Shown: piece by piece, positions 1 through 64,000 of the stretch | Layout of the letters: every line of letters begins with the position of its first letter | How positions within the stretch are numbered: the stretch's first letter is position 1 | From: Cyanophora paradoxa CCMP329 | Lineage: Eukaryota; Plantae; Glaucophyta | Direction: 5' to 3' | DNA: 64,000 nt | Assembly (NCBI GenBank): GCA_004431415.1 | Contig: QPMI01000109.1 | Coordinates: forward strand, 62,001 to 126,000 | Program-made: the position numbers and the translations under genes | The notes under the pieces: model-generated | Seen by the model: the letters and a program-made list of their open reading frames with translations, nothing else | The model's database searches: none | What the model was told of the DNA's origin: nothing

Positions 1-3000
1 GGAGGCGGAGAGGCCACGAGCTGCGTGCGATGCGCAAATCCTGACGTGCGTCTGCTGTGCGATGGCAGCTGCAGCTGCAGTCGCGAAACGCATTTGTGCG
101 GATCCTGATGTTGGATGCTGGCGCACATGCGATTGCAGATTTCCGCCGCGATTGTCTTTTTCAGTGTAGTTCTTATTATCGTGGCCGCTGGCGTAATGTC
201 GTGGTTTGCAATTCGATCTGCCTTTACGTGAGTGACTGCCATTTACATGTCGACGTCCCCAGTGGGCCGACCTGACATGGATTCCGTTCGCAGTACTTCC
301 TCTCAAGTTTCCGTCATCCTCCGCATCCTTATCAACCACCTTCAGTGCCCTATATTTTATTCGACGTGCTGCAATTGCACGGGCGCGCGGTGTTCTGAAG
401 CTTTTGCGCATGCCTCCCTCAGATTCAATAGCTTCGTGCAATCAATCCCGCTTCGGTGGCCAGAGGTGATCGCCCGCATCCTCCGCATCGGCGGCTCCGC
501 AAACAGTCCGTTCACGTCGACATTCCGCATACTTAGCGTCTCGACTACAAGCCTCTGAGCGGACGTCGCGTGTCCGCAGATCCCATGGACGCATTCATCT
601 CAATCGACTGCATCATGGCCGAGCGGCCGGTGAGGCACTGTTAGACGCGGTCTCGATCGTGAATTCAAACGGGTTGATCATACTTGTGATTTAACACGCA
701 GTACCAACGCGAGCTGGTGTACTTTTACAAAGGTTCGCGTACTTTCACGAGTATGATAATGAGTTCAGTTGATCACATCTTAAAGCCGAACTAAGAAGCC
801 CGCACGTGAATCAGCTGCGGGATATCTCTTTCTGCCTCTCCTTGCCATCAGTCTGGTGCGGCAATCCGCCATATAGCTACGTAGCTAGACCTGCTTGCGT
901 TCGAAGCTGAAGTGCTTATATCTTTTCATTTTTGAAGCCTGTGGTTGCCGTGTCGATCATGGCCTGGTTTTCAGTCTTCCGTGCACGACGGGAAGCTCGG
1001 CGTTCAAGTTGTGACCTGAGCCAGTGCGCGCAATCGCCCGTATTCTTGTGTTCGAATTCGAGCTGTGATGCCTCCCGCCCGCCCAGGGGTACCGGCACCC
1101 CTGGTCCCAAGTCAAACTCAATGAAGCCGCTGAATTCGATGCATTCAAAAGTCAGTCCCGCGGCATCGGTATCAGACCACACAGTTGCAGCATGCGCAGA
1201 TCTAGACGACGCCAGCTTAAGACAAGACGGCCCCACGAACATTGCCCGGAAGCGCCGGCTGGAGGTGCCCTCTACTTCACCTATCGTTTTTGTATGGGTC
1301 CACCTATCTATATATATATATATCTAGATTTATGCTTGTTTCCGGGTATAAATATTTCAATTTGCATCCGGACACAAAAATTTAGTCGCCTTCGCAGCGG
1401 TCTGACAGCACATTGTCTTTGATTGCGAGGCGGGTTTCGCAAACGGTGTGGCCACATCGCGAAGTGTGAGTCCTGTTTACATTCAATGCCAGCAATAGCT
1501 GTGGCGCTATTCGTTTGTTACATTTTCAGCGTCGCCCTGCAGCTGGATGCAGTCATTGAGACACGCACACTCGGCTCGCAGGAATTCGAGTTCGACCTTC
1601 ACGGCCCTCCGACAGCCTAGCCTTGTCGGCATCATCTCTCCTTCTCAACGCTTCGAGCCTTCGTGGCCTGATTATTACGTCGTCATAACGATGGTCTCTA
1701 TTTTCCTGGTGATCACGTGCATGGTTTCCGTCCTCTTGCTGGCATTTTTTGCGGCTCTCATTATCACTACAACCGTTGACGTGCACATCTCATGCTGCGT
1801 GCACGTGCACGTAGGTCTTTCCGATGGTCGCGGCCAAGGCACTGGACATCTTCCGCTGCAAGACCCTGTCCGGCGATGGATTAACCAAGTCCTTCGTTCG
1901 TAGCAGCATGAATATCCTGGTGAGGCCTGGCCGGACGAATTAGAATTCGAGGCTGTGCATGTCACGCATGTGATCATCTATGCGCGCACAGTGCTTCTCG
2001 GACGAGCACAAGAGCTGGCTTGCGTCAGTGGGAGCGCCGGGCGTCATTCTCATTGTTGTCGGCGTCCCCGTTACTGCGTCCGCTGTTGTCGTTGCCGGGC
2101 GCAAGGAGCGCTACAGGAATCCAACTTTCGCGTTCCGCTTTGGGTCAGCGAGTTTGAACTCGATCGCGAGTCGAATTAACGAAGGCAAACTTCGACAACA
2201 GGTTCTTGCTTCAAGGGTATCAGTCACGATTCTATGGATGGGAAGTGGTGCAGATTTGGCGGAAGGTTTGCGATGACGGGCCGGCGCCCTTCTTATATAT
2301 CACAACAGCAATTTAAGCGATGGTCGCCTGCTTCCAACGTTAGAGGTTTACGCGCCTGTTTGGCTCAGATTGTCGTAATTGTGGCGTCGGTTTTCTTGGC
2401 AGACTCTCCTGACGAACTGGTGCGTATATACTTCAGCATTATGAACATGATCAGATCGCACATGCTGCTCCCCAGTCATGCATGCGCATGCGTTCATTCA
2501 AGCACTGATAAACGGCTTGCAGGCCCTCGTCGCTTTGGCATTCTTCATTGTCAACGCTTACGTCGATCTCTACGTTCGGCCGTTCCGCGTGCGCATGCGC
2601 GTCGCATCATAAAATTAGTCGATCAAAACTCCAACAGGATGCCGTTCTGAACACGATCAACCTGACATCGTGGGCCGTAAACCTCCTCACCATCTACTGT
2701 GGCTTAGGTAAGAGTTTACCATCTATTGCTTTCATCGCTGTTTCATACTTACTATTATAATACCGCTTAGTTTACCGCAACATTTCGTCCGCTTCAGACT
2801 CGGCGGTTCGTCTATGATCTGAAGGCCCCACTCCAGTCCCCGTCTTGTACATGTGCCTGCGGCCGCGCGAACTTACTTCCTTTCTTCTAGACGATGACGG
2901 TTACTGTTTTGGTCGCGCTGGCCAACATTGCCTTTCTCGCGCAAGTGGCGGCCACGCTTTTCCGGGCCGTCATCATTCTTGCCCTCCAAAAGGTTGCGTT

Positions 3001-4510
3001 GATTTGTTTAAATATATAAACCTCTAGCTATATATATTCGAGAACTTCAATTTTATTTGCGAATGTTCAACGAAGCGTTTTAATTTTATTCTGTTAACTG
3101 TCAGGCCGTGATTATGATCATGATCATGACTTGTGCGCCCGCAGATTCCTTTCTTCCGAAGGAACTCCGCACACAAGGCCAACATATACAGGATGCTGAG
3201 GCGAGTCGTCGCGTCGCCGAGGTGCTTCGAACGCTACCGACGCCGATCCTCGCAGGCACAAGAGCTCTGCGGGGACGGATCGGGAGTACGCGATGGCTGC
3301 GGCCGCGACGGCCGCCGCGGCAGCTGCAGCGCTCGCGGCGGGTCCGCGGCGGCCCTCGATGGTTCCCATCGCGAGCGCGTCGACTGTCGACGGAGAGGAG
3401 GAGCCTCCAGCGGCCGCGGCCAGCAGCGCACCCTCTGGACAGCTGCAGCTTCCAGTGGTGGCGCAGAGGCCCAAATCGCCAACACTGCTCGACATGTTTC
3501 ACACGGCCGAAGAAGCCAGTGCTGCCCACGTGCACGCAAGCCGGGGGCCGGATCATTTGCCCCCCAAACGCCCCGGGCAGCGCGGCCGCGCTCAGGCGGT
3601 CGGGGGCGGCCGTCGCGCGCGGCAGCCGGACCCTGTCGCTAACACCGAGAGCGAACGCGAACTCGAGAGCGGCGGCTCAAGAGAGGTGATCGCCCGCCCC
3701 CCTTCCCCGGATCCGGATCCTTCGCTGCCTAGATCTGCCTCCACATCCGGCGCTGGCGTCGTCGGTGTCGCCCCGTTAACGTTGTCGGCGCAGATGCCGG
3801 TCATCGATCTCGTCCCGCCGCTGGCGCCGGCCTCGGAGGGGCCCGAGGCGCCGGCCTCGCGATCGCGGTCGGTGGTCGACGACGACGCGTACGAGTCGTC
3901 GAGTGAGCGCGAGGAGCGTGACGGCCCCCGACAGCGGGACGCAGGCGGTCACGCCATCACCGGCAGCGGCAGCCTGCCGCATGCATATGGGCCTACGGCG
4001 GGCGATCGGTCAGAGATCGCCGCCCGCTCGAGATATGAACCTGCACCTCCAGCGAATTCGAATGTGCGTGTCCACATTGCCGACGAAGGACGGGGTCAGC
4101 CGATGGGCCTTCCATATGCATACCCTGCCATGCAGATCGAGGTCCGCCGTCCACCTATCGATTGCAGCGCTAGCCTGCCTCCGCGATATTGAGTTTCGCG
4201 CGCGGTGCCACTGCAGGTGGAAGGCGCAGGCGGCCGGGTCAACGTGTTTGTGCCTCTCGACCTTCGGGCGACGATGGGCCCCTATCCGTACGCGGACGCC
4301 GGTGCCGCCGGCGCCCGAGGGAGGCTGCCCCTGCGACCTTCCGGATCTCGCGCGGGCTCTCGTTCTCTTTCGGGGTTCTACTCTTTCGAGGACGAGGCCG
4401 ACGCGCGAGACGCGCGCGCCAGCGCTGAGCTCGAGCTCCCGGGATCCACGGGCCTCGCGATCGGCCCAGGGGCGCAGTACGCCCTGCAACTTCCGCCCGA
4501 GGAAGCGTGA
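1..4510 (+). CDS. 3' part of a large multi-pass membrane protein (protist Cys-rich ectodomain/multi-TM family) with a long low-complexity cytosolic tail; 5' end outside window
   Basis: Spliced exons read ILRILINHLQFNSFVQSIPLRWPEV, PMDAFISIDCIM, CFSDEHKSWLASVGAPGVILIVVGVP..FAFRFG, VLNTINLTSWAVNLLTIYCG; LQ...WP and SIDC motifs and hydrophobic helices are typical of this family. Tail exons at ~3250-4141 and ~4218-4510 (linkage of the tail to this gene is inferred). Confidence 0.6.
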
Positions 4511-4862
4511 TGAGAATCGTTTCATGACCAATTGCAATAGATTCTGCCCTCGCGGGGCGCCGCCGGAGTCGAGAAGAAATTGAGAAACAGCAGGCCTAGC
4601 TATAGATAGATGAGACCAAGATCTAGATCTAGCGCTAGCTAGAGCTCCAGCTCGTATCTATGATCATGACTAGTACTGCTTAGAATTCGCTTCGAATTCA
4701 CTGCTAGTACTGCTAGTCACTGAGTACTGATCATGACCGTCGGACCGGACGCACTCATGATCAACTATCGACGTTTCTAGACTTCGACATCTGCGTATAC
4801 GTATACAGCTGAATGCGCAGTCTATAGCATGATCGTGATGGCATGCTGTCGACGTTGTTTTA

Positions 4863-4969
4863 ACTAGTGGCCCGGCCGCGTTTTGGCGCGCGTGCCACTA
4901 GGACTCTTTCATTAGATCCCGGCTCCCCCCTTGCACCCCCGGCGCGACAATCGCGGCCGGGCCACCAGT
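4863..4969. mobile_element. MITE (Tourist/PIF-Harbinger-like)
   Basis: 107 bp with ~28-bp imperfect TIRs (ACTAGTGGCCCGGCCGCGTTTTGGCGCG / GGCGCGACAATCGCGGCCGGGCCACCAGT), flanked on both sides by TTA (4860-4862, 4970-4972). Confidence 0.55.
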
Positions 4970-5538
4970 TTATGATCATTTCGGACTCGTGATCATGATT
5001 AGTGTAGATGCGTTTGCGCGTGCTTTGTTGTCTTCGAACAACACAATATTATAATTCATGGGGCAATTGCAAGCGGTGGATCAAGCCGCTTGTCACTGAG
5101 TCATGAGCCTTAAGCCTGGAGCAATATCGATACCGGCCGAGATGACGGAGTCCGCGCCCAGGGGGCCGGGCCCGCTGCAATCGCAAACTGCTTCGGCTTT
5201 CTCGTCGCTTTTCGCAGGACGCCATCGTGATCGCGATCACTCCGGGGTCCCGCTGGCCGACGACGACGTCCGCTCCGCCTCCCCACTTGCAACCTCCTGT
5301 GCCCATGGCAATCTGCATGTGCCCGCCAAGTTCTCAACTCGTGATCATCGTTCCTCCGACTCTCTGCCACATTCCACTTCGCACATGTCGACCCCACACG
5401 GCATCCTCAAGTGCAAGGGCTACAGGGGGGGGGGGAGGGAGGGGGAGGGAGTGAGTACGAATACAGCAGAGCCTTTCAAAAAAAGAATCTGTGGTGGATC
5501 CGGATGCGCTCATAGCTTACAAACAAGGAAACGAGTCG

Positions 5539-8500
5539 TTACGTGTGCACGGGCGTTGGATGCACGTGGCCGCAGCCGACGTCGCCAGGGGACGGGGGCG
5601 ACTCGGGCGAGTCGACGTCGAGCGAGGGGGCGGGGCGGGGGCCGGCGAGGGCGGCGCAGCAGGCGGCGGCCGCCTCTGAGACGGCCAGCACGCGGGGGTG
5701 GTCGGGGGGGAAGAGGGCCCTGAAGCGCCCGTACTCCTGCCGCCGGCTCGGGGGCGGGCCGAGGCGGGCCGAGGCGGGGTGAGGCGGGGCGGCGCGGCGC
5801 GCACCGAGGCGGCCTGGGCGAGGGCGGCGAGGGCCTTGCCGGCCTCGCCGGCGGCGGCGTAGGCGCGCCGAGGGCGAAGAGGAGGTGCCCGAGCAGCGGC
5901 GTCCGGTTGTCCCAGTCCACCAGCAGGTGGATCGAGACGGCGACGCGGATGCCGTGCGCCAGCGTCGCCGGGTCCGCCCTGCGCCGCAGTCGCGGGGCGG
6001 CCCGGGGGCGGAGGCCGCGGCGGGGGCGGGGCGGGCGCACTGCTTGTAGTTGGAGCGGATGGCGGCCACGACGTCGGAGATGGGGCAGGCGCCGACGGCG
6101 GGGTGCGCGACGACGACCTCGACCGCGCGGCGGTAGGCCCGCACCGCCTCGCCCATGCGTCCGGCGTGGAGGAAGCCCATCGCCGCCACGAACCAGCTCG
6201 CGCACACTGGCACGCTCGCCTCGGGCGTGCACATGTTCTGCCCGGCCCCGTCGCCGGGGCGGGGCGGGGGCGGGGCGGGGGCGGCGGGGGCGGCGGGCGC
6301 ACGGAGCCGATGTCGCGCACGGCTTCGCCGTGCTTCTGGAGCAGCTCGTCCATCTGCGCGGCGCGGGGAGCCCCCCCGTCAGACGTCCCCCAGCCCCGCC
6401 CCGAACCGCGCCCCGCCCCCGCGGCCCCTGAAACGCGCGCCGCCCGGGCTCCCCTGCTCACCATCTTGAGGTCTCCCTGTTTCGCGGTGACGTGTACTGC
6501 GCGCGAGGCGGCGAAGCGCATGAGCGGGGGAAGGAACGGCGGGCGAGGGCCGCTGCGGGGCGCACTCAGGGCCTCGAGGCTCCCGAGGTGTACTGCCGTG
6601 TCCTCCGGATCGGACGATCCCTCGTACCTGCGCCGGCCCCGGCCCCCGGCCTCCGTCACCCCCGGCGCGGGGCTCGGCCCTCGCAGTGGGGCGCCGGGGC
6701 GGGGCACCAGTACAACATGCTGGCGAGCTGCGGGGCGGGTGAGAGGGGGCGGGGGCCGGGGCGGGGCGGGGGACCTTGAAGGCGTCGGGGAGGGCGTCGA
6801 GGCGGGCGAGGGCGGAGGTGAGGAAGAGGAGGGCCCGCGCCTCCGCCCGCGACGGGCTCAGTCCGTGCCGCCGCAGCACCGCCCACCTGCCGCCGCCCCC
6901 CGCCGCCCGCCCGCCCCGTGAGGCGGCCGCGCGAGGGGCGGGGCGGGGCGCGGGGCGGGGCGCACGCGTCGAACAGGGTGTCGACGGCCGCCTCGTTCTC
7001 GTGGAGCTGGAGGCGCGTGTAGGCGAAGCGCAGGAGCGCCTCGGCGTAGGCCGCCGGCTCCTCCTGCTGCCGCCCGTGCAGCGCCCGCGCCGCCAGCCGC
7101 GCCAGCTGCCGCCCGTCTCCCGTCGGCGGCCGGCGCCCGGCGGCGCGCGCTGCGGGGCGCACCGAGAGGAAGTGGCGGAGGGGCGGGACGACGAGGTCCT
7201 CCACCGACGAGCGGTGCTGGGGCCCGAGGCCTCCGCCAGCCGCCAGCACCGCTCGCACGCCTCCAGCAGCAGCGCCCCGCTCCCGCGCTCCCCCGCCGCT
7301 GCCGCAATCCTGCGCCGACCGCCTCGGGGGGGCGGCGGGGGCCGGGGCGGCGCCGGGGCGGCGCGCCCGCGGGCGGCGGCGCGGACGAGGGCGGCGAAGA
7401 TGGCGCGCTCGGGGCCGACGGAGCCGGAGGCGGCGCGCAGGCGCACGAGGGCAGCGCCCAGCTCCGCCCGCCCGCCGCCGTCCCGATGTACCGCGAGGCG
7501 AGCAGCTCGGCGCTCCCTGCCCGCCGCCCCCGCGTCGAGCCCGGCCGGCGGGCGGCGGGGAGCGGGGCGGACCGAGCAGCTCTGTCAGGCGGGAGGAGGC
7601 GAGGGGGCTCGGGCCGGGGAGCGCTTCGAGGGCGGCGACCGCCTGCGGGGCCCCGCGCGCGCGCGTGAGTCGACGCGGCGCCGGCGCGCCCGGCCGGCGG
7701 GAGCGGGCGCGCGGGCCTCGGCGACGGAGGCCTCGAAGGCGGGGCCGGCGGGGGGCATCTCCTCGTCAGGGGACCCCAGAGGCTCGGGCCCCAGCAGCGC
7801 CTCGTCCGCCGGGTCGCTGGCCGGCGGGGCGAGCGAGACGGGCGCCGAGCGCGCCCCGTCGCCCTGCGCGCAGTCGATGCGCCGTAGGAGCACCTCGGCC
7901 CCTCCAGGGCCTCGCTGCTGCCGCGCGCCCGCCGCGGGGCCGGCTCGGCGGGGCCCCCGGGGGCGCGGCCGCCTCCGGGCCCCCCTCGTCGCTCTCGAAA
8001 GCGGCGGCGGGGCGGGGCCGGCGCAGAGGCGGCGGGTCTCGAGGAAGAGGGCCTCGAGGGCGGAGATGATCGCCCGGTCCATGAACTGCATCGGCCTGCG
8101 CGGCGCCGGCGACGAGCCCGGCGCCTGCGGGCTCCCTCCGAGCCCAGCGACGCCGGCGACCCGGCCTCGCCGGCCCCGCCCCCGCCCTCTCCGCCGACTC
8201 CGAGGCGATGACGAGGAGCGAGAAGACGTCGCTGATGTCCCCGCCCGCCGCGGCCGCCGCGGCCGCCGCCGGCGGCGCGGCCGCCGCGGGAGGGAGGAAG
8301 GCCTCGGGGGCGACGCGGGGGGCGTGGGCCCGCCGCTGAGAGGGGGCGAGCGGGAGGAGAGGACGCGGCGGGCGCGGGGCGGGGCCGGGCAGCGGAGGGC
8401 GGGGGCCGGGGGTACAGGGAGCAGTCGGCGGGGAGGAGGGCGGGGTGGGGCGCGGAGGCGGGGGCGGGGAGGGGCCGGGCGGGGGCGGGGGCCCTGTTGA

Positions 8501-9761
8501 AGGTGGCGACGTGGAGGGGGCGGGCGAGGGCGGGCCCCGAGCCGTCCGCGTACTCCGCCCGCAGCTCGTAGCGCGCCGCCCGCACCCCCTGCGTGCTGCT
8601 CCCCAGCCTGCGCGCGCCCCGCCCTCAGCCCCCGCCAGCGCCCCGGCCGCCAGCGGGCGGGCCGGCGCGCCCGAACGAGTCCTCAGTGATGCCGCCGGGC
8701 CCGAACCGCAGCTCCACGCTCTCCGCCGGCGCGCCCCGCGGCTCCTGCCGGGGCGCCCGCGCCCGCTCTCCCCCCGCGACCGGCCCCAGGCGGGGGGGGG
8801 GGAGGGCAAGGGCAGGGCGCACCCCTCGCCTCGCGCTCGAGCAGAACGAAAGCAGCTGCGGCGCGATGCTCCGCTCGGGCGGGGCGGGGCGCGCAGCGGG
8901 GGGCGGGAGCGGACCCGGGGTTTCGCGGCGGCGAGCTGCGCCTGCGTCGGGCGCGCCGCCTTCTCTCCGCCAGCCGCCTCCTCTGCGATCGAAGCACGCG
9001 CCCCGTGAGGGCCCGGGAGGCGAGGGGGGGGGGGGGGGGGGCTGCCTTGCTCTTCGACGAGCACGAGGGATGCGGTGAGGAGGAAGGGGGCGCCGACGCG
9101 CGCCGCCGCCGGGGGCACGCCGAGGCTGCGGCGCCTCAGGGGGGAGGCGGGGCGGGGAGGCGGGGGCGGGGAGGAGGACCGGTAGCGGCGGGCGACGAGG
9201 AGGCGGAAGGTGGGAGGGAGGGGCCCCTCCGGGGGCCCGACAGGCTCCACCACCTCCCACACTTCCTGCCCCCCCCGTCGCCTCATCGTCGCGGGCGCGG
9301 GCGGCGCGCGGCGACGGGCCGGCGCACCCCGTTCGAGCTCGTCACCCAGCGGGGCAGGCCGATCCCGCCAGGCGCCCCGTCCACGTCGCGGCTGCGGGGG
9401 CCCCGGCGGGCGCGAGGCCGTGAGCGGACCTGGCTGGGGCGCGGGGGGGCGGGTGGGCGGGCACGGGGCGGGCAGCGCGGGGGCGGCCTTGGATCGCTTG
9501 AGACAGCGGTAGATGGCGAAGGACGCATGCGGCGGCAGCAGCTGAGCCTCCTACGGTCCCCCGTCGAGCCCGAATAAGCGGAGGGCGGGAGGGGGAGGCG
9601 GGAGGGACGCGGATCCCCTGCTCCAGCATCGTTCGCGCGCGCACCAGCGCCGACGAAGTCGCCCACGAAGGCGGCAGCTGCAGCGCTAGCGCGCCCTCGA
9701 ATTCTTCGCTCGCGCAAACGGAAACGGGACTCCAACTCGGCGACTGCATCGGCGACTGCAT
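5539..9761 (-). CDS. Multi-exon helical-repeat (TPR-like) protein, paralog A
   Basis: Exons such as QLARLAARALHGRQQEEPAAYAEALLRFAY, GRMGEAVRAYRRAVEV, PLLGHLLFALGAxYAAAGEAGKALAALAQA, EYGRFRALFPPDHPRV; the C-terminal half is homologous to 39590-41450. Contains apparent single-base frameshifts. Start approximate. Confidence 0.6.
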
Positions 9762-10451
9762 GTCTGCGGCCGTCCAGGCGCGCGCCCCTGCAGCGGAGCG
9801 CGGATCCGGAGATCAGTTGTCGATGCCGCAGCAGCCGCGAGCCGGGGGTTTCCTGCTACACTGCCCTACCGAACGACAAGCTTAACTGACCAGGTGAAGG
9901 TTTGACGTTCGGTTCCAGGAGCTCGTGAGCTGGGGGACCGCGGCGGTTAGAAGACGCCAGTCCGGACTCCGGAGCTCAGGGACCGTCGGACGCCGCCGTC
10001 ACGCCGGTGAAGGCGGCGTGCGCGCGTGACCCGCAATTGCAGAGATGGGAGACTCGGCGGCCGGCCGCCGGCGGCCGCCGGCGCCGCTCGGCCCGACTCA
10101 GGGCCTGCAGGCTACAGGATGCAGCGGCGGCGTGGGCGATCGATGGTCCGAGTCGGCGACTCGGCGTACTACCGTACTACGGTTGCAACGCACTCTCATA
10201 CACGTACTACCGGTGTAATACAGCAAAGCGTAAGAGTAATCTGTTTTCTTCGAGCGAGACCGCCCGGACTCGCCGTACGCGTGGAGTGCGGAAGGCGCCG
10301 GAAGCTCGAAGGCAGCGGGAGGCGCCGTGAGCTGCGTCAGCCTGCGTGACGCTTTCCCGGCCCCGCGTACCCCCCCTTCGGTTGGCATTTGCATATATAT
10401 TACAATATATACTGAGTCACGTTCGTACGCGTATACCCCCTTCGGTAGGCG

Positions 10452-11248
10452 ATGATCCGGTCGTCGGCGCCCGGCGGGTGCCTTGGGGCGTGCTTCTGCG
10501 CGCCGGTTCAGCCATCTCCGTCGTCTCAACGCTGGCCCGACGCCACGCGCAGCGCCCCGCACGTGACGGCGTCTGTGCGAGCACCAGTCGACCGCACGCC
10601 CGAGCGCGCGGCGCCGCAGCCCCCATCGCGGGCGGAGAGCAGCGCGGATGCGGCGCGGCGGTCCTTCGCCGGCTCCGCGGCAGCCCTGGCGGCTGCACTG
10701 GTTGTAGCTAGCTCATTCGCGGGAGGTCTGGCCGCCTCCGCGGCCGAGGAGCTGTCCTCCGGGGCATTCAACGAGACGCGCGAGAACTACATGAACCGGT
10801 GCCCCCGCCCGCCGTGCCGAGTGGCTCCGCGCGGCTGACCACGTGCCGACAGGGCCGAGAAGCAGCGGCAGCTGAGGCAGAAGCCGCCGGCCGACCAGAA
10901 GAAGAACTTGAAGTGCGTCGACCAGTGCCTGTGGTGCGCCGCCGCGCCGCGCTGCGCCGCGCTACGCCCCCCCTACTGAGCGCGCGGGGCGCAGGGCGTG
11001 CACGCGGCTGGACGAGCTGCAGGGCGGGTCCCCGCGCACGCCGGTCGCCCTGAAGAGCGGCTACCGCAGCCGGCAGTATTGCCTCCTCCGGTCCGCCCCG
11101 CGCCCTCGGCCGGCGCCCTCGGGGGCGGCGGGGCGCGAGCGGGGGCGGCAGGTGCCAGGAGGGCTGCTCCGAGCTCGACTCGGACGCGCGGGGCGCGCTC
11201 GACGGCGACGCCGCCCGCTTCCTCCAGGCCAGGCCCAAGGCCAGGTAG
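10452..11248 (+). CDS. Small Cys-rich plastid protein with a bipartite transit peptide and twin-arginine (Tat) thylakoid-lumen signal
   Basis: 4 exons with GT-AG introns. Ser/Pro/Arg-rich transit region, then ARRSFAGSAAALAAALVVASSFAGGLAASA|AEE. Mature part has CVDQCLWAC...KSGYRSRQYCLLRCQEGC. Confidence 0.7.
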
Positions 11249-11492
11249 CCCCCGCGCCCGCCCCGGCGCCCCCGCACCGCCCCCGCCCCCCGCGCGCCCG
11301 CCCTCCCGGCCCCCTTCTTTGCCCTCTTTGTTCGTACGGCCCCTGTATCCCACGTCACCATGGCACCGGATTCTCGCTCCCGAGGGCCCTGCTCTCTTCC
11401 GAAGCCCCTCGCCTCGAACCGGCCGGCTCGGACTAGATCGCGTGCGCACTGAAACAAGCGGGGGGAGGCTGCAGGTGCGGGGGCTCGGGGCC

Positions 11493-14400
11493 CTAGCGGG
11501 TGAACTGCCTGGCATCCCCCTTCTCCCTCTTCCCGTACGGGTTCGCCGCGCTGAAGCTGTGCCCCCCCGCCTTCCGCTGCCGCCCGCGTCGGCGGGGCGA
11601 GCGCCGCGGCAGGGGGTGCGGGCACGGGCACCTGCAGAACGGCCCCCTTGCTGCCCTGGCGCCCGGGGCCCGTGCCGAAGCCGCCGCCGCCGCCGCGCCT
11701 CCGGATCTTCTCCCCCTTGCCGCTCCCCATGATATCTGGCGAACCCCCGGGCCGTCGGCAGGCCGCGCGGGCGAGGGGTACCGGGCATGGGATGCGCGCA
11801 CTCAGGTTGACCTTGGGGGGTACGGAGAAGCCGAAGGACCTGGCGACCTGCGGGGCGCGGGGGCGTCAGAGGCGGCGGGGCGGGGCGGGGCGCGGGGTGC
11901 GGGGCGGGCCTTCTGGAGGTCGAGGGCGTGGACGTTGAAGATGTCCTTCAGCGAGTGCGACGCGTACGCCTGCCCCCGCCGCGTCGGCGCCGCGCGGGGG
12001 GCGCCCGGGCCGCGGGAGGGCGGGGGGCACCTGGAGGTAGGAGCGGTAGGCGTCGCGGGCCGACTTGTGCAGGTAGTAGTTCTTCTCCATCAGCCGCTCG
12101 AGCTGCACGGCCGGCGGCGTCAGGCGCGGCGTGCGGGGGAGGGCCGGGGGGCGGGGCGGCGCGCCTGGCTCTGGACGTTGGCGATCTTGGAGGCGGGGAA
12201 CTCGTACTCGTTGAGGGGCACCTTGGCCTGCTTGAGGTACTTCAGGAAGCCGAGCTCCTGCGGGCGGGACGAGGGTCAGCGTGGAGGGGCGGGGGCGCGG
12301 GGCGGGGGCGGGGCGGGGGCGGGGGCGGGGCGGGGCGGGCCTCCGGGGTGAGGAAGAGGAGGGCGCGGCCCTTGCCGCCCTCGCCGCGCGCCGTGCGCCC
12401 CACCCGGTGGATGTACTCCTTCGGCTCGTCCGGCGGGTCGTACTGGATGATCCAGTCCACCTGCCCGGCCCCGACGCGTCAGGCGCCTCGCCGGGAGGAG
12501 GAGCGGGGCGGGGCGGGGCGGGCCTGGGGGATGTCGAGGCCGCGGGCGGCGACGTCGGTGGAGAGGAGGGTGCCGGAGGAGGCGTTGCAGAACTCGAAGA
12601 AGGTCGTCGTCCGCTTGTTCTGCTTCTGCTTCCCGTGCAGGTCCAGCACCGGGATGTCCACCTGCGCCCCACGCTCGCCCCCGGCGGGGCGGGGCGGGGC
12701 GGGGCGGGCGGGCGGACGTAGTTGAGGAGCTCGGCGTGGAACTTGACCGAGTTGCACGACGAGAAGAAGACGATCACCTGTGCCGCGGGGCGTCAGGGCG
12801 CCGCGTCAGGGCGGGGCGGGGGCGGGGCGGGGGCGGGCGGCGGCGGCGGGCCTTCTTCTTGAGGTTCTTCTTGAGGAAGGTGAAGAGGAGGAGGAAGCGA
12901 CGGTCCGAGGGGCACACGACGTAGCCCTGCGCCCCCGCCAGGCCGCTCGGACCGGGGGCGCGCTGGCGCCGCCGGCGAGGGCGGGGGCGCGGGGCGGCGG
13001 ACCTGCTCGAGGCCGTCGACGGTGGCGGTGACGGCGTTGTCGTGCACGCCGACGTAGAGCGGCCGCCGCAGCGACAGCCGCGCCAGGTCCTCCACCTGCG
13101 CGCGCCGCCCGGCCCGCTCGCTCGCGAGGGGGCGGCGGCGGGGAGACGGCGCGGGGCGGGGGCGCGGCGGGCCTTGGTGGTCTGCGTCGCGGAGAAGAGC
13201 ATCGTCCGCCGCTCCGTCGGCAGCAGCTTCAGGATCTGCCGCCCGCGTCAGCCGGGGCGGGCGGCGCCGGGGCGGGGCGGGGCGGGGCGGGGAGGGGCGG
13301 GCGGGCCTGGCGCATCTCCTCCTCGAAGCCGATCTCGAGGATGCGGTCGGCCTCGTCGATGACGAGGACCTGGAGGTTCTTGAAGAGGAAGCCCTTCGTG
13401 TTCTGCAGGTGGTCCAGCAGCCGCCCCGGCGTCGCCACGATCAGCGACACCCCCTTCGCCAGCTTCTCCGCCTCCGCCCGCCGGTTCGCCCCGCCCATCA
13501 CCACCTGCCGCCGCGCCTCAGCGCCGGGGCGGGGCGGGGCGGGGGGCGGGCGGGGCGGCGGGGGCGGGCGGACGCCGTGGGTCTGGTGGTGGTACTTCAT
13601 GAGCTCGCGTGCGACCCCGTAGATCTGGATGCAGAGCTCCCGCGTCGGCGAGATGATCACCACGCCCGTCCCTGCACCGCCCCGCCCCAGCGAGGCTCAG
13701 CCCGGCGGGCAGGGATGGGGCGGCTGCGCGGGGCACCGTTGCGGGGCATGAACTTGAGCTTGTGCAGCAGCTCGATGCACGGCACGAGGAACGCCAGCGT
13801 CTGCGCGGCGGCGTCGCCGGGGGCGGGGGCGGGGGCGGATCGCGGGGGCGGGGGGCGGGGCGGGGCGGACCTTGCCGGAGCCGGTGCGGGCGGCGCCGAG
13901 GATGTCCCGGCCCTCCAGCGCCGGCGGGATGCACCGCGCTTGCACCTGCGCCCGCGTCGGTCAGGCGCCGCCAGCGCGCGGCCGGGGCGGGGCGGGGGGC
14001 GGGCCTCGGTCATGTGGGTGAAGCCCATCTCGACGATGGCCTTGCTCGTCTGCTCCGTCAGCTCGACCTCGTCGAACCGCTTCTCCGATATGATCCCCGC
14101 CACCACCGCCTCCACTGCGGCCCCGCCCGTCAGCCGCCGCCGCCGCCGCCGCCGCCGCGAGGGGCGGGCGCGGGCGGACCGCGCTCCATGCCGCCGGGCG
14201 CGGCGACGGGCCGCGCGCGCTTCTTGTCCCGATCGCTCGGCTTCCCGTCCCGGATGTCGGGCTTCGCCTCCTCCGCCTCCGCCTGCTCCTCGCCGGCCCC
14301 GCCCTCCTCCTGCGCGCCGCGGCTCGGAGGACGCAGCGCGAGGAATAAAGTGCATTGACGCGCCTCGCCCGCATCGCTACCGTCCTCCCCGCCCGCGTCC

Positions 14401-14911
14401 TCGGCGTCGCTCCCGCCGCTCGGCTCGGCGTCCTGCGGACCCGGCTCGGCGTGAGCCCGCCGCCCAGGCGCATCGATGCGCGCATACGCGGGTCTAAGTG
14501 GTCTCCCAAGCGCGCCGAGCGCCGAGCGGACCCGCCCCGCGCGCGCCCCGCGCGCACCTGCTCCTCGCCCGACTCCTCGCTCGCGACTGGCTCGGGCTCG
14601 CGCTGCTTCTTCTTGCGATCCTTCTTGTGCATGCGAGCCTCGTCCGCGCTGTCCAGCGCCTCCTCCAGCGGCACGGCTGCGTGCTTTCGCTTCTTCGCCG
14701 AGGCTGAAGCGTTCGCGAAGGTGCCCGCCTCGGGCCGATCGCGCTTGTGCTTCTGCGGCTGCGGCTCCTCCTGCTCTTCCTTGCGCCCTGCTTGCTTCTC
14801 CTTCTTGCCTCCCGCCGGCATCGAGAAGCGAACGGCGTGCGTGTGCTGCTTCGCGCCCTGTGAGCCCTCGGACGCCCGCTGAGGCTGTCCTAGCTTCTTG
14901 CCGGGTTTCAT
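11493..14911 (-). CDS. HAS1: DEAD-box RNA helicase HAS1/DDX18 (ribosome biogenesis)
   Basis: Q motif [88 protein letters not shown]; about 20 exons. Confidence 0.95.
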
Positions 14912-15465
14912 CGCTGCTAGCTAGCGCGCCTGATCGCGACGCGCCGCAAAGCAGGGAACTCTCTTTGGGGTATGGACTCCTTCCTTCGTTCGCTTCCCAC
15001 CCGCCTACGCGTACCCCAGTCCCTGGTCATCGTCCTGGTCCAACCGAGCTCCGTCGTCCAAACCAGGAAGGCCGGTGCGTCAGCTGCTTCCGCGTGGCTG
15101 AAGAGTGCCCTTAAAGCCGTTCTGCCGCCCCCGGAGAGCTGGCGTGTGCCGGAAGGCCCGCCAGGCAGTTTGATGGTCTGGCATCCGACCAGCCGGCGTG
15201 GTCCTCCTGCTAGATCGCCTCATATTCGTTCCAAAGCCTTCGGCTGTCACCGGCAGCAGCGGCCGCGGCCCGTTAGGCGCCTGCGATGACCTGGGCAGCA
15301 CCCATGATCTCCGCCGTCCAGCCGGCCTACCCGGGCGGCAGCACTCGCCTTAGAGGCCGGCATAGCACCTCCGCCGGCCGCGAAACCGGTTCCCGAGTCG
15401 GCAGTTCGCGCCGTGGCTGACGGCGTCGCCGCAGGGAAGCCTGTTCGACAGTCGACGGGGACAGA

Positions 15466-16781
15466 ATGAGCATCGACGAGCTCGTGGATATGCTTCAGGA
15501 CGGCGGCGCGTCGGATGATGCCCCGAAGACCTGCAAGAAGGTGCCCGGCGCGGCGCCTCCGTCGCGCCCGCGGCCGACGCGGCGCCCCGGCTGGCAGGTC
15601 AAGTGCAAGGCGCCGAGGGGCGCCAAGCAGTTCAACAAAGACGCCAACGACCTCCACAAGAGGGTGCGCCGGCCGCGTGCGGGCGCCCCGGGCGGGGCCG
15701 GCCCACACCGGGCGCGGCAGGTGAAGAAGCTGAGCACGAACCTGAAGAAGTTCACGAAGGGCTCCAAGAAGCTCTCCAAGAGCGTGCGCCCGCCCCTCCT
15801 CCGCCCCTCCCCCCTCGCCCTTGGCCGACGCGCTGTGCCGCCCCGCAGTCCACGAAGCTCGTCAAGTCCCACAAGAAGGTAGCCCCCGCCCCGCTCGCGG
15901 CGCCTCCGGGCGGCCGCCGAACGCCGCCGCCCGCGCGCCCCCGCGCAGCTCGCCAAGGCCCTCTCGAAGGCGCTCAAGGTGCGCCCCCGCGGGGCTGCCC
16001 CGCGCCTCCCCGCGCCTTACGGGGCGCGCGCAGAACAAGATCAAGTTCAACAAGAACGTCAAGAAGCTCGTGAAGATCCAGAAGAAGGTCGCCGGCGGTG
16101 CGCCCTGTACCCCCCGGCCCCGCCCGCCCCGCCCGGCCTCACCGGCGCTCCCCTCCGCAGGCGCCAAGAAGGCGCACAAGGCCGTCGAGAAGGTGCCGCC
16201 GCGCCGCCGCCCCGGGCCCGCTGCCCCCGTTCGACGCCGTACCCCCCGCAGGTCGGCAACGCGATGGAGAACAACATGGCGGTCATCCGGGAGATGTTCG
16301 AGAAGGTGCCGTACCCCCGCGGCCCACGCGTACCCCTCGCCTTCGGCTGAGCGGGGCGCCGCGCAGCTCACGACGGCCCTCGACCGCGCCGTCGAGAAGG
16401 TCCTACCCCCCTCTTCCCCCCCCCCCCCCTCCGGCTCCTCCCCCCCACCCCGCTGATGCGCCCGGGGCGCAGTACGACGAGAAGTACTCCTCGCTGGACG
16501 ACCACACGAACACCGTCGCCGACGACGCGCACTTCGCTGTCTACGTCCGCCCCGCCCCCTCCACCCCGCCCCGGCGGCCCCCGCTCCGCTCTGACCGGCC
16601 CCGCGCGCAGGAGGCGGGGGCGGGCTACGGGGCGGAGGGCGCGGCGGCGGAGGCGGAGGACGCGGGGGCGGAGGCGGACGGCGACGCGGCGCTCTCCGCC
16701 GCCTTCCACGAGGACGGCGCCTTCGCCTTCGCCGCCGAGTCCGGGCCCTGGGGCGCCGAGCAGCCCGCGCCCGTCATGTAG
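15466..16781 (+). CDS. Lys-rich coiled-coil protein with acidic C-terminus, encoded by many ~25-70 nt exons
   Basis: Spliced: MSIDELVDMLQ..|VKKLSTNLKKFTKGSKKLSKS|..LVKSHKK|LAKALSKALK|NKIKFNKNVKKLVKIQKK|..|YDEKYSSLDDHT..EQPAPVM*. An acceptor at ~15434 suggests upstream exons. Confidence 0.65.
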
Positions 16782-17036
16782 GCAGCCTCCCCGCCCCCCC
16801 TGTCAGATACTATGTAGGATCCGGCCCCGTATCCATGCGTACATATTTAGATATTACCGATTCGCCGATTTGCGACCGCCTGGTCTTTTTTTTCCACCGC
16901 ACACGCACACGACCCATCAGCACACACCGCTTGTGGGGGGCTATGAGTTCGAGGGAACATGCCAGGATGCTGACGATGATCGGTGATCACAGGGGTGCTG
17001 CCGTATGCACAGGGGTCATTTCGCGATCGCGATCGG

Positions 17037-17081
17037 GTCCCACTTGGAAACCCGGGCTGTTTTTTTTCCACCTTCATATAT
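17037..17081 (+). promoter_or_regulatory. USE + TATA-like Pol III snRNA-type promoter
   Basis: GTCCCACTTGG (17037-17047) resembles the plant USE RTCCCACATCG. TTCATATAT (17073-17081) lies 25 bp further on, ~30 bp before the RNase P RNA 5' end. Confidence 0.6.
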
Positions 17082-17106
17082 GCCGGAATATTCTATTTTC
17101 GTTTCA

Positions 17107-17411
17107 TGCTGCGCTCTGATGCCGCCCACCCCGCAAGGGGAATGCCTAAACACACGGAGTGCCCCCCTCAGGAGGGGTACTCGAGTAGGCGAGGGAAGGT
17201 CTGAGCTGCCGACTGCTCTTGGGGGGCACCAGGCGCAATCCTGGCCCCGGTACCGGAAATGGCCCCACGCCGCCACCAAACCCACGACGCCGCGAGGCTG
17301 AAGGGGGGCGGGCTGTGGTTGAAACGCCGCCGGGGAGCAGCTGAAATGAGAGTCCAATTGGGCGGCCGGCCCGAGGGCCGGAACTCAATTCAGCCACTCC
17401 AGGGCGCAGCA
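17107..17411 (+). ncRNA. RPR1: Nuclear RNase P RNA (RPR1/H1-type)
   Basis: P1: 12 bp TGCTGCGCTCTG/CAGGGCGCAGCA. P2: GCCGCCCA/TGGGCGGC. P3 with internal loop. CR-I GGGAAGGTCTGAG (17193-17205), CR-III TTGAAAC, CR-IV GAGAGTCCAAT, P19 hairpin, CR-V AACTCAATTCAGCCAC forming P4 with a bulged U. Followed by TTTT. Confidence 0.9.
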
Positions 17412-17413
17412 CC

Positions 17414-17417
17414 TTTT
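17414..17417 (+). terminator. Pol III terminator of RNase P RNA
   Basis: TTTT just after the P1 3' strand. Confidence 0.6.
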
Positions 17418-17722
17418 GGAATTGCCAGTTGACGTTCATTTGCAATAAACTTGAAAGATGTTCTACTGCACTAGAGCGTGTGTATGTTCACAATGTTAAC
17501 GTTGTGAGTAAGGCTGCAGCTGCAGATCTAGATCTATAGCTAGCTATAGCTATATAGCTATAGAATCCGAGAAAACACTGGCCATGGATTAATAAAGAGA
17601 ATAGCACCGCTTCTAGATACTAACAAATTAAAGCTTCGGACTAGAACAGAGACTAAAATCGAAGCCAGTAAAGAACTAGAAAAGGTTTCGCACACATGTA
17701 CAGCCGGCGGGGGCGGGGGCGG

Positions 17723-20700
17723 CTACAGGCGGGCGACGATGTTGCTGGAGCAGTCCGTGCTGCCGGGGCAGGTCTTGGAGCAGTCGGTGCCAGAGTAGAA
17801 GGGCGCGGCGGCGCGGCCGGCGTTGCAGGAGCAGGCGCCGCTGATGGGGTCGGGGACGCCGCCGTTGCGGCAGCGGGAGGCCTCCTGGGGCTCGTCGTCG
17901 CAGTAGATGCCGGAGTAGGGGTCCGCGCATGCGCACTTGACGGTGGCGTCGTCGAAGGCGCCCCGGCCCTTGCAGGGGTCCCCGTACAGCGCGAGGAACG
18001 ACTGCCGCCTGTACGTCCCGCACGGCGCGTACGGCTTCGTCTCGTTGAAGACCAGCGTGTACCTGCGAAGTGGCGGAGTCAGCTTAAGCTTGCGATCCGG
18101 ATCGGGCCCGGGGGGCGAGGGAGGTTAAGCGGGGGGCGGACTCGGTGCCTGTGATGTCGCGGGAGACGAGGGAGCAGGCCTTGGCGGGGAGCTGCGCGAC
18201 GCTCAGGTCCACGAGCCGCAGCTTCAGCACCTGCTCGTAGCCGCTGTTCAGGTACGCGCTCTCCGGGTACGCGATCTTCTTCGAGTCCGGCGGGTAGTAC
18301 TCGAACGCCAGGTGGTTCCCGTCTGCCCGCCCCCGCGTCACAGAGCGGATCGATCTCGCGGGGGCGCGGGGGCCGGGGGCGGGGCACCGTCGGAGATGAA
18401 GGGGAGGACGGGGAGGCGGGCGGTGCGCTTGGTGCCCTTGTAGTAGGAGCCGAACTCGTACTCGAAGGCGGTCGCCGCGGGGTCCGCCTCCGCCAGGTCC
18501 AGCACCCGCACCGCCGTGTACGTCGACCTGCGCGCGGGGGGCGGAGGAGGGCGGAGGAGGGCGGGGGGGGGCGTGAGACGGGGGGAGACGGGGCCCGGCC
18601 CGGGGCGGGCGAGGGGGCGGGGCCGGGGGCGGGCCAGGCAAGGAGGAAGCGGCCGCTGGCGGAGGTGCGGAGCTCGTAGGGGGTCGAGAAGGTCAGGTCC
18701 ACCCCCGCCGCCGGCCGCACCATCGTCCGGTTCACCGCGTACCGCCGCGCCACGCTCCGCCCTGCCCCGCGCGCGACCCCGAGGCCAGACGGTCAGAGGC
18801 CGGCGGCGGCGCAGACAAGGGGGGCGGGGCGGGGCGGGGCGGGCCGGTGATGTAGAGGTCGGAGGTGCCGGGCGGGTTGTAGATGGAGATGTCCGTGAAG
18901 GCCGGGCCCTGCGGGTCGTACACCTGCGCGGCCCGGGCCCGAGGCCCGGCGTCGGCGGGGAGACATCGCGGGAGGGCGGGGGCGGGGGCGGGCCTTGGAG
19001 TTGTTGCGGGCGGCGCTGTAGCTGTCGTAGTCCTCGGGGTCCGCGGGGACGCCCTCCCACGCCCGCGTCGCCGTCGGGCTCATCTGCCCGCGCGCGGCGC
19101 TCAGCGGCCGCCTCCGGGGGCCCGGGCCGGCGGGGCGGGTCGGGGGCGGACGCGGAGGACGAAGGCGGGGCTGGGGCTGGCGGCCTCGCCGGTGCTGTAC
19201 GTCGGCAGCAGCGTCTCCCGGTCGAAGGGCACGACGAGGACCATGGAGCGCGTGTCGAAGGCCGCGAAGGGGACGCTCGTGTAGGGCGAGGCGGCCGTCC
19301 CGTTGGCGACGGAGGCGGCGCCGTACGCGGTGGCGGCGCCGGCGGCGTCGATGTTGGAGGAGAGGAGGGCGCGGCGGCAGCGGGAGGAGCCGAAGCCGAG
19401 GGCCGGCTCCGCCCACGCGAGCTGCCACGCGCCGGCGACGAGGCGGGCGAGGTACAGCACGGCGCTCGTCTTGCAGTCGCCCGCCGCCCCCGCGATCTTG
19501 CACATCCCCGTCCCCGCCGCGTCTGCCCCGAGGTCAGCGCCGCGCGGCCGAATGAAGCGGCGGGCGGGCCCTTCTCGATGAAGGAGAGGCAGCCGGCGAG
19601 GAGGGTGCCGTTCACGGAGAAGGCGGCGGCGCTGCTCATGAAGAGCTGGTCCCTGGCCGCCGCCCGCTCCGCCGCGTCCACCAGCACCGTCCCCCGCCCC
19701 GTCTCGGGGTTCCCCTGCTCCACGCTCAGCCCCTCCCGAGGGAGGGCGGGGCCGGGGGGCGGGCGCGCGTCGGGCCCGATGGGGTAGACGACGCCGGCGG
19801 CGGCGACGAAGCCGCTCCGCGTGCTCCACGCCACCGGCTCCGCAGCCTCCTGCGTCAGCAGGTCCCGCGTCCCCAGCGGCCGCGCCCACGTCCTGCGGGG
19901 AGACGGCGCCCGTGAGCCGAGTTCGAGGGAAGAGCGGGTGGGGTGGGAAGGGGAGAATGGGGGGTACCAGGCGGAGTCCTCGGCGTACTTGTAGGGGTAC
20001 GAGCAGGCCTTGTACTTGTTACGCCAGGCGACGACGCGGCTGGCGTCCATGAAGCCCAGCAGCCGCCCGTCCGGCGCCCAGCCGTACGCTGCGCGGCGCG
20101 CGCGGCCCGTCTGAGGGGAGGGCGCAGAAGCGGGAGGGGGCCCGGCCGGGCCGGCAGGCGCACAGCGGGCGTTCTTGGAGGCGTCAGTGTTGCAGGCCAG
20201 GCACGAGTCGACGTAGCTCGTCCGCACCGTCCGCGTCTTGTCCGCGGGGTAGACCTGCGTCCCGCCCAATCTGCACCGAGCTCGAGCACGAGCGGCGAAC
20301 TGCAAGGCCGCACCCAGAGGGATGAGCGGACGTCGCGCGGGGAGGCGGCGGCCCACATGGCCGGCGTGGCGTCGCCGACGAGCATGAAGGCGCAGCCGGC
20401 GCCGGCGGGGCTGAAGAGGCCGCGGGCGGGGCGGAGGCGGTAGGAGGGGAGCCAGGTGTTGGTGGCCCGCGGGGCGAGGCTCCCGTCGAAGAGGAGCGTT
20501 GGCTGCCGCTGCACCGGCTCGTCGAACCCGGTCCCCTGCGCCTGTGCCGCCCCGCCCCGGTGGGCCCGCGCCGCGCCACGGCAAGGGAACGCTGGCGCGC
20601 CTTCATGAGGACGAAGTTGCCGAAGACGTCACCGGCGGAGAGCCAGACGGTGCTGGCGCGCCCCGCCGGCTGCTTCTTGGAGAAGGCGACCGCGCGGACG

Positions 20701-23700
20701 GCCCCCGTGAAGAGGCTCAGCGTCACCGTCTCCAGCGGCGACGCGTACAGCCCGCTGCGCGTGTCGTACACCTGCCGCCCGACGCGTGAGCGCGGGGGGC
20801 GGAGGGGAGGGCGAGCCCGGGGCGGACGCGGAGGACGCCGCTCTGCGTTCCGACGGCGACGAAGGGGCCGCTCGGGTGCACCGCGATCGCCCCCGCCTGC
20901 GCCCCGAACGCTGCGCCCCAGGCGAAGCGAAGCGAATCGATCTCTCGGAGAAGGGAGCGTTGCCTGCGGCTGGGAGGGGGCGGAGGGGCACCGTTGAGGT
21001 CGTTGCCGTAGGAGCAGTCGAGCTCGGCGATGGGCCAGACGCTGGCGACGGGGAGCCCGTACTTGTCCGTCACCCCCTGCGCCCCGCCCCGCGTCAGACT
21101 CGAGAGCATTCGAGCCGCCGCCAACACGGCAGCGCGCGCGCCGCGTTGATGGTGAGGGTGGAGTAGAAGAGGGTGTGCCTGCGCGGCGCGCCGCGGTGAG
21201 GCCGTGCGCGGAGGGGCCCGGCCCGGCCCGGCGCGCCCAAGAAGAGGACAACGCGGACCGGACGCAGAGGGGGTCGTAGCCGACGGGCGAGCGCATCTTC
21301 GTCGCGAAGACGGCCCCGTAGCCGGCCTTCGCCATCGGCACCCCCTGCTCCTCCCCCGCCTGCCCCCCGGGCGCATCAGCGGAGAGAGGAGGCGGGGCGG
21401 GGCGGGCCGGGGCGGGGCGGGGCGGGGCGGACGGCGTCGTAGGCGTTGCGGGTGTCGGGGCTCGCCTCGTTGACGAAGCCGGCGAGGAGGAACCCCCGGT
21501 CCTTGATGCGCGGGTAGTCCTCCCCCAGCAGCGACTCCAGCGTCGTCACCGGCGGCTTCGCCAGCGAGTGGTTCGCCAGCTGCCCGCCCCTCAGCCGCCG
21601 CGAACTCGGGTGCGCGGTGGGCGGGGGGCGGCGGCACCCTGTTGTAGGAGTCGATGGTGACGTTGACGGGCTGGGAGGCGGGGAGGGGCGCCGCGGGCAG
21701 GCTGATGGCGAGCGAGAACATCTCGAGGGCGCCCTCCGTCGCCGCGTTCCCCCGCGCGTCGCCCCCGATCTGCACGCCGCGCGTGAACGCGATCAGAATC
21801 TACGACGCCGCTCGATAAGATGCCGGGCCCGCCTTGATCTTGTCGTTCACGATGAAGAAGAGGGCGGAGCAGTCGCCGGCGGTGATCATGCGGTCGTTGT
21901 TGTAGCCCCAGTCGACGCGCCCCGTGGCGGGGTAGGCGGCCCGCAGCGCCGGCTCGACGTTGAAGCGCGCCCAGAGCTTGATGGGCGCCGTCGTGTCCGC
22001 CGAGTCGTACACGTACTGCGCGGCGCGCGGGCGGTGAGAAGGCGGCGGAAGTTCCGGGTTTCTAGAGTCGCCTGCGCCGGCCGGGGCGCACGAGGTAGAG
22101 GTAGTTGGAGTGGTCGCGGGCGTTGCGGGGCCAGGCCCAGACGGCCTCCTGCCCCGTCGTGAGGTAGCACGTCGTCGTGCTGAGGAGCACCTGGGCCCCC
22201 ATCGGCTGCGAGGCCGCTTGCCACTCGCCCGCGCCCGGCGCGAAGAAGGAGGTGCCCGGGAACTCCGTCCAGTCGCCGATCACGTTGAGCAGCCGCAGGT
22301 CCTCTGCCGCGGCCGCTTCAGGAAAGAATACTCGGTGGAAGGACTCAAAGAGAGAGGGCGGACCGTTCCGGAGGGAGAGGGCAGTGATGGTCGCCCCTGC
22401 AGGGATCCCGTGAGCGGCCGAAGTCGAGAGCGGAACCAAAATATAGATCGTGAACTTGGGCCGGGGGCCCACCGGGGGTGACGGCGGCGTCGTACTTGGC
22501 CCAGGCCTTGCTCGGCAGGTTCACGTAGAAGCTGGCGGCGGTCAACGTCAAGAGGCGCAGGAGCGATCGCCGGACCGAGCGCGAGCGGCGGCACCGATCG
22601 CGGGTGAAGGAGCGCGTGACCTCCCGCCCGTCGCTCACGAAGCTCGCCGTCCGCACGAACACGTTCCCTGCGCGGCGGGGTGCGGCGGGGCGGGGGCCTC
22701 ACGGTCAGGAGAGGCAGCGAGCGGGGCCGGGCCGGGGCCGGGGCGGGGCGGGCGGGCCGTTGAAGTCGACGACGGCGTCGAGGAAGCCGTCGAGGTCGAC
22801 CTCGACCTCCTGCCCGCCCGCCGGCCCGCCGGCCGGGGTCGGGGCAAGCGGGGGTCTGGGGCGAGGAGCGGGCGGCGCGCGCGCACGGCCTCGCCGGTGG
22901 GGATGAAGCGCCGCGTCGGCGGCGACCGCACGCTCTCCTGCGCGGGCGAGGTCAGCCTGGGCCAGGCCTAGGGGCGCGGGCCCGGGTCGGCACCGCGTGG
23001 CCGGTGAAGAGGGAGTCGGCGGTGCGCTTGATGACGGGCTTGGAGAGGCGGTCGTTGGAGACGTCCCACACGTTCGCCGCGATCCGCACCTGCCGCCCGC
23101 CTCATCGGTCACCCAATGCGGGCGCCGGAGCTCAAAGAGAGAGGGCGCCGCGCGCCATGACGACGTCGTTGTCTAGGTCCGTGGTCTCCCGCCACCTCAG
23201 GAGGACGACGTTCGCCAGGTAGTTGTTGTTCTCCGAGAAGGCCGCCTGCACGCGCGCGGCCCCGGGCACTCAGTGCTGCTCCGACTTGATTCCCGGCGGC
23301 TTGGGAGCCAGGGATCGAGCGCGGCTCAGCTGCGCAGGGGCACCATGGGGAAGACAAGGGTATACTGCTGGCGCGACGACGAGGCGAGCTCGCGCAGGTT
23401 GATCGACTCGTCCACCCCCGCCGTCGCCGCCGCCAGCACGTCCCGCCCAAAGCTCAGCGCCCCGCGCCGGGCGCCAGCGCCCCCGCCCTCCCCGCCCCGC
23501 AGCCGCCCCGCCCCCGCCGCCGTCGCCGTCGCCGCGGCCGCTCCCCCGCCGCCCCCGGGCCCGCTCGTGCCGCCGCCGCCGCCGGCGTCGAGGAGAGTGC
23601 GGCGGCGGGCAAGGGAGGCGGTTCCGCTGGGGACGGTGGTGCTGCCCTCGATGTAGGCGCCCTGCGTGTCGAAGACGAAGTCGCGGAGGGCGTTGTACGA

Positions 23701-26162
23701 GGAGACGAGGTTCTGCGCGTTCGCCGTGAACTGCGTCGAGTTCGTCGCCAGCACGCCCAGCAGCACGGCCAGCTGCTTGTCCTCGTCGAAGGCCGCGCGC
23801 GCCGAGCCGACCGCCTGCCGCTGGTTCGACGAGCGCAGCGACTCCTGCAGCTCCTTGTACGCCCGCTCGATCTGCGCCTTCTGGGCGCTGATGAGGATGT
23901 TCTGCGCCTCGAGCTGCGTGTAGGCGATCGTGAGGTTCGTGTACGTCGCGTTCAGCTTCGCGTTCGACACGCTCAGGTCCGCCAGCGCCTGCGCGGGGCC
24001 GCCGCCGCGCCGTCAGGTCGCCCTCGCGCTCGCGCTCGGGCCGCGCCGGCGGAGGGGGCGGGCCTGCTTCGCGATCTTCTCCTGCTTCTGCGCCTCGTTC
24101 TTCGAGTTCGTCGCGTCGATGGCTGCGCGGTCGAGGGTCAGCTCGCTTTCCTCTCCGCACAGAGTCGCTTGGACGAAAGAGCGTTCGAACGGACCGGCAA
24201 CAATCGCAGCGATGAGGGCTGAGAGCGAAGTCGCGATCAGCGAGCATCCGATCAGGCTTCCGAAGCTTGGACGCGCGGGGGCGGATGCGGACCGGCGATG
24301 ATGGCGACGACGGCGATGGTGGAGACTGTGATCAGCACGGCCTTCGTGAACTGCGGCGGCGCGGGGGCGCAGGCAATCAGGGGCGCCGGGAGGCCCCCCG
24401 GGGCGGGGCGGGGCGGGGCGGGGCGGGGCGGGCCTTGGCGCGCTTGGCGCTGGCGTTGATGAAGCGCTCCTGCTCCTCCGTGATCCGCACCGCCCGCCGG
24501 TTCGCCTCCTTGACCTGCGCGCGCCCCCGGCCCGGCGCTCAGTCGAGAACTAGGCGGCGGCCGCGGGGCGGCGGGGCGGGGGGGGGCGGGCGCACGCGCT
24601 CGCGCCAGTCGAGGGCCTCGCGCAGGTCCTTCCCCGTCAGCAGCTTCGAGGAGGCCTTGCTCCTGCGCCCCCGTCCCCCCACGGCCGCCCGCGTCAGCCG
24701 CCGCCGCCGCCGCCCGAGGCTCGATGGCGTGCGCCGGCGGCGGTCGCGCGCACGAGCCGGACTCGACCCCTGCGAGCGCGGAGAGTCAAAGCCGGGCCGG
24801 CTGCGCGTGGGGGGCGCAGCTGGAAGGGGGGCACGCACATTCCTTGGAGCGGACGAGGAGGCGCGTGTGGAGGCGGATCAGGTCGAGGTCCATCTGCCCG
24901 CGCAGAGTCAGACGGGGCCGGGTCCGCGGTAGGGCGGCCGGGCTTGCTTTGGCGGCGTTGTCGATCTTCTGGATGCCGTCCTGGAAGCTGTCCGTGAAGC
25001 GCATGTAGATCCTGCCGGCCGCGGGCGCCGGGGGGTGAGGGTGGCGCCCGGGGCCGGCTCGGGCAGCGAGGGCCGCGGGGCGGAGCGGGGCGGGGCGGGG
25101 CGGGGCACCAGTTGATGGAGGAGAGGGCTTCGGGGACGGCGGGGGCGTCCTGGTGGAGCACGGGGATCAGCTTCTTGTTCGCCTTCACCGCCAGCTCCAG
25201 CTCCGCCTGGCACTCCCCCGACGCCACCCAGTCTGCCCCGCCCCGCCCCGCCCCGCGTTAACGTTGAGCGCGGGGGAGCGAGGGCGCGGGTGGGGCTGGG
25301 GGGCCCCGGCCCGTACCCGGGCTGAGGATGAAGAGGACATTGTTCGCGCCCTCGATGCCCGCCGCGATCTCCGACCGCCTTTGGGGGGGGGGGGGGGGGG
25401 GGGGTTAGGGTGCGAGGCGAGGCTCTGGAGGCTCCGCGCGCGGCAGCGCACCAGTCTGCGAGGGAGCTCGGCGGTCAGTAATTATAACGGATCGGGCAAG
25501 CCGGGCCCGGCGCGGGTCATCGATGTACGGTGGCGCACCGGAGCTGGGTGGGATGTTCGACCTGGGTTCGGAGGGGCGCGAGGGGTCAGGGAATGAAGGG
25601 GCGGGGGTGTCTGGAGGGATGGGTCGAGCGGACCAATCAACCTGCGCGGGGCGCCGCAAGGTGAGGCTGGGAGGAGCAACTTAGGGGGCAGGGCGGGAGC
25701 CGAACCCAGATCTTGGAGCCGAGCCGCTCGAGCTCCTGGACGACGCGGATCGCGAAGTCCTTGTTCCGCCGCGAGTAGGAGACCATGCTGCGCGCCGCCG
25801 GCTCGGATCCGGCCGGGGGAATTCAAGCGGGACCGGCGGGGCCGCGCGCGCATGTCGTAGTGGTCGCGGATGCCGCGGCGGGCCTCGCCCTTGCGGCCGC
25901 CCGAGGCCGAGGGGTGCCCCTGCGGGTGGGGCAGCGGGCCCGGGTGCGGCTGCGGCTGTGGCTTGGAGGAGGTGTGCGCCACGTCGCCGCCCCCGAAGGG
26001 CCACAACATCGATATCGATGACGGGTGCGGCTGCACGCCGATCCCGAGCCGCGATCAGGTCGCGAGCGAGGCCCCGGCGGAGGTGGGAGGCCTGGGAGAG
26101 GTCGGGCGGGCCGGGGAGGGCACCTCGACCGGCGACAGGACCGCTTCCTGCCGCCCCGCCAT
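17723..26162 (-). CDS. TIR (TIR_2-like) - helical - TM - coiled-coil - divergent WD40 propeller - 2x EGF-like receptor-like protein
   Basis: TIR: YDIMVSYSRRNKDFAIRVVQELERLGSKIWVDWSNIPPSSDWRSEIAAGIEGANNVLFILSPDWVASGECQAELELAVKANKKLIPV. Then DLDLIRLHTRLLVRSKE..KLLTGKDLREALDW..TEEQERFINAS; TM AVLITVSTIAVVAIIAALIAAIVAA; WD-like strands AIAVHPSGPFVAVGTQSGVLRVYD, AVRAVAFS, WAPDGRLL; cap ACSLVSRDITGTE..PYAPC; EGF-like CKGRGAFDDATVKCACADPYSGIYC and CRNGGVPDPISGACSC..YSGTDC. Stop at 17723; start could be 26009, 26162 or 26241. Confidence 0.85.
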
Positions 26163-27018
26163 CGCGCCGACCGGCCCTGCGCCCGCCGGAGACCTGCGGC
26201 GGCCCACGGCCCGTTAGAGGCTCGGACCGTCCTTCAGACATTGATCCGCCCGGCGGTTTGTCAAGCGTTCGAATTCGGAAAACGTAAGCTTCGCGCCCGA
26301 TGTGCATGCACAGGCCATGGCCACATGCATACGCAGCTAGCGCTCTGGCGCTGGAGCCGGCGACGGCCCGCAGCCGGCGATGTGCATGTGCCGGCGCTGG
26401 AGCCCGCGACGGCCCGCAGGCCTAGGGAGATGTAGGTGTAGTTGTACATGTTAGACGCAGAGTATGCGCACGTACGCGTATACGTACGCGACGTCTAGTA
26501 GAGATGCGAACGGCCATGCCTAGTCCTATAGCTAGCATGACATGAAAAGCAGCGTGTCGCGCAATTGCAAGCTTAAAAAGCTTGAGACGGACACAGAGAA
26601 GGAACGCACTTGCCGAAGGCGATCGGAAGAGCAGACAGCCTCGCTCTCGTTCCTGCGGGCGCCCGAGTCCCGAGCTCGAGTCTCCCGACTCTGCCCGCCG
26701 GTGGAGCGCTGAAGGGCGCGCGGCCGGCACGCCGGCTGCTGCTGATGCCCGTTGGATCGAGCTGCGCCAGCCGCGGCTAACGCGAGATACGCGGTAGAGA
26801 GCCTCGAGGCCCTCGACTCTAACTCCCTCGAGCTCCGCGACATGAGCTATCGATCTGCAACAACAACGTACCCGGCAAACGGGGAATTTCGAAGATTTCC
26901 GGAAGACTACGGCCGGGTATACGTGATTTCGAAGCAATTCGAAGCAACTCTACGCTGCACGGTGCCTGCACCCCAAGCATCCATAGCTAGACAGCGCGGT
27001 GAGGCAACATCCGTTTCA

Positions 27019-29355
27019 ATGGGGTGAGCTCTCTAGATCCGGAACCTTCCAGCGCGCCCGTATGAACCCACAACGCAGGAACTGCTGCTGCTGCGCCACC
27101 GTCGCGGTGAGTGAGTGACGTGCATTCTAGCACATTCTAGGCGCCCGCGGGCCTCCCCGGGTCCGGAAGGGAAAACTCCGGCCCAGCAGCGCGTGCTGTG
27201 GCCGCCTGCTCTAAGAACTAGCTCCCGCTTGGCGACACCGGAATTCCTCCGCTGATCCGCCATGCACGTCCATTCCTCGGCGCTCGAAGCCCGCTCGGTC
27301 CCGCCCGCAGCCGCTTCGTTCCCGGCCAAGCTAGGCGGTGCTAGCTTTGCAAAAGTCTCAGAGATTTTTCCGGAAGCTAGCCTCAGGACAGCTGCCGTCC
27401 CGCTCAGCGCAGCCGGGCAGCTGCGCGACGCCACACTTTGATGTCGAGGACGGGCCGGTTTTCTCAGCTGTGCTGACGGGCGGGCGGCGCAGACGGCGCA
27501 GGAGGGCGTGATCGAGCGCTTCAGCAAGTATGACCGCCTCGCGCATCCCGGCCTCGTCTGGATCAACTGTTGCTGCTGCGAGACGGTGCGCCCCCGCGCC
27601 GGCAGCGGCCCGGCCGCGGCGCGGGCGCGGCTGACACCTGGGCGGGGGCAGCTGCACGTGCTGGACCTGAAGGTGCGGCAGCTGGAGGTGAAGGTGGAGA
27701 CGAAGACGAAGGACAACGTCTTCGTGAACATGAAGATTGTTGTCCAGTTCAAGGTCTCCGACACCTACAAGGTGCGCGAGACCCCGGGGGGGAGGACGTG
27801 GCGGAGGTGGCGGGCCCTGAGCGGCGCCCCGCGCAGGCCTTCTACACGCTGGCCCAGCCGGACGACCAGGCGCGGCGCCCCCGCGCGCTCCCCCCTAGGC
27901 GTCACCCTCACGTGATTCTTTGCTCAGATCCGCGCCCACGTCTGCGACGTCGTCCGCGGGCAGGTCCCCAAGACCACGCTGGACGGTGAGGCACTCCTCC
28001 GCACCTCTCCCCCGCGGGCGCCCGACGCCGGCCGGCGCAGGCGTCTTCGAGGTCAAGGACGAGATCGCGCGGGAGGTCAAGGAGGCACTCGCGAAGGTGC
28101 CGTACCCCCCTCCCCGCGCTATCGCGGCCCGCCCTGACAGATGGGTGCTCCGGCAGGTCATGTCCGAGGCGGGGTACATGATCCTGACCGTGCTCGTGAT
28201 CGACATCGGTGGGCGGGGCCCCGGGGGCGTGCCTGCCGCCGGCCCCCCGCGCTGCTCACGCCGGGCCCGCCCCGGCCGACCCCAGACCCCGACCCCGAGG
28301 TCAAGCGCTCCATGAACGCGATCAGTGCGCTCCCTTATCTGGCGTTCGGGCTCGGAAGGCCTGATCCGCCGGGGGGGTGCGCAGACGCGAACCAGCGGCT
28401 CCGCATCGCGGCGGTGGAGAAGGGGGAGGCGGACAAGGCCCGCTCCCGCCGCCGCCGTTCCCCGCCGCACCCCCGGCCCGGGCGTGACGCCGCGCCGCAG
28501 ATCCTGCAGGTCAAGTCCGCGGAGGCGGAGGCGGAGCGCAAGTACCTCGAGGGCGCCGGCGTCGCCCGCCAGCGCAAGGCCATCATGGACGGCCTCCGCG
28601 AGTCCGTCGCCGTGCGCCCCGCACCCCCCGGCGCCCCGCTCCCCGCGCGCCGGCGCCTGAACTGCAGGCAGGCCTTCACGGACTCGATCCCGGGGGCGGA
28701 CGCCAAGGCGGTCCTCGATATGATGGTTATTTTCCAGCACTTCGTGCGCGGCCCGTGCCCCCGCCCCGCCTGCACGCCTGTACCCGGCTTCCGCTGACCG
28801 CCCGCCGCACGCAGGACATGATGCGGGAGATGTGAGCGCCGGCCCGGCGCCCCTGGGCCGCCGCGCCGCTTCCCCCGCAGCTGACCGCCCCGCCCTCGCG
28901 CAGCGGCATCCACGGCAAGAGCTCCGCCGTCTTCGGTACCCCCCCCCCCCCCCCCCCCCCCAACTCTCCCCCTGCGGCCGGGGGCGGCTCTGAGGAGGCG
29001 GGCAGTGCCGTACGGGCCGGGGGCGGTGCACAGCATGGCGGACCAGATCCGCCAGGTTGGCAGCGGCCGCCGCCCCGCGCGGCAGAGCGCCTCGGTCCCT
29101 GCTGAGGCGCGGGGCGCAGGGGATCCTGGAGGGCAACTTCGGCAACGCGGCCGTCATGCGCGGCCCCGGCGGCCAGGCGAGAGCCGCCCCCGCCCCGCCC
29201 CGGCGAGGCGCGGCGGGGCGCGCTGACGGGCGGGGCGGGGCGGACAGGCGATGGGGGGCGGCTCGGCGCACGCAGGGCACGGGGGCCAAGGGGGGAACCC
29301 CTTCCACGGGACGGCGAGCATGTCCGGCGCCATCCTCCCCGGCCAGGCCATGTGA
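27019..29355 (+). CDS. HIR: SPFH/band-7 protein, hypersensitive-induced-response (HIR) type
   Basis: MGNCCCCATV (myristoylation/palmitoylation-type N-terminus), [96 protein letters not shown]..QIRQG. Confidence 0.92.
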
Positions 29356-30036
29356 GCGCCGAGCGCCAGCCTGCCCACCGGATCTCTAGTCGCGTAGGAC
29401 GCCGGCGCCCGGCGTGCAGTATACAGCCAGCTAGCCGTAGGCGCGGCCGCGATAGGGCACGGCCGACGAGACAGTTTAACATTCGTATTCGTATACTAGT
29501 ACTATGACTATCGATATCGAATTCGCGCGATCGAACGTACTACGCTGTTTAAAGCCGCCCGGCAAAGAAGGCCCGGAGCAGCTGCAGGGCCAGATCGAAT
29601 ATAGATCTAGATATCGATTAATGCAGGTTTAATGCAGATAGACATGCGCACATGTATACGTACGTATATACATTTGATCGGCCAGCGCTGGCATGCATAT
29701 GCACGTGGAATAGCGGCAGATATCATGATCATAGTATCGATAAATGCGAACATCGTTCTCGAGTTCACGGTTCGTTCAACGAAAGATAGACCGTCGGACT
29801 GAATATCAATGAGAAAGCGATGCCACAATGTGATAGAAGAAAATATAGTACGCTGCGGCCTACACACTATCTCTGGATCTGTACTGGATCGAACCTACAG
29901 CTAACATAATCTAAAATAGACCTACGCTGCCGTCAATAGATCTTTTCATCCACTTCCGTCCAGGCGGATGGGACTAGGAAAGAAGAAAGGGGCGGGATGG
30001 AAAGGCGACGGGGGCGCCGGCCATCGGGGCGCCCCC

Positions 30037-31894
30037 TCAGCGCCCCCCGGAGGCGGCGGGGGCGGAGCCGCCTTCTCCCGCCTCGCTCGCTCTCCTCCAC
30101 ATCCGCTCCAGCTGCGGGGAGTTAGGCCGGCGCGGCCAAGTCGCCGGCTCGCGCCAAAGGCGCACCTGATCGATGAGCGACACCGTCACCGCCGCCTGCG
30201 GGGGGCACGCGTCAGCGGGGCGGCGGCACGAGCACACGCGGGGGCCGCGTGCGCCTGGATCATGTACTGGCACATGCGGACGCGCCAGCCGGTGTAGAGC
30301 ACGCCGACGCCGTTGGTGCGCGCCGCCTGAGGGGGCCCCGGGCTCGGCGAGGCGAGGGGCGGGGCGCGGGAGGCGGTGCGGCCCGGAGGGACCTCGCGGA
30401 TGGCGCCGAAGACGGAGCGGACTTCGAGGGGCGCGTCGCAGCGCTGCGCCGCCGTCTTCACGAAGTCGAACGGCATCGTCGCCGCCGTGTTCACCAGCCT
30501 GCCCCGCCCCGCTCGAGGGGAGGGGGAGGGGAGACGCGGGGCGAAGCGGGCGGACCCGACGACGGCCCCGCAGGCGAGCAGGGAGGGCGGCGAAAGCTCC
30601 CCGTCCGGCCCCGAGGGCCTGCGGGGGTCCCGGCGGTCAGGAAAGGCCCCGCGCGGGACGGGCACCCCCGGCTGGGGGGCGCACAGGACGGCTCGGGACC
30701 ACTTCTTGACGCGGTCCTCGGCGACCAGGTACGAGATCCACGAGGCCTGCGGGGGGTACGCGGTTCAGCGAGGCGCCGCGGGGGGTACGTGGGTTGGGGG
30801 GGGGGGAGCGGGCGGGCCAGCTGGCGGGCGTGCACGACGTTGACCCCGCGGAAGAGCTCCTGCGGAGGCCGGGCGTCAGGCGGGGTTGAAGAGGGGCGCG
30901 GGGGCGGGCGGGGGCACCGTGACGGCGTGGCCGCGCTTGCTGTGGAACTCGAAGAAGCGCAGGACGGGGTGCGAGCCGCCGTTCCCCGTCATCACGAACA
31001 CCTGGGGAGGGGGGGGGGGAATGAGGTCTCGGGGGGTAGCGGGCTCGGGGTGGAGGGGGCGGGGCGCGACGAACCTTGAGGCGCTCGAGGGGGGTGATGA
31101 AGAAGGCCTCGAAGCTCGCCAGCGCGATCCCCGTCGCGATCTGGCGGGGGGTACACCAGTCAGGACCGGGGGGAGGCGGAGGAGGGGGGTACGCGTGCCT
31201 TCTCGAAGGAGAAGGCGCGGAGGCTCTCGGGCATGAACTGCGGGGGAAGCGGCGGGATTACGGGACGGGGAGCGGCGAGGCGGGGGGAAGGACCTTCGAG
31301 ACGAGCGTGGGGAGGGCGATCATGACGGGGTACCGGTACGCCTGCTTGCTGATCACGCGCGTCGCGTTCGGGACGAAGCCTGCGGGGCGGGTTCGGGCCC
31401 GCGCCGGGCGGACTGGGCTCGGGGGCGCGGGACGGGGCGGGCCCTTGTAGAAGCCCATGATGCCCTCGTCGCGGACGATCTTGCGGGCGATGGCGACCGC
31501 CGTGGGCGCAGTCGCCACGCCCCGCGCGTACTCGGCCAGGTGCCCCGACACGAACGCCTGGTGCTGCGCGCCGCGTGAGCGCCCCGGCGCATGCGCGGCC
31601 GAGCGCTTGGCGCCGGCTGGCGGGTGCACCTTGGTCTTTATGCAGTCCCACGGATGCTGCGCGGCGGGTGAGCGCCCCCTCGCCCGCGCGCGCGCTCGGG
31701 CGCCGGGGGCGCACCTCTATGATGAGGCCAAGCACCCCCCGCATGCTGCCCAGCATCGCCGCCTGCATCAGCACGCTCTTCTGCGCACGCGGTCCCGCCC
31801 TGCGTGAGTCGCCGCCGGCGCCGCCGCCGCGCTCCGGCGGCGAGCTCCCCGGGCGCCGCACCTTCTCCGCCCCAGGATCCACCGCCGCGCTCAT
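30037..31894 (-). CDS. Mitochondrial carrier (SLC25) family protein
   Basis: Three PxD/ExxK signatures (HPWDCIKTK, TPLERLK, MPFDFVKT), plus EGIMGFYKG, ELFRG and VLYTG. Confidence 0.88.
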
Positions 31895-32787
31895 GCTGCC
31901 GCCGCCTGGAAACGACAGCTGTCCGTATGCTCGGGCAAGTCCCGTCCGAAGGAACGCGATGCCTGCCCTAGGCTGCTGCCGCCGCGACCGCTTCGGGCCG
32001 TCTCGCCGCCGCGCGGACGAGGCGGCCGCTCTTTGTTGTGAGCGGCCAGGCGCGACAAAAGCTAGTCGCCTGCTCGAGGCGAAGCCGGCGAGGGGTTTTC
32101 GCGACTGCTCCTCGCCCTGCGCGCCGCCGGTCACAATGGCGGCCTGGGCGCCCGGCGTGGAGGCCAGCTCGGCATACTTGCCCTCACCTCGAAAATGCGC
32201 ATTAGTCGGCGCGGGCGCGGCGCCTCCAACCCCGCCGATCTGTCCGTAATTGCGTACCCAGGCGAGTGTGAGCGCCGAGCGGCGCGGCGCACTGAGCGCC
32301 GCACTAGTACTGCAGCTCAGCGGTTGTATGAGCGGCTGAGCGGGACCAGATCTAGATTATGCCTGCGCATGCCGCACTGAGCGGGCGACGAGTCCCTTCG
32401 GCGGCTTGCAGTCCCTTCTCTAACCTGCGATCGCTGTACATGTGGGCGCATGCGCAGCGCGCACGTGCACGTGCACGCGTACGTGGCCATGGCGGCGCGC
32501 TCGCTTCGGCCGCGTATACGTACGACGTAGTGATCGTATAAATTAAATTATTTATATAATTTTTCCTCTCCCCCGCGAGCTTTTCATTGCCCTTCTGCTC
32601 TAAGAATTCGATTGATCTATAGCTAACATCTCTGTGATAGCTTCCTTCAGCTTGTACTTTCCACGAGCCACTACAGCTTCTTGAGCTTACAGCTAAGCTT
32701 GAGCCTACAGCTATCGTTTCGAGGGGTGAAGGGCGGTCTTCGACTTGACTAGACCCTCGCCGAGGGGCGGCGGCTGGAGCTCGGGGG

Positions 32788-34630
32788 CTAGCCGACGACG
32801 ATCCTGCGGTACATGCGGGCGATGCACTTCTGGACGGCCCCGAAGAGGCGCTCCCCCGCCGGAGCCAGGCGCCGCAGCGCCTCCGTCTCCCCCATCACCT
32901 GCTCCGCCCTCCCTAGTCGGACGAAGCCGGGGCGGGGCGGGGGCGGGGCGGGGCGGACGCGGGCGACGGCGGCGAGGAAGGCGGCGACGTCCTCCTCGGA
33001 GAGGTCCAGCCGCTTGCACGGCTCCCCCACCTGCCCCCCCTCAGCCGCCGCCGCGCGGGGGCCAGGGGCGAGGCGGCGGGCGGGCGGGCGGCGCCTTGTC
33101 GGCGAGGTCGACGAAAAAGTTGCGGTGGGCCTTGGCCCGCGAGACGTCCGCCCCCAGCGCCAGCACCCCCTTCACCAGCGCCCCGAACTGCACGCCGGGG
33201 CGCGAGCCGGCCCCGCGTCGGGCCGCCGCCGGCGTGGCCGCTGGGCTCGAGCCGCGCACCTTCTTGTCGATCTTGGCGAGGCGGTCGGGGGCCACGGTGC
33301 CTGCGCGGGGCTCGACGGGGCGGGGCGCGGGGGCGGGGCGGGGGCGGGGTGCGGGGCCGGGGCGCGCCCAGAGCCTGCAGGGTGCCGACGGTGGCGGGCC
33401 GGAGGACGCCCTCCAGGAGCCGCGCGTCGCCCCCGAGCACGCCCTTCAGGTCGATCACCCCCGCCAAGAACGCCGGGTCGAACCCCAGCCCCCCCGCCGT
33501 CCACTGCCCCCCCCCGTGAGCCGGCGAGCGAGTTAGGCGGGAGCTGGGGGTACGGGGCTCGCCTGCGCCATCAGGGTACCCGCCATGCTGTCCAGGTCGC
33601 TGTACGACAGGAACGAGACCTGCAGGGGTACCGCGCGTTCGCAGGGGGGCGCGATCTGTGGAGGGGTACGTAGCACGCGCCCTGTACGCCTTCTTTTTCG
33701 TCGTGTGGTAGCGGTGGTGGCTGAGGAAGATCGCATGCGCGTACTTGCTGCGCGGTACTCCGTCGGAATTAGCTCGTGGGGGAAAGTGGGGAGGGGGGGG
33801 GGGGGGGGGGGGGGTCGCAGGGCGTGATCATGGGTATGGGCACCTGGCGAGGTCCCGGGAGAGGCAGAAGTCGCGCTCTATGACGTCCAGGGGCGTGCTC
33901 TGCGGACGGCTCGGGGGGTACTCCACGAAGCGGGAGGGGTACGCCGCACGCTGGCGTCTTTGATGTCCTTCACGTGCTTCATGACGCGCTTCATGTTCTC
34001 GAACTGCGGCGGTGTGAGGCGCCGGCATGCAGGCGAGGGGCGCGGCGGGAAGGCGTGCGCGCCTGCCGCTTGCACGAGTCGATGTGTATGCGCGCCTTGG
34101 TGGAGATGTTGTCCAGCTCCTTCCGCAGCTTGCTGCAGGGCGCGGGCGGGTTGGAACCGGGGGAGGCGGAGCGGGCGCCCGGCGGCGGCGCGCCTGCCGA
34201 GCTTCTTGCCGAGGAACTCGCGGACGACGCTCTCGTCGAACTCGTAGTAGCGCTCGATGATCGTCTGCTGCACGGGCTCGGCGAGCGTGATGACGCGCTG
34301 GTCCGCGAGCAGCTGCGGGTGCGTGAGGAACTCCTCCAGGATGCGGAAGACGTGGAATTGGTCCCGCGTCTCTTGCGCGAACATCCGATCGAGCGCCGCG
34401 CTGTCCCCGAACTGAGTAATCGACGGGTCCTCCACCAGCGCCGCGCGGAGGCGACTGACAGCTGCCTCCTCCACTGCACGTACGCGGCACGCGTGTCATA
34501 GGCGCGCCCAGGCGATCTCGCCTGGCAGAACAGCGCACGCACCGCTGCGTCCCTCAAGCCAGAGCCGGAAGGCGACGGGGTCGAGGAGCGGCGGGTCGCA
34601 CGCGATGAGGCTGAAGGACTCTTCCATCAT
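32788..34630 (-). CDS. FIBP: FIBP (acidic FGF intracellular-binding protein) homolog
   Basis: [78 protein letters not shown]. Confidence 0.85.
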
Positions 34631-35084
34631 TCTTCCTGTCGTCGACGCAGATTGCAGGCGGCCTGCAGAGCTGCGCGTGATGCGCAAGCTAGCCTGGTCC
34701 CAAACAGCGCGCTGGCTCCTCAGCTACACGCTGGCTGTATCCTGAGCAGCATCACGCCGCTGTCGCGCTGGTTCTGCTGGGCCTGCTGCCTCCGGCCTGC
34801 CGCCGGCTGCGAAGAAGGGTACAAGGGTAGGGAGTCAACCCGCTCGAGCTCGTTCGAGGTGCGAACCCGCTGAGTCGAGCGCTAGCGGAGGAAGAAACAT
34901 TCGAGCGCGTGGCGGCTCGCTGCAGCTCAACCGCGGCGAGGAGACAAGCGGGTCACGCAGCGCCTACCGGGCGCTTCTGCCCGAAGCGGGCGCGGCTGCA
35001 CGCTCGCAGCGCGTGAAGGTGGAGCCGTTCGAGCCAAGGAGCCCACGTGCTTCGCCGCCGAGCGCTGCGCGAAGCGCGAGAGCC

Positions 35085-36974
35085 ATGGAGCATGAAGACA
35101 ACTTCGACCACATAGCAGAGCTCTCGGACCCATGCTGGGCTGCGCTGCGCGCCGCTACCGGCGGCGCGGCGGACAGGGCGCGGGAGGCGGCGGAGAAGGT
35201 CTTCAGCATGGACCTCGCATTCCAGACGGGTCGCGAGATGCGGACGGCGAAGGCGCACGAGCTGGACAGGCGCTTCCTGAAGAAGCTGTTCGACCTCGGG
35301 CTCTTCGTGCTGCGGTGCGCACGCGCCGCCTCCCCCGCGTGGAGGCCGGGCCGGCGCCGAGCCGCCGCCCTCGCCCCAGGTACCTCTCGTCTTTTTACCT
35401 CGTCGCGGTCGCCTGGTTCGGCTTCGCCTACGACGCGGACCACTACGCGCACACGCTGCGAGTGGCCGCGTGCCTCGCGGCCGCCTCCGTCTGCATCTCC
35501 CTCCACGCCGTCTTCGCCCCGGCGGTCCGCGCGCGCCTCTGCTTCGTCCCGCCGCACGGCGGCCTCGGCATGGCCGTGCGGGCCCTCCTGCACGTCCGGA
35601 GCGCGCCCAGCTTCCTCGAGCTCGCCCGCGGCGAGCCCCGGTGCGAGCGCGCGCCCGCCGCCGCCGCCGCCGCAGGGGCGCGCGCGGGGCGCGGGGCTGA
35701 CGGGAGGCGGCGGCAGGCTCGCGGTCTTCGTGCTGGCGCTGGCGGGAGAGCTCCTCTTCGGCTCCCTCTTCGCCCTCGTGCGCCGCTCGCCCGAGACCGC
35801 CAGCCAGAACGACTGGGTCCGCGCCCCGGCCCCCGCCCCGCCCGCCCCGCCCTCCCCGACGGGGCGCGCCTCGCCGGCGCAGGTCGCGGCCGGCGGCGTC
35901 TTCCTCCTCGTGCCCCTCCTCGACTACGGCCGCGCCTTCCTCACCCCCGAGGCCGCCGAGGTGCCCCCGCCCCCGCCCGCCGCCGGCCCCGGCGCGAGAG
36001 GCGCGCGCAGGCGATGCAGAAGACGGCGACGTACACGGGCACGCACTTCGCGCTCACGCCGCGCGCCACGAGCCTCGACGTCACCAGCGCCACGTTCGTC
36101 CAGGCGCGGCGTACCCCCGTTGAACCGCCCCGCCCCGCGCCTCTCAGCCCCGCGCAGGACCTCGTTCCGGACGCTGTACCCATCCGTCGCGTGTCGGGGG
36201 CCCGCCTGGGGTACTCCCTCGTCCGCATGCGCGAGCTGCTGGGGGGGAAGCAGGCCATCAAGTTCATCGGTCCGAGTACCCCCCCCCCCTGGGCGCCTCT
36301 GACGGGGCGCGCGCAGACTTCCTCTTCTACGTGATCTTCCCCCTGGCGGACGAGGGCGCCCCGCCGCCGCCGCCGGCGGGCGCCTCCGAGGGGCGGGGCA
36401 CGCCGGGGCCCCCCGCGGACCCCGAGTCGCCGCTGCTGGGGGAGCACTACGTGTCGCCCCGCGCGTACAACGCCGCCCTCGCCGTCGTCGCGGGGCCCGC
36501 GCGGCCCTCTACCTCCCTGGCGCCCCCGCGCGCCCCGCCGCGCCCCGCGGCGCGCCTCTTCTTCAGCTGCGCCGAGGCGGCCGCCGCCGAGGCCGTCCTC
36601 TCCGCCGTCGAGCGCGCCTCCTCGCGCCCCGAGGTGGCCCCCGCCCGGCAAGGCGCCGGCGGCGGCGGCGTCGCCGGCCCCCCTCACTCTGGGGCGGGCA
36701 GGTGCGGGAGCAGTGCGGGGCCGTGCGGGCCTTCCTCCGCGCGGTCGGCGAGCTCGACCGCGCCGTCGCCGCCGCCACCGAGGGCGACGGTGCCTCCCCC
36801 CGCCCCCCCGCCCTCGCCGGGGCCCGAGCGGGGCGGGCGGGGCGGGGCGCAGTGGAGCGGCGGCGGGACCTGCGGGACGTGCGCGTGTCGGCGCTGACCC
36901 TCACCCTCGACCGCGACCGCATCGCCCGGCGCAGCGTGCCCCCGCTCCCCTCCCCCCACGCCGTCGTCATCTAG
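35085..36974 (+). CDS. Hypothetical protein with ~4 N-terminal TM helices
   Basis: Consistent spliced frame with hydrophobic segments (FYLVAVAWFGFA, ACLAAASVCISL, LAVFVLALAGELLFGSLF, VAAGGVFLLVPLL); no family recognised. Confidence 0.55.
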
Positions 36975-37105
36975 GCGCCCCGGCGCCACCGCCCCCCGCG
37001 ACTCTCTCCATCGCACCTGAACCCAAGTACTCTTCTCCCCCACGCCGCCTCAAGATGTCCAGTGACGGAAATTAAAGCGCCGGCGCACAGCGTTCTGCGC
37101 ATGCA

Positions 37106-37533
37106 CGTGCACGTGGTGCAAGCTTGGTTACGTTATAGGCTTCCACAGCCGCAGCAGAGCCAGAAGGGTCCGGAAGAGCCCTCGCCGAGTCTAAGATGCA
37201 GGCAGCGCGGCGGCCGAACGCGCTCCAAAAGGCCCAGGCCGTCGAGCTTGCGGGGCGGGCGGGGCCCGTTGCGGGGGGTCGAGGCGGGGCAAAAAGTGCA
37301 GAAAGTGACCCCTGAGGGATTTGAACCCCCAGCCTTCTGATCTGGAGTCAGACGCGCTACCGTTGCGCCAAGGAGTCGTGCGAATTTCCGCTCACCCGCC
37401 TCTGGTCGCTCGGTGGCCCGAAGGCCCGCCACCGAAGCGTCCTCGACGCGTACCCGCTGGCCCGGCTCAGGTCGCTCAGCCCGGCTGCAGCGGGCCACTA
37501 TCGCGCGAGCCGACGGGTAGCGCGAAGCTTCGC
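37106..37533 (-). repeat. ~430 bp segmental duplication containing tRNA-Trp (inverted copy of 45203-45637)
   Basis: Flanks align to the reverse complement of 45203-45637 with scattered substitutions and indels; the tRNA body is identical. Confidence 0.9.
37306..37377 (-). tRNA. trnW-CCA: tRNA-Trp(CCA)
   Basis: GACTCCTTGGCGCAACGGTAGCGCGTCTGACTCCAGATCAGAAGGCTGGGGGTTCAAATCCCTCAGGGGTCA cloverleaf, anticodon CCA, T-run downstream. Confidence 0.95.
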
Positions 37534-37942
37534 CGGACCGCCGGTGGTCCCCCCGGTGGCCAACCGCCCCCGAACGTCGTCCGAGCGCCCTCCGAGCCCA
37601 AAGCGAGCATCTAGTTTGCCATCTAACACGGAACCGCCTGTGGTTTGAACTTCGTCCGAACGCCCTCTGAGCAGTCGGCTCGGGCCCGAAGAGAACATCT
37701 ACAGCTGAGACTACCGGTCGACTTCGCGGCGCCGGCCGGCGGCCAACCCGCAACTTAATCTTCAGATCTAGATGCCCACGAGCCGCGGTGCCGGCCGCGG
37801 TGCTGGCGCGGCCGCCAAGATGAGACAGCGTGGCGTCCAATGTTAGCGGCAGCCGCCGCCGCGCGCGTGGACGTTCTACGCTTGCGCAGAGGCCCTGCCG
37901 CGGAGAGCTGGCGCGGAGAGACCCCTGCAGGTCCACCTGGCC

Positions 37943-40900
37943 ATGGCCAGCTGCAGGTCCGCGGCCGGGGCGGTGCCGCGACCAGAGCTCGACGCGTATG
38001 AGTCCAACTAATCGAGCGAGGGCACGCCCGACAGAGCGCGGTCTTCGAGAAGCTGGAAGCGAGGCAGGCCGTGCAAGGACTTGCGCCGGATCCGACGGCG
38101 CTCGTCTTCGACACAACCGTCCATCAGCTGCACTGGTGCGGAACGCGCTGCGTCCATCAGGGGGCCGTGCTGCGCTTAAGGCGCGGCGATGCGGAACTCG
38201 GAAGATGACGTCTGTTTCTGTTTCTGCCGCGGCAGGCTCCGCTTCCCGGATGCGGCTGTGCTCGCCGGGACGGGCGTCCTGCTCACGGCGAACAAGCTGG
38301 GCCCGCCCAGCATCGCTGTTCAGGTGCGGCGCGCCGTGCCGGGTGCCGCCGCCGCGTCCGCGGAGCGCTCAGCGCTAGCGCCACGGCGCAGTCGTGTGAG
38401 TGGACCGTGTTTTTGGTGGTCGGAGCGGACGGCACCGTCGGCCCTTTCAGGTGCCGTGCGCACCCGCCTCGCCCCCGGATTCCGCTGACAGGGCCGCGCT
38501 CCGGCAGCTTCTCCGAGGCGGCCCAGGCGCGTCTTTTGCCCGTCTCGTGCGCGGCGTCTCCCGACGGCGCCGGGGCGCGCGCGCAGGGCTCGGAGCAGGC
38601 GGTGGAGCTGCTCGCGAGGCGGGCGGACACCGGCGCGCCGCTCACGAGCGCCCGCATCGTCTTCCTCGCGCGACGCGAGCCCGACGATGCGAGAGCAGAG
38701 CCGCCGCCGGCAGAGTCGCAGGCTTCTCCCGCCGGCCCCTCTCCGCCCGGCGCCCTCCCTTCGGGCGCCCCGCCGCCGTCGCTCCCGTGCCCTCCCAGCG
38801 TCGCCGAGACCGCCTCTACCTCCCACCCGCCGCCTCCGCTGCAACCGGCGGTCGCTGCGCCCGCCCGGGCCGTGGCGGCGTGGCCCCAGCCGGGGCCCAG
38901 CAGCGGGGCGCAGGGGGAGGAAGACCCCGCGGCGCCGCTGGAGCACGCCGCGCGGCTGGCTGAGCGTCGCACGCGCGCCACAGCGCACGAGCAGTCCGGC
39001 TTCCGTGCGCCCCCCCTTCGCGCCCCGCCGGCTGGCACGCCCCGCTGACGGCCCCCGCGCCCCCGCGCAGCCTTCCTCGACCCCGCAGTCGTCTCGGGCC
39101 TCGAGTCGCTCGTGATCAGCGCGCGCGAGGGCGAGGCCGCGGGGTCGGCGGCGGCGGGCGAAGGGAGCGGCCGGCGCGGCGGGTGCGGCGGGTGGCGCCG
39201 GGCCTGGAGGCGAGCGAGAGCCTCCTCCGCCGCATCGACGCCGCCGCCGTCGACGGCGGCGACGGTGCCTCCAGCGACGCCGATGACGCCCCAGCGCCGC
39301 CGCCGCCGCCGCCACCCGCGGGCCCGGCCGGCGGAAGCCGGCCCGGACGCGGCTCTGGCGGGCGGAGCGAGCGAGACTTCGTCTTCGAGAGCGACGCGGC
39401 GCGGGCGGCGTTCGAGGAGCGCGCCGGCGCCGCGTTGCGGGCGCTCGCCGCGGCGCCCTCGCCCGACACCGCCGCCGCCTTCCTCCGCGCCTTCGGTGCG
39501 CCCCGCCACGCCGCCGACACCGGGACGGGGGCCCGACTGCCGCCGCTGAACGGCGCGCGCAGCGTCGGGGCCGGCGCTGGACTCGCGGTTCGTGTGGACG
39601 CCGTCGGGACAGCGCGACCTGCGGCGAGCAGCGCTGCTGCTACGGGCCGCGGCGCGCTCGGTCGCCCCGGAGCAGAGCGCGCTCGGCGGTCTCGTGAGCT
39701 CCGCCGTCAACGGGTGCGGCGGCCCTTTCGCTGGCCCCGCTCTCCGGCCGACCCGCACCCGCGTCCCTCCGCAGGATTATGTTCTTCTCGCGCTTCGCGC
39801 CGTACGGGACCCGCCGCCGCTCCCGCCCCTCGCGGGCGGGCCCGACGCGGGCGGGGGCAGGGAGAAGCTGGTGGCGGCGTGCGAGCGGAGCTGGGAGCTG
39901 GCGGACGCGGTGACGCCGCCGACGACGGGCCTGGCGCTGGACCTGGCGCTCGTGCCCGTGCCGCAGCTCGTGCAGCTCGCCCGCCTCGCCGCCGCCTTCC
40001 TCGAGCCCCTCAGCGAGGAGAGCCCGGGGCCCTACGCCGAGGCCCGCCCCGCCCCGCCCCGCCCCGCCCCGCCCGGCGCCCCTCACGCCGAGGCAGGCCC
40101 TCTCCTTCCTCGGCCTCCGCCTGCTCCAGAACCTCGAGGCGCCCCCCGCCCCCCCGCGCCCCCCGCCGGCCCCCGCGCTCACGGCGCGCCGCAGGACGAG
40201 GAGGCGTGCAGGGTGCTCTACTCGGCGTGGGGGCTCGTCAAGAGGCGCGGCCTCTCGCCGTGCAGGGCCGAGTGCCGGGCGATCCGCTGCATCGCCATGA
40301 GCCTCGCGCGCCGCAACCAGAACGAGAAGGCGGCCGAGGTGGCCGCCTGCTGCTACTGGTACCTCCCGCCCGCTTCAGACACGGACGCGGATCGCCCGGC
40401 GGCGGGGGCGCGCTTACGGGCCGCCGCGCAGGTTCGAGCACGAGGGGAGGCTCTCCGGGGCCGACTGGCGGATCAAGTTCGGCTCCATAGACTCGCTGGG
40501 TGCGCGATGGCGGGCCTCTGCCGCCGCGCCGGGGCCTCGCGGGCGCGAGCGAGCGGGCGGCGGGGGCGGGGGCGGGGCAGCGCGGGTGGCGCTGGGGCGG
40601 CGGGACTGGGAGGTCGTGCTCGCCCTGCACCGCACCCAGGGCGAACTCGCCGAGCGGCAGATGGACCCCGTCCGCCCCGCCCCCGCCCCCGCCCCCGCCG
40701 GCCCCTCGCCCTCCAGCGCGCCCCGCGAGCGAGCGGGCCCCGCCCCCGCAGGAGGACCCCGATGTCGCCAACTTAGCCTTCATGCAGACGGCGAGCCGCC
40801 CCCTTCCCCTCCTCCCCCGCCCCGCCGCCCTCACCCGTGCCGCCTGGGCGCAGGCCTACTCCGGCGCCCTCGCCCTGCACAGGGGTCCGTCCCCCGCGTG

Positions 40901-41697
40901 CGGGGCCGGGGCCGGCCTCGGAGTGACGGGGGCGCCCCCTTCCTGGCGCGCAGGGCGCTACCTCGAGTTCATCGGGAACTACCGGCGCACGCTGCGCGTC
41001 ATCCGGGAGCGCGCCGAGCTGCTCCTCGCGAGCCCCCTCCTCGACGTCCGCAACGCCTTCAGGGCGACCCCGGGGGCGGAGAAGGCGATGGCCTCCGGCC
41101 TCCGCCTCGCCGTCCTCCTCCAGCGCACCCTCGACTGGAGGCGCCCGCCCGCCCCGCCCGCCCCGGCCGCCTCGCCGCGCGCCGCTGACGGGGCCGGGGG
41201 CAGCGGGGCGACGCCGGTGCTGGCGCACATGCTGTACGGCCTGGCGGGGGGCTACGCGAGCCTCGGGGACGCGCGGCGCGCCGCCTCCACCCTCCGCGAG
41301 GCCCTCAAGGTCCCGCCCGCCCCGCCCCGCCCCGCCCCGCCCCGCCCTGCCCCCGCCCGGCCCCGGCCCGAGCGGAGGCTCCCGCCCGCAGGAGTACGGG
41401 CGCTTCCCGGGGACCTTCCCGGGGGACCACCCGCGCGTCCTCGCCGCCCGCGCCGCCCTCGCCGCCTGCTCGGCCGCCTGCTCGCGCTCCCCTCCACCAC
41501 CTCCGCCTCCCCTCCGCCTCCCCGCCTCCTCCCTCTCCCCGCCCCGATCCCTCCCCATCGCCCCGGGCTCCAGCTCCGGCGCCAGCCCCGCCTCCCTCCC
41601 CGCCCCGAGCCCCGCCCGCCTGCCCCCGAGCCCGCCCCGGCCCCCGCCCCTCTCTTCAACTTTCGCTTCTTTAGATCTAGTTAAGTACTATAGTTAG
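37943..41697 (+). CDS. Multi-exon helical-repeat (TPR-like) protein, paralog B
   Basis: ACERSWELADA, QLVQLARLAAAFLEPLSEESPGPYAEA, GLRLAVLLQRTLDW..TPVLAHMLYGLAGGYASLGDARRAASTLREALK, EYGRFPGTFPGDHPRVL; homologous to 5539-7450. Ends approximate. Confidence 0.6.
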
Positions 41698-42795
41698 TTA
41701 AAAATATCGGTTCGAGCTCGCCCGCGCTTCAATTTTAAGCTCGCTCCGGATCCTTAAGCGCTAGCTTCAAAATGTGCAATTGATCATGACTCATAATTAG
41801 CCTAGTAGCTGAAATCATGATTTCAAGTTTAGCCTAGTATACGTAGCATGAATTAGTAAGTCATGATCATGATATCGATATTAATGGGTGTCTACGTTGA
41901 TATTAATATTGATCATGATCATGAATATTTGGATACGCATGCGCATCGCTTGCTGTCGCCGCGGCGCTGCAATCCGATGATCGTCAAATTGCAATGCCTT
42001 CTATACATATGCATCCTAATCGATATCTATCCTACTTTAACTATCCTGCAATGCCGATTGGGCACGCTCTACTAGGCTACTCAGTGCGTGCCTACTACTA
42101 TATAGCTAGGCTACATCTTAGTTGGCAAAAATTTTGGCTAACTCCTGAAGATCGAAGGTCGAACAATCGCAAGCTTAAGATGCTTCCTATAGCTATAGGA
42201 ACTCGAGCTCCTAACCAACTAGCTACTTTCCCTACTGGGCCACATTGCACTGCATGGGCTACGTACTACGGTATACGTCACTCAGTATGCGCACACAATA
42301 TACTTTGATACTATAGCTATACGTGATAATAATTCGGTTTGGATAAATGTATATATATAGTATTCTATCTATCACTCAGTGACTCTCAAGGTATAGATTG
42401 AAAGAAATGGAACTGTTCTCAGGGCTCGCAGGCGACCTATCTTTCTAGATCTGTATACTGGGTAGCTAGCGCTGTGCTGGCATCACTCTGGTCGTGCGTC
42501 ATCCACATGCGTGGATCCGACGGTCAAAAACAACAGAAAACACCCGCAGACGTCTACATCGAGCGAAACAAAATTGGCGAACTGCGCATGCGAAAATGGC
42601 ATCGCACGGCAAGTTCAGATGCCCTTCGACAGCGGCGAAAAAAAGAATCGAAAAGAAGCTGCTGTATATGAATGTGTGGCACGAGGAGTAGATATAGTAG
42701 TAGCTACTCATCATCACGAGCTCGAGTTTGCGTAGTTGCCATATATGCGTTGAGCAGATGGATCAGTCCGCCTTGATACCCGCGTCGGCGAAAAT

Positions 42796-44387
42796 CTAAT
42801 CGCGGTCGCGATCGCGCCGGGTCAGCGGAACACATTTTGGAATTGTTCTTCTATTCGCGGGAGCTGGGGCTCGCTGGGGCGGGGGCTGGCGGGGGCGGAC
42901 CTTGGCGATGCGGCGCTGGCTCTCGCGGCCGGCGGCCTTGGAGGCGGACGAGGGCGCGTCGGAGCCGGCGGCGCCGAGCGCGCGCCTGAAGAGCTCCTTG
43001 CGGAGCTGGCACACCAGGTCCTCGACTGCCCGCCGCGAGCCGCGTGAGCGCACCGACGGGACGGAGGAGCAGCGGCGGGGCGGGGCGGGGAGGGGCGCGG
43101 GCGCGGGGCGGGGCGCACTGGAGGTGTTCGGGTCCTCCATGATCTGCTGGGAGCGGCCCTCGATGAGGCTCAGGTAGTGCTCCTCGCTGAAGCCGGCGAT
43201 CGGCGCGCACTGCTCCGTCTGCTGCAGGTGCGCCAGCCCCCGAACCCTGCCCCGTCCCGCCCTACTCAGGAAGAGAGAGGGGGGGGGGGGGGGGGGGAGC
43301 CGCGGAGGGCGGGGCGCTCGCACGCACACGGCGGCCCAGCGGCGCAGGGAGTCGAACTTGCGGAAGGGCCAGCGCTTGATCCCGCACTTCCGGCAGACGC
43401 GCTTCATCGTCGTCCCGCTCAGGCCCTGCCATATGCACGATCTCGATCATCGGAATTCGAATGGGGGAGGGGCCGCGGCCGCGGGCCGGCGGGGCGCACC
43501 AGGGCCCTGACGGCCTCCTCGGAGGGGACCTTGAAGTGGCGGCGCATGCGGGCGAGGAGCTTGCGCGGCTCCTCCCCCGTCCACCCCGCGCTCGGCCGCC
43601 CCTCCCCGGCCCCCAGCGCCCCCTCCTCCGCCCCGGCCCTCCCCGCCTCCTCCCCCGTCGCCCTTCTGCCGGCGCCCGGCGGGGCCTCGGCGGCGTGCCG
43701 GGCCGGCTCCGGGGCGGGGCCGGCGTGGGTGGAGGCGAAGGTGCCGGGGGGGCCCGGGCGGGGCGCCCAGGAGAGGCCCAGGTCGCCGATCATCTGGGCG
43801 AAGGAGGGCGCGCCGGCCATCGCCATCGAGGGGCACACGGGGAGGTCGAACACGAGCGGGCCTGCGCTCGGACAGGGCAGCGCCGCCGCCGCCGGCTGGG
43901 AGGGGGCGGGGCGCGAGGAGGAGTGGGGCGGGGCGTGGCCGCGCGGGTGCGCCCCCGCCTGCTGGGCGTGCGCGCGCTGGAGCTCCTGCTGCTGCAGCTG
44001 CAGCTGCTGCTGGTGGAAGTGCAGCTGCGCGGCGAGCTCTTGCCGGAAATCAAGCGGCAGGCCCTGCTGCCCCAGGAGCTGCCCCTGCGCATGCCCGGGC
44101 GCCGGGGGCCGCGCGGGCGGCGAGCTCGCGGCCTCAACACCCGCCGGCGCCTGCTCCTTCGGCCCGTTGACGGGCGGCTGCTGCTGCTTCAGTTGAGTGA
44201 TCAGCGAAGCCGAGGGCAGCTGAGTGATGATCTGCGACGCCGGGGCCGGGGCCGCCGGCTGCTTGCTGGGTCCAGATCTGCCCCCCCCGGCGGGCGAGGC
44301 CAGATCGCGGCCATGGGGCTCCCCGTTGCCGGCCGCGGGGTTCAGCTGGAAGTGCGGGACGAATGCCCAGCCGCCGGGACCCATCAT
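42796..44387 (-). CDS. RWP-RK transcription factor (short RKD-like)
   Basis: MRRHFKVPSEEAVRAL|GLSGTTMKRVCRKCGIKRWPFRKFDSL; Gln-rich N-terminus; downstream IMEDPNT..QLRKELFR helix; no PB1 seen. 3' end uncertain. Confidence 0.88.
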
Positions 44388-45202
44388 GGCATCGGGAAGG
44401 AGGCGGCACCGGCGGGGTAGATTTCCGACGGGTCTGCCGGTCCGTGACCGGAGGAGAGGCCGAAGGCGCCAGCCGAACTCGAGGAGGGGTCGCTGTTGAG
44501 GGCGAGAATTCAGAGGCCGGGCCAGCTGATGGCCGGGCCGCGCTGGGACTGCTGCGAATCGAGCGGCTGGCTGCAGGCACCGCAGCTGAAGAACGATCGG
44601 AGATTGGGGCTCGCGCCGTTTAAGAAAGCTTGCGAGGTCGGAGGCGCGAAAGATCGGCTGGGGGAGGAGGCGGAGGCGTAACGTCGCGACAAGCGCGGAT
44701 AACGAACTTCGGGATCTCACGCCTTCGCTGCGGCTGGAGAAAAGATGCACGTAGGTTCTTTTGGATCCTGATCGACGCAGCTCGTGCCAACGCTGAGCAT
44801 ATCGTCCGCACTGCCGCTTTCAAGCTAGAACCGCCGAGGCGCGGCGATGCGGTCTTTAAATTTGCAGCGGCAGCCGCGCGCAGCCGTCGTCATCGCCGCC
44901 GTGTGATGAAATGCAAGAAGGGCCCCAAGGAAGCCTTGAAGCTCGCAAGTTACGCTCTGTGGCGGAATATGCCAGGTAAGCAACGTCTCATGAAAATCTC
45001 TCATGTGAATTGCGACATCGGGAACATACGCACGTGCAAGCCTGGCCGCTGCGCGAACGCTCCTCCCCAAGGCCGGAAACTGCCAGAAGCTGAGAAGTTC
45101 TTCGTGCTGTCTGGCGCAGAGACACTCGGGCGACCCGGCCGCGATGCAGGCCAGCACGGCTAGCAGCTCGCCCCGACCCGGCTGCACATTGTAGCTGCCG
45201 AT

Positions 45203-45637
45203 GCGAAGCTTCGCGCTACCCGTCGGCTCGCGCGATATTGGCCCGCTGCAGCCGGGCTGAGCGACCTGAGCCGGGCTAGCGGGTACGCGTCGAGGACGCT
45301 TCGGTGGCGGGCCTCCGGGCCACCAAGCGACCACAGGCGGATGAGCGGAAATTCGCACGACTCCTTGGCGCAACGGTAGCGCGTCTGACTCCAGATCAGA
45401 AGGCTGGGGGTTCAAATCCCTCAGGGGTCACTTTTGCCCCGCCGAGCCCCCCCCGCAACGGGCCCCGCCCGCCCCGCAAGCTCGACGGGCCTGTTGGACT
45501 CACAGTTGGAGCGCGTTTGCCAGCGCTGCCTGCATCTCAGAGTCGGCGAGGGCTCTTCCTTCTGGCTCTGCTGCGGCTGTGGAAGCCTATCGTAACCGAG
45601 CTTGCACCAACGTAACCAAGCTTGCACCACGCGCACG
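45203..45637 (+). repeat. ~430 bp duplication containing tRNA-Trp (inverted copy of 37106-37533)
   Basis: See the partner repeat; this copy carries an extra ~20-bp tandem duplication at ~45590-45629. Confidence 0.9.
45359..45430 (+). tRNA. trnW-CCA: tRNA-Trp(CCA)
   Basis: Identical 72-nt cloverleaf followed by CTTTT. Confidence 0.95.
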
Positions 45638-45701
45638 GACGTCGACCATTCCGCCCCGCGGCCGGCAGCTTAGCAACGGTCAGCCAGCGGCCGCTATAGC
45701 T

Positions 45702-48222
45702 ATGGGTCACCGCAGCTCGAAGCACCATGCATATGGGCACCGATGGGGCCACCGCCGCGGCGAGAGCGGCGCCGCCGGCGACACCGAGGCGCCTCCTGTG
45801 CAGCTGCTGCCGATCGAGCCCGAGGAGGACGAAGACGACGGTGCGGGCGCACGGCGCCGCGCGTCGCGCAGGCGCGCCCTAATCGTCGAACGCCTCGACC
45901 GGGCAGCTGCGGCGGCGGCGGCGGCGGCGGAGGCGGGGCGCGGGTGGGAGGGGACGCTGGAGCTGCTGCCGGACGCGATCCTCGCCCGCATCCTCCTCCT
46001 CGCCGCCACCGGCCCCCGCGCCCCCTCCGCGAACTGCAGCGGCCCGCTCGAGGCGGCGTGGGCGGCGGCGGCGGCCCCGCGGTGCTCCCCGAGCGGGTGG
46101 AGCTGCTGCGGGCGGTGTGCCGGCGCTTCCGCGGGGCGCTGGACGCCGCGGGGACGCGGCGCTGCTGGAGCGCCTCGAGCTCGACCTCACCCTCGTCTGG
46201 GAGCTCGGCGCCGTCAGCGCCCCGAGGAGGACCCCGCCCGCTTCGAAGGCCAGCTCGTCCGCCAGTTCTTCCCCGAGCCGGCCTCGCGGGGCGCCCCGCC
46301 GAGCCCCGCCCTCTCCTGGCTCGCCCGCCTCCGCCCGGGCAGCTCGGGCGGCGCGGGCGCTGCGGGGCGGCTGGACCGGCTGCGGGCCTCGACGGAGCGG
46401 GAGCTGGGGCGGCTGGGGGCGGCGCGGGCCTGGCGGGCCTGCGGGGCGCCCTGCAGGAGCTCGACCTCTTCTTCGAGGCCTTCTACGCCACCGACGCGCG
46501 CCCCGCCCCGCCCCGCCCCCGCACCCGTGGCCTCACCCCGCGCTCCGCCCCGCCGGCCCCGCAGCTGCCGCTGCCGGCGGTGGCGAGCTCGTGGAGCGCC
46601 TGCCGGCCCTCCGCTCCGTCCGCCTCGCCACCGGCCTCCCCGACACGTCCGCCCCGCCCCGGCCCCGGAGCCGCCCGGGGCCGCTGAGGGGGCGGGGCGG
46701 GGCCAGGAACGCGGGGATCTTCCTGGTGCGGGAGGAGGCGGAGTACGGGGGGGCCCCAACCACGAGCTCGCCGCCCTCCTCGCCCCCCTCCCCCGCCTCC
46801 CCGCCTCCAGGTCCCGCGCCCCGCCCCCGTCCCCGCCCGCCCCGGCCCCGCCGCTCGAAGCGAAGCGGGCGCCGGGGCAGGCCCTGGACCTCGGCCCGGA
46901 GTTCCCGGCGCCCGTCCGCCTCCTCCGCGCCCTCGCCGCCCGCCCCGGCGGCCAGGCCCCGCTGCGCGCCCTCGCCGCCGCCGCGCCCCTCCAGCGCCCC
47001 GAGGAGCTGGCGCCGTGCCTCGCCGCCGCCGCCGCCATCGACGGCCTCGAGCGCCTCCGCCTCGACCCGCACCGCCCCGAGGCCCTGTACCCCCCTGACA
47101 CCCTCCCCGCCTCCGCCTCCGCCGAGTGCCTCCGGCCCCTCTCCTCCCTCTCCGCCCTCCAGTGTGCGCACGTACCCCCCAAGGCCCGCGCCCCTCCACC
47201 CCCGCCCCGCCCACGCTCCCGCCGCGCGCAGCGCTGGGCCTGGGGGTGCCCCTCGACTCGCTCGAGTTCCTCGTACCCCTGACCCGCCTCGAGCACCTCC
47301 GCCTCGCCCTCCGCTCCAGCGCCGACTGCTCCCCCCTCGCCGGCCTCCCCTGCCTCCGTACCCTCTCCCTCTACATCCCCCTCCCCTCTGACGAGGCCTC
47401 TGGCGTGCGTTACCCCCGGGACCTCCCCTGCATCCCCTTTCGAGGCGGGGGTGCGCAGGGGAGGGTGCTTGGGGGCGCGCAGGGGCGGCCTGCGCCGGGT
47501 AGCGACGCCTCCACGCGCTTCTCCGCGACGCTCGCCCGCCTCGGCTCGCTCGAGGTGCCCCCGCCCCCGCCGCCTCGCCCCTCGCAGCTCCCGACCCGCC
47601 CGCCTGCCGCGCCGCGCCGCGCAGGCGGTGGAGCTGAGCGTGCCGGAGAGCCACCTGAGCGCGCTCGCCGGGCTGCCGGCCTCGCCCGTCCTCTGGCCCC
47701 GCCTCCGCCTCGCCTGCCTCCACTCCAAGACGGGCGACCCCGCGCGCCCCTCCCGCCTCCCCGCGCCCCTCCTCCCGGTGCCCCGGGCTTCCCCCCCCCC
47801 CCCCCCCCCCCCCCGCTCCGCCGTCTCCGGCGGCCTGACGCTTCGTTCGCAGCGCGTCGCGGAGCTCGCACCGGGGCTGCGCGAGCTCGTGCTGAAGAGC
47901 GTGCCCCCACTGCCGCCGCCCGCCGGCCTCCGTCTCCGCCGCCTCGCCGCCACCGACGAGGCCCTCGGGTGCCGCCCCCCCCCCCCCCCCCCTCTTCTGA
48001 GGGAGGAAGAAAACGGCCCCCGCCGGAGCCGATCCCGAGCCCGAAACGGCGGCGGGGCGGCGCAGGTACGTGGGGTTCGAGCACCGGTACGAGGACCTGC
48101 GGGACGCGCGGAAGGTGCTGCGCGCCGCCTTCGGGGTGAAGGCGGAGCCCTTCGATCCCACCCGCACCGACCTCTGCCGCTGGCGCCTCGGGCCCCTCTT
48201 CACCGGGAGGGACGCCCGCTGA
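45702..48222 (+). CDS. F-box/LRR-like protein
   Basis: LELLPDAILARIL...LRAVCRRFRGAL..W (F-box-like). LRR-like LRPLSSLSALQ, LEFLVPLTRLEHLRL, PLAGLPCLRTLSL, LAPGLRELVL. Apparent frameshifts. Confidence 0.65.
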
Positions 48223-48444
48223 GGCTTGGAGGATCGGCCACTGAGTAGATTGGAATGTAACGAAACCAGAAGATAGCAGCAGGAATGAAATCGTGAGAGC
48301 TGGTATGTATTGCGGTTTACACATATGTACATTCATGCTGTCGATCGCGCTGGGATCGGTCTTTCCAGTGAGCCCCTTACGCTAGACGGGCCTCCTTCAG
48401 GCGTGGACCCCAGCCCTGCCGGGGCGGGGCGGGGCGCCTTGGGC

Positions 48445-51400
48445 TCAGAAGCGGAGCGCCGCGAGGGCGTTCTTCAGGTCCTCCTCCACCGCCGCCTGCC
48501 GCCGGCGCCCCGTTAGAAAGGAGCGCGCGCTGAAGAGGGCGGGGGCCGGCGCCTTGGTGGCGGGGTCGACGGGGGCGCTCTGGAGGGCCCCCGACGCGCC
48601 CTCGAGGAGCGAGGAGACGGGGGCGCCCTTCCAGGGCGTGCCCCCGGCGCCCGCCCCGCCCTTGCCCCGCCGCTTCCCGCTCGCCGCCGGCTTCTCGCGG
48701 CGGGGGACGGGGGCGGGGCTGGCGAAGCCGTGGGCTTCGGCGGCGGCGGGGTCACGGCGCTCCGGGGGGCGGCGGGCGTGGGCGCGGGCGGCTTCGTCGT
48801 CGACGGCCTCGGCCTCCTTGGAGAAGAGCAGGTCGTGCTCCGACGTCCCGAAGATCCCCAGCGTGGCGAGGAAGGCGAGGTGCGCCTCGAGCTCGGGGCC
48901 CGGCGCGCGCTGGCCGCCGTGCGTGGCGGCGAGCTGCAGCTGCGTCGGGCTCGTCGACGTGTCCTCCAGCTCGAACAGGTTCCTGAGGTTCGCGAACGAG
49001 AAGTAGCGGAACTGGTTCTCCTTCTCCAGCGCCGTCCGGTTCAGCCCCTCCTTGAAGACCTGCCCGCCCGCCGCCCCGCCGCCCCGTCAGCCGCCGCCTC
49101 CGCGCCAGCAGCGGGCGGGGCGGGGCGGGGCGGGCCTGGCGGCGGTAGATCTTCTCCTCGATGGTGTTGCAGGTGAGGAGCCTGCGCCCCGGAGCCGTCA
49201 GCGGGCGAGCACCCCAAAGCAGGCCGGGGAGAGGCGGGCCGGTAGACGACGACGTCGCGGGTCTGGCCGATGCGGTAGGCCCGGTCCACCGCCTGGTTGT
49301 CGCAGCTCGGGTTCCAGCTCGGGTCGACTGCCGCCCCCGCCCCTCGGCGCCCCGGCGGGGGTGGGGGGGCGAGGCGAGGGGGCGGACAGATGATGACGCG
49401 GTCGGCGCCGGTGAGGGTGAAGCCGAGGCCGCCGACCTGCGTGCTCAGCAGGAACGCCGTGATCGACTTGCGCCCGTTGAACCTGCCCCGACCCCGCCTC
49501 GGCCCCGCGCCGGCCAGGGCGGGCGGGGCGGGCGGGCGGGGCACTTGTCGATGAGGCGCTGGCGCTCGGCCGGCTCCTTCACCGAGCCGTCCACCCGCAG
49601 CAGCCGCACCCCCTGGCCCGCCCCCTCAGCGCCCCCGCGAGAGGCGCGGCGCGGGGCGGGGCGGGCGGACGGCGTCGGCGAGGGCGCGGTGGAGGATGTC
49701 GAGCATGCGCACGTAGCGCGCGAAGACCAGCACCTGCCCCCCGCCCGCCCCGTCAGGGGCGCCTGCTGGCGCGGGGCGGGGCGGGGCGGGGCGGGCCTTG
49801 TGGCCCTCGTCGGCGAGGCGGCGGACGAGCTGCACCGTGAACCGCAGCTTGGCCGACTGCTCCAGGATCACCTGCGCGCGCGCGTCGGCCCCCGTGAGGG
49901 GGAACGGGGCGAGGAGGGGCCGGCGGGGCGGGCCTCGGCGTCGGCGCTGGTGTCGATCTCGAGGGCCTCCACGAGGTCCGCCGGCGCCTCGCCCCCCTCC
50001 TCGTCCTCGTCCAGGTACCCCTCCGCCGCGTCCGCCCCCTCCTCGGCGGCCGCCTCCGCGCGGCGGCAGGCCTCGTGCAGGGCGGCCTGGCGGCGGCGGC
50101 GGGCGGCGGCGGTCTCCGGGGCGCGCAGGAGCAGGCGCGGGTGGTCGCAGATCTTCTTCATCACCGTCAGCTGCCCCCCGCCGCCCGGCCCGACGGTGAG
50201 CTCGAACGGAGGAGGCGGGGCGGGCCCTGCGGGACCTTGGGGAGGGCGGAGCGGGTGTCCCCCTCGCCGAGGCGGAGAAGCAGCTGCTCCACCTCCGGCA
50301 GCGAGAGGAACGAGCGGTAGATGCGCTCCTGGTCGGGGGAGAGGGGCAGCCAGATGATCAGGTCGTTCTTCTTCGGGAGCGACGAGCTGCGGCCCCGGCT
50401 CGAGGCGGAGCGAGGGCGGCGAAGATAGGCGGCGCACGGGGCGTTGACGTTCGTCGACGTCGGCGCGCCGGCCTCGGCGGGGGCCCCCTCGCCGTCCGGC
50501 CCGCGGAGGATCTTGACCTGCGTGTGCGGGCGGGCGGGTCAGCGGTGCGGGAGGAGGGCGCGGGGACGGGGCGCGGGCCTTCTCGCGGCGGAGGAAGTGG
50601 GGCCGGATGCGCTCGCGCAGCATGATCGAGCGCTCGTTCCCCAGCGCCTTCTCCCAGCTGCCAAGCCGGCGCCGTGAGGCGCGGCGCGGCGGGGGCGCCC
50701 CGCGGGGCGGCCCCGGCGCACTTGGAGGAGTCGGAGACGCAGGCCCTCTCGATGGGGTTGTTGAACTCGGCGGCGAAGGAGCGGCCGCCGCCGAGCAGCT
50801 CCGGCTGCACCACGCTGAACAGCGCCCTGCGCACGCCCGGTGCGCGTTAGCCGGGGCGGAGGGGCGGTGCGCACGGGGGCGGACCAGAGCTCGCGGAGGT
50901 TGTTCTGGATGGGGGTGCCGGTGAGGAGGACGCGGTGGCGGGCGCGGACGGCCCTGACGCCCTGCGAGCGCGCCGTCGCCGGGTTCTTCAGCAGGTGCGC
51001 CTCGTCGCACGCCACCACGTCCCACTGCCGCCGCGGGCTCAGCGGCGGGGGGAGGCCAGGCGGGGCGGGGCCCGGGGCGGGGGGCGCCTTGATCTTGTGG
51101 AGGAGGGAGGGGTCGCGGGCCTCGGCGAGCTCGTCCTCGTCGGCGTACTCCTCCGAGTCGTTCGTCCAGCGCCCGCCCTTGCCGGCCACGGGCGGCATCG
51201 CGAAGACGTCGGGGCGCGAGGCGAGCGTCTCGAAGGTCGTGAGGGCGATGCAGGGCTTGCCCGCCCCCGCCGCCACGAGGAGCTCCCGCACGGCCTTCTG
51301 GCGCCCGGGGATGCTGCCCCCGTGGATCTGGAAGACGCGGGCGAGGCGGCACCACTTGCCCGCCTTCTGGCGCCAGTGCTCGAGGAGGGACTTGGGGCAG

Positions 51401-53809
51401 ACGAGGAGGACGCAGCGGGCGAGCTGGCGGAAGAAGAGGCCGTGGAGGAAGGAGAGGAGGGTCACCGTCTTGCCCAGGCCCATGTCGTCCCCGAGGAGGG
51501 CCCCCTTGCGCTCCTTGTGCAGCCTGCCGCGCCCCGCGCTCAGCCGGGCTGCGGCAGACCTCGTGCCGGGGCCGGGGCCGGACCCGAAGAGCCAGGCGAC
51601 GCCCTCGCGCTGGTAGGGGAAGAGGCGCTCGTGGATCTTGCGCGGGAGGCTGTAGTCCGCCTCCCCCTCCAGCCCCCAGTCCCCGTCCTCGTCCTCCACC
51701 CACGTCCTGCCCCCGCCCCCGCTCGCAGGCGGGAGGGCGAGGCAGGCGGGGGGCGCACTGGTCGATCTTCTCGGTGGCGAAGCCGCCGCCGCCGAACATG
51801 ACCTCCTCCGCCTTCGCCGCCTCCTGTCCCTTCTTCTTCCGCGCCTTCTCGCGGCCGCGGCTGGCGTCGGAGTCGGCGCCCGACGACTCGTACTCCTCCT
51901 CCTCGTCCGCCTCGTCCGCCACGAAGCCGCCGTCGCCTGCCGCGGCGTCAGGCCGGCGGGGGGCGAAGGGACCGGCGAGGGGCGGCGGCGCACCCGAGCC
52001 GGCGTCGCTGCCGCTCTCAGCGACATAATCCTCGTCCTCGTCCTCGGCGCTGGCGCCGCGGCGCACGCGGGCGGCGGCGGCCTCCACCGCGCGTTCCTCG
52101 TCGCTGTCCTCCGCGTCGCACTGCCGTGCAGCGATCGACGAGAGCGCGGGCGGGAAAGATGGGAGCCGGGGCCGGCGGGGCGGGCGCACGTTGGCGGCAA
52201 TCTGGTCCGCGAGGCACGGGGCGGGGCGGCTGCGGGGGGCGGGTTCGGGGGCACGCCGGACGCCGCCGGCGCGCTGCTGGGCGCGGTGCTGCGCGATGGC
52301 CTCCAGGCCGCCGCGCGGCGCCGGCCCCCGCCGCTCCTGCCTCACCGGGCCCGCCTCCTCCTCCTCCTCGGCGCTCTCGCTCGCGTACGCGGCCGCCGGC
52401 GCGGGCGCGGGGCGGCCGCCCTCCGCCTCCGCCTCGGGCTCGGACTCGTCGTCCTGGTCGGAGGCGGCGCCGGGGTCGACCGCCGGCTCCCGCATCTCCC
52501 GCGCCGCCCGCGCCTCCCGCTCCGCCAGCGCCGCCGCCCGCCGGTCGTGCACCTGCCCGCCCCCGCCGCCCCCGTCGGCCCCGCCCCGCGCCGTGCCGCG
52601 CCGGAAAGAGGACGGCCGCACCATCTCGAAGTCGCCGAGGCAGACGGGGCCTGGAAAAGGAAGGGCGTGAGCGGGCTCGCGGGGAGAAGGAAGGGCGTCG
52701 CTCACAGGACCACTCCTCGCAGTCGGGGACGGCCTCCAAGTCGATGCACTCGAGGTGGTACGAGCGCGGGCAGCTGTCGCACATCAGGATCTCCCCTGCG
52801 CGCGCGTCGGAACCGGGTCCAGCGCGAAGGAGACAAAGAGGGAGAGCCGCGGCAGCGCGCACCGCCCCGGTCGCACACGGAGCACTCCTCGTCGTTCTGC
52901 ATCTGCTTCTCCGGCGAGGATTCGGAATCGTCGTCGTCTGAATCGACGACGATGACGCCCTGAACAGCCCCCGGCCCCGAGGCCGGCTCCCTCTTCACGG
53001 CAGCGGGCTTTACGGGGTTGGGCGCCGGCGAGGCGCGGGCCGCCATAGCGGGCCGGCCGCCCCCGATCGGCTCACCATCGCTCTCTTCATCGAGCTGGAT
53101 GGACAGTCAGCGCGAGAGATCGCACGTGCGCAGTAGGCGCGCACGGTGGCTGCGAGCTGGTCGGCAAGGCTACGAGGGGCGGAGTCGGACGCAGCCGTTG
53201 CGGCCGGCACGGCGTCGCCGGCCGTGTTGAGCTCCGGAGGAGTGCCATACTCTTCCTCGTCGCTGGCGGCCAGGCCAAGCTGCACGAGGTGGTCAGGATG
53301 GCGGAAATGACCGTTCGCGCGGGTCGTTGCCTCGGCAGCAAAGTCGTCCGCGAGGGATTTCCATGCCGAAGCGGGCTCTTCGATATCTTCCGGGCCTACG
53401 AGAGGCACGGGACGTGCAGGTGTCTGCGTGGGTGCTGCCGGTTGGCTGACCGCGGGGAGCGCCGCCTGATCGAAAGTAAGGCGGGAGGACGAGGCAGAGA
53501 AGAGAACTTGCACACAGCCAAGCTCGCGAAGCTGAAGACGGTGGGCGTGTCATCGGCCGCTGAAGAAGCGATCTGGGGCGCAGGAAGCTGCGGAGTGGGT
53601 GCGTCGTCTTCGTCGTCGCTAACGACCACACGGCGGGCCCTGACGCGCGCATCGGACTTCGAGGTTCACTTAAGGCGCTGTGCGCGACTCGGCGGCTCTG
53701 CAGGCGCGCCGGGGAAGTCGCACCTGCGGTTCTTGCGCACGCCGACCTCCTCCTCGTCGCTGTCGTCGACGCGGTTGAGCCCGACCGCTAAGTTTTCCTT
53801 ACCAGCCAT
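48445..53809 (-). CDS. SNF2-family translocase, ERCC6L/PICH (plant CHR24)-like, with N-terminal PHD finger
   Basis: [147 protein letters not shown]. Confidence 0.88.
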
Positions 53810-54149
53810 CTGCTGGTCTAGATTCGCTTCCCGGCGGACCAGGCCGTTCACTTAAGTTTGGCTGTACCCGGGAAGCCAGCTTTGACCTTCGCGGTCCTCC
53901 TTCGCGCACCGCGCACGATTCGGTGTGCGGAGACGACCTCCTACAGCTCGAAAAACCCGCGGCACAGCGCCGGGTGCGAGGATGCGCCGGGAGAAAGCGC
54001 GGCGCGCCGCGTACGCGTCGCTGACATCCTTCGCATCGCTCAGCGTCGCCTGGTTTGCGGGTTGCTTTGGGTGCAAGGGAGCGCGAGGTGCGCCTCAAGC
54101 CGCAAGCCCTAACAGTGCTCCTCTTGATCGTCCGCCATTCGCAGCAACC

Positions 54150-56054
54150 ATGGAGCCAGATCGAGAGGCGCCGGCGAAGCGTGCCAGGACGGACGGGTCC
54201 GATGTCGCCGAGAGCCCGATCGACACGCTTCCGAACGCGCTGTTGGAGCGCATCTTCGCGGAGCACTTCAGCGCGGCGGAGGCGTGGCTGACGGCGCGGG
54301 GGGCGTGCCGCAAGTTGCGGCAGCTTGTGGAGGCGATCGAATGGCGCGAGCTGAAGGCGCGGGGGACGCGGGCGGCAGCGTTCGAGACGCTCTCGGCGGT
54401 CGTTCGTGGCGGGCGGCTGCGGCTGAGCGGCGGAGGGTCTGCATCGGTGGAGCTGGAGATCGAATATCGGGATTTAGTTGATTTCGACGACGCCAGCGGC
54501 AGCGCCAGCAGTGCACAGGATCCGGATCTGGAGAGAGGGCTGCATGCGCAGCTGCTATCCGAGGTCGAGATCAACGCACTAGGACGGGCGGCGTGCGAAG
54601 CGCTTCGGGCGTGCACGCAGGCGGCTGGAGCGCTGCACCACGTCGGCGTGAACTACCGCATGTCCGCCTTGGACAGCATCCTGTTGCGCTTTGAACGCCA
54701 GCGCCGGAAGGCGATCGGCCGCGAGATCATTTCTTCTCAGATTATCGGCACTCTGTTTGCGCTGCGGCCCCCACTCTCGGCATCAAGCAGCCTGCTCAGC
54801 CTCAGCATCCGGCAAGAGCCAGCCCATCCCGAGGATGATGATCATCATGAAGAGGAGGAGCGGCGGGACGTCGGATCCGATTCAGGGCTGAAAGCCCTCC
54901 CGAACAAGTTCGACGTCAGTGCGGAAGCCTTCTTGTATGCGCTGGCCCCCTTTTCTGGTCTTCGGTCGCTCGTCCTCCCGAGCTGGGTGTGCTTCGACCG
55001 CGAGCAGCTCGGAGCGGTTGCGGGCTCGTGCCCCGACCTGCGGCGCCTCCACGTCCGTCTCCAGTACGACAGCGCTCTTCTCGGCTTGGCGCCGCTGTCG
55101 AAGGTGCCCTCGAGCTCGCCCTAAACATAGCTACATCTACACCGCACGACTCGACCACGTGCACGCTTCCGAGGCTCGCATTCATTTTCGTCGCAGCTCG
55201 AGGAGCTTCGCTGGTGGGAGAGCCAGCTCGTTCTTGGGGGTTCCTTCGTCGAATTCGCCACCACACCTGCAGGCCGGCATCTGCGAGACGTGGGGCATGC
55301 ACACATGTTCGAGTGCGTACTTTCATTATAGCTATAGCTAGCTATTCTCACCGATGTCGTTAAAGAGTTACCTGTATAGCTAACTCTTGCGATCGATCAG
55401 CGACTTCCTTTGCAAAGTATCACAGCCGATCGAGCTGCCGGCGTTGCTGGGGCTGGCGGCCATGGAGAGCCTGGAGCGCATGGTGTTCGGCGCGGGTCTC
55501 AACGCCCAATTCTTGCGCCTGCATCCGCCGCAAGAGACGCGAGAGGCCGTGGCGGCCATCGGCGCCTGCAGGAAGCTGGTGGAGCTCTCGTTTGCCTGCT
55601 GTCCAGGCTACGATGGCGCCGGGGCTGGGATCGTGCACGGCCTCGCGGACGCCATCGAGCGCTCGAAGAGCCTTCGCCACCTTGACCTCTGGATCCGTGC
55701 GCCCCGAGAATGGTTACGGAGAACTAAACATAGAGTGTGCCAATTCGCTTGTTGCTGTTTTGAGCCGCTCCCGCAGTCCTGCTGGAGGACGAAGCCTCAG
55801 CGGCTGAGGGCTGGGCCCCTTCTGAGGAGGCTCTGCTGCGACTCGTGGCTGCCGCCGCCCCCGTCCTCCGTTCGGCGACCGTCATCTATTGGCAGAACAG
55901 CCCTGAGCAGCAGACGCGCCTGTGGAGCTGCCTGCGGGCAGCGGGGCCCCTCGGGGAAGAGCTCGCGGGGCCAGCCGACCACGGCCTTAAAGTGGAGTGG
56001 CGCCGCGCGGAGAGCACCGTCCTTGCCGCCGCCTCACAGGTGCAGCTGCAATGA
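54150..56054 (+). CDS. F-box/LRR-like protein
   Basis: PAKRAR NLS-like, IDTLPNALLERIF..ARGACRKLRQL F-box, LRR-like FSGLRSLVL, CPDLRRLHV, CRKLVELSF, SLRHLDL. Confidence 0.75.
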
Positions 56055-56589
56055 GGGCCGCGGCGCGGGGTCGTACGTATACGTATACGTTGGTGCGCCA
56101 TGTATCATAGTATCAAGGGTACCTCGAGCGCGGGCCCTGTAAATGTACTTGTTCGAATTCGTACAATTTAAATATCCGATGATCGATATCCGGCCGCGAT
56201 GCGCGGCGGCCGGCACGTACGCATAGGCGTGCCTTGGTTCCAAGGATTCTTTTTCCCCGTCGACGTCCCCGGCCCGCGCCCCGATGCAGGATGCATATGC
56301 AACCGCATGCGCAAGCCGGTTGTAAAACTGTATTTTCATCTCTCACATCTGCGTCCCAGAATGCACAACTGCGAGGCACCAAAACCCGTAATTTCTACCT
56401 GCCAATATCGATCGAAAGACTGACTGAACTGTAAGGAATGGAGAATCGAACGGACTGCACTACGCAACAAGAAGCCGCCCCACGAACGGAGCCTACACAC
56501 TGAAGGGGCCGAGCGAACTAAGGGAGAAGAGGGAGGAGGCGGGGTCGGGAGGGGGGGCCGCGGGAAGCGGCGCGGGGCCGCGCGCGGGC

Positions 56590-59266
56590 TTAGTCGAAGG
56601 TCATCTTCGAGCCCTTGAACTCCTGGACGGTGCCGTCGCGCTTGCCCTTGGACATCGGCGCGCCACCCCGGCCGCCGCCGCGGCCGCGGCCGCCACGCCC
56701 GCCGCGGTCGCCGAAACCGCCGCGCCCGCGCCCGCCGCGCCCGCCGCGGTCACCGAAGCCGCCGCGGCCGCGGCCGCCGAAGCCGCCGCGCCCGCCGCGG
56801 TCGCCGCCGGAGAAGCGGCCGCCGCCGCGGCCGAAGCGGACGCCGCCGCGGCCGCCGCGGTCGCCGCCGGAGCTGCGGCCGCCGCCGGCGTAGTCGACGC
56901 GGACGGGCCGGCCGTCGAAGTCCTGCTCCGCGAGGGCCACGGCCTTGTCCGCCGCGTCCTCCTCCTCGAAGTCAACGAATCCCATACTGCGCGCCGGACG
57001 GTCGGCGGCCGCGCCGCGCGGTCGGGACGGGGCGGGGCGCGCGAACCCCTTCGGCTTGCCCATGTCGTTGAGGAGGAGGCGGACGTTGGAGACGGTGCCG
57101 CACTCGGAGAAGAACTCGCCGACGCTCTCCTCGGTCGCCGACCACGGCAGGTTCCCCACGTACACCGACTTGCACCCGGGCGGCTTCTCCGACGGGCCCC
57201 GCGCTGCACGCAGAGGAGCGCGTCAGCCACCGCGGGCGACGAGAGCGGCCCGGGGCGGGGTGGGGCGAGAGATTGGAGAGGCGGCAGGCGGGGGAATCAG
57301 CGTAGAAGTTTGAATCATATAGATCATGCCAAATTTCTGCATAATTATAACGGCATCATTTTGCCCGCGCGGCGGCGCCCCGCTAGCCCCGGGCCCGAGA
57401 GGCGACGCGGAGGACGCACAGGGGCGGCCTTCGCTGCCAGCGCCGGACTGCCGGGGCGGGCGCGCCATCTCGATCTTGAGCGAGCGGCCCATGTGCTCCG
57501 CCCCGTTCATCTCGAGCGCCTGCCCGCCGTCCGCGTAAGAAGCCGACAGAAATGAAAAGGATCGCGAAGGGAGCGGAGCCGCGGCGGACCTTCTGCGCCT
57601 GCTCCGCAGTCTCGAATTGGACGTGGCACGCGCCGCGGGGCTTGCCGGTGTCCTGGAACCGCGCAATGCGCACCTCCCTGCGCACGGCCATCAGCAAAAG
57701 CGGCCGGCCGCAATCGGGCAGGGCGGGGGCGAGGCAGGGGCGCACTGGATGCCCTCGCACTCGTTCTCCTCGAAGAAGGACTTAACGGCGTCCTCGTCGG
57801 CGTCGTAGCTCAGGCCGGTGACGTACACGGTGCTCTCCGCCCCGCCCTCGCCGTCGCCGCGCTGCTTCTTCGCCGCCGGGCCGCTCGCGTCGTCCGCCTT
57901 GCGCTTCTGACCGCCCTTGGGCGCCTCGTCGTCCTCCTCCTCGTCCTCGTCCTCGTCCTCCTCCTCGTCATCGTCCGCCTTCTTGGCGGGCGCGGCCGCG
58001 GGCTTCGCCTTCTTCGCCGCCGGCTGCAGGCGGGGATTAAAACCGGAAAAAAGAAAGGGGCGAGCAGGTTGAAGCTCACCTCCTCGTCGCTGTCCTCCTC
58101 ATCGTCCGACTCGTCCTTCTTGGCGGCGGGCTTGGCGGCCGGCTTAGCGGCCGGAGGGGCGGGCTTCTTGATCACGGGCTTCTGCACAGTGGGCCGTCAT
58201 GGCGCTGGGCTGCGAAAAGAAAGAAAGCGGGACAGCCGAACCTCATCCTCGTCGCTCTCCTCATCCGACTCGTCCTTCTTCGCGGCAGGCTTAGCCGCGG
58301 GCTTGGCCGCCGGCTTGGCTGCGGCCGCGGCCGCGGGCTTCTTGGGTGCGGGCTTCTCGTCTTCCGAAGACTCCTCGTCGGACGACTCCTTCTTGGCAGC
58401 GGGCTTGGCGGCGGGCTTGGCCGGAGCAGCCTTGGCCGCGGGCTTCTTAGGCGCGGGCTTCTCGTCCTCCGACTCCTCGTCTGACGACTCCTTCTTGGCG
58501 GCGGGCTTGGCAGCGGGCTTGGCCGGGGCAGCCTTGGCGGCGGGAGCCGCGGGCTTCTTCGGGGCCGGCTTCTCCTGCGAAGATGACGTACGTTAGCTAG
58601 AAGAATGACTCGCGCGTGCATAATGCGCGTACGCGCTAGGCGATCTAGCCTGCGTTCTTTGATCGCTGAATCGAAGTCACAGGGACAACTTGCTAGCAAG
58701 CGCGCGTCACTAAGGACGTATACGCGCGAATCGCACCTCCTCGGAATCCTCGTCCGACGACTCCGCCTTCTTAGCCGCGGGCTTGGCAGCGGGCTTGGCC
58801 GGAGCAGCCTTGGCAGCCGCAGCCGCGGGCTTCTTGGGGGCGGGCTTCTCGTCCTCCGAAGACTCCTCGGAAGACTCCTCCTTCTTGGCCGGCGCAGCCT
58901 TGCCCTGCTCACAGTTCGTGAGTGATCCGCGTGATCGCGATCCGCATCACGCGAAGATGGTCGCGCAGAGGCTAGGGCGGGCGTACGTTATGCATACGCG
59001 CACGCGGGAGCTAGGAGAGACTCGAGAAATATAGCGGGGACACGGGGATCGCGAGGGGGGACTGACCTTCGCGGGCGCGGCCTTCGCGGCGCCCTTGGCG
59101 GGGGCGATCACCTTGGGCTCCTCCTCAGACGAATCGTCATCGGAAGACTCCTGCTTCTTCTTCGGGGCCGGCTTAGCGGCGGGCTTGGCTGCGGGCTGCG
59201 CTCACGCCGTCATCGCCCGCTCGCGAGCGCACAGGCGGTACGTCATGTTCAAATCACCTTCGCCAT
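56590..59266 (-). CDS. Nucleolin-like (NSR1/Gar2-type) protein
   Basis: Alternating KPAAK/acidic-Ser repeats, two RRMs (VYVTGLSY..RGACHVQF; VYVGNLPW..KGFGFVDF), RGG tail and FKGSKMTFD C-terminus. Confidence 0.93.
57293..57363 (-). ncRNA. Intronic box C/D snoRNA (candidate)
   Basis: AT-rich island in an enlarged nucleolin intron: C-like AUGAUG (57359-57354), D' CAGA, C'-like AUGAU, D CUGA (57300-57297). The D guide UCAAACUUCUA is complementary to the conserved SSU rRNA segment UGGAAGUUUGA. Confidence 0.7.
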
Positions 59267-59491
59267 GGGTGCGGATGGGACGATCGCGGGCTGAAGTCGA
59301 CAGGCGACGAGAGAGACGAACTTGTTTTGGTCGAACCGGCGACTGGGTACGCTGGCGAACGATCGGCGGGGTACGTGGCTCAGTCCGGCTGGGGTCAGCG
59401 GGGGTCAGCTGCAGCCCGCCGTTCGCGCCGCATCCTCTCGTCACCTGGCGCTCGCCTGCGGCGACCCCGCGCAACTGCGGCGACTCCGCAC

Positions 59492-61133
59492 ATGGAAGAC
59501 GACGACTCGCACCTGGCACACCTCTGCGTGGCCGGCCTGTGCGTCTTCGCTTCCCTGCTCGTCGGCATTGGCGTGGCCTGGCGGCGCTACGCGCCCTTCA
59601 TCCGGCTTATCCACGCGCACTCGCCGGAATCTGCGGGTGAAGCAGCGCCTTCGCTGCCCTGCCGTAGCGCGAGCTGAACATTCCGTGCAGGACTTTTCAT
59701 GCTCTCGCCGGACAGTCTGAAAACGCAGAGCGCATTGGACGCCAAGTCGAAATGATCGGCTCGCATCGGGCGGGTTCCTGATCATGAGCCGTGCGCGAAT
59801 TCGAGGCAAGCCGCTCCGATCAATTGCTGTGCGTGCCTGCACTGTCATTCGCTTACGATAGTTGACGAAGATCGCAGGATCATGATCAAAATGCGATGCC
59901 TGCTTGCGCGCGCAACGGCCGCGGGCCGGCCGAATGCGCTTAAAGCCGCAACGTCAATGGAGCTCATCCCGAAGCGCCTGCAGCTTAGCAGTGCCACCTG
60001 AAGGTGGCAAGCCACTCCATCGTAAAGCCGCAGCAGCTGCGTCGCAGCTAGCAGCGCCGCTCCAGCATTTTGCAGTGCGGCTCACTGCAAGTCTTCTCGA
60101 CTTTAGCTGCGACTAATATTAATGCGTGTCTACTCCGATCGTCGAAGACCGCGACTAATTCAGTGTGCGCTGTACACTACTTGCAGGGAGTGCGCTTGTT
60201 GACGCAATTGCAATCAATGATATCGATGCTTTCAGTTGTACATGAAAACCTTCTCTTAATTCTCGGGCCTTCTGCGACTTGGGCTGACCGCCTGGGAGCT
60301 CTCCACGGCGGGGTCGTGTAGGCTAGAGGAGATTCTTAAATACAGGAGGAGCGAGTGCCGCGCCGCACTTCTAGCTCTTCTGCATCCCCGGAGCGAGGAC
60401 CTCCTCGTCTGGCGCCAGGATCAGCTATCGAGAGAACGGCGACCGCATGCGCAGGAGGCGCGCGCACTTCGCAGGATGACCCACACGTGCGAGTCGTCCT
60501 TTAACCTCGCGTTGACAACTTCGTTCATGTCCAGCAGCGTCCTGCACTGTGCGTTCAGCGGGTCCACGCAGAACTACGAAGGCAGGCACCCGTCCTCAAG
60601 AGCGATGGCCTTTGGCACGCCTGAGACGCGCGGATCAGACGACAGCTAGCGGAGAGGGAGAGCCTCAGGGCCCAAGCGCACCAAGCTCAACGCCGCTGTG
60701 CTGATCGTACCTCGCAATGCCCACGTTTCCAAGCCATCGGATGCGCTGCTGTCCCTCCGCGCACTGAACCTGCGAGCACATGTTCGAGCGCAAGAGGGTC
60801 GTCGACGTCAGCAGTGCGCGAGGTCGGGACTTCCGAGATCCTCGACGAGTTTAGCTAGCCGGCCAAGTTGGACAGTGAGCTGGCGCACCGGGATAGTCTT
60901 TTCTCTAACGTGCACGAAGATCCGCATAGCTAACAATGCAGTGCTTTGACGGAGGGGCGGTGGAGAGGGTCCTGGTGGCAAGCTCGCCTGGCTGGCAACG
61001 GAAGTTACAAATGCACCAGTTCACTTTTGCGAGGCGTATATACGCTCGTTGGTGGCGTGCGCTGCTTCCAGAGGAAGAAGTCTCCCTCTTCCAAAATTCG
61101 ATGGCTGTACCCGCCAACGCCAGCAGCCGCTGA
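59492..61133 (+). CDS. Hypothetical protein with N-terminal TM anchor
   Basis: MEDDDSHLAHLCVAGLCVFASLLVGIGVAWRR followed by plausible spliced exons ending ..VPANASSR*; exon linkage is uncertain. Confidence 0.35.
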
Positions 61134-61229
61134 GCAGCGGCTGAGCAGCCGCTGAGCAGCGAACGCGAGCAGCCGCAGCGGCACGCGCTGCAGGCACTTC
61201 TTTGAACTCTTTAGGTAGCCGGCCTCTCC

Positions 61230-62509
61230 ATGACGCAGCGCGCGCGCCTGAAGCCGGACATGCTCGCCGGCGGGCGGGACAACCTGAGGGCGTTCGAGTA
61301 CGTCGAGCCGGCGGACGGTATCGCGTCGAACCTGCTCATCATGTTTCACGGTGCGCCTTGCGCCTCTCGCGCGGACTCGGTCGCGCTCCGCGCCGCCCGC
61401 AGCGGCGCTCACCGCGAGCGCAGGGCTGGGAGACACACAGGAGAACTTCGCAAAGCTCGCAAAGCGCATGCGTCTCCCGCAGACGGCGGCGCTCGCCGTG
61501 CGGGCGCCGTTCCCGCTGCCGCTCGACATGGGCTGGTGCTGGCACGAGAGCTTCGAACAGGACGGGAGCTGTGCGTGCGGCGACGCCGCGTCTGAACCGC
61601 GCGTCTGAGTCTGGCGCAGTGATCGAGTACGTGCCCGGCGAGAAACGGCGGCTCGCGTCGCTCGCAAGGACGCGCGAGATGGTACTCGACCTGCTGGACG
61701 TCCTGCAGAACAAGTGCGGCTGGAAGCCCGGCGAGATATTCCTCTTCGGCTTCTCTCAGGCGCGCTGATGCCCACCCCGCCGCTCCGCGCCGCGCCGCGC
61801 CGCTGACCCGCCGCACGCGCAGGGGGCGATGGCGGCTTTGGACGCGGCGCTCGCCTCCCCGCGGCCGCTTGGGGGCGTCGTCTGCATATCGCTGAACATT
61901 CTGCAGGCGAGTTCCCTGCCGGCGCCGCCCGCCGCGCCCTCCCGCCGACCTCGCCGGCACAGGAGTGGATGGACGAGCGGAAGCACAGGAAAACGCCGGC
62001 ACCCGAGGCGCGCGGGGGGGCGCCGCGGGGCGGGGCGGGCGGGGGCGGAGGCTGAGGCGGAGGGGGCGGGCAGGTGGCGGCGAGCCGGGAGACGCCGGTG
62101 CTGCTCACGCACGGCGCCCTCGACGACGTCGTCGACATCGACACCGTCCGCGAGGCCGTCCGCCCGCCCCCGCCCCGCCCGCCCCGCCTCGGCCGGCCCC
62201 CACGCGGCGGCAGGTGGCGCAGCTGAAGGCGGAGGGAAGCGTGCGGAGCGCCGACCTGAACGAGTTCAGCAAGGAGCACGGCATGATTTCCAGCGAGGTG
62301 CGGGCCGAGCCGGGGTGGGCCGCGGCCCCCCGCGGCTGCTGCCGCCCTCTCATGCGGGGCGGGGGGCGGCGGCGCAGGCGGAGATGCGGGTGGTGATGGC
62401 GTTCTTCTCGAAGAACCTGAAGCTGCGGAGCGCGGCGCTGGACAAGATGGAGGGCCTCGTCGAGGTCGCCCCCGGCAAGGCCTCCGTCACCCGCGAGCCC
62501 CGGCGATAG
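61230..62509 (+). CDS. Phospholipase/carboxylesterase (abhydrolase_2, acyl-protein thioesterase-like)
   Basis: LIMFHGLGD, GFSQG nucleophile, TPVLLTHGALDDVV, KEHGM (catalytic His). Confidence 0.88.
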
Positions 62510-62673
62510 CGCCCCGCCCCGCCCCCTCGCAACACCGCTTGCACTGGGCTCGACTTCGAATTCGATTTCAAATGCAAGCGGAGGAAATAATCGGAACGAA
62601 AGGATGCGGGGCAAGGGCGGATCGATAGCAAATCCTTGAAACGCCTGTGTAGTCTACCTGCGTAGAATAGCTA

Positions 62674-64000
<1,327 letters not shown>

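Follow-up and report, generated by a model that had tools for sequence, protein, structure and literature searches.

A predicted type II TIR–WD40 membrane protein of probable bacterial descent encoded by an intron-rich gene of Cyanophora paradoxa

The minus strand of the window (the whole 64,000-nucleotide stretch of Cyanophora paradoxa DNA analyzed here) encodes, from 26162 to 17726, one protein of 1761 residues, with the start codon at 26162 and the stop end at 17723/17726. The protein corresponds to the EukProt entry EP00741 Cyanophora paradoxa P000734 (tig00000441_g707.t1, 1761 aa; hereafter P0002), which maps to the window in 40 exact blocks with 100% identity. The architecture of this glaucophyte protein is already public in the form of this unannotated, uncharacterized gene model. 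From the N-terminus to the C-terminus, it consists of the following parts:

17726..26162, minus strand: whole coding region of P0002, ~44 exons (exact P0002 mapping, splice borders and RNA joints)
25854..26162, minus strand: Pro/Gly/His-rich N-terminal extension, residues 1-72, two exons (P0002 mapping and RNA)
24965..25788, minus strand: TIR domain, residues 73-189, several exons including micro-exons (Pfam TIR_2)
25201..25203, minus strand: codon of Glu143 in the CQAEL motif, translating to E
24351..24964, minus strand: bacterial-type helical linker, residues 190-268 (identity to bacterial TIR-WD40 proteins)
24120..24350, minus strand: single transmembrane helix, ~residues 272-298, three exons (Kyte-Doolittle)
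24219-24196, minus strand: 24-nt exon within the transmembrane helix (exon mapping)
23344..24117, minus strand: extracytoplasmic stalk, residues 299-530, mostly one 642-nt exon (P0002 mapping and RNA)
20993..23245, minus strand: first outer region, residues 531-980, beta-rich (collinear with the paralogue P0001)
18141..20911, minus strand: WD40-derived region, residues 981-1649 (Pfam, blade HMM, hhalign)
18020..18190, minus strand: bacterial-type C-terminal Cys cap, residues ~1634-1664, across the last intron (cap HMM, hhalign)
17726..17976, minus strand: two EGF-like Cys modules and the C-terminus, residues 1679-1753, 10 Cys (sub-threshold Pfam matches and signature)

Gene structure and transcription

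The gene contains ~43 spliceosomal introns of 47-107 nt, with GT/GC..AG borders at all 37 resolvable junctions, and spliced RNA contigs from three runs (two studies) omit exactly the modelled introns, which are retained in the DNA run X15. Together with the exact mapping of P0002, these data bear out the single spliced open reading frame of the initial annotation, in a transcribed nuclear gene rich in introns. Four micro-exons were read from the DNA, and the following joints were observed in spliced contigs:

25641-25634, minus strand: 8-nt micro-exon, TIR part
25561-25539, minus strand: 23-nt micro-exon, TIR part
25455-25452, minus strand: 4-nt micro-exon, TIR part
24769-24754, minus strand: 16-nt micro-exon, linker part
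20537/20597, 20910/20992, 22015/22092, 22303/22364, 22395/22472, minus strand: RNA joints
22808/22886, 22936/22993, 23088/23155, 23244/23343, minus strand: RNA joints, continued

One contig (X1 record 1, 1931 nt) spans 18 exons, from that of the stalk (~23447) to ~20319; two others (X1 record 2 and X3 record 19) extend, respectively, 356 and 282 nt upstream, beyond 23986; and X1 record 3 covers 25852-26030, with both flanks spliced. Judging by their length, X1 record 2 and X3 record 19 appear to extend into the linker exons; in the bin 24201-24400, an X3 depth of 1.52 would fit 76 exonic bases of the transmembrane exons at the depth of the contig. Over the stalk, RNA is present at 23555-23992 and 23344-23447, and RNA and DNA contigs alike break in its low-complexity part. 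No RNA contig links the TIR exons (≥24840) with the linker exons (≤24661), because GC-rich repeats break the contigs.

The model could join two distinct transcripts, one for a TIR-transmembrane gene (26162-~23990) and one for a secreted or outer-domain gene (~23245-17726), given that no RNA contig crosses 23448-23554, which encodes a Gly/Ala stretch, and that the sole close paralogue model, P0001 (tig00001027_g6381.t1), begins at the outer domain. P0001 shares with P0002 the outer domain, the cap and the EGF modules (64-65% identity) but lacks the TIR, the transmembrane helix and residues 1010-1142 of P0002. However, the P0001 model starts mid-exon, with a short non-homologous beginning, so it is probably 5'-truncated, and the RNA gap lies inside the single 642-nt exon, which is open throughout and has RNA on both sides, with contigs running 282-356 nt upstream from it. 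Furthermore, the outer part by itself lacks a signal peptide, bacterial relatives show exactly the same order of parts within one protein, and the bacterial cap near the C-terminus points to joint inheritance of the whole. Such an artefactual fusion is, accordingly, very improbable.

The TIR domain, linker and membrane helix

The N-terminal TIR domain named in the initial annotation is recognized by Pfam TIR_2 (E 5.1e-25, 88.8 bits, with a cut-off of 28) and, consistent with the bacterial type assigned to it there, groups by sequence with bacterial TIR_2 domains, not with TLR TIRs. All 13 invariant columns of the family are retained in the algal TIR, including the glutamate that had been placed at the catalytic position of NAD-cleaving TIRs. 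This residue, Glu143, occupies a column that is invariant among 83 aligned family members and, in a PDB profile search, is matched to the conserved Glu of Cat1, a CRISPR-associated TIR protein. In the AlphaFold2 model, the TIR has a pLDDT of 94, and its Foldseek neighbours include Hydra TRR-2 (TMt 0.89), SARM1 (0.82), AbTir (0.80), MyD88 (0.80) and TLR1/2/6.

Most of the bacterial TIRs studied to date are NADases. Whether the algal TIR is an active NADase we regard as evenly balanced. A TIR that, like those of TLRs and MyD88, serves as a protein-protein scaffold and recruits other Cyanophora TIR proteins without cleaving NAD+ is a less probable, although conceivable, alternative: scaffold TIRs (Hydra TRR-2, MyD88, TLR1/2/6) are structurally as close as enzyme TIRs, but the invariance of the catalytic-position Glu, the predominance of NADases among bacterial TIRs and the enzymatic nature of the nearest sequence relatives in defence libraries (ThsB, TIR-SAVED and SPARTA TIR), and of Cat1, all speak against it.

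The TIR and linker together (98% of residues 73-270) show 40-44% identity to bacterial TIR-WD40 proteins (E 1e-39 to 1e-26), which are found in at least 487 species of Chloroflexota, filamentous cyanobacteria and others. The motifs HTRLLVR..EW, LL.G.DL..A..W and Q..FI.AS were correctly taken to be of bacterial type; positions H145/T146/R147 and W155 are invariant. AlphaFold2 predicts two helices in the linker followed by a long helix, and none of the solved structures found by PDB profile search and Foldseek covers the linker after the TIR. No characterized member of the bacterial family was found in the literature, and no conserved neighbour gene was found in the bacterial loci, consistent with sensing and action being combined in one protein.

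The only hydrophobic helix, as initially annotated, has its Kyte-Doolittle peak (3.01) at residues 279-297 and is included in one continuous helix, residues 254-334, in the AlphaFold2 model. It leads into an Ala/Gln/Asn-rich coiled-coil-like helix, the coiled coil noted earlier, and then into a Gly/Ala low-complexity stretch (~23450-23560). The type II orientation proposed before, with the TIR inside and the outer part outside, is also what we predict from the sequence, because the charges fit the positive-inside rule (four K/R and no D/E before the helix, net ~0 after it), there is no signal peptide in the N-terminal extension (residues 1-72), and 24 Cys lie outside compared to 1 inside. By contrast, the argument from N-glycosylation sequons fails: the 10 N-x-S/T sites outside the membrane do not exceed the chance expectation (shuffle mean 8.4 +/- 2.6).

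A single transmembrane helix is located 200-220 residues past the TIR start in ~70 of 80 bacterial relatives (206 in the alga), and bacterial relatives carry an Ala/Gln-rich segment where the algal stalk lies. Therefore, the “inverted Toll” topology, with the TIR in and the WD40 domain out, is bacterial heritage and not, as the initial annotation had it, the result of eukaryotic remodelling.

EGF-like modules and numerous Cys residues usually belong to exported or surface domains. This and the apparent lack, on inspection by eye, of a recognizable C-terminal retention motif weigh against an internal membrane as the site of the protein (ER, Golgi, vacuole or cyanelle envelope), from which it would sense a luminal cue. 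No sequence feature points specifically to the plasma membrane, and a type II signal-anchor does no more than put the C-terminal part into the secretory lumen. We consider an internal location possible but rather unlikely.

The outer domain and its origin

The first outer region (residues 531-980) has no Pfam match and no lead in the ESM Atlas, and a HMMER search over 1.84 billion representatives retrieved only P0001, with no relative outside Cyanophora. For the outer domain as a whole, P0001 and the Cyanophora fragment P0019 (tig00020952_g16481.t1) are the only relatives in HMMER, apart from the match of the bacterial WD40 protein P0018 to the WD40 region (E 7.5e-6). Within 18141..20911, the blades are:

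residues 988-1060, minus strand: two canonical WD40 blades
residues 1173-1195, 1300-1311, 1532-1554 and 1589-1600, minus strand: fainter blades

Residues 984-1040 match twelve beta-propeller Pfam families, all below the cut-off (best E 3.6e-6); the blade HMM sum is 13.7 bits, compared to at most 7.1 among 500 shuffles (0/500); and hhalign aligns the region with its bacterial counterpart at P 1.9e-6 and 90% probability (reversed-sequence control, P 0.33). Thus, of the WD-like strands in the initial annotation, some are detectable as blades, but only 2-4 of a possible 12-14 are statistically recognizable; AlphaFold2 yields a pLDDT of 25 for the outer domain.

The final motif A-C-x-x-V-x-R-D-I-T..E...P-Y..C had been taken for a bacterial signature and indeed is one. 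An HMM derived from the C-termini of 11 bacterial proteins gives P0002 13.7 bits and P0001 15.8 bits, none of 2000 shuffles reaches 13.7 bits, the second hhalign match (P 3.2e-5) ends at the end of the template, and blastp gives E 0.002. The two EGF-like modules noted earlier are represented in the last exon by sub-threshold matches (EGF_TEN, E 9e-5; EGF_2 and JAG1 EGF2, weak), with the signature C-x-C-x2-[GP]-[FYW]-x4-8-C present in one module (residues 1692-1703). Such modules occur in none of the bacterial relatives, in which the ORFs stop within ~15 residues past the cap. Introns, including the 4-, 8- and 16-base micro-exons, and EGF modules are the eukaryotic additions, in agreement with the gains proposed before.

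Conceivably, only the TIR-linker-transmembrane-stalk half is bacterial, whereas the outer domain is a Cyanophora-specific invention with a convergent or chance likeness to WD40 and the cap. In its favour are the absence of relatives for residues 531-980, the frequency of WD40 repeats in eukaryotes and the modest cap and blade scores (10-16 bits). Nevertheless, both the order of the matches and the ends at which they lie agree with the bacterial proteins, the cap directly follows the last blade and precedes the EGF modules, it is kept in both paralogues, and the shuffled and reversed controls fail to reproduce the matches, making this possibility improbable. The algal protein probably descends from the bacterial family end to end. 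That it is a single protein with bacterial ancestry over its whole length appears highly likely, and its acquisition from bacteria as a complete unit, in the form of a single-pass type II membrane protein, likely. The trees, in which the algal sequence has a very long branch (1.9 changes per site), do not separate an endosymbiotic from another horizontal origin, or the donor phyla.

In the proposed layout, a cytosolic TIR would be connected by the helical linker to one long helix passing through the membrane into the coiled stalk, beyond which the WD40-derived outer domain, closed by the Cys cap, would have diverged in the alga almost past recognition, with the two EGF-like modules added after the cap. 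The outer part may bind a ligand, either extracellular or in the secretory lumen, and thereby alter how the rigid trans-membrane helices pack or cluster. This would bring TIR domains together, which could then cleave NAD+ via Glu143, yielding a signal nucleotide or depleting NAD+. That ligand-driven clustering is the switch is a tentative suggestion.

Comparison with known systems

The closest counterparts, bacterial TIR-linker-TM-coil-WD40 proteins (such as P0005 from a Chloroflexi MAG, P0013 from Leptolyngbya sp. RL_3_1 and those of loci L001-L080), are annotated merely as “TIR domain-containing protein” or “WD40 repeat protein”. They share with the algal protein every invariant TIR_2 residue, the linker motifs, the transmembrane helix ~205 residues past the TIR start, the Ala/Gln-rich helix, WD40 blades and the A-C...C cap. 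Only the alga has ~43 introns, the 72-residue N-terminal extension, a longer stalk with the Gly/Ala stretch, and EGF-like modules after the cap; in its outer domain, most blades are unrecognizable and ~450 residues are orphan.

NAD-cleaving TIRs (SARM1, plant TIR receptors, AbTir, Thoeris ThsB, SPARTA TIR-APAZ, Cat1) have the fold and the catalytic-position Glu in common with the algal protein, and its TIR matches profiles of Cat1 (E 1.4e-12), SARM1 (~4e-8) and AbTIR, as well as the ThsB, TIR-SAVED and SPARTA TIR models of the defence libraries, but these six include no transmembrane receptor that has an outer domain. Animal Toll-like/IL-1 receptors are similarly single-pass, with a cytosolic TIR close in fold to the algal model (TMt 0.65-0.89) and a large outer domain, which binds ligands in animals. 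Their polarity, however, is opposite, with the TIR at the C-terminus (type I) rather than at the N-terminus (type II), and the algal protein has no signal peptide and no LRR or Ig in the ectodomain; the ancestry it has in common with these receptors is that of the TIR superfamily and extends no further.

Gene structure and expression

Reading the minus strand of the window in three frames from 26400 to 17400 reveals short islands of coding sequence, with the frame shifting from one island to the next, as expected for an intron-rich gene; the G+C content of the window is ~74%. A natural open stretch of 754 codons (window 18341-20602, minus strand), used as the search query, returned P0001, a Cyanophora paralogue (tig00001027_g6381.t1) with a public model that starts at the outer domain, and, via P0001, the 1761-amino acid protein P0002 (EukProt EP00741 Cyanophora paradoxa P000734, gene tig00000441_g707.t1). 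Between 26162 and 17726, P0002 maps to the window at 100% identity in 40 exact blocks, and the model starts and stops at the very coordinates proposed in the initial annotation. The gene contains about 43 introns, with lengths of 47-107 nt (median, 74 nt), with GT/GC..AG borders at all 37 resolvable junctions. Part of the TIR domain and the linker is encoded by five micro-exons, each with canonical AG/GT borders:

25641-25634, minus strand: micro-exon of 8 nt, read directly from the DNA
25561-25539, minus strand: micro-exon of 23 nt, read directly from the DNA
25455-25452, minus strand: micro-exon of 4 nt, read directly from the DNA
24769-24754, minus strand: micro-exon of 16 nt, read directly from the DNA
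24219-24196, minus strand: micro-exon of 24 nt

The lengths of these exons are below what contigs can show. The sequence W-V-D-W-x-x-I-P-x-x-x-D-W-x-x-E-I, as it appears in the bacterial relatives, is restored only with all micro-exons included, and because the bacterial-type reading needs every one of them, they are very likely genuine.

The gene itself is real and expressed, and its transcripts are spliced. Contigs of sequencing runs X1 and X3 (one study) and X2 (another study) lack the introns that are present in contigs of run X15, which identifies the first three as RNA and the last as DNA. Nine listed RNA joints, from 20537|20597 to 23244|23343, match exon borders of the model. Judging by the lengths of its pieces, the 1931-nt record 1 of X1 runs from ~23447 in the exon encoding the stalk through 18 exons to ~20319. 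Record 2 of X1 and record 19 of X3 begin in the stalk exon (23614 and 23872, respectively, to 23986) and continue 5' for another 356 and 282 nt, which we infer to be the summed length of the transmembrane (TM) and linker exons. At the depth of that X3 contig, 3.9, a stretch of 76 exonic bases would account for the value of 1.52 that X3 shows in the bin 24201-24400. The TIR exon (25113-25226) and the 5' exon (25852-26030) are represented in further contigs, each with spliced flanks. None of the RNA contigs crosses the Gly/Ala low-complexity stretch 23448-23554, which sits within one open 642-nt stalk exon and at which the DNA run X15 also breaks; between the exons lying at 24840 or higher and those at 24661 or lower, no contig provides a direct join. 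GC-rich low complexity occurs at about 23450-23560 (Gly/Ala-coding, in the stalk exon) and at 24697-24716 (a GCC-type repeat, in an intron); at both repeats, contig depth is 130-250, and RNA and DNA assemblies alike break. Bacterial contamination was ruled out because the gene carries introns and yields spliced RNA and because the algal window has 74% GC.

The TIR domain, the linker and the membrane helix

The anatomy of the protein put forward in the initial annotation was right in outline, and several of its parts were located on P0002 as follows:

Residues 73-189: TIR_2 (Pfam), E-value 5.1e-25, 88.8 bits (cut-off, 28)
Codon 25203-25201, minus strand: Glu143, a family-wide invariant residue that aligns with the conserved Glu of Cat1
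Residues 279-297: hydrophobic membrane helix, single
Last 85 residues: two EGF-like modules with 10 Cys, all within 75 residues

The Pfam TIR model also matches P0002 (E-value 1.9e-5). Residues 73-270 align with bacterial proteins of 970-1310 amino acids at 40-44% identity and 96-98% coverage, with E-values from 1e-39 to 1e-26; these proteins combine TIR_2 with many WD40 and beta-propeller Pfam families, and those with a named source derive from metagenome-assembled genomes (MAGs) of Chloroflexi and Leptolyngbya. The alignment with P0002 runs without a break from the TIR domain across the linker motifs and the membrane helix into the beginning of an Ala/Gln-rich helix. P0002 retains all 13 invariant columns of an alignment of 83 sequences (A3), the TIR_2 residues invariant in the family (SYSR, W.DW, IP, SP, S..C..E and K) and, directly behind the TIR domain, the linker motifs HTR...R..EW, LL.G..L..A..W and Q..[FY]I.AS; H145, T146, R147 and W155 are invariant in a further family alignment (A1). 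A bacterial scan with one genome per species identified at least 487 loci of this family, of which the best 80 belong mostly to Anaerolineae/Chloroflexota and filamentous cyanobacteria, along with some Actinomycetota, Verrucomicrobiota and a few others. No family-specific model was found in PADLOC or NCBIfam, where the similarity is to TIR in general, and no conserved neighbor gene was found at the 80 bacterial loci, which fits a single protein that both senses and acts.

Two observations concern the relatives themselves. Multi-TIR forms exist among them, with five or three tandem TIR-plus-linker units preceding the membrane helix in P0003 (Almyronema sp. MAG, 1499 amino acids), which ends in a CHASE2-type membrane domain rather than WD40, and in P0004 (1191 amino acids). 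In Leptolyngbya sp. BL-A-14, near-identical family copies reside on the chromosome and on a 50-kb plasmid (loci L025 and L071), and the plasmid copy would be a possible route of horizontal spread.

Several features of P0002 predict an N-in, C-out (type II) orientation, in line with what the initial annotation had claimed: the flank before the membrane helix contains four Lys/Arg and no acidic residues, and the net charge after the helix is close to zero; no signal peptide was found; and a single Cys precedes the helix, compared with 24 that follow it. The N-glycosylation sequons that had been cited as well carry no such information, given that 10 were observed vs 8.4 +/- 2.6 in shuffled sequences, that is, without enrichment. 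The same annotation attributed the “inverted Toll” topology to remodelling in a eukaryote. That part did not hold: a single TM segment lies 199-237 residues past the TIR start in ~70 of the 80 bacterial ORFs and at 206 residues in P0002, so that the predicted plan with TIR inside and WD40 outside is a property of the bacterial family.

An AlphaFold2 model of the inner half, built from 83 sequences (pLDDT 94), shows the TIR fold followed by two helices of the linker; a further helix, which crosses the membrane, is unbroken between residues 254 and 334. Foldseek matches of this model cover the TIR part only (TM-score 0.89 for Hydra TRR-2, 0.82 for SARM1, 0.80 for MyD88 and 0.80 for AbTir), and those of a profile search against the PDB likewise end at the TIR domain (Cat1, E-value 1.4e-12; SARM1, ~4e-8); thus, the linker is without a solved relative. 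The glutamate of the CQAEL motif, initially placed at the position used by NADases, is indeed Glu143, in an invariant column. P0002 shares with the NAD+-cleaving TIR enzymes this Glu of the S..C..E-L segment, located in the helix that follows strand C. The main alternative to an enzymatic role is that the TIR domain of P0002 serves as a scaffold. A prediction of self-association for two copies of residues 68-335 scored 0.04, which we count neither for nor against binding.

The bacterial ancestry of P0002 is clear. In quick and careful maximum-likelihood trees of the TIR domain plus linker (81 rows, 206 columns), P0002 sits on a branch of 1.9 changes with no supported neighbors, and constraining it to the main cyanobacterial clade was not rejected (p-AU 0.83). 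We therefore claim neither an endosymbiotic nor another horizontal origin: of the earlier suggestion of an endosymbiotic or horizontally acquired gene, the bacterial source stands, and the trees do not separate the two routes.

WD40-like blades and a probable propeller in the outer half

A HMMER search with the outer half against 1.84 billion representatives returned only three matches: P0001 (64% identity), the Cyanophora fragment P0019, and one bacterial STAND-TM-WD40 protein, the repeats of which match residues 964-1026 (E-value 7.5e-6). When the outer half was cut into ten overlapping pieces, twelve beta-propeller families of Pfam matched at 984-1040 only, all far under their cut-offs. P0002 was also scored with a blade profile built on 945 repeats taken from the bacterial relatives: three blades were positive and together gave 13.7 bits, compared with 7.1 bits for the best of 500 shuffles and none for the reversed sequence. 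Overall, P0002 contains two clear WD40 blades and a few faint ones, with no Pfam model at its cut-off.

Many of the bacterial relatives, a large subset, share the C-terminal motif A-C-x-x-x-x-R-N-L-T-x-x-E-W...Y...C-P. The cap pattern tested, A-C-x3-4-R-[ND]-[LI]-T-x2-E-[WY]...Y...C behind the last blade, is present in P0002 at the expected position, directly ahead of the EGF-like modules. With a profile of 11 bacterial ends, the cap scores 13.7 bits in P0002, a value reached by none of 2000 shuffles, and 15.8 bits in P0001. Profile-profile alignment (hhalign) of P0002 and P0001 with 12 bacterial relatives, taken over their WD40 half, yielded two collinear matches, one at residues 989-1193 (188 columns, P 1.9e-6, probability 90%) and the other at residues 1524-1662 (P 3.2e-5, probability 73%), which reaches the end of the template; the reversed query gave P 0.33. 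Taken together, the blades, the cap and the collinear matches are best explained by the entire protein having descended from a single bacterial gene.

A propeller fold is inferred for the outer half. Residues 531-980 had no match in the Pfam pieces or, for 531-960, in the feature search of the ESM Atlas; in that search, the closest clusters for residues 561-1650 were bacterial WD40 clusters (scores 0.88-0.93), a result that serves as a lead only. AlphaFold2 on residues 531-1700, aligned with P0001 only, produced no usable fold (pLDDT 24.9).

The EGF-like modules match Pfam EGF models below threshold, with E-values of ~1e-4 (EGF_TEN, 22.6 bits, cut-off 65; EGF_2, 11.8 bits, cut-off 22.1). In the first module, C-x-C-x2-P-Y-x4-C at 1692-1703 fits the classical signature C-x-C-x2-[GP]-[FYW]-x4-8-C.

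Among the Cyanophora paralogues, the P0001 model lacks residues 1010-1142 of P0002 (window 20311-20768), that is, two RNA-supported exons encoding ~133 residues, including the second canonical WD40 blade, which were either lost in P0001 or skipped by its gene model. P0019 (tig00020952_g16481.t1, 130 amino acids), related to residues 1434-1539 (E-value 1.7e-4, 35% identity), probably represents part of another paralogue that is more distantly related.

A possible receptor and its relation to Toll-like receptors

P0002 is a new eukaryotic variant of an uncharacterized bacterial family of putative TIR membrane sensors. It was already public as a gene model without annotation. In the literature searched, we found nothing tying Cyanophora to the TIR domain, the sole paper there that names both Cyanophora paradoxa and TIR being unrelated; the 2019 paper on the Cyanophora genome contains no mention of TIR, WD40 or EGF, and no description of the bacterial TM-TIR-WD40 family was found among the literature checked. 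TIR domains are a common currency of immunity across bacteria, plants and animals, and the present case bears on how eukaryotes acquired TIR receptors: beyond a lone domain, what is probably a complete bacterial sensor-effector unit is present in the nuclear genome of an early-branching alga, fully “eukaryotized” by 43 introns, micro-exons and EGF modules, with the catalytic-site residue retained. The analysis also brings to notice a large bacterial family, with at least 487 species representatives, mostly from filamentous Chloroflexota and cyanobacteria, and a predicted topology with the WD40 repeats outside the cytoplasm and TIR inside.

TIR enzymes, such as SARM1, plant TIRs, AbTir and Cat1, generally need self-association to form the active site, and for this reason, we propose clustering driven by a ligand. 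The ligand would cluster the outer domains, and the clustered outer domains would then assemble the TIR domains, leading to NAD+ cleavage. Given the rigid helix that the model places between the cytosolic linker and the outer stalk, the signal might be passed on by helix packing or clustering. Tentatively, and with the odds against it in our estimate, a eukaryote might have taken over a complete bacterial TM TIR sensor as a working receptor for innate immunity or cell recognition, in which a ligand on the WD40-derived/EGF ectodomain causes NAD+ cleavage via the rigid TM helix. If the TIR domain is active, P0002 would be a simple, testable model for the trans-membrane control of a TIR NADase. 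If the entire proposal is true, the hundreds of bacterial relatives would span the cell envelope as sensors whose WD40 domain is periplasmic or outer, and the alga would possess a Toll-like pathway that has the opposite polarity and arose independently. Toll-like receptors are type I proteins with a signal peptide, an LRR ectodomain and a C-terminal TIR domain, whereas P0002 carries its TIR domain at the N-terminus, has no signal peptide and shows no LRR in Pfam; the likeness between the two is one of logic only.
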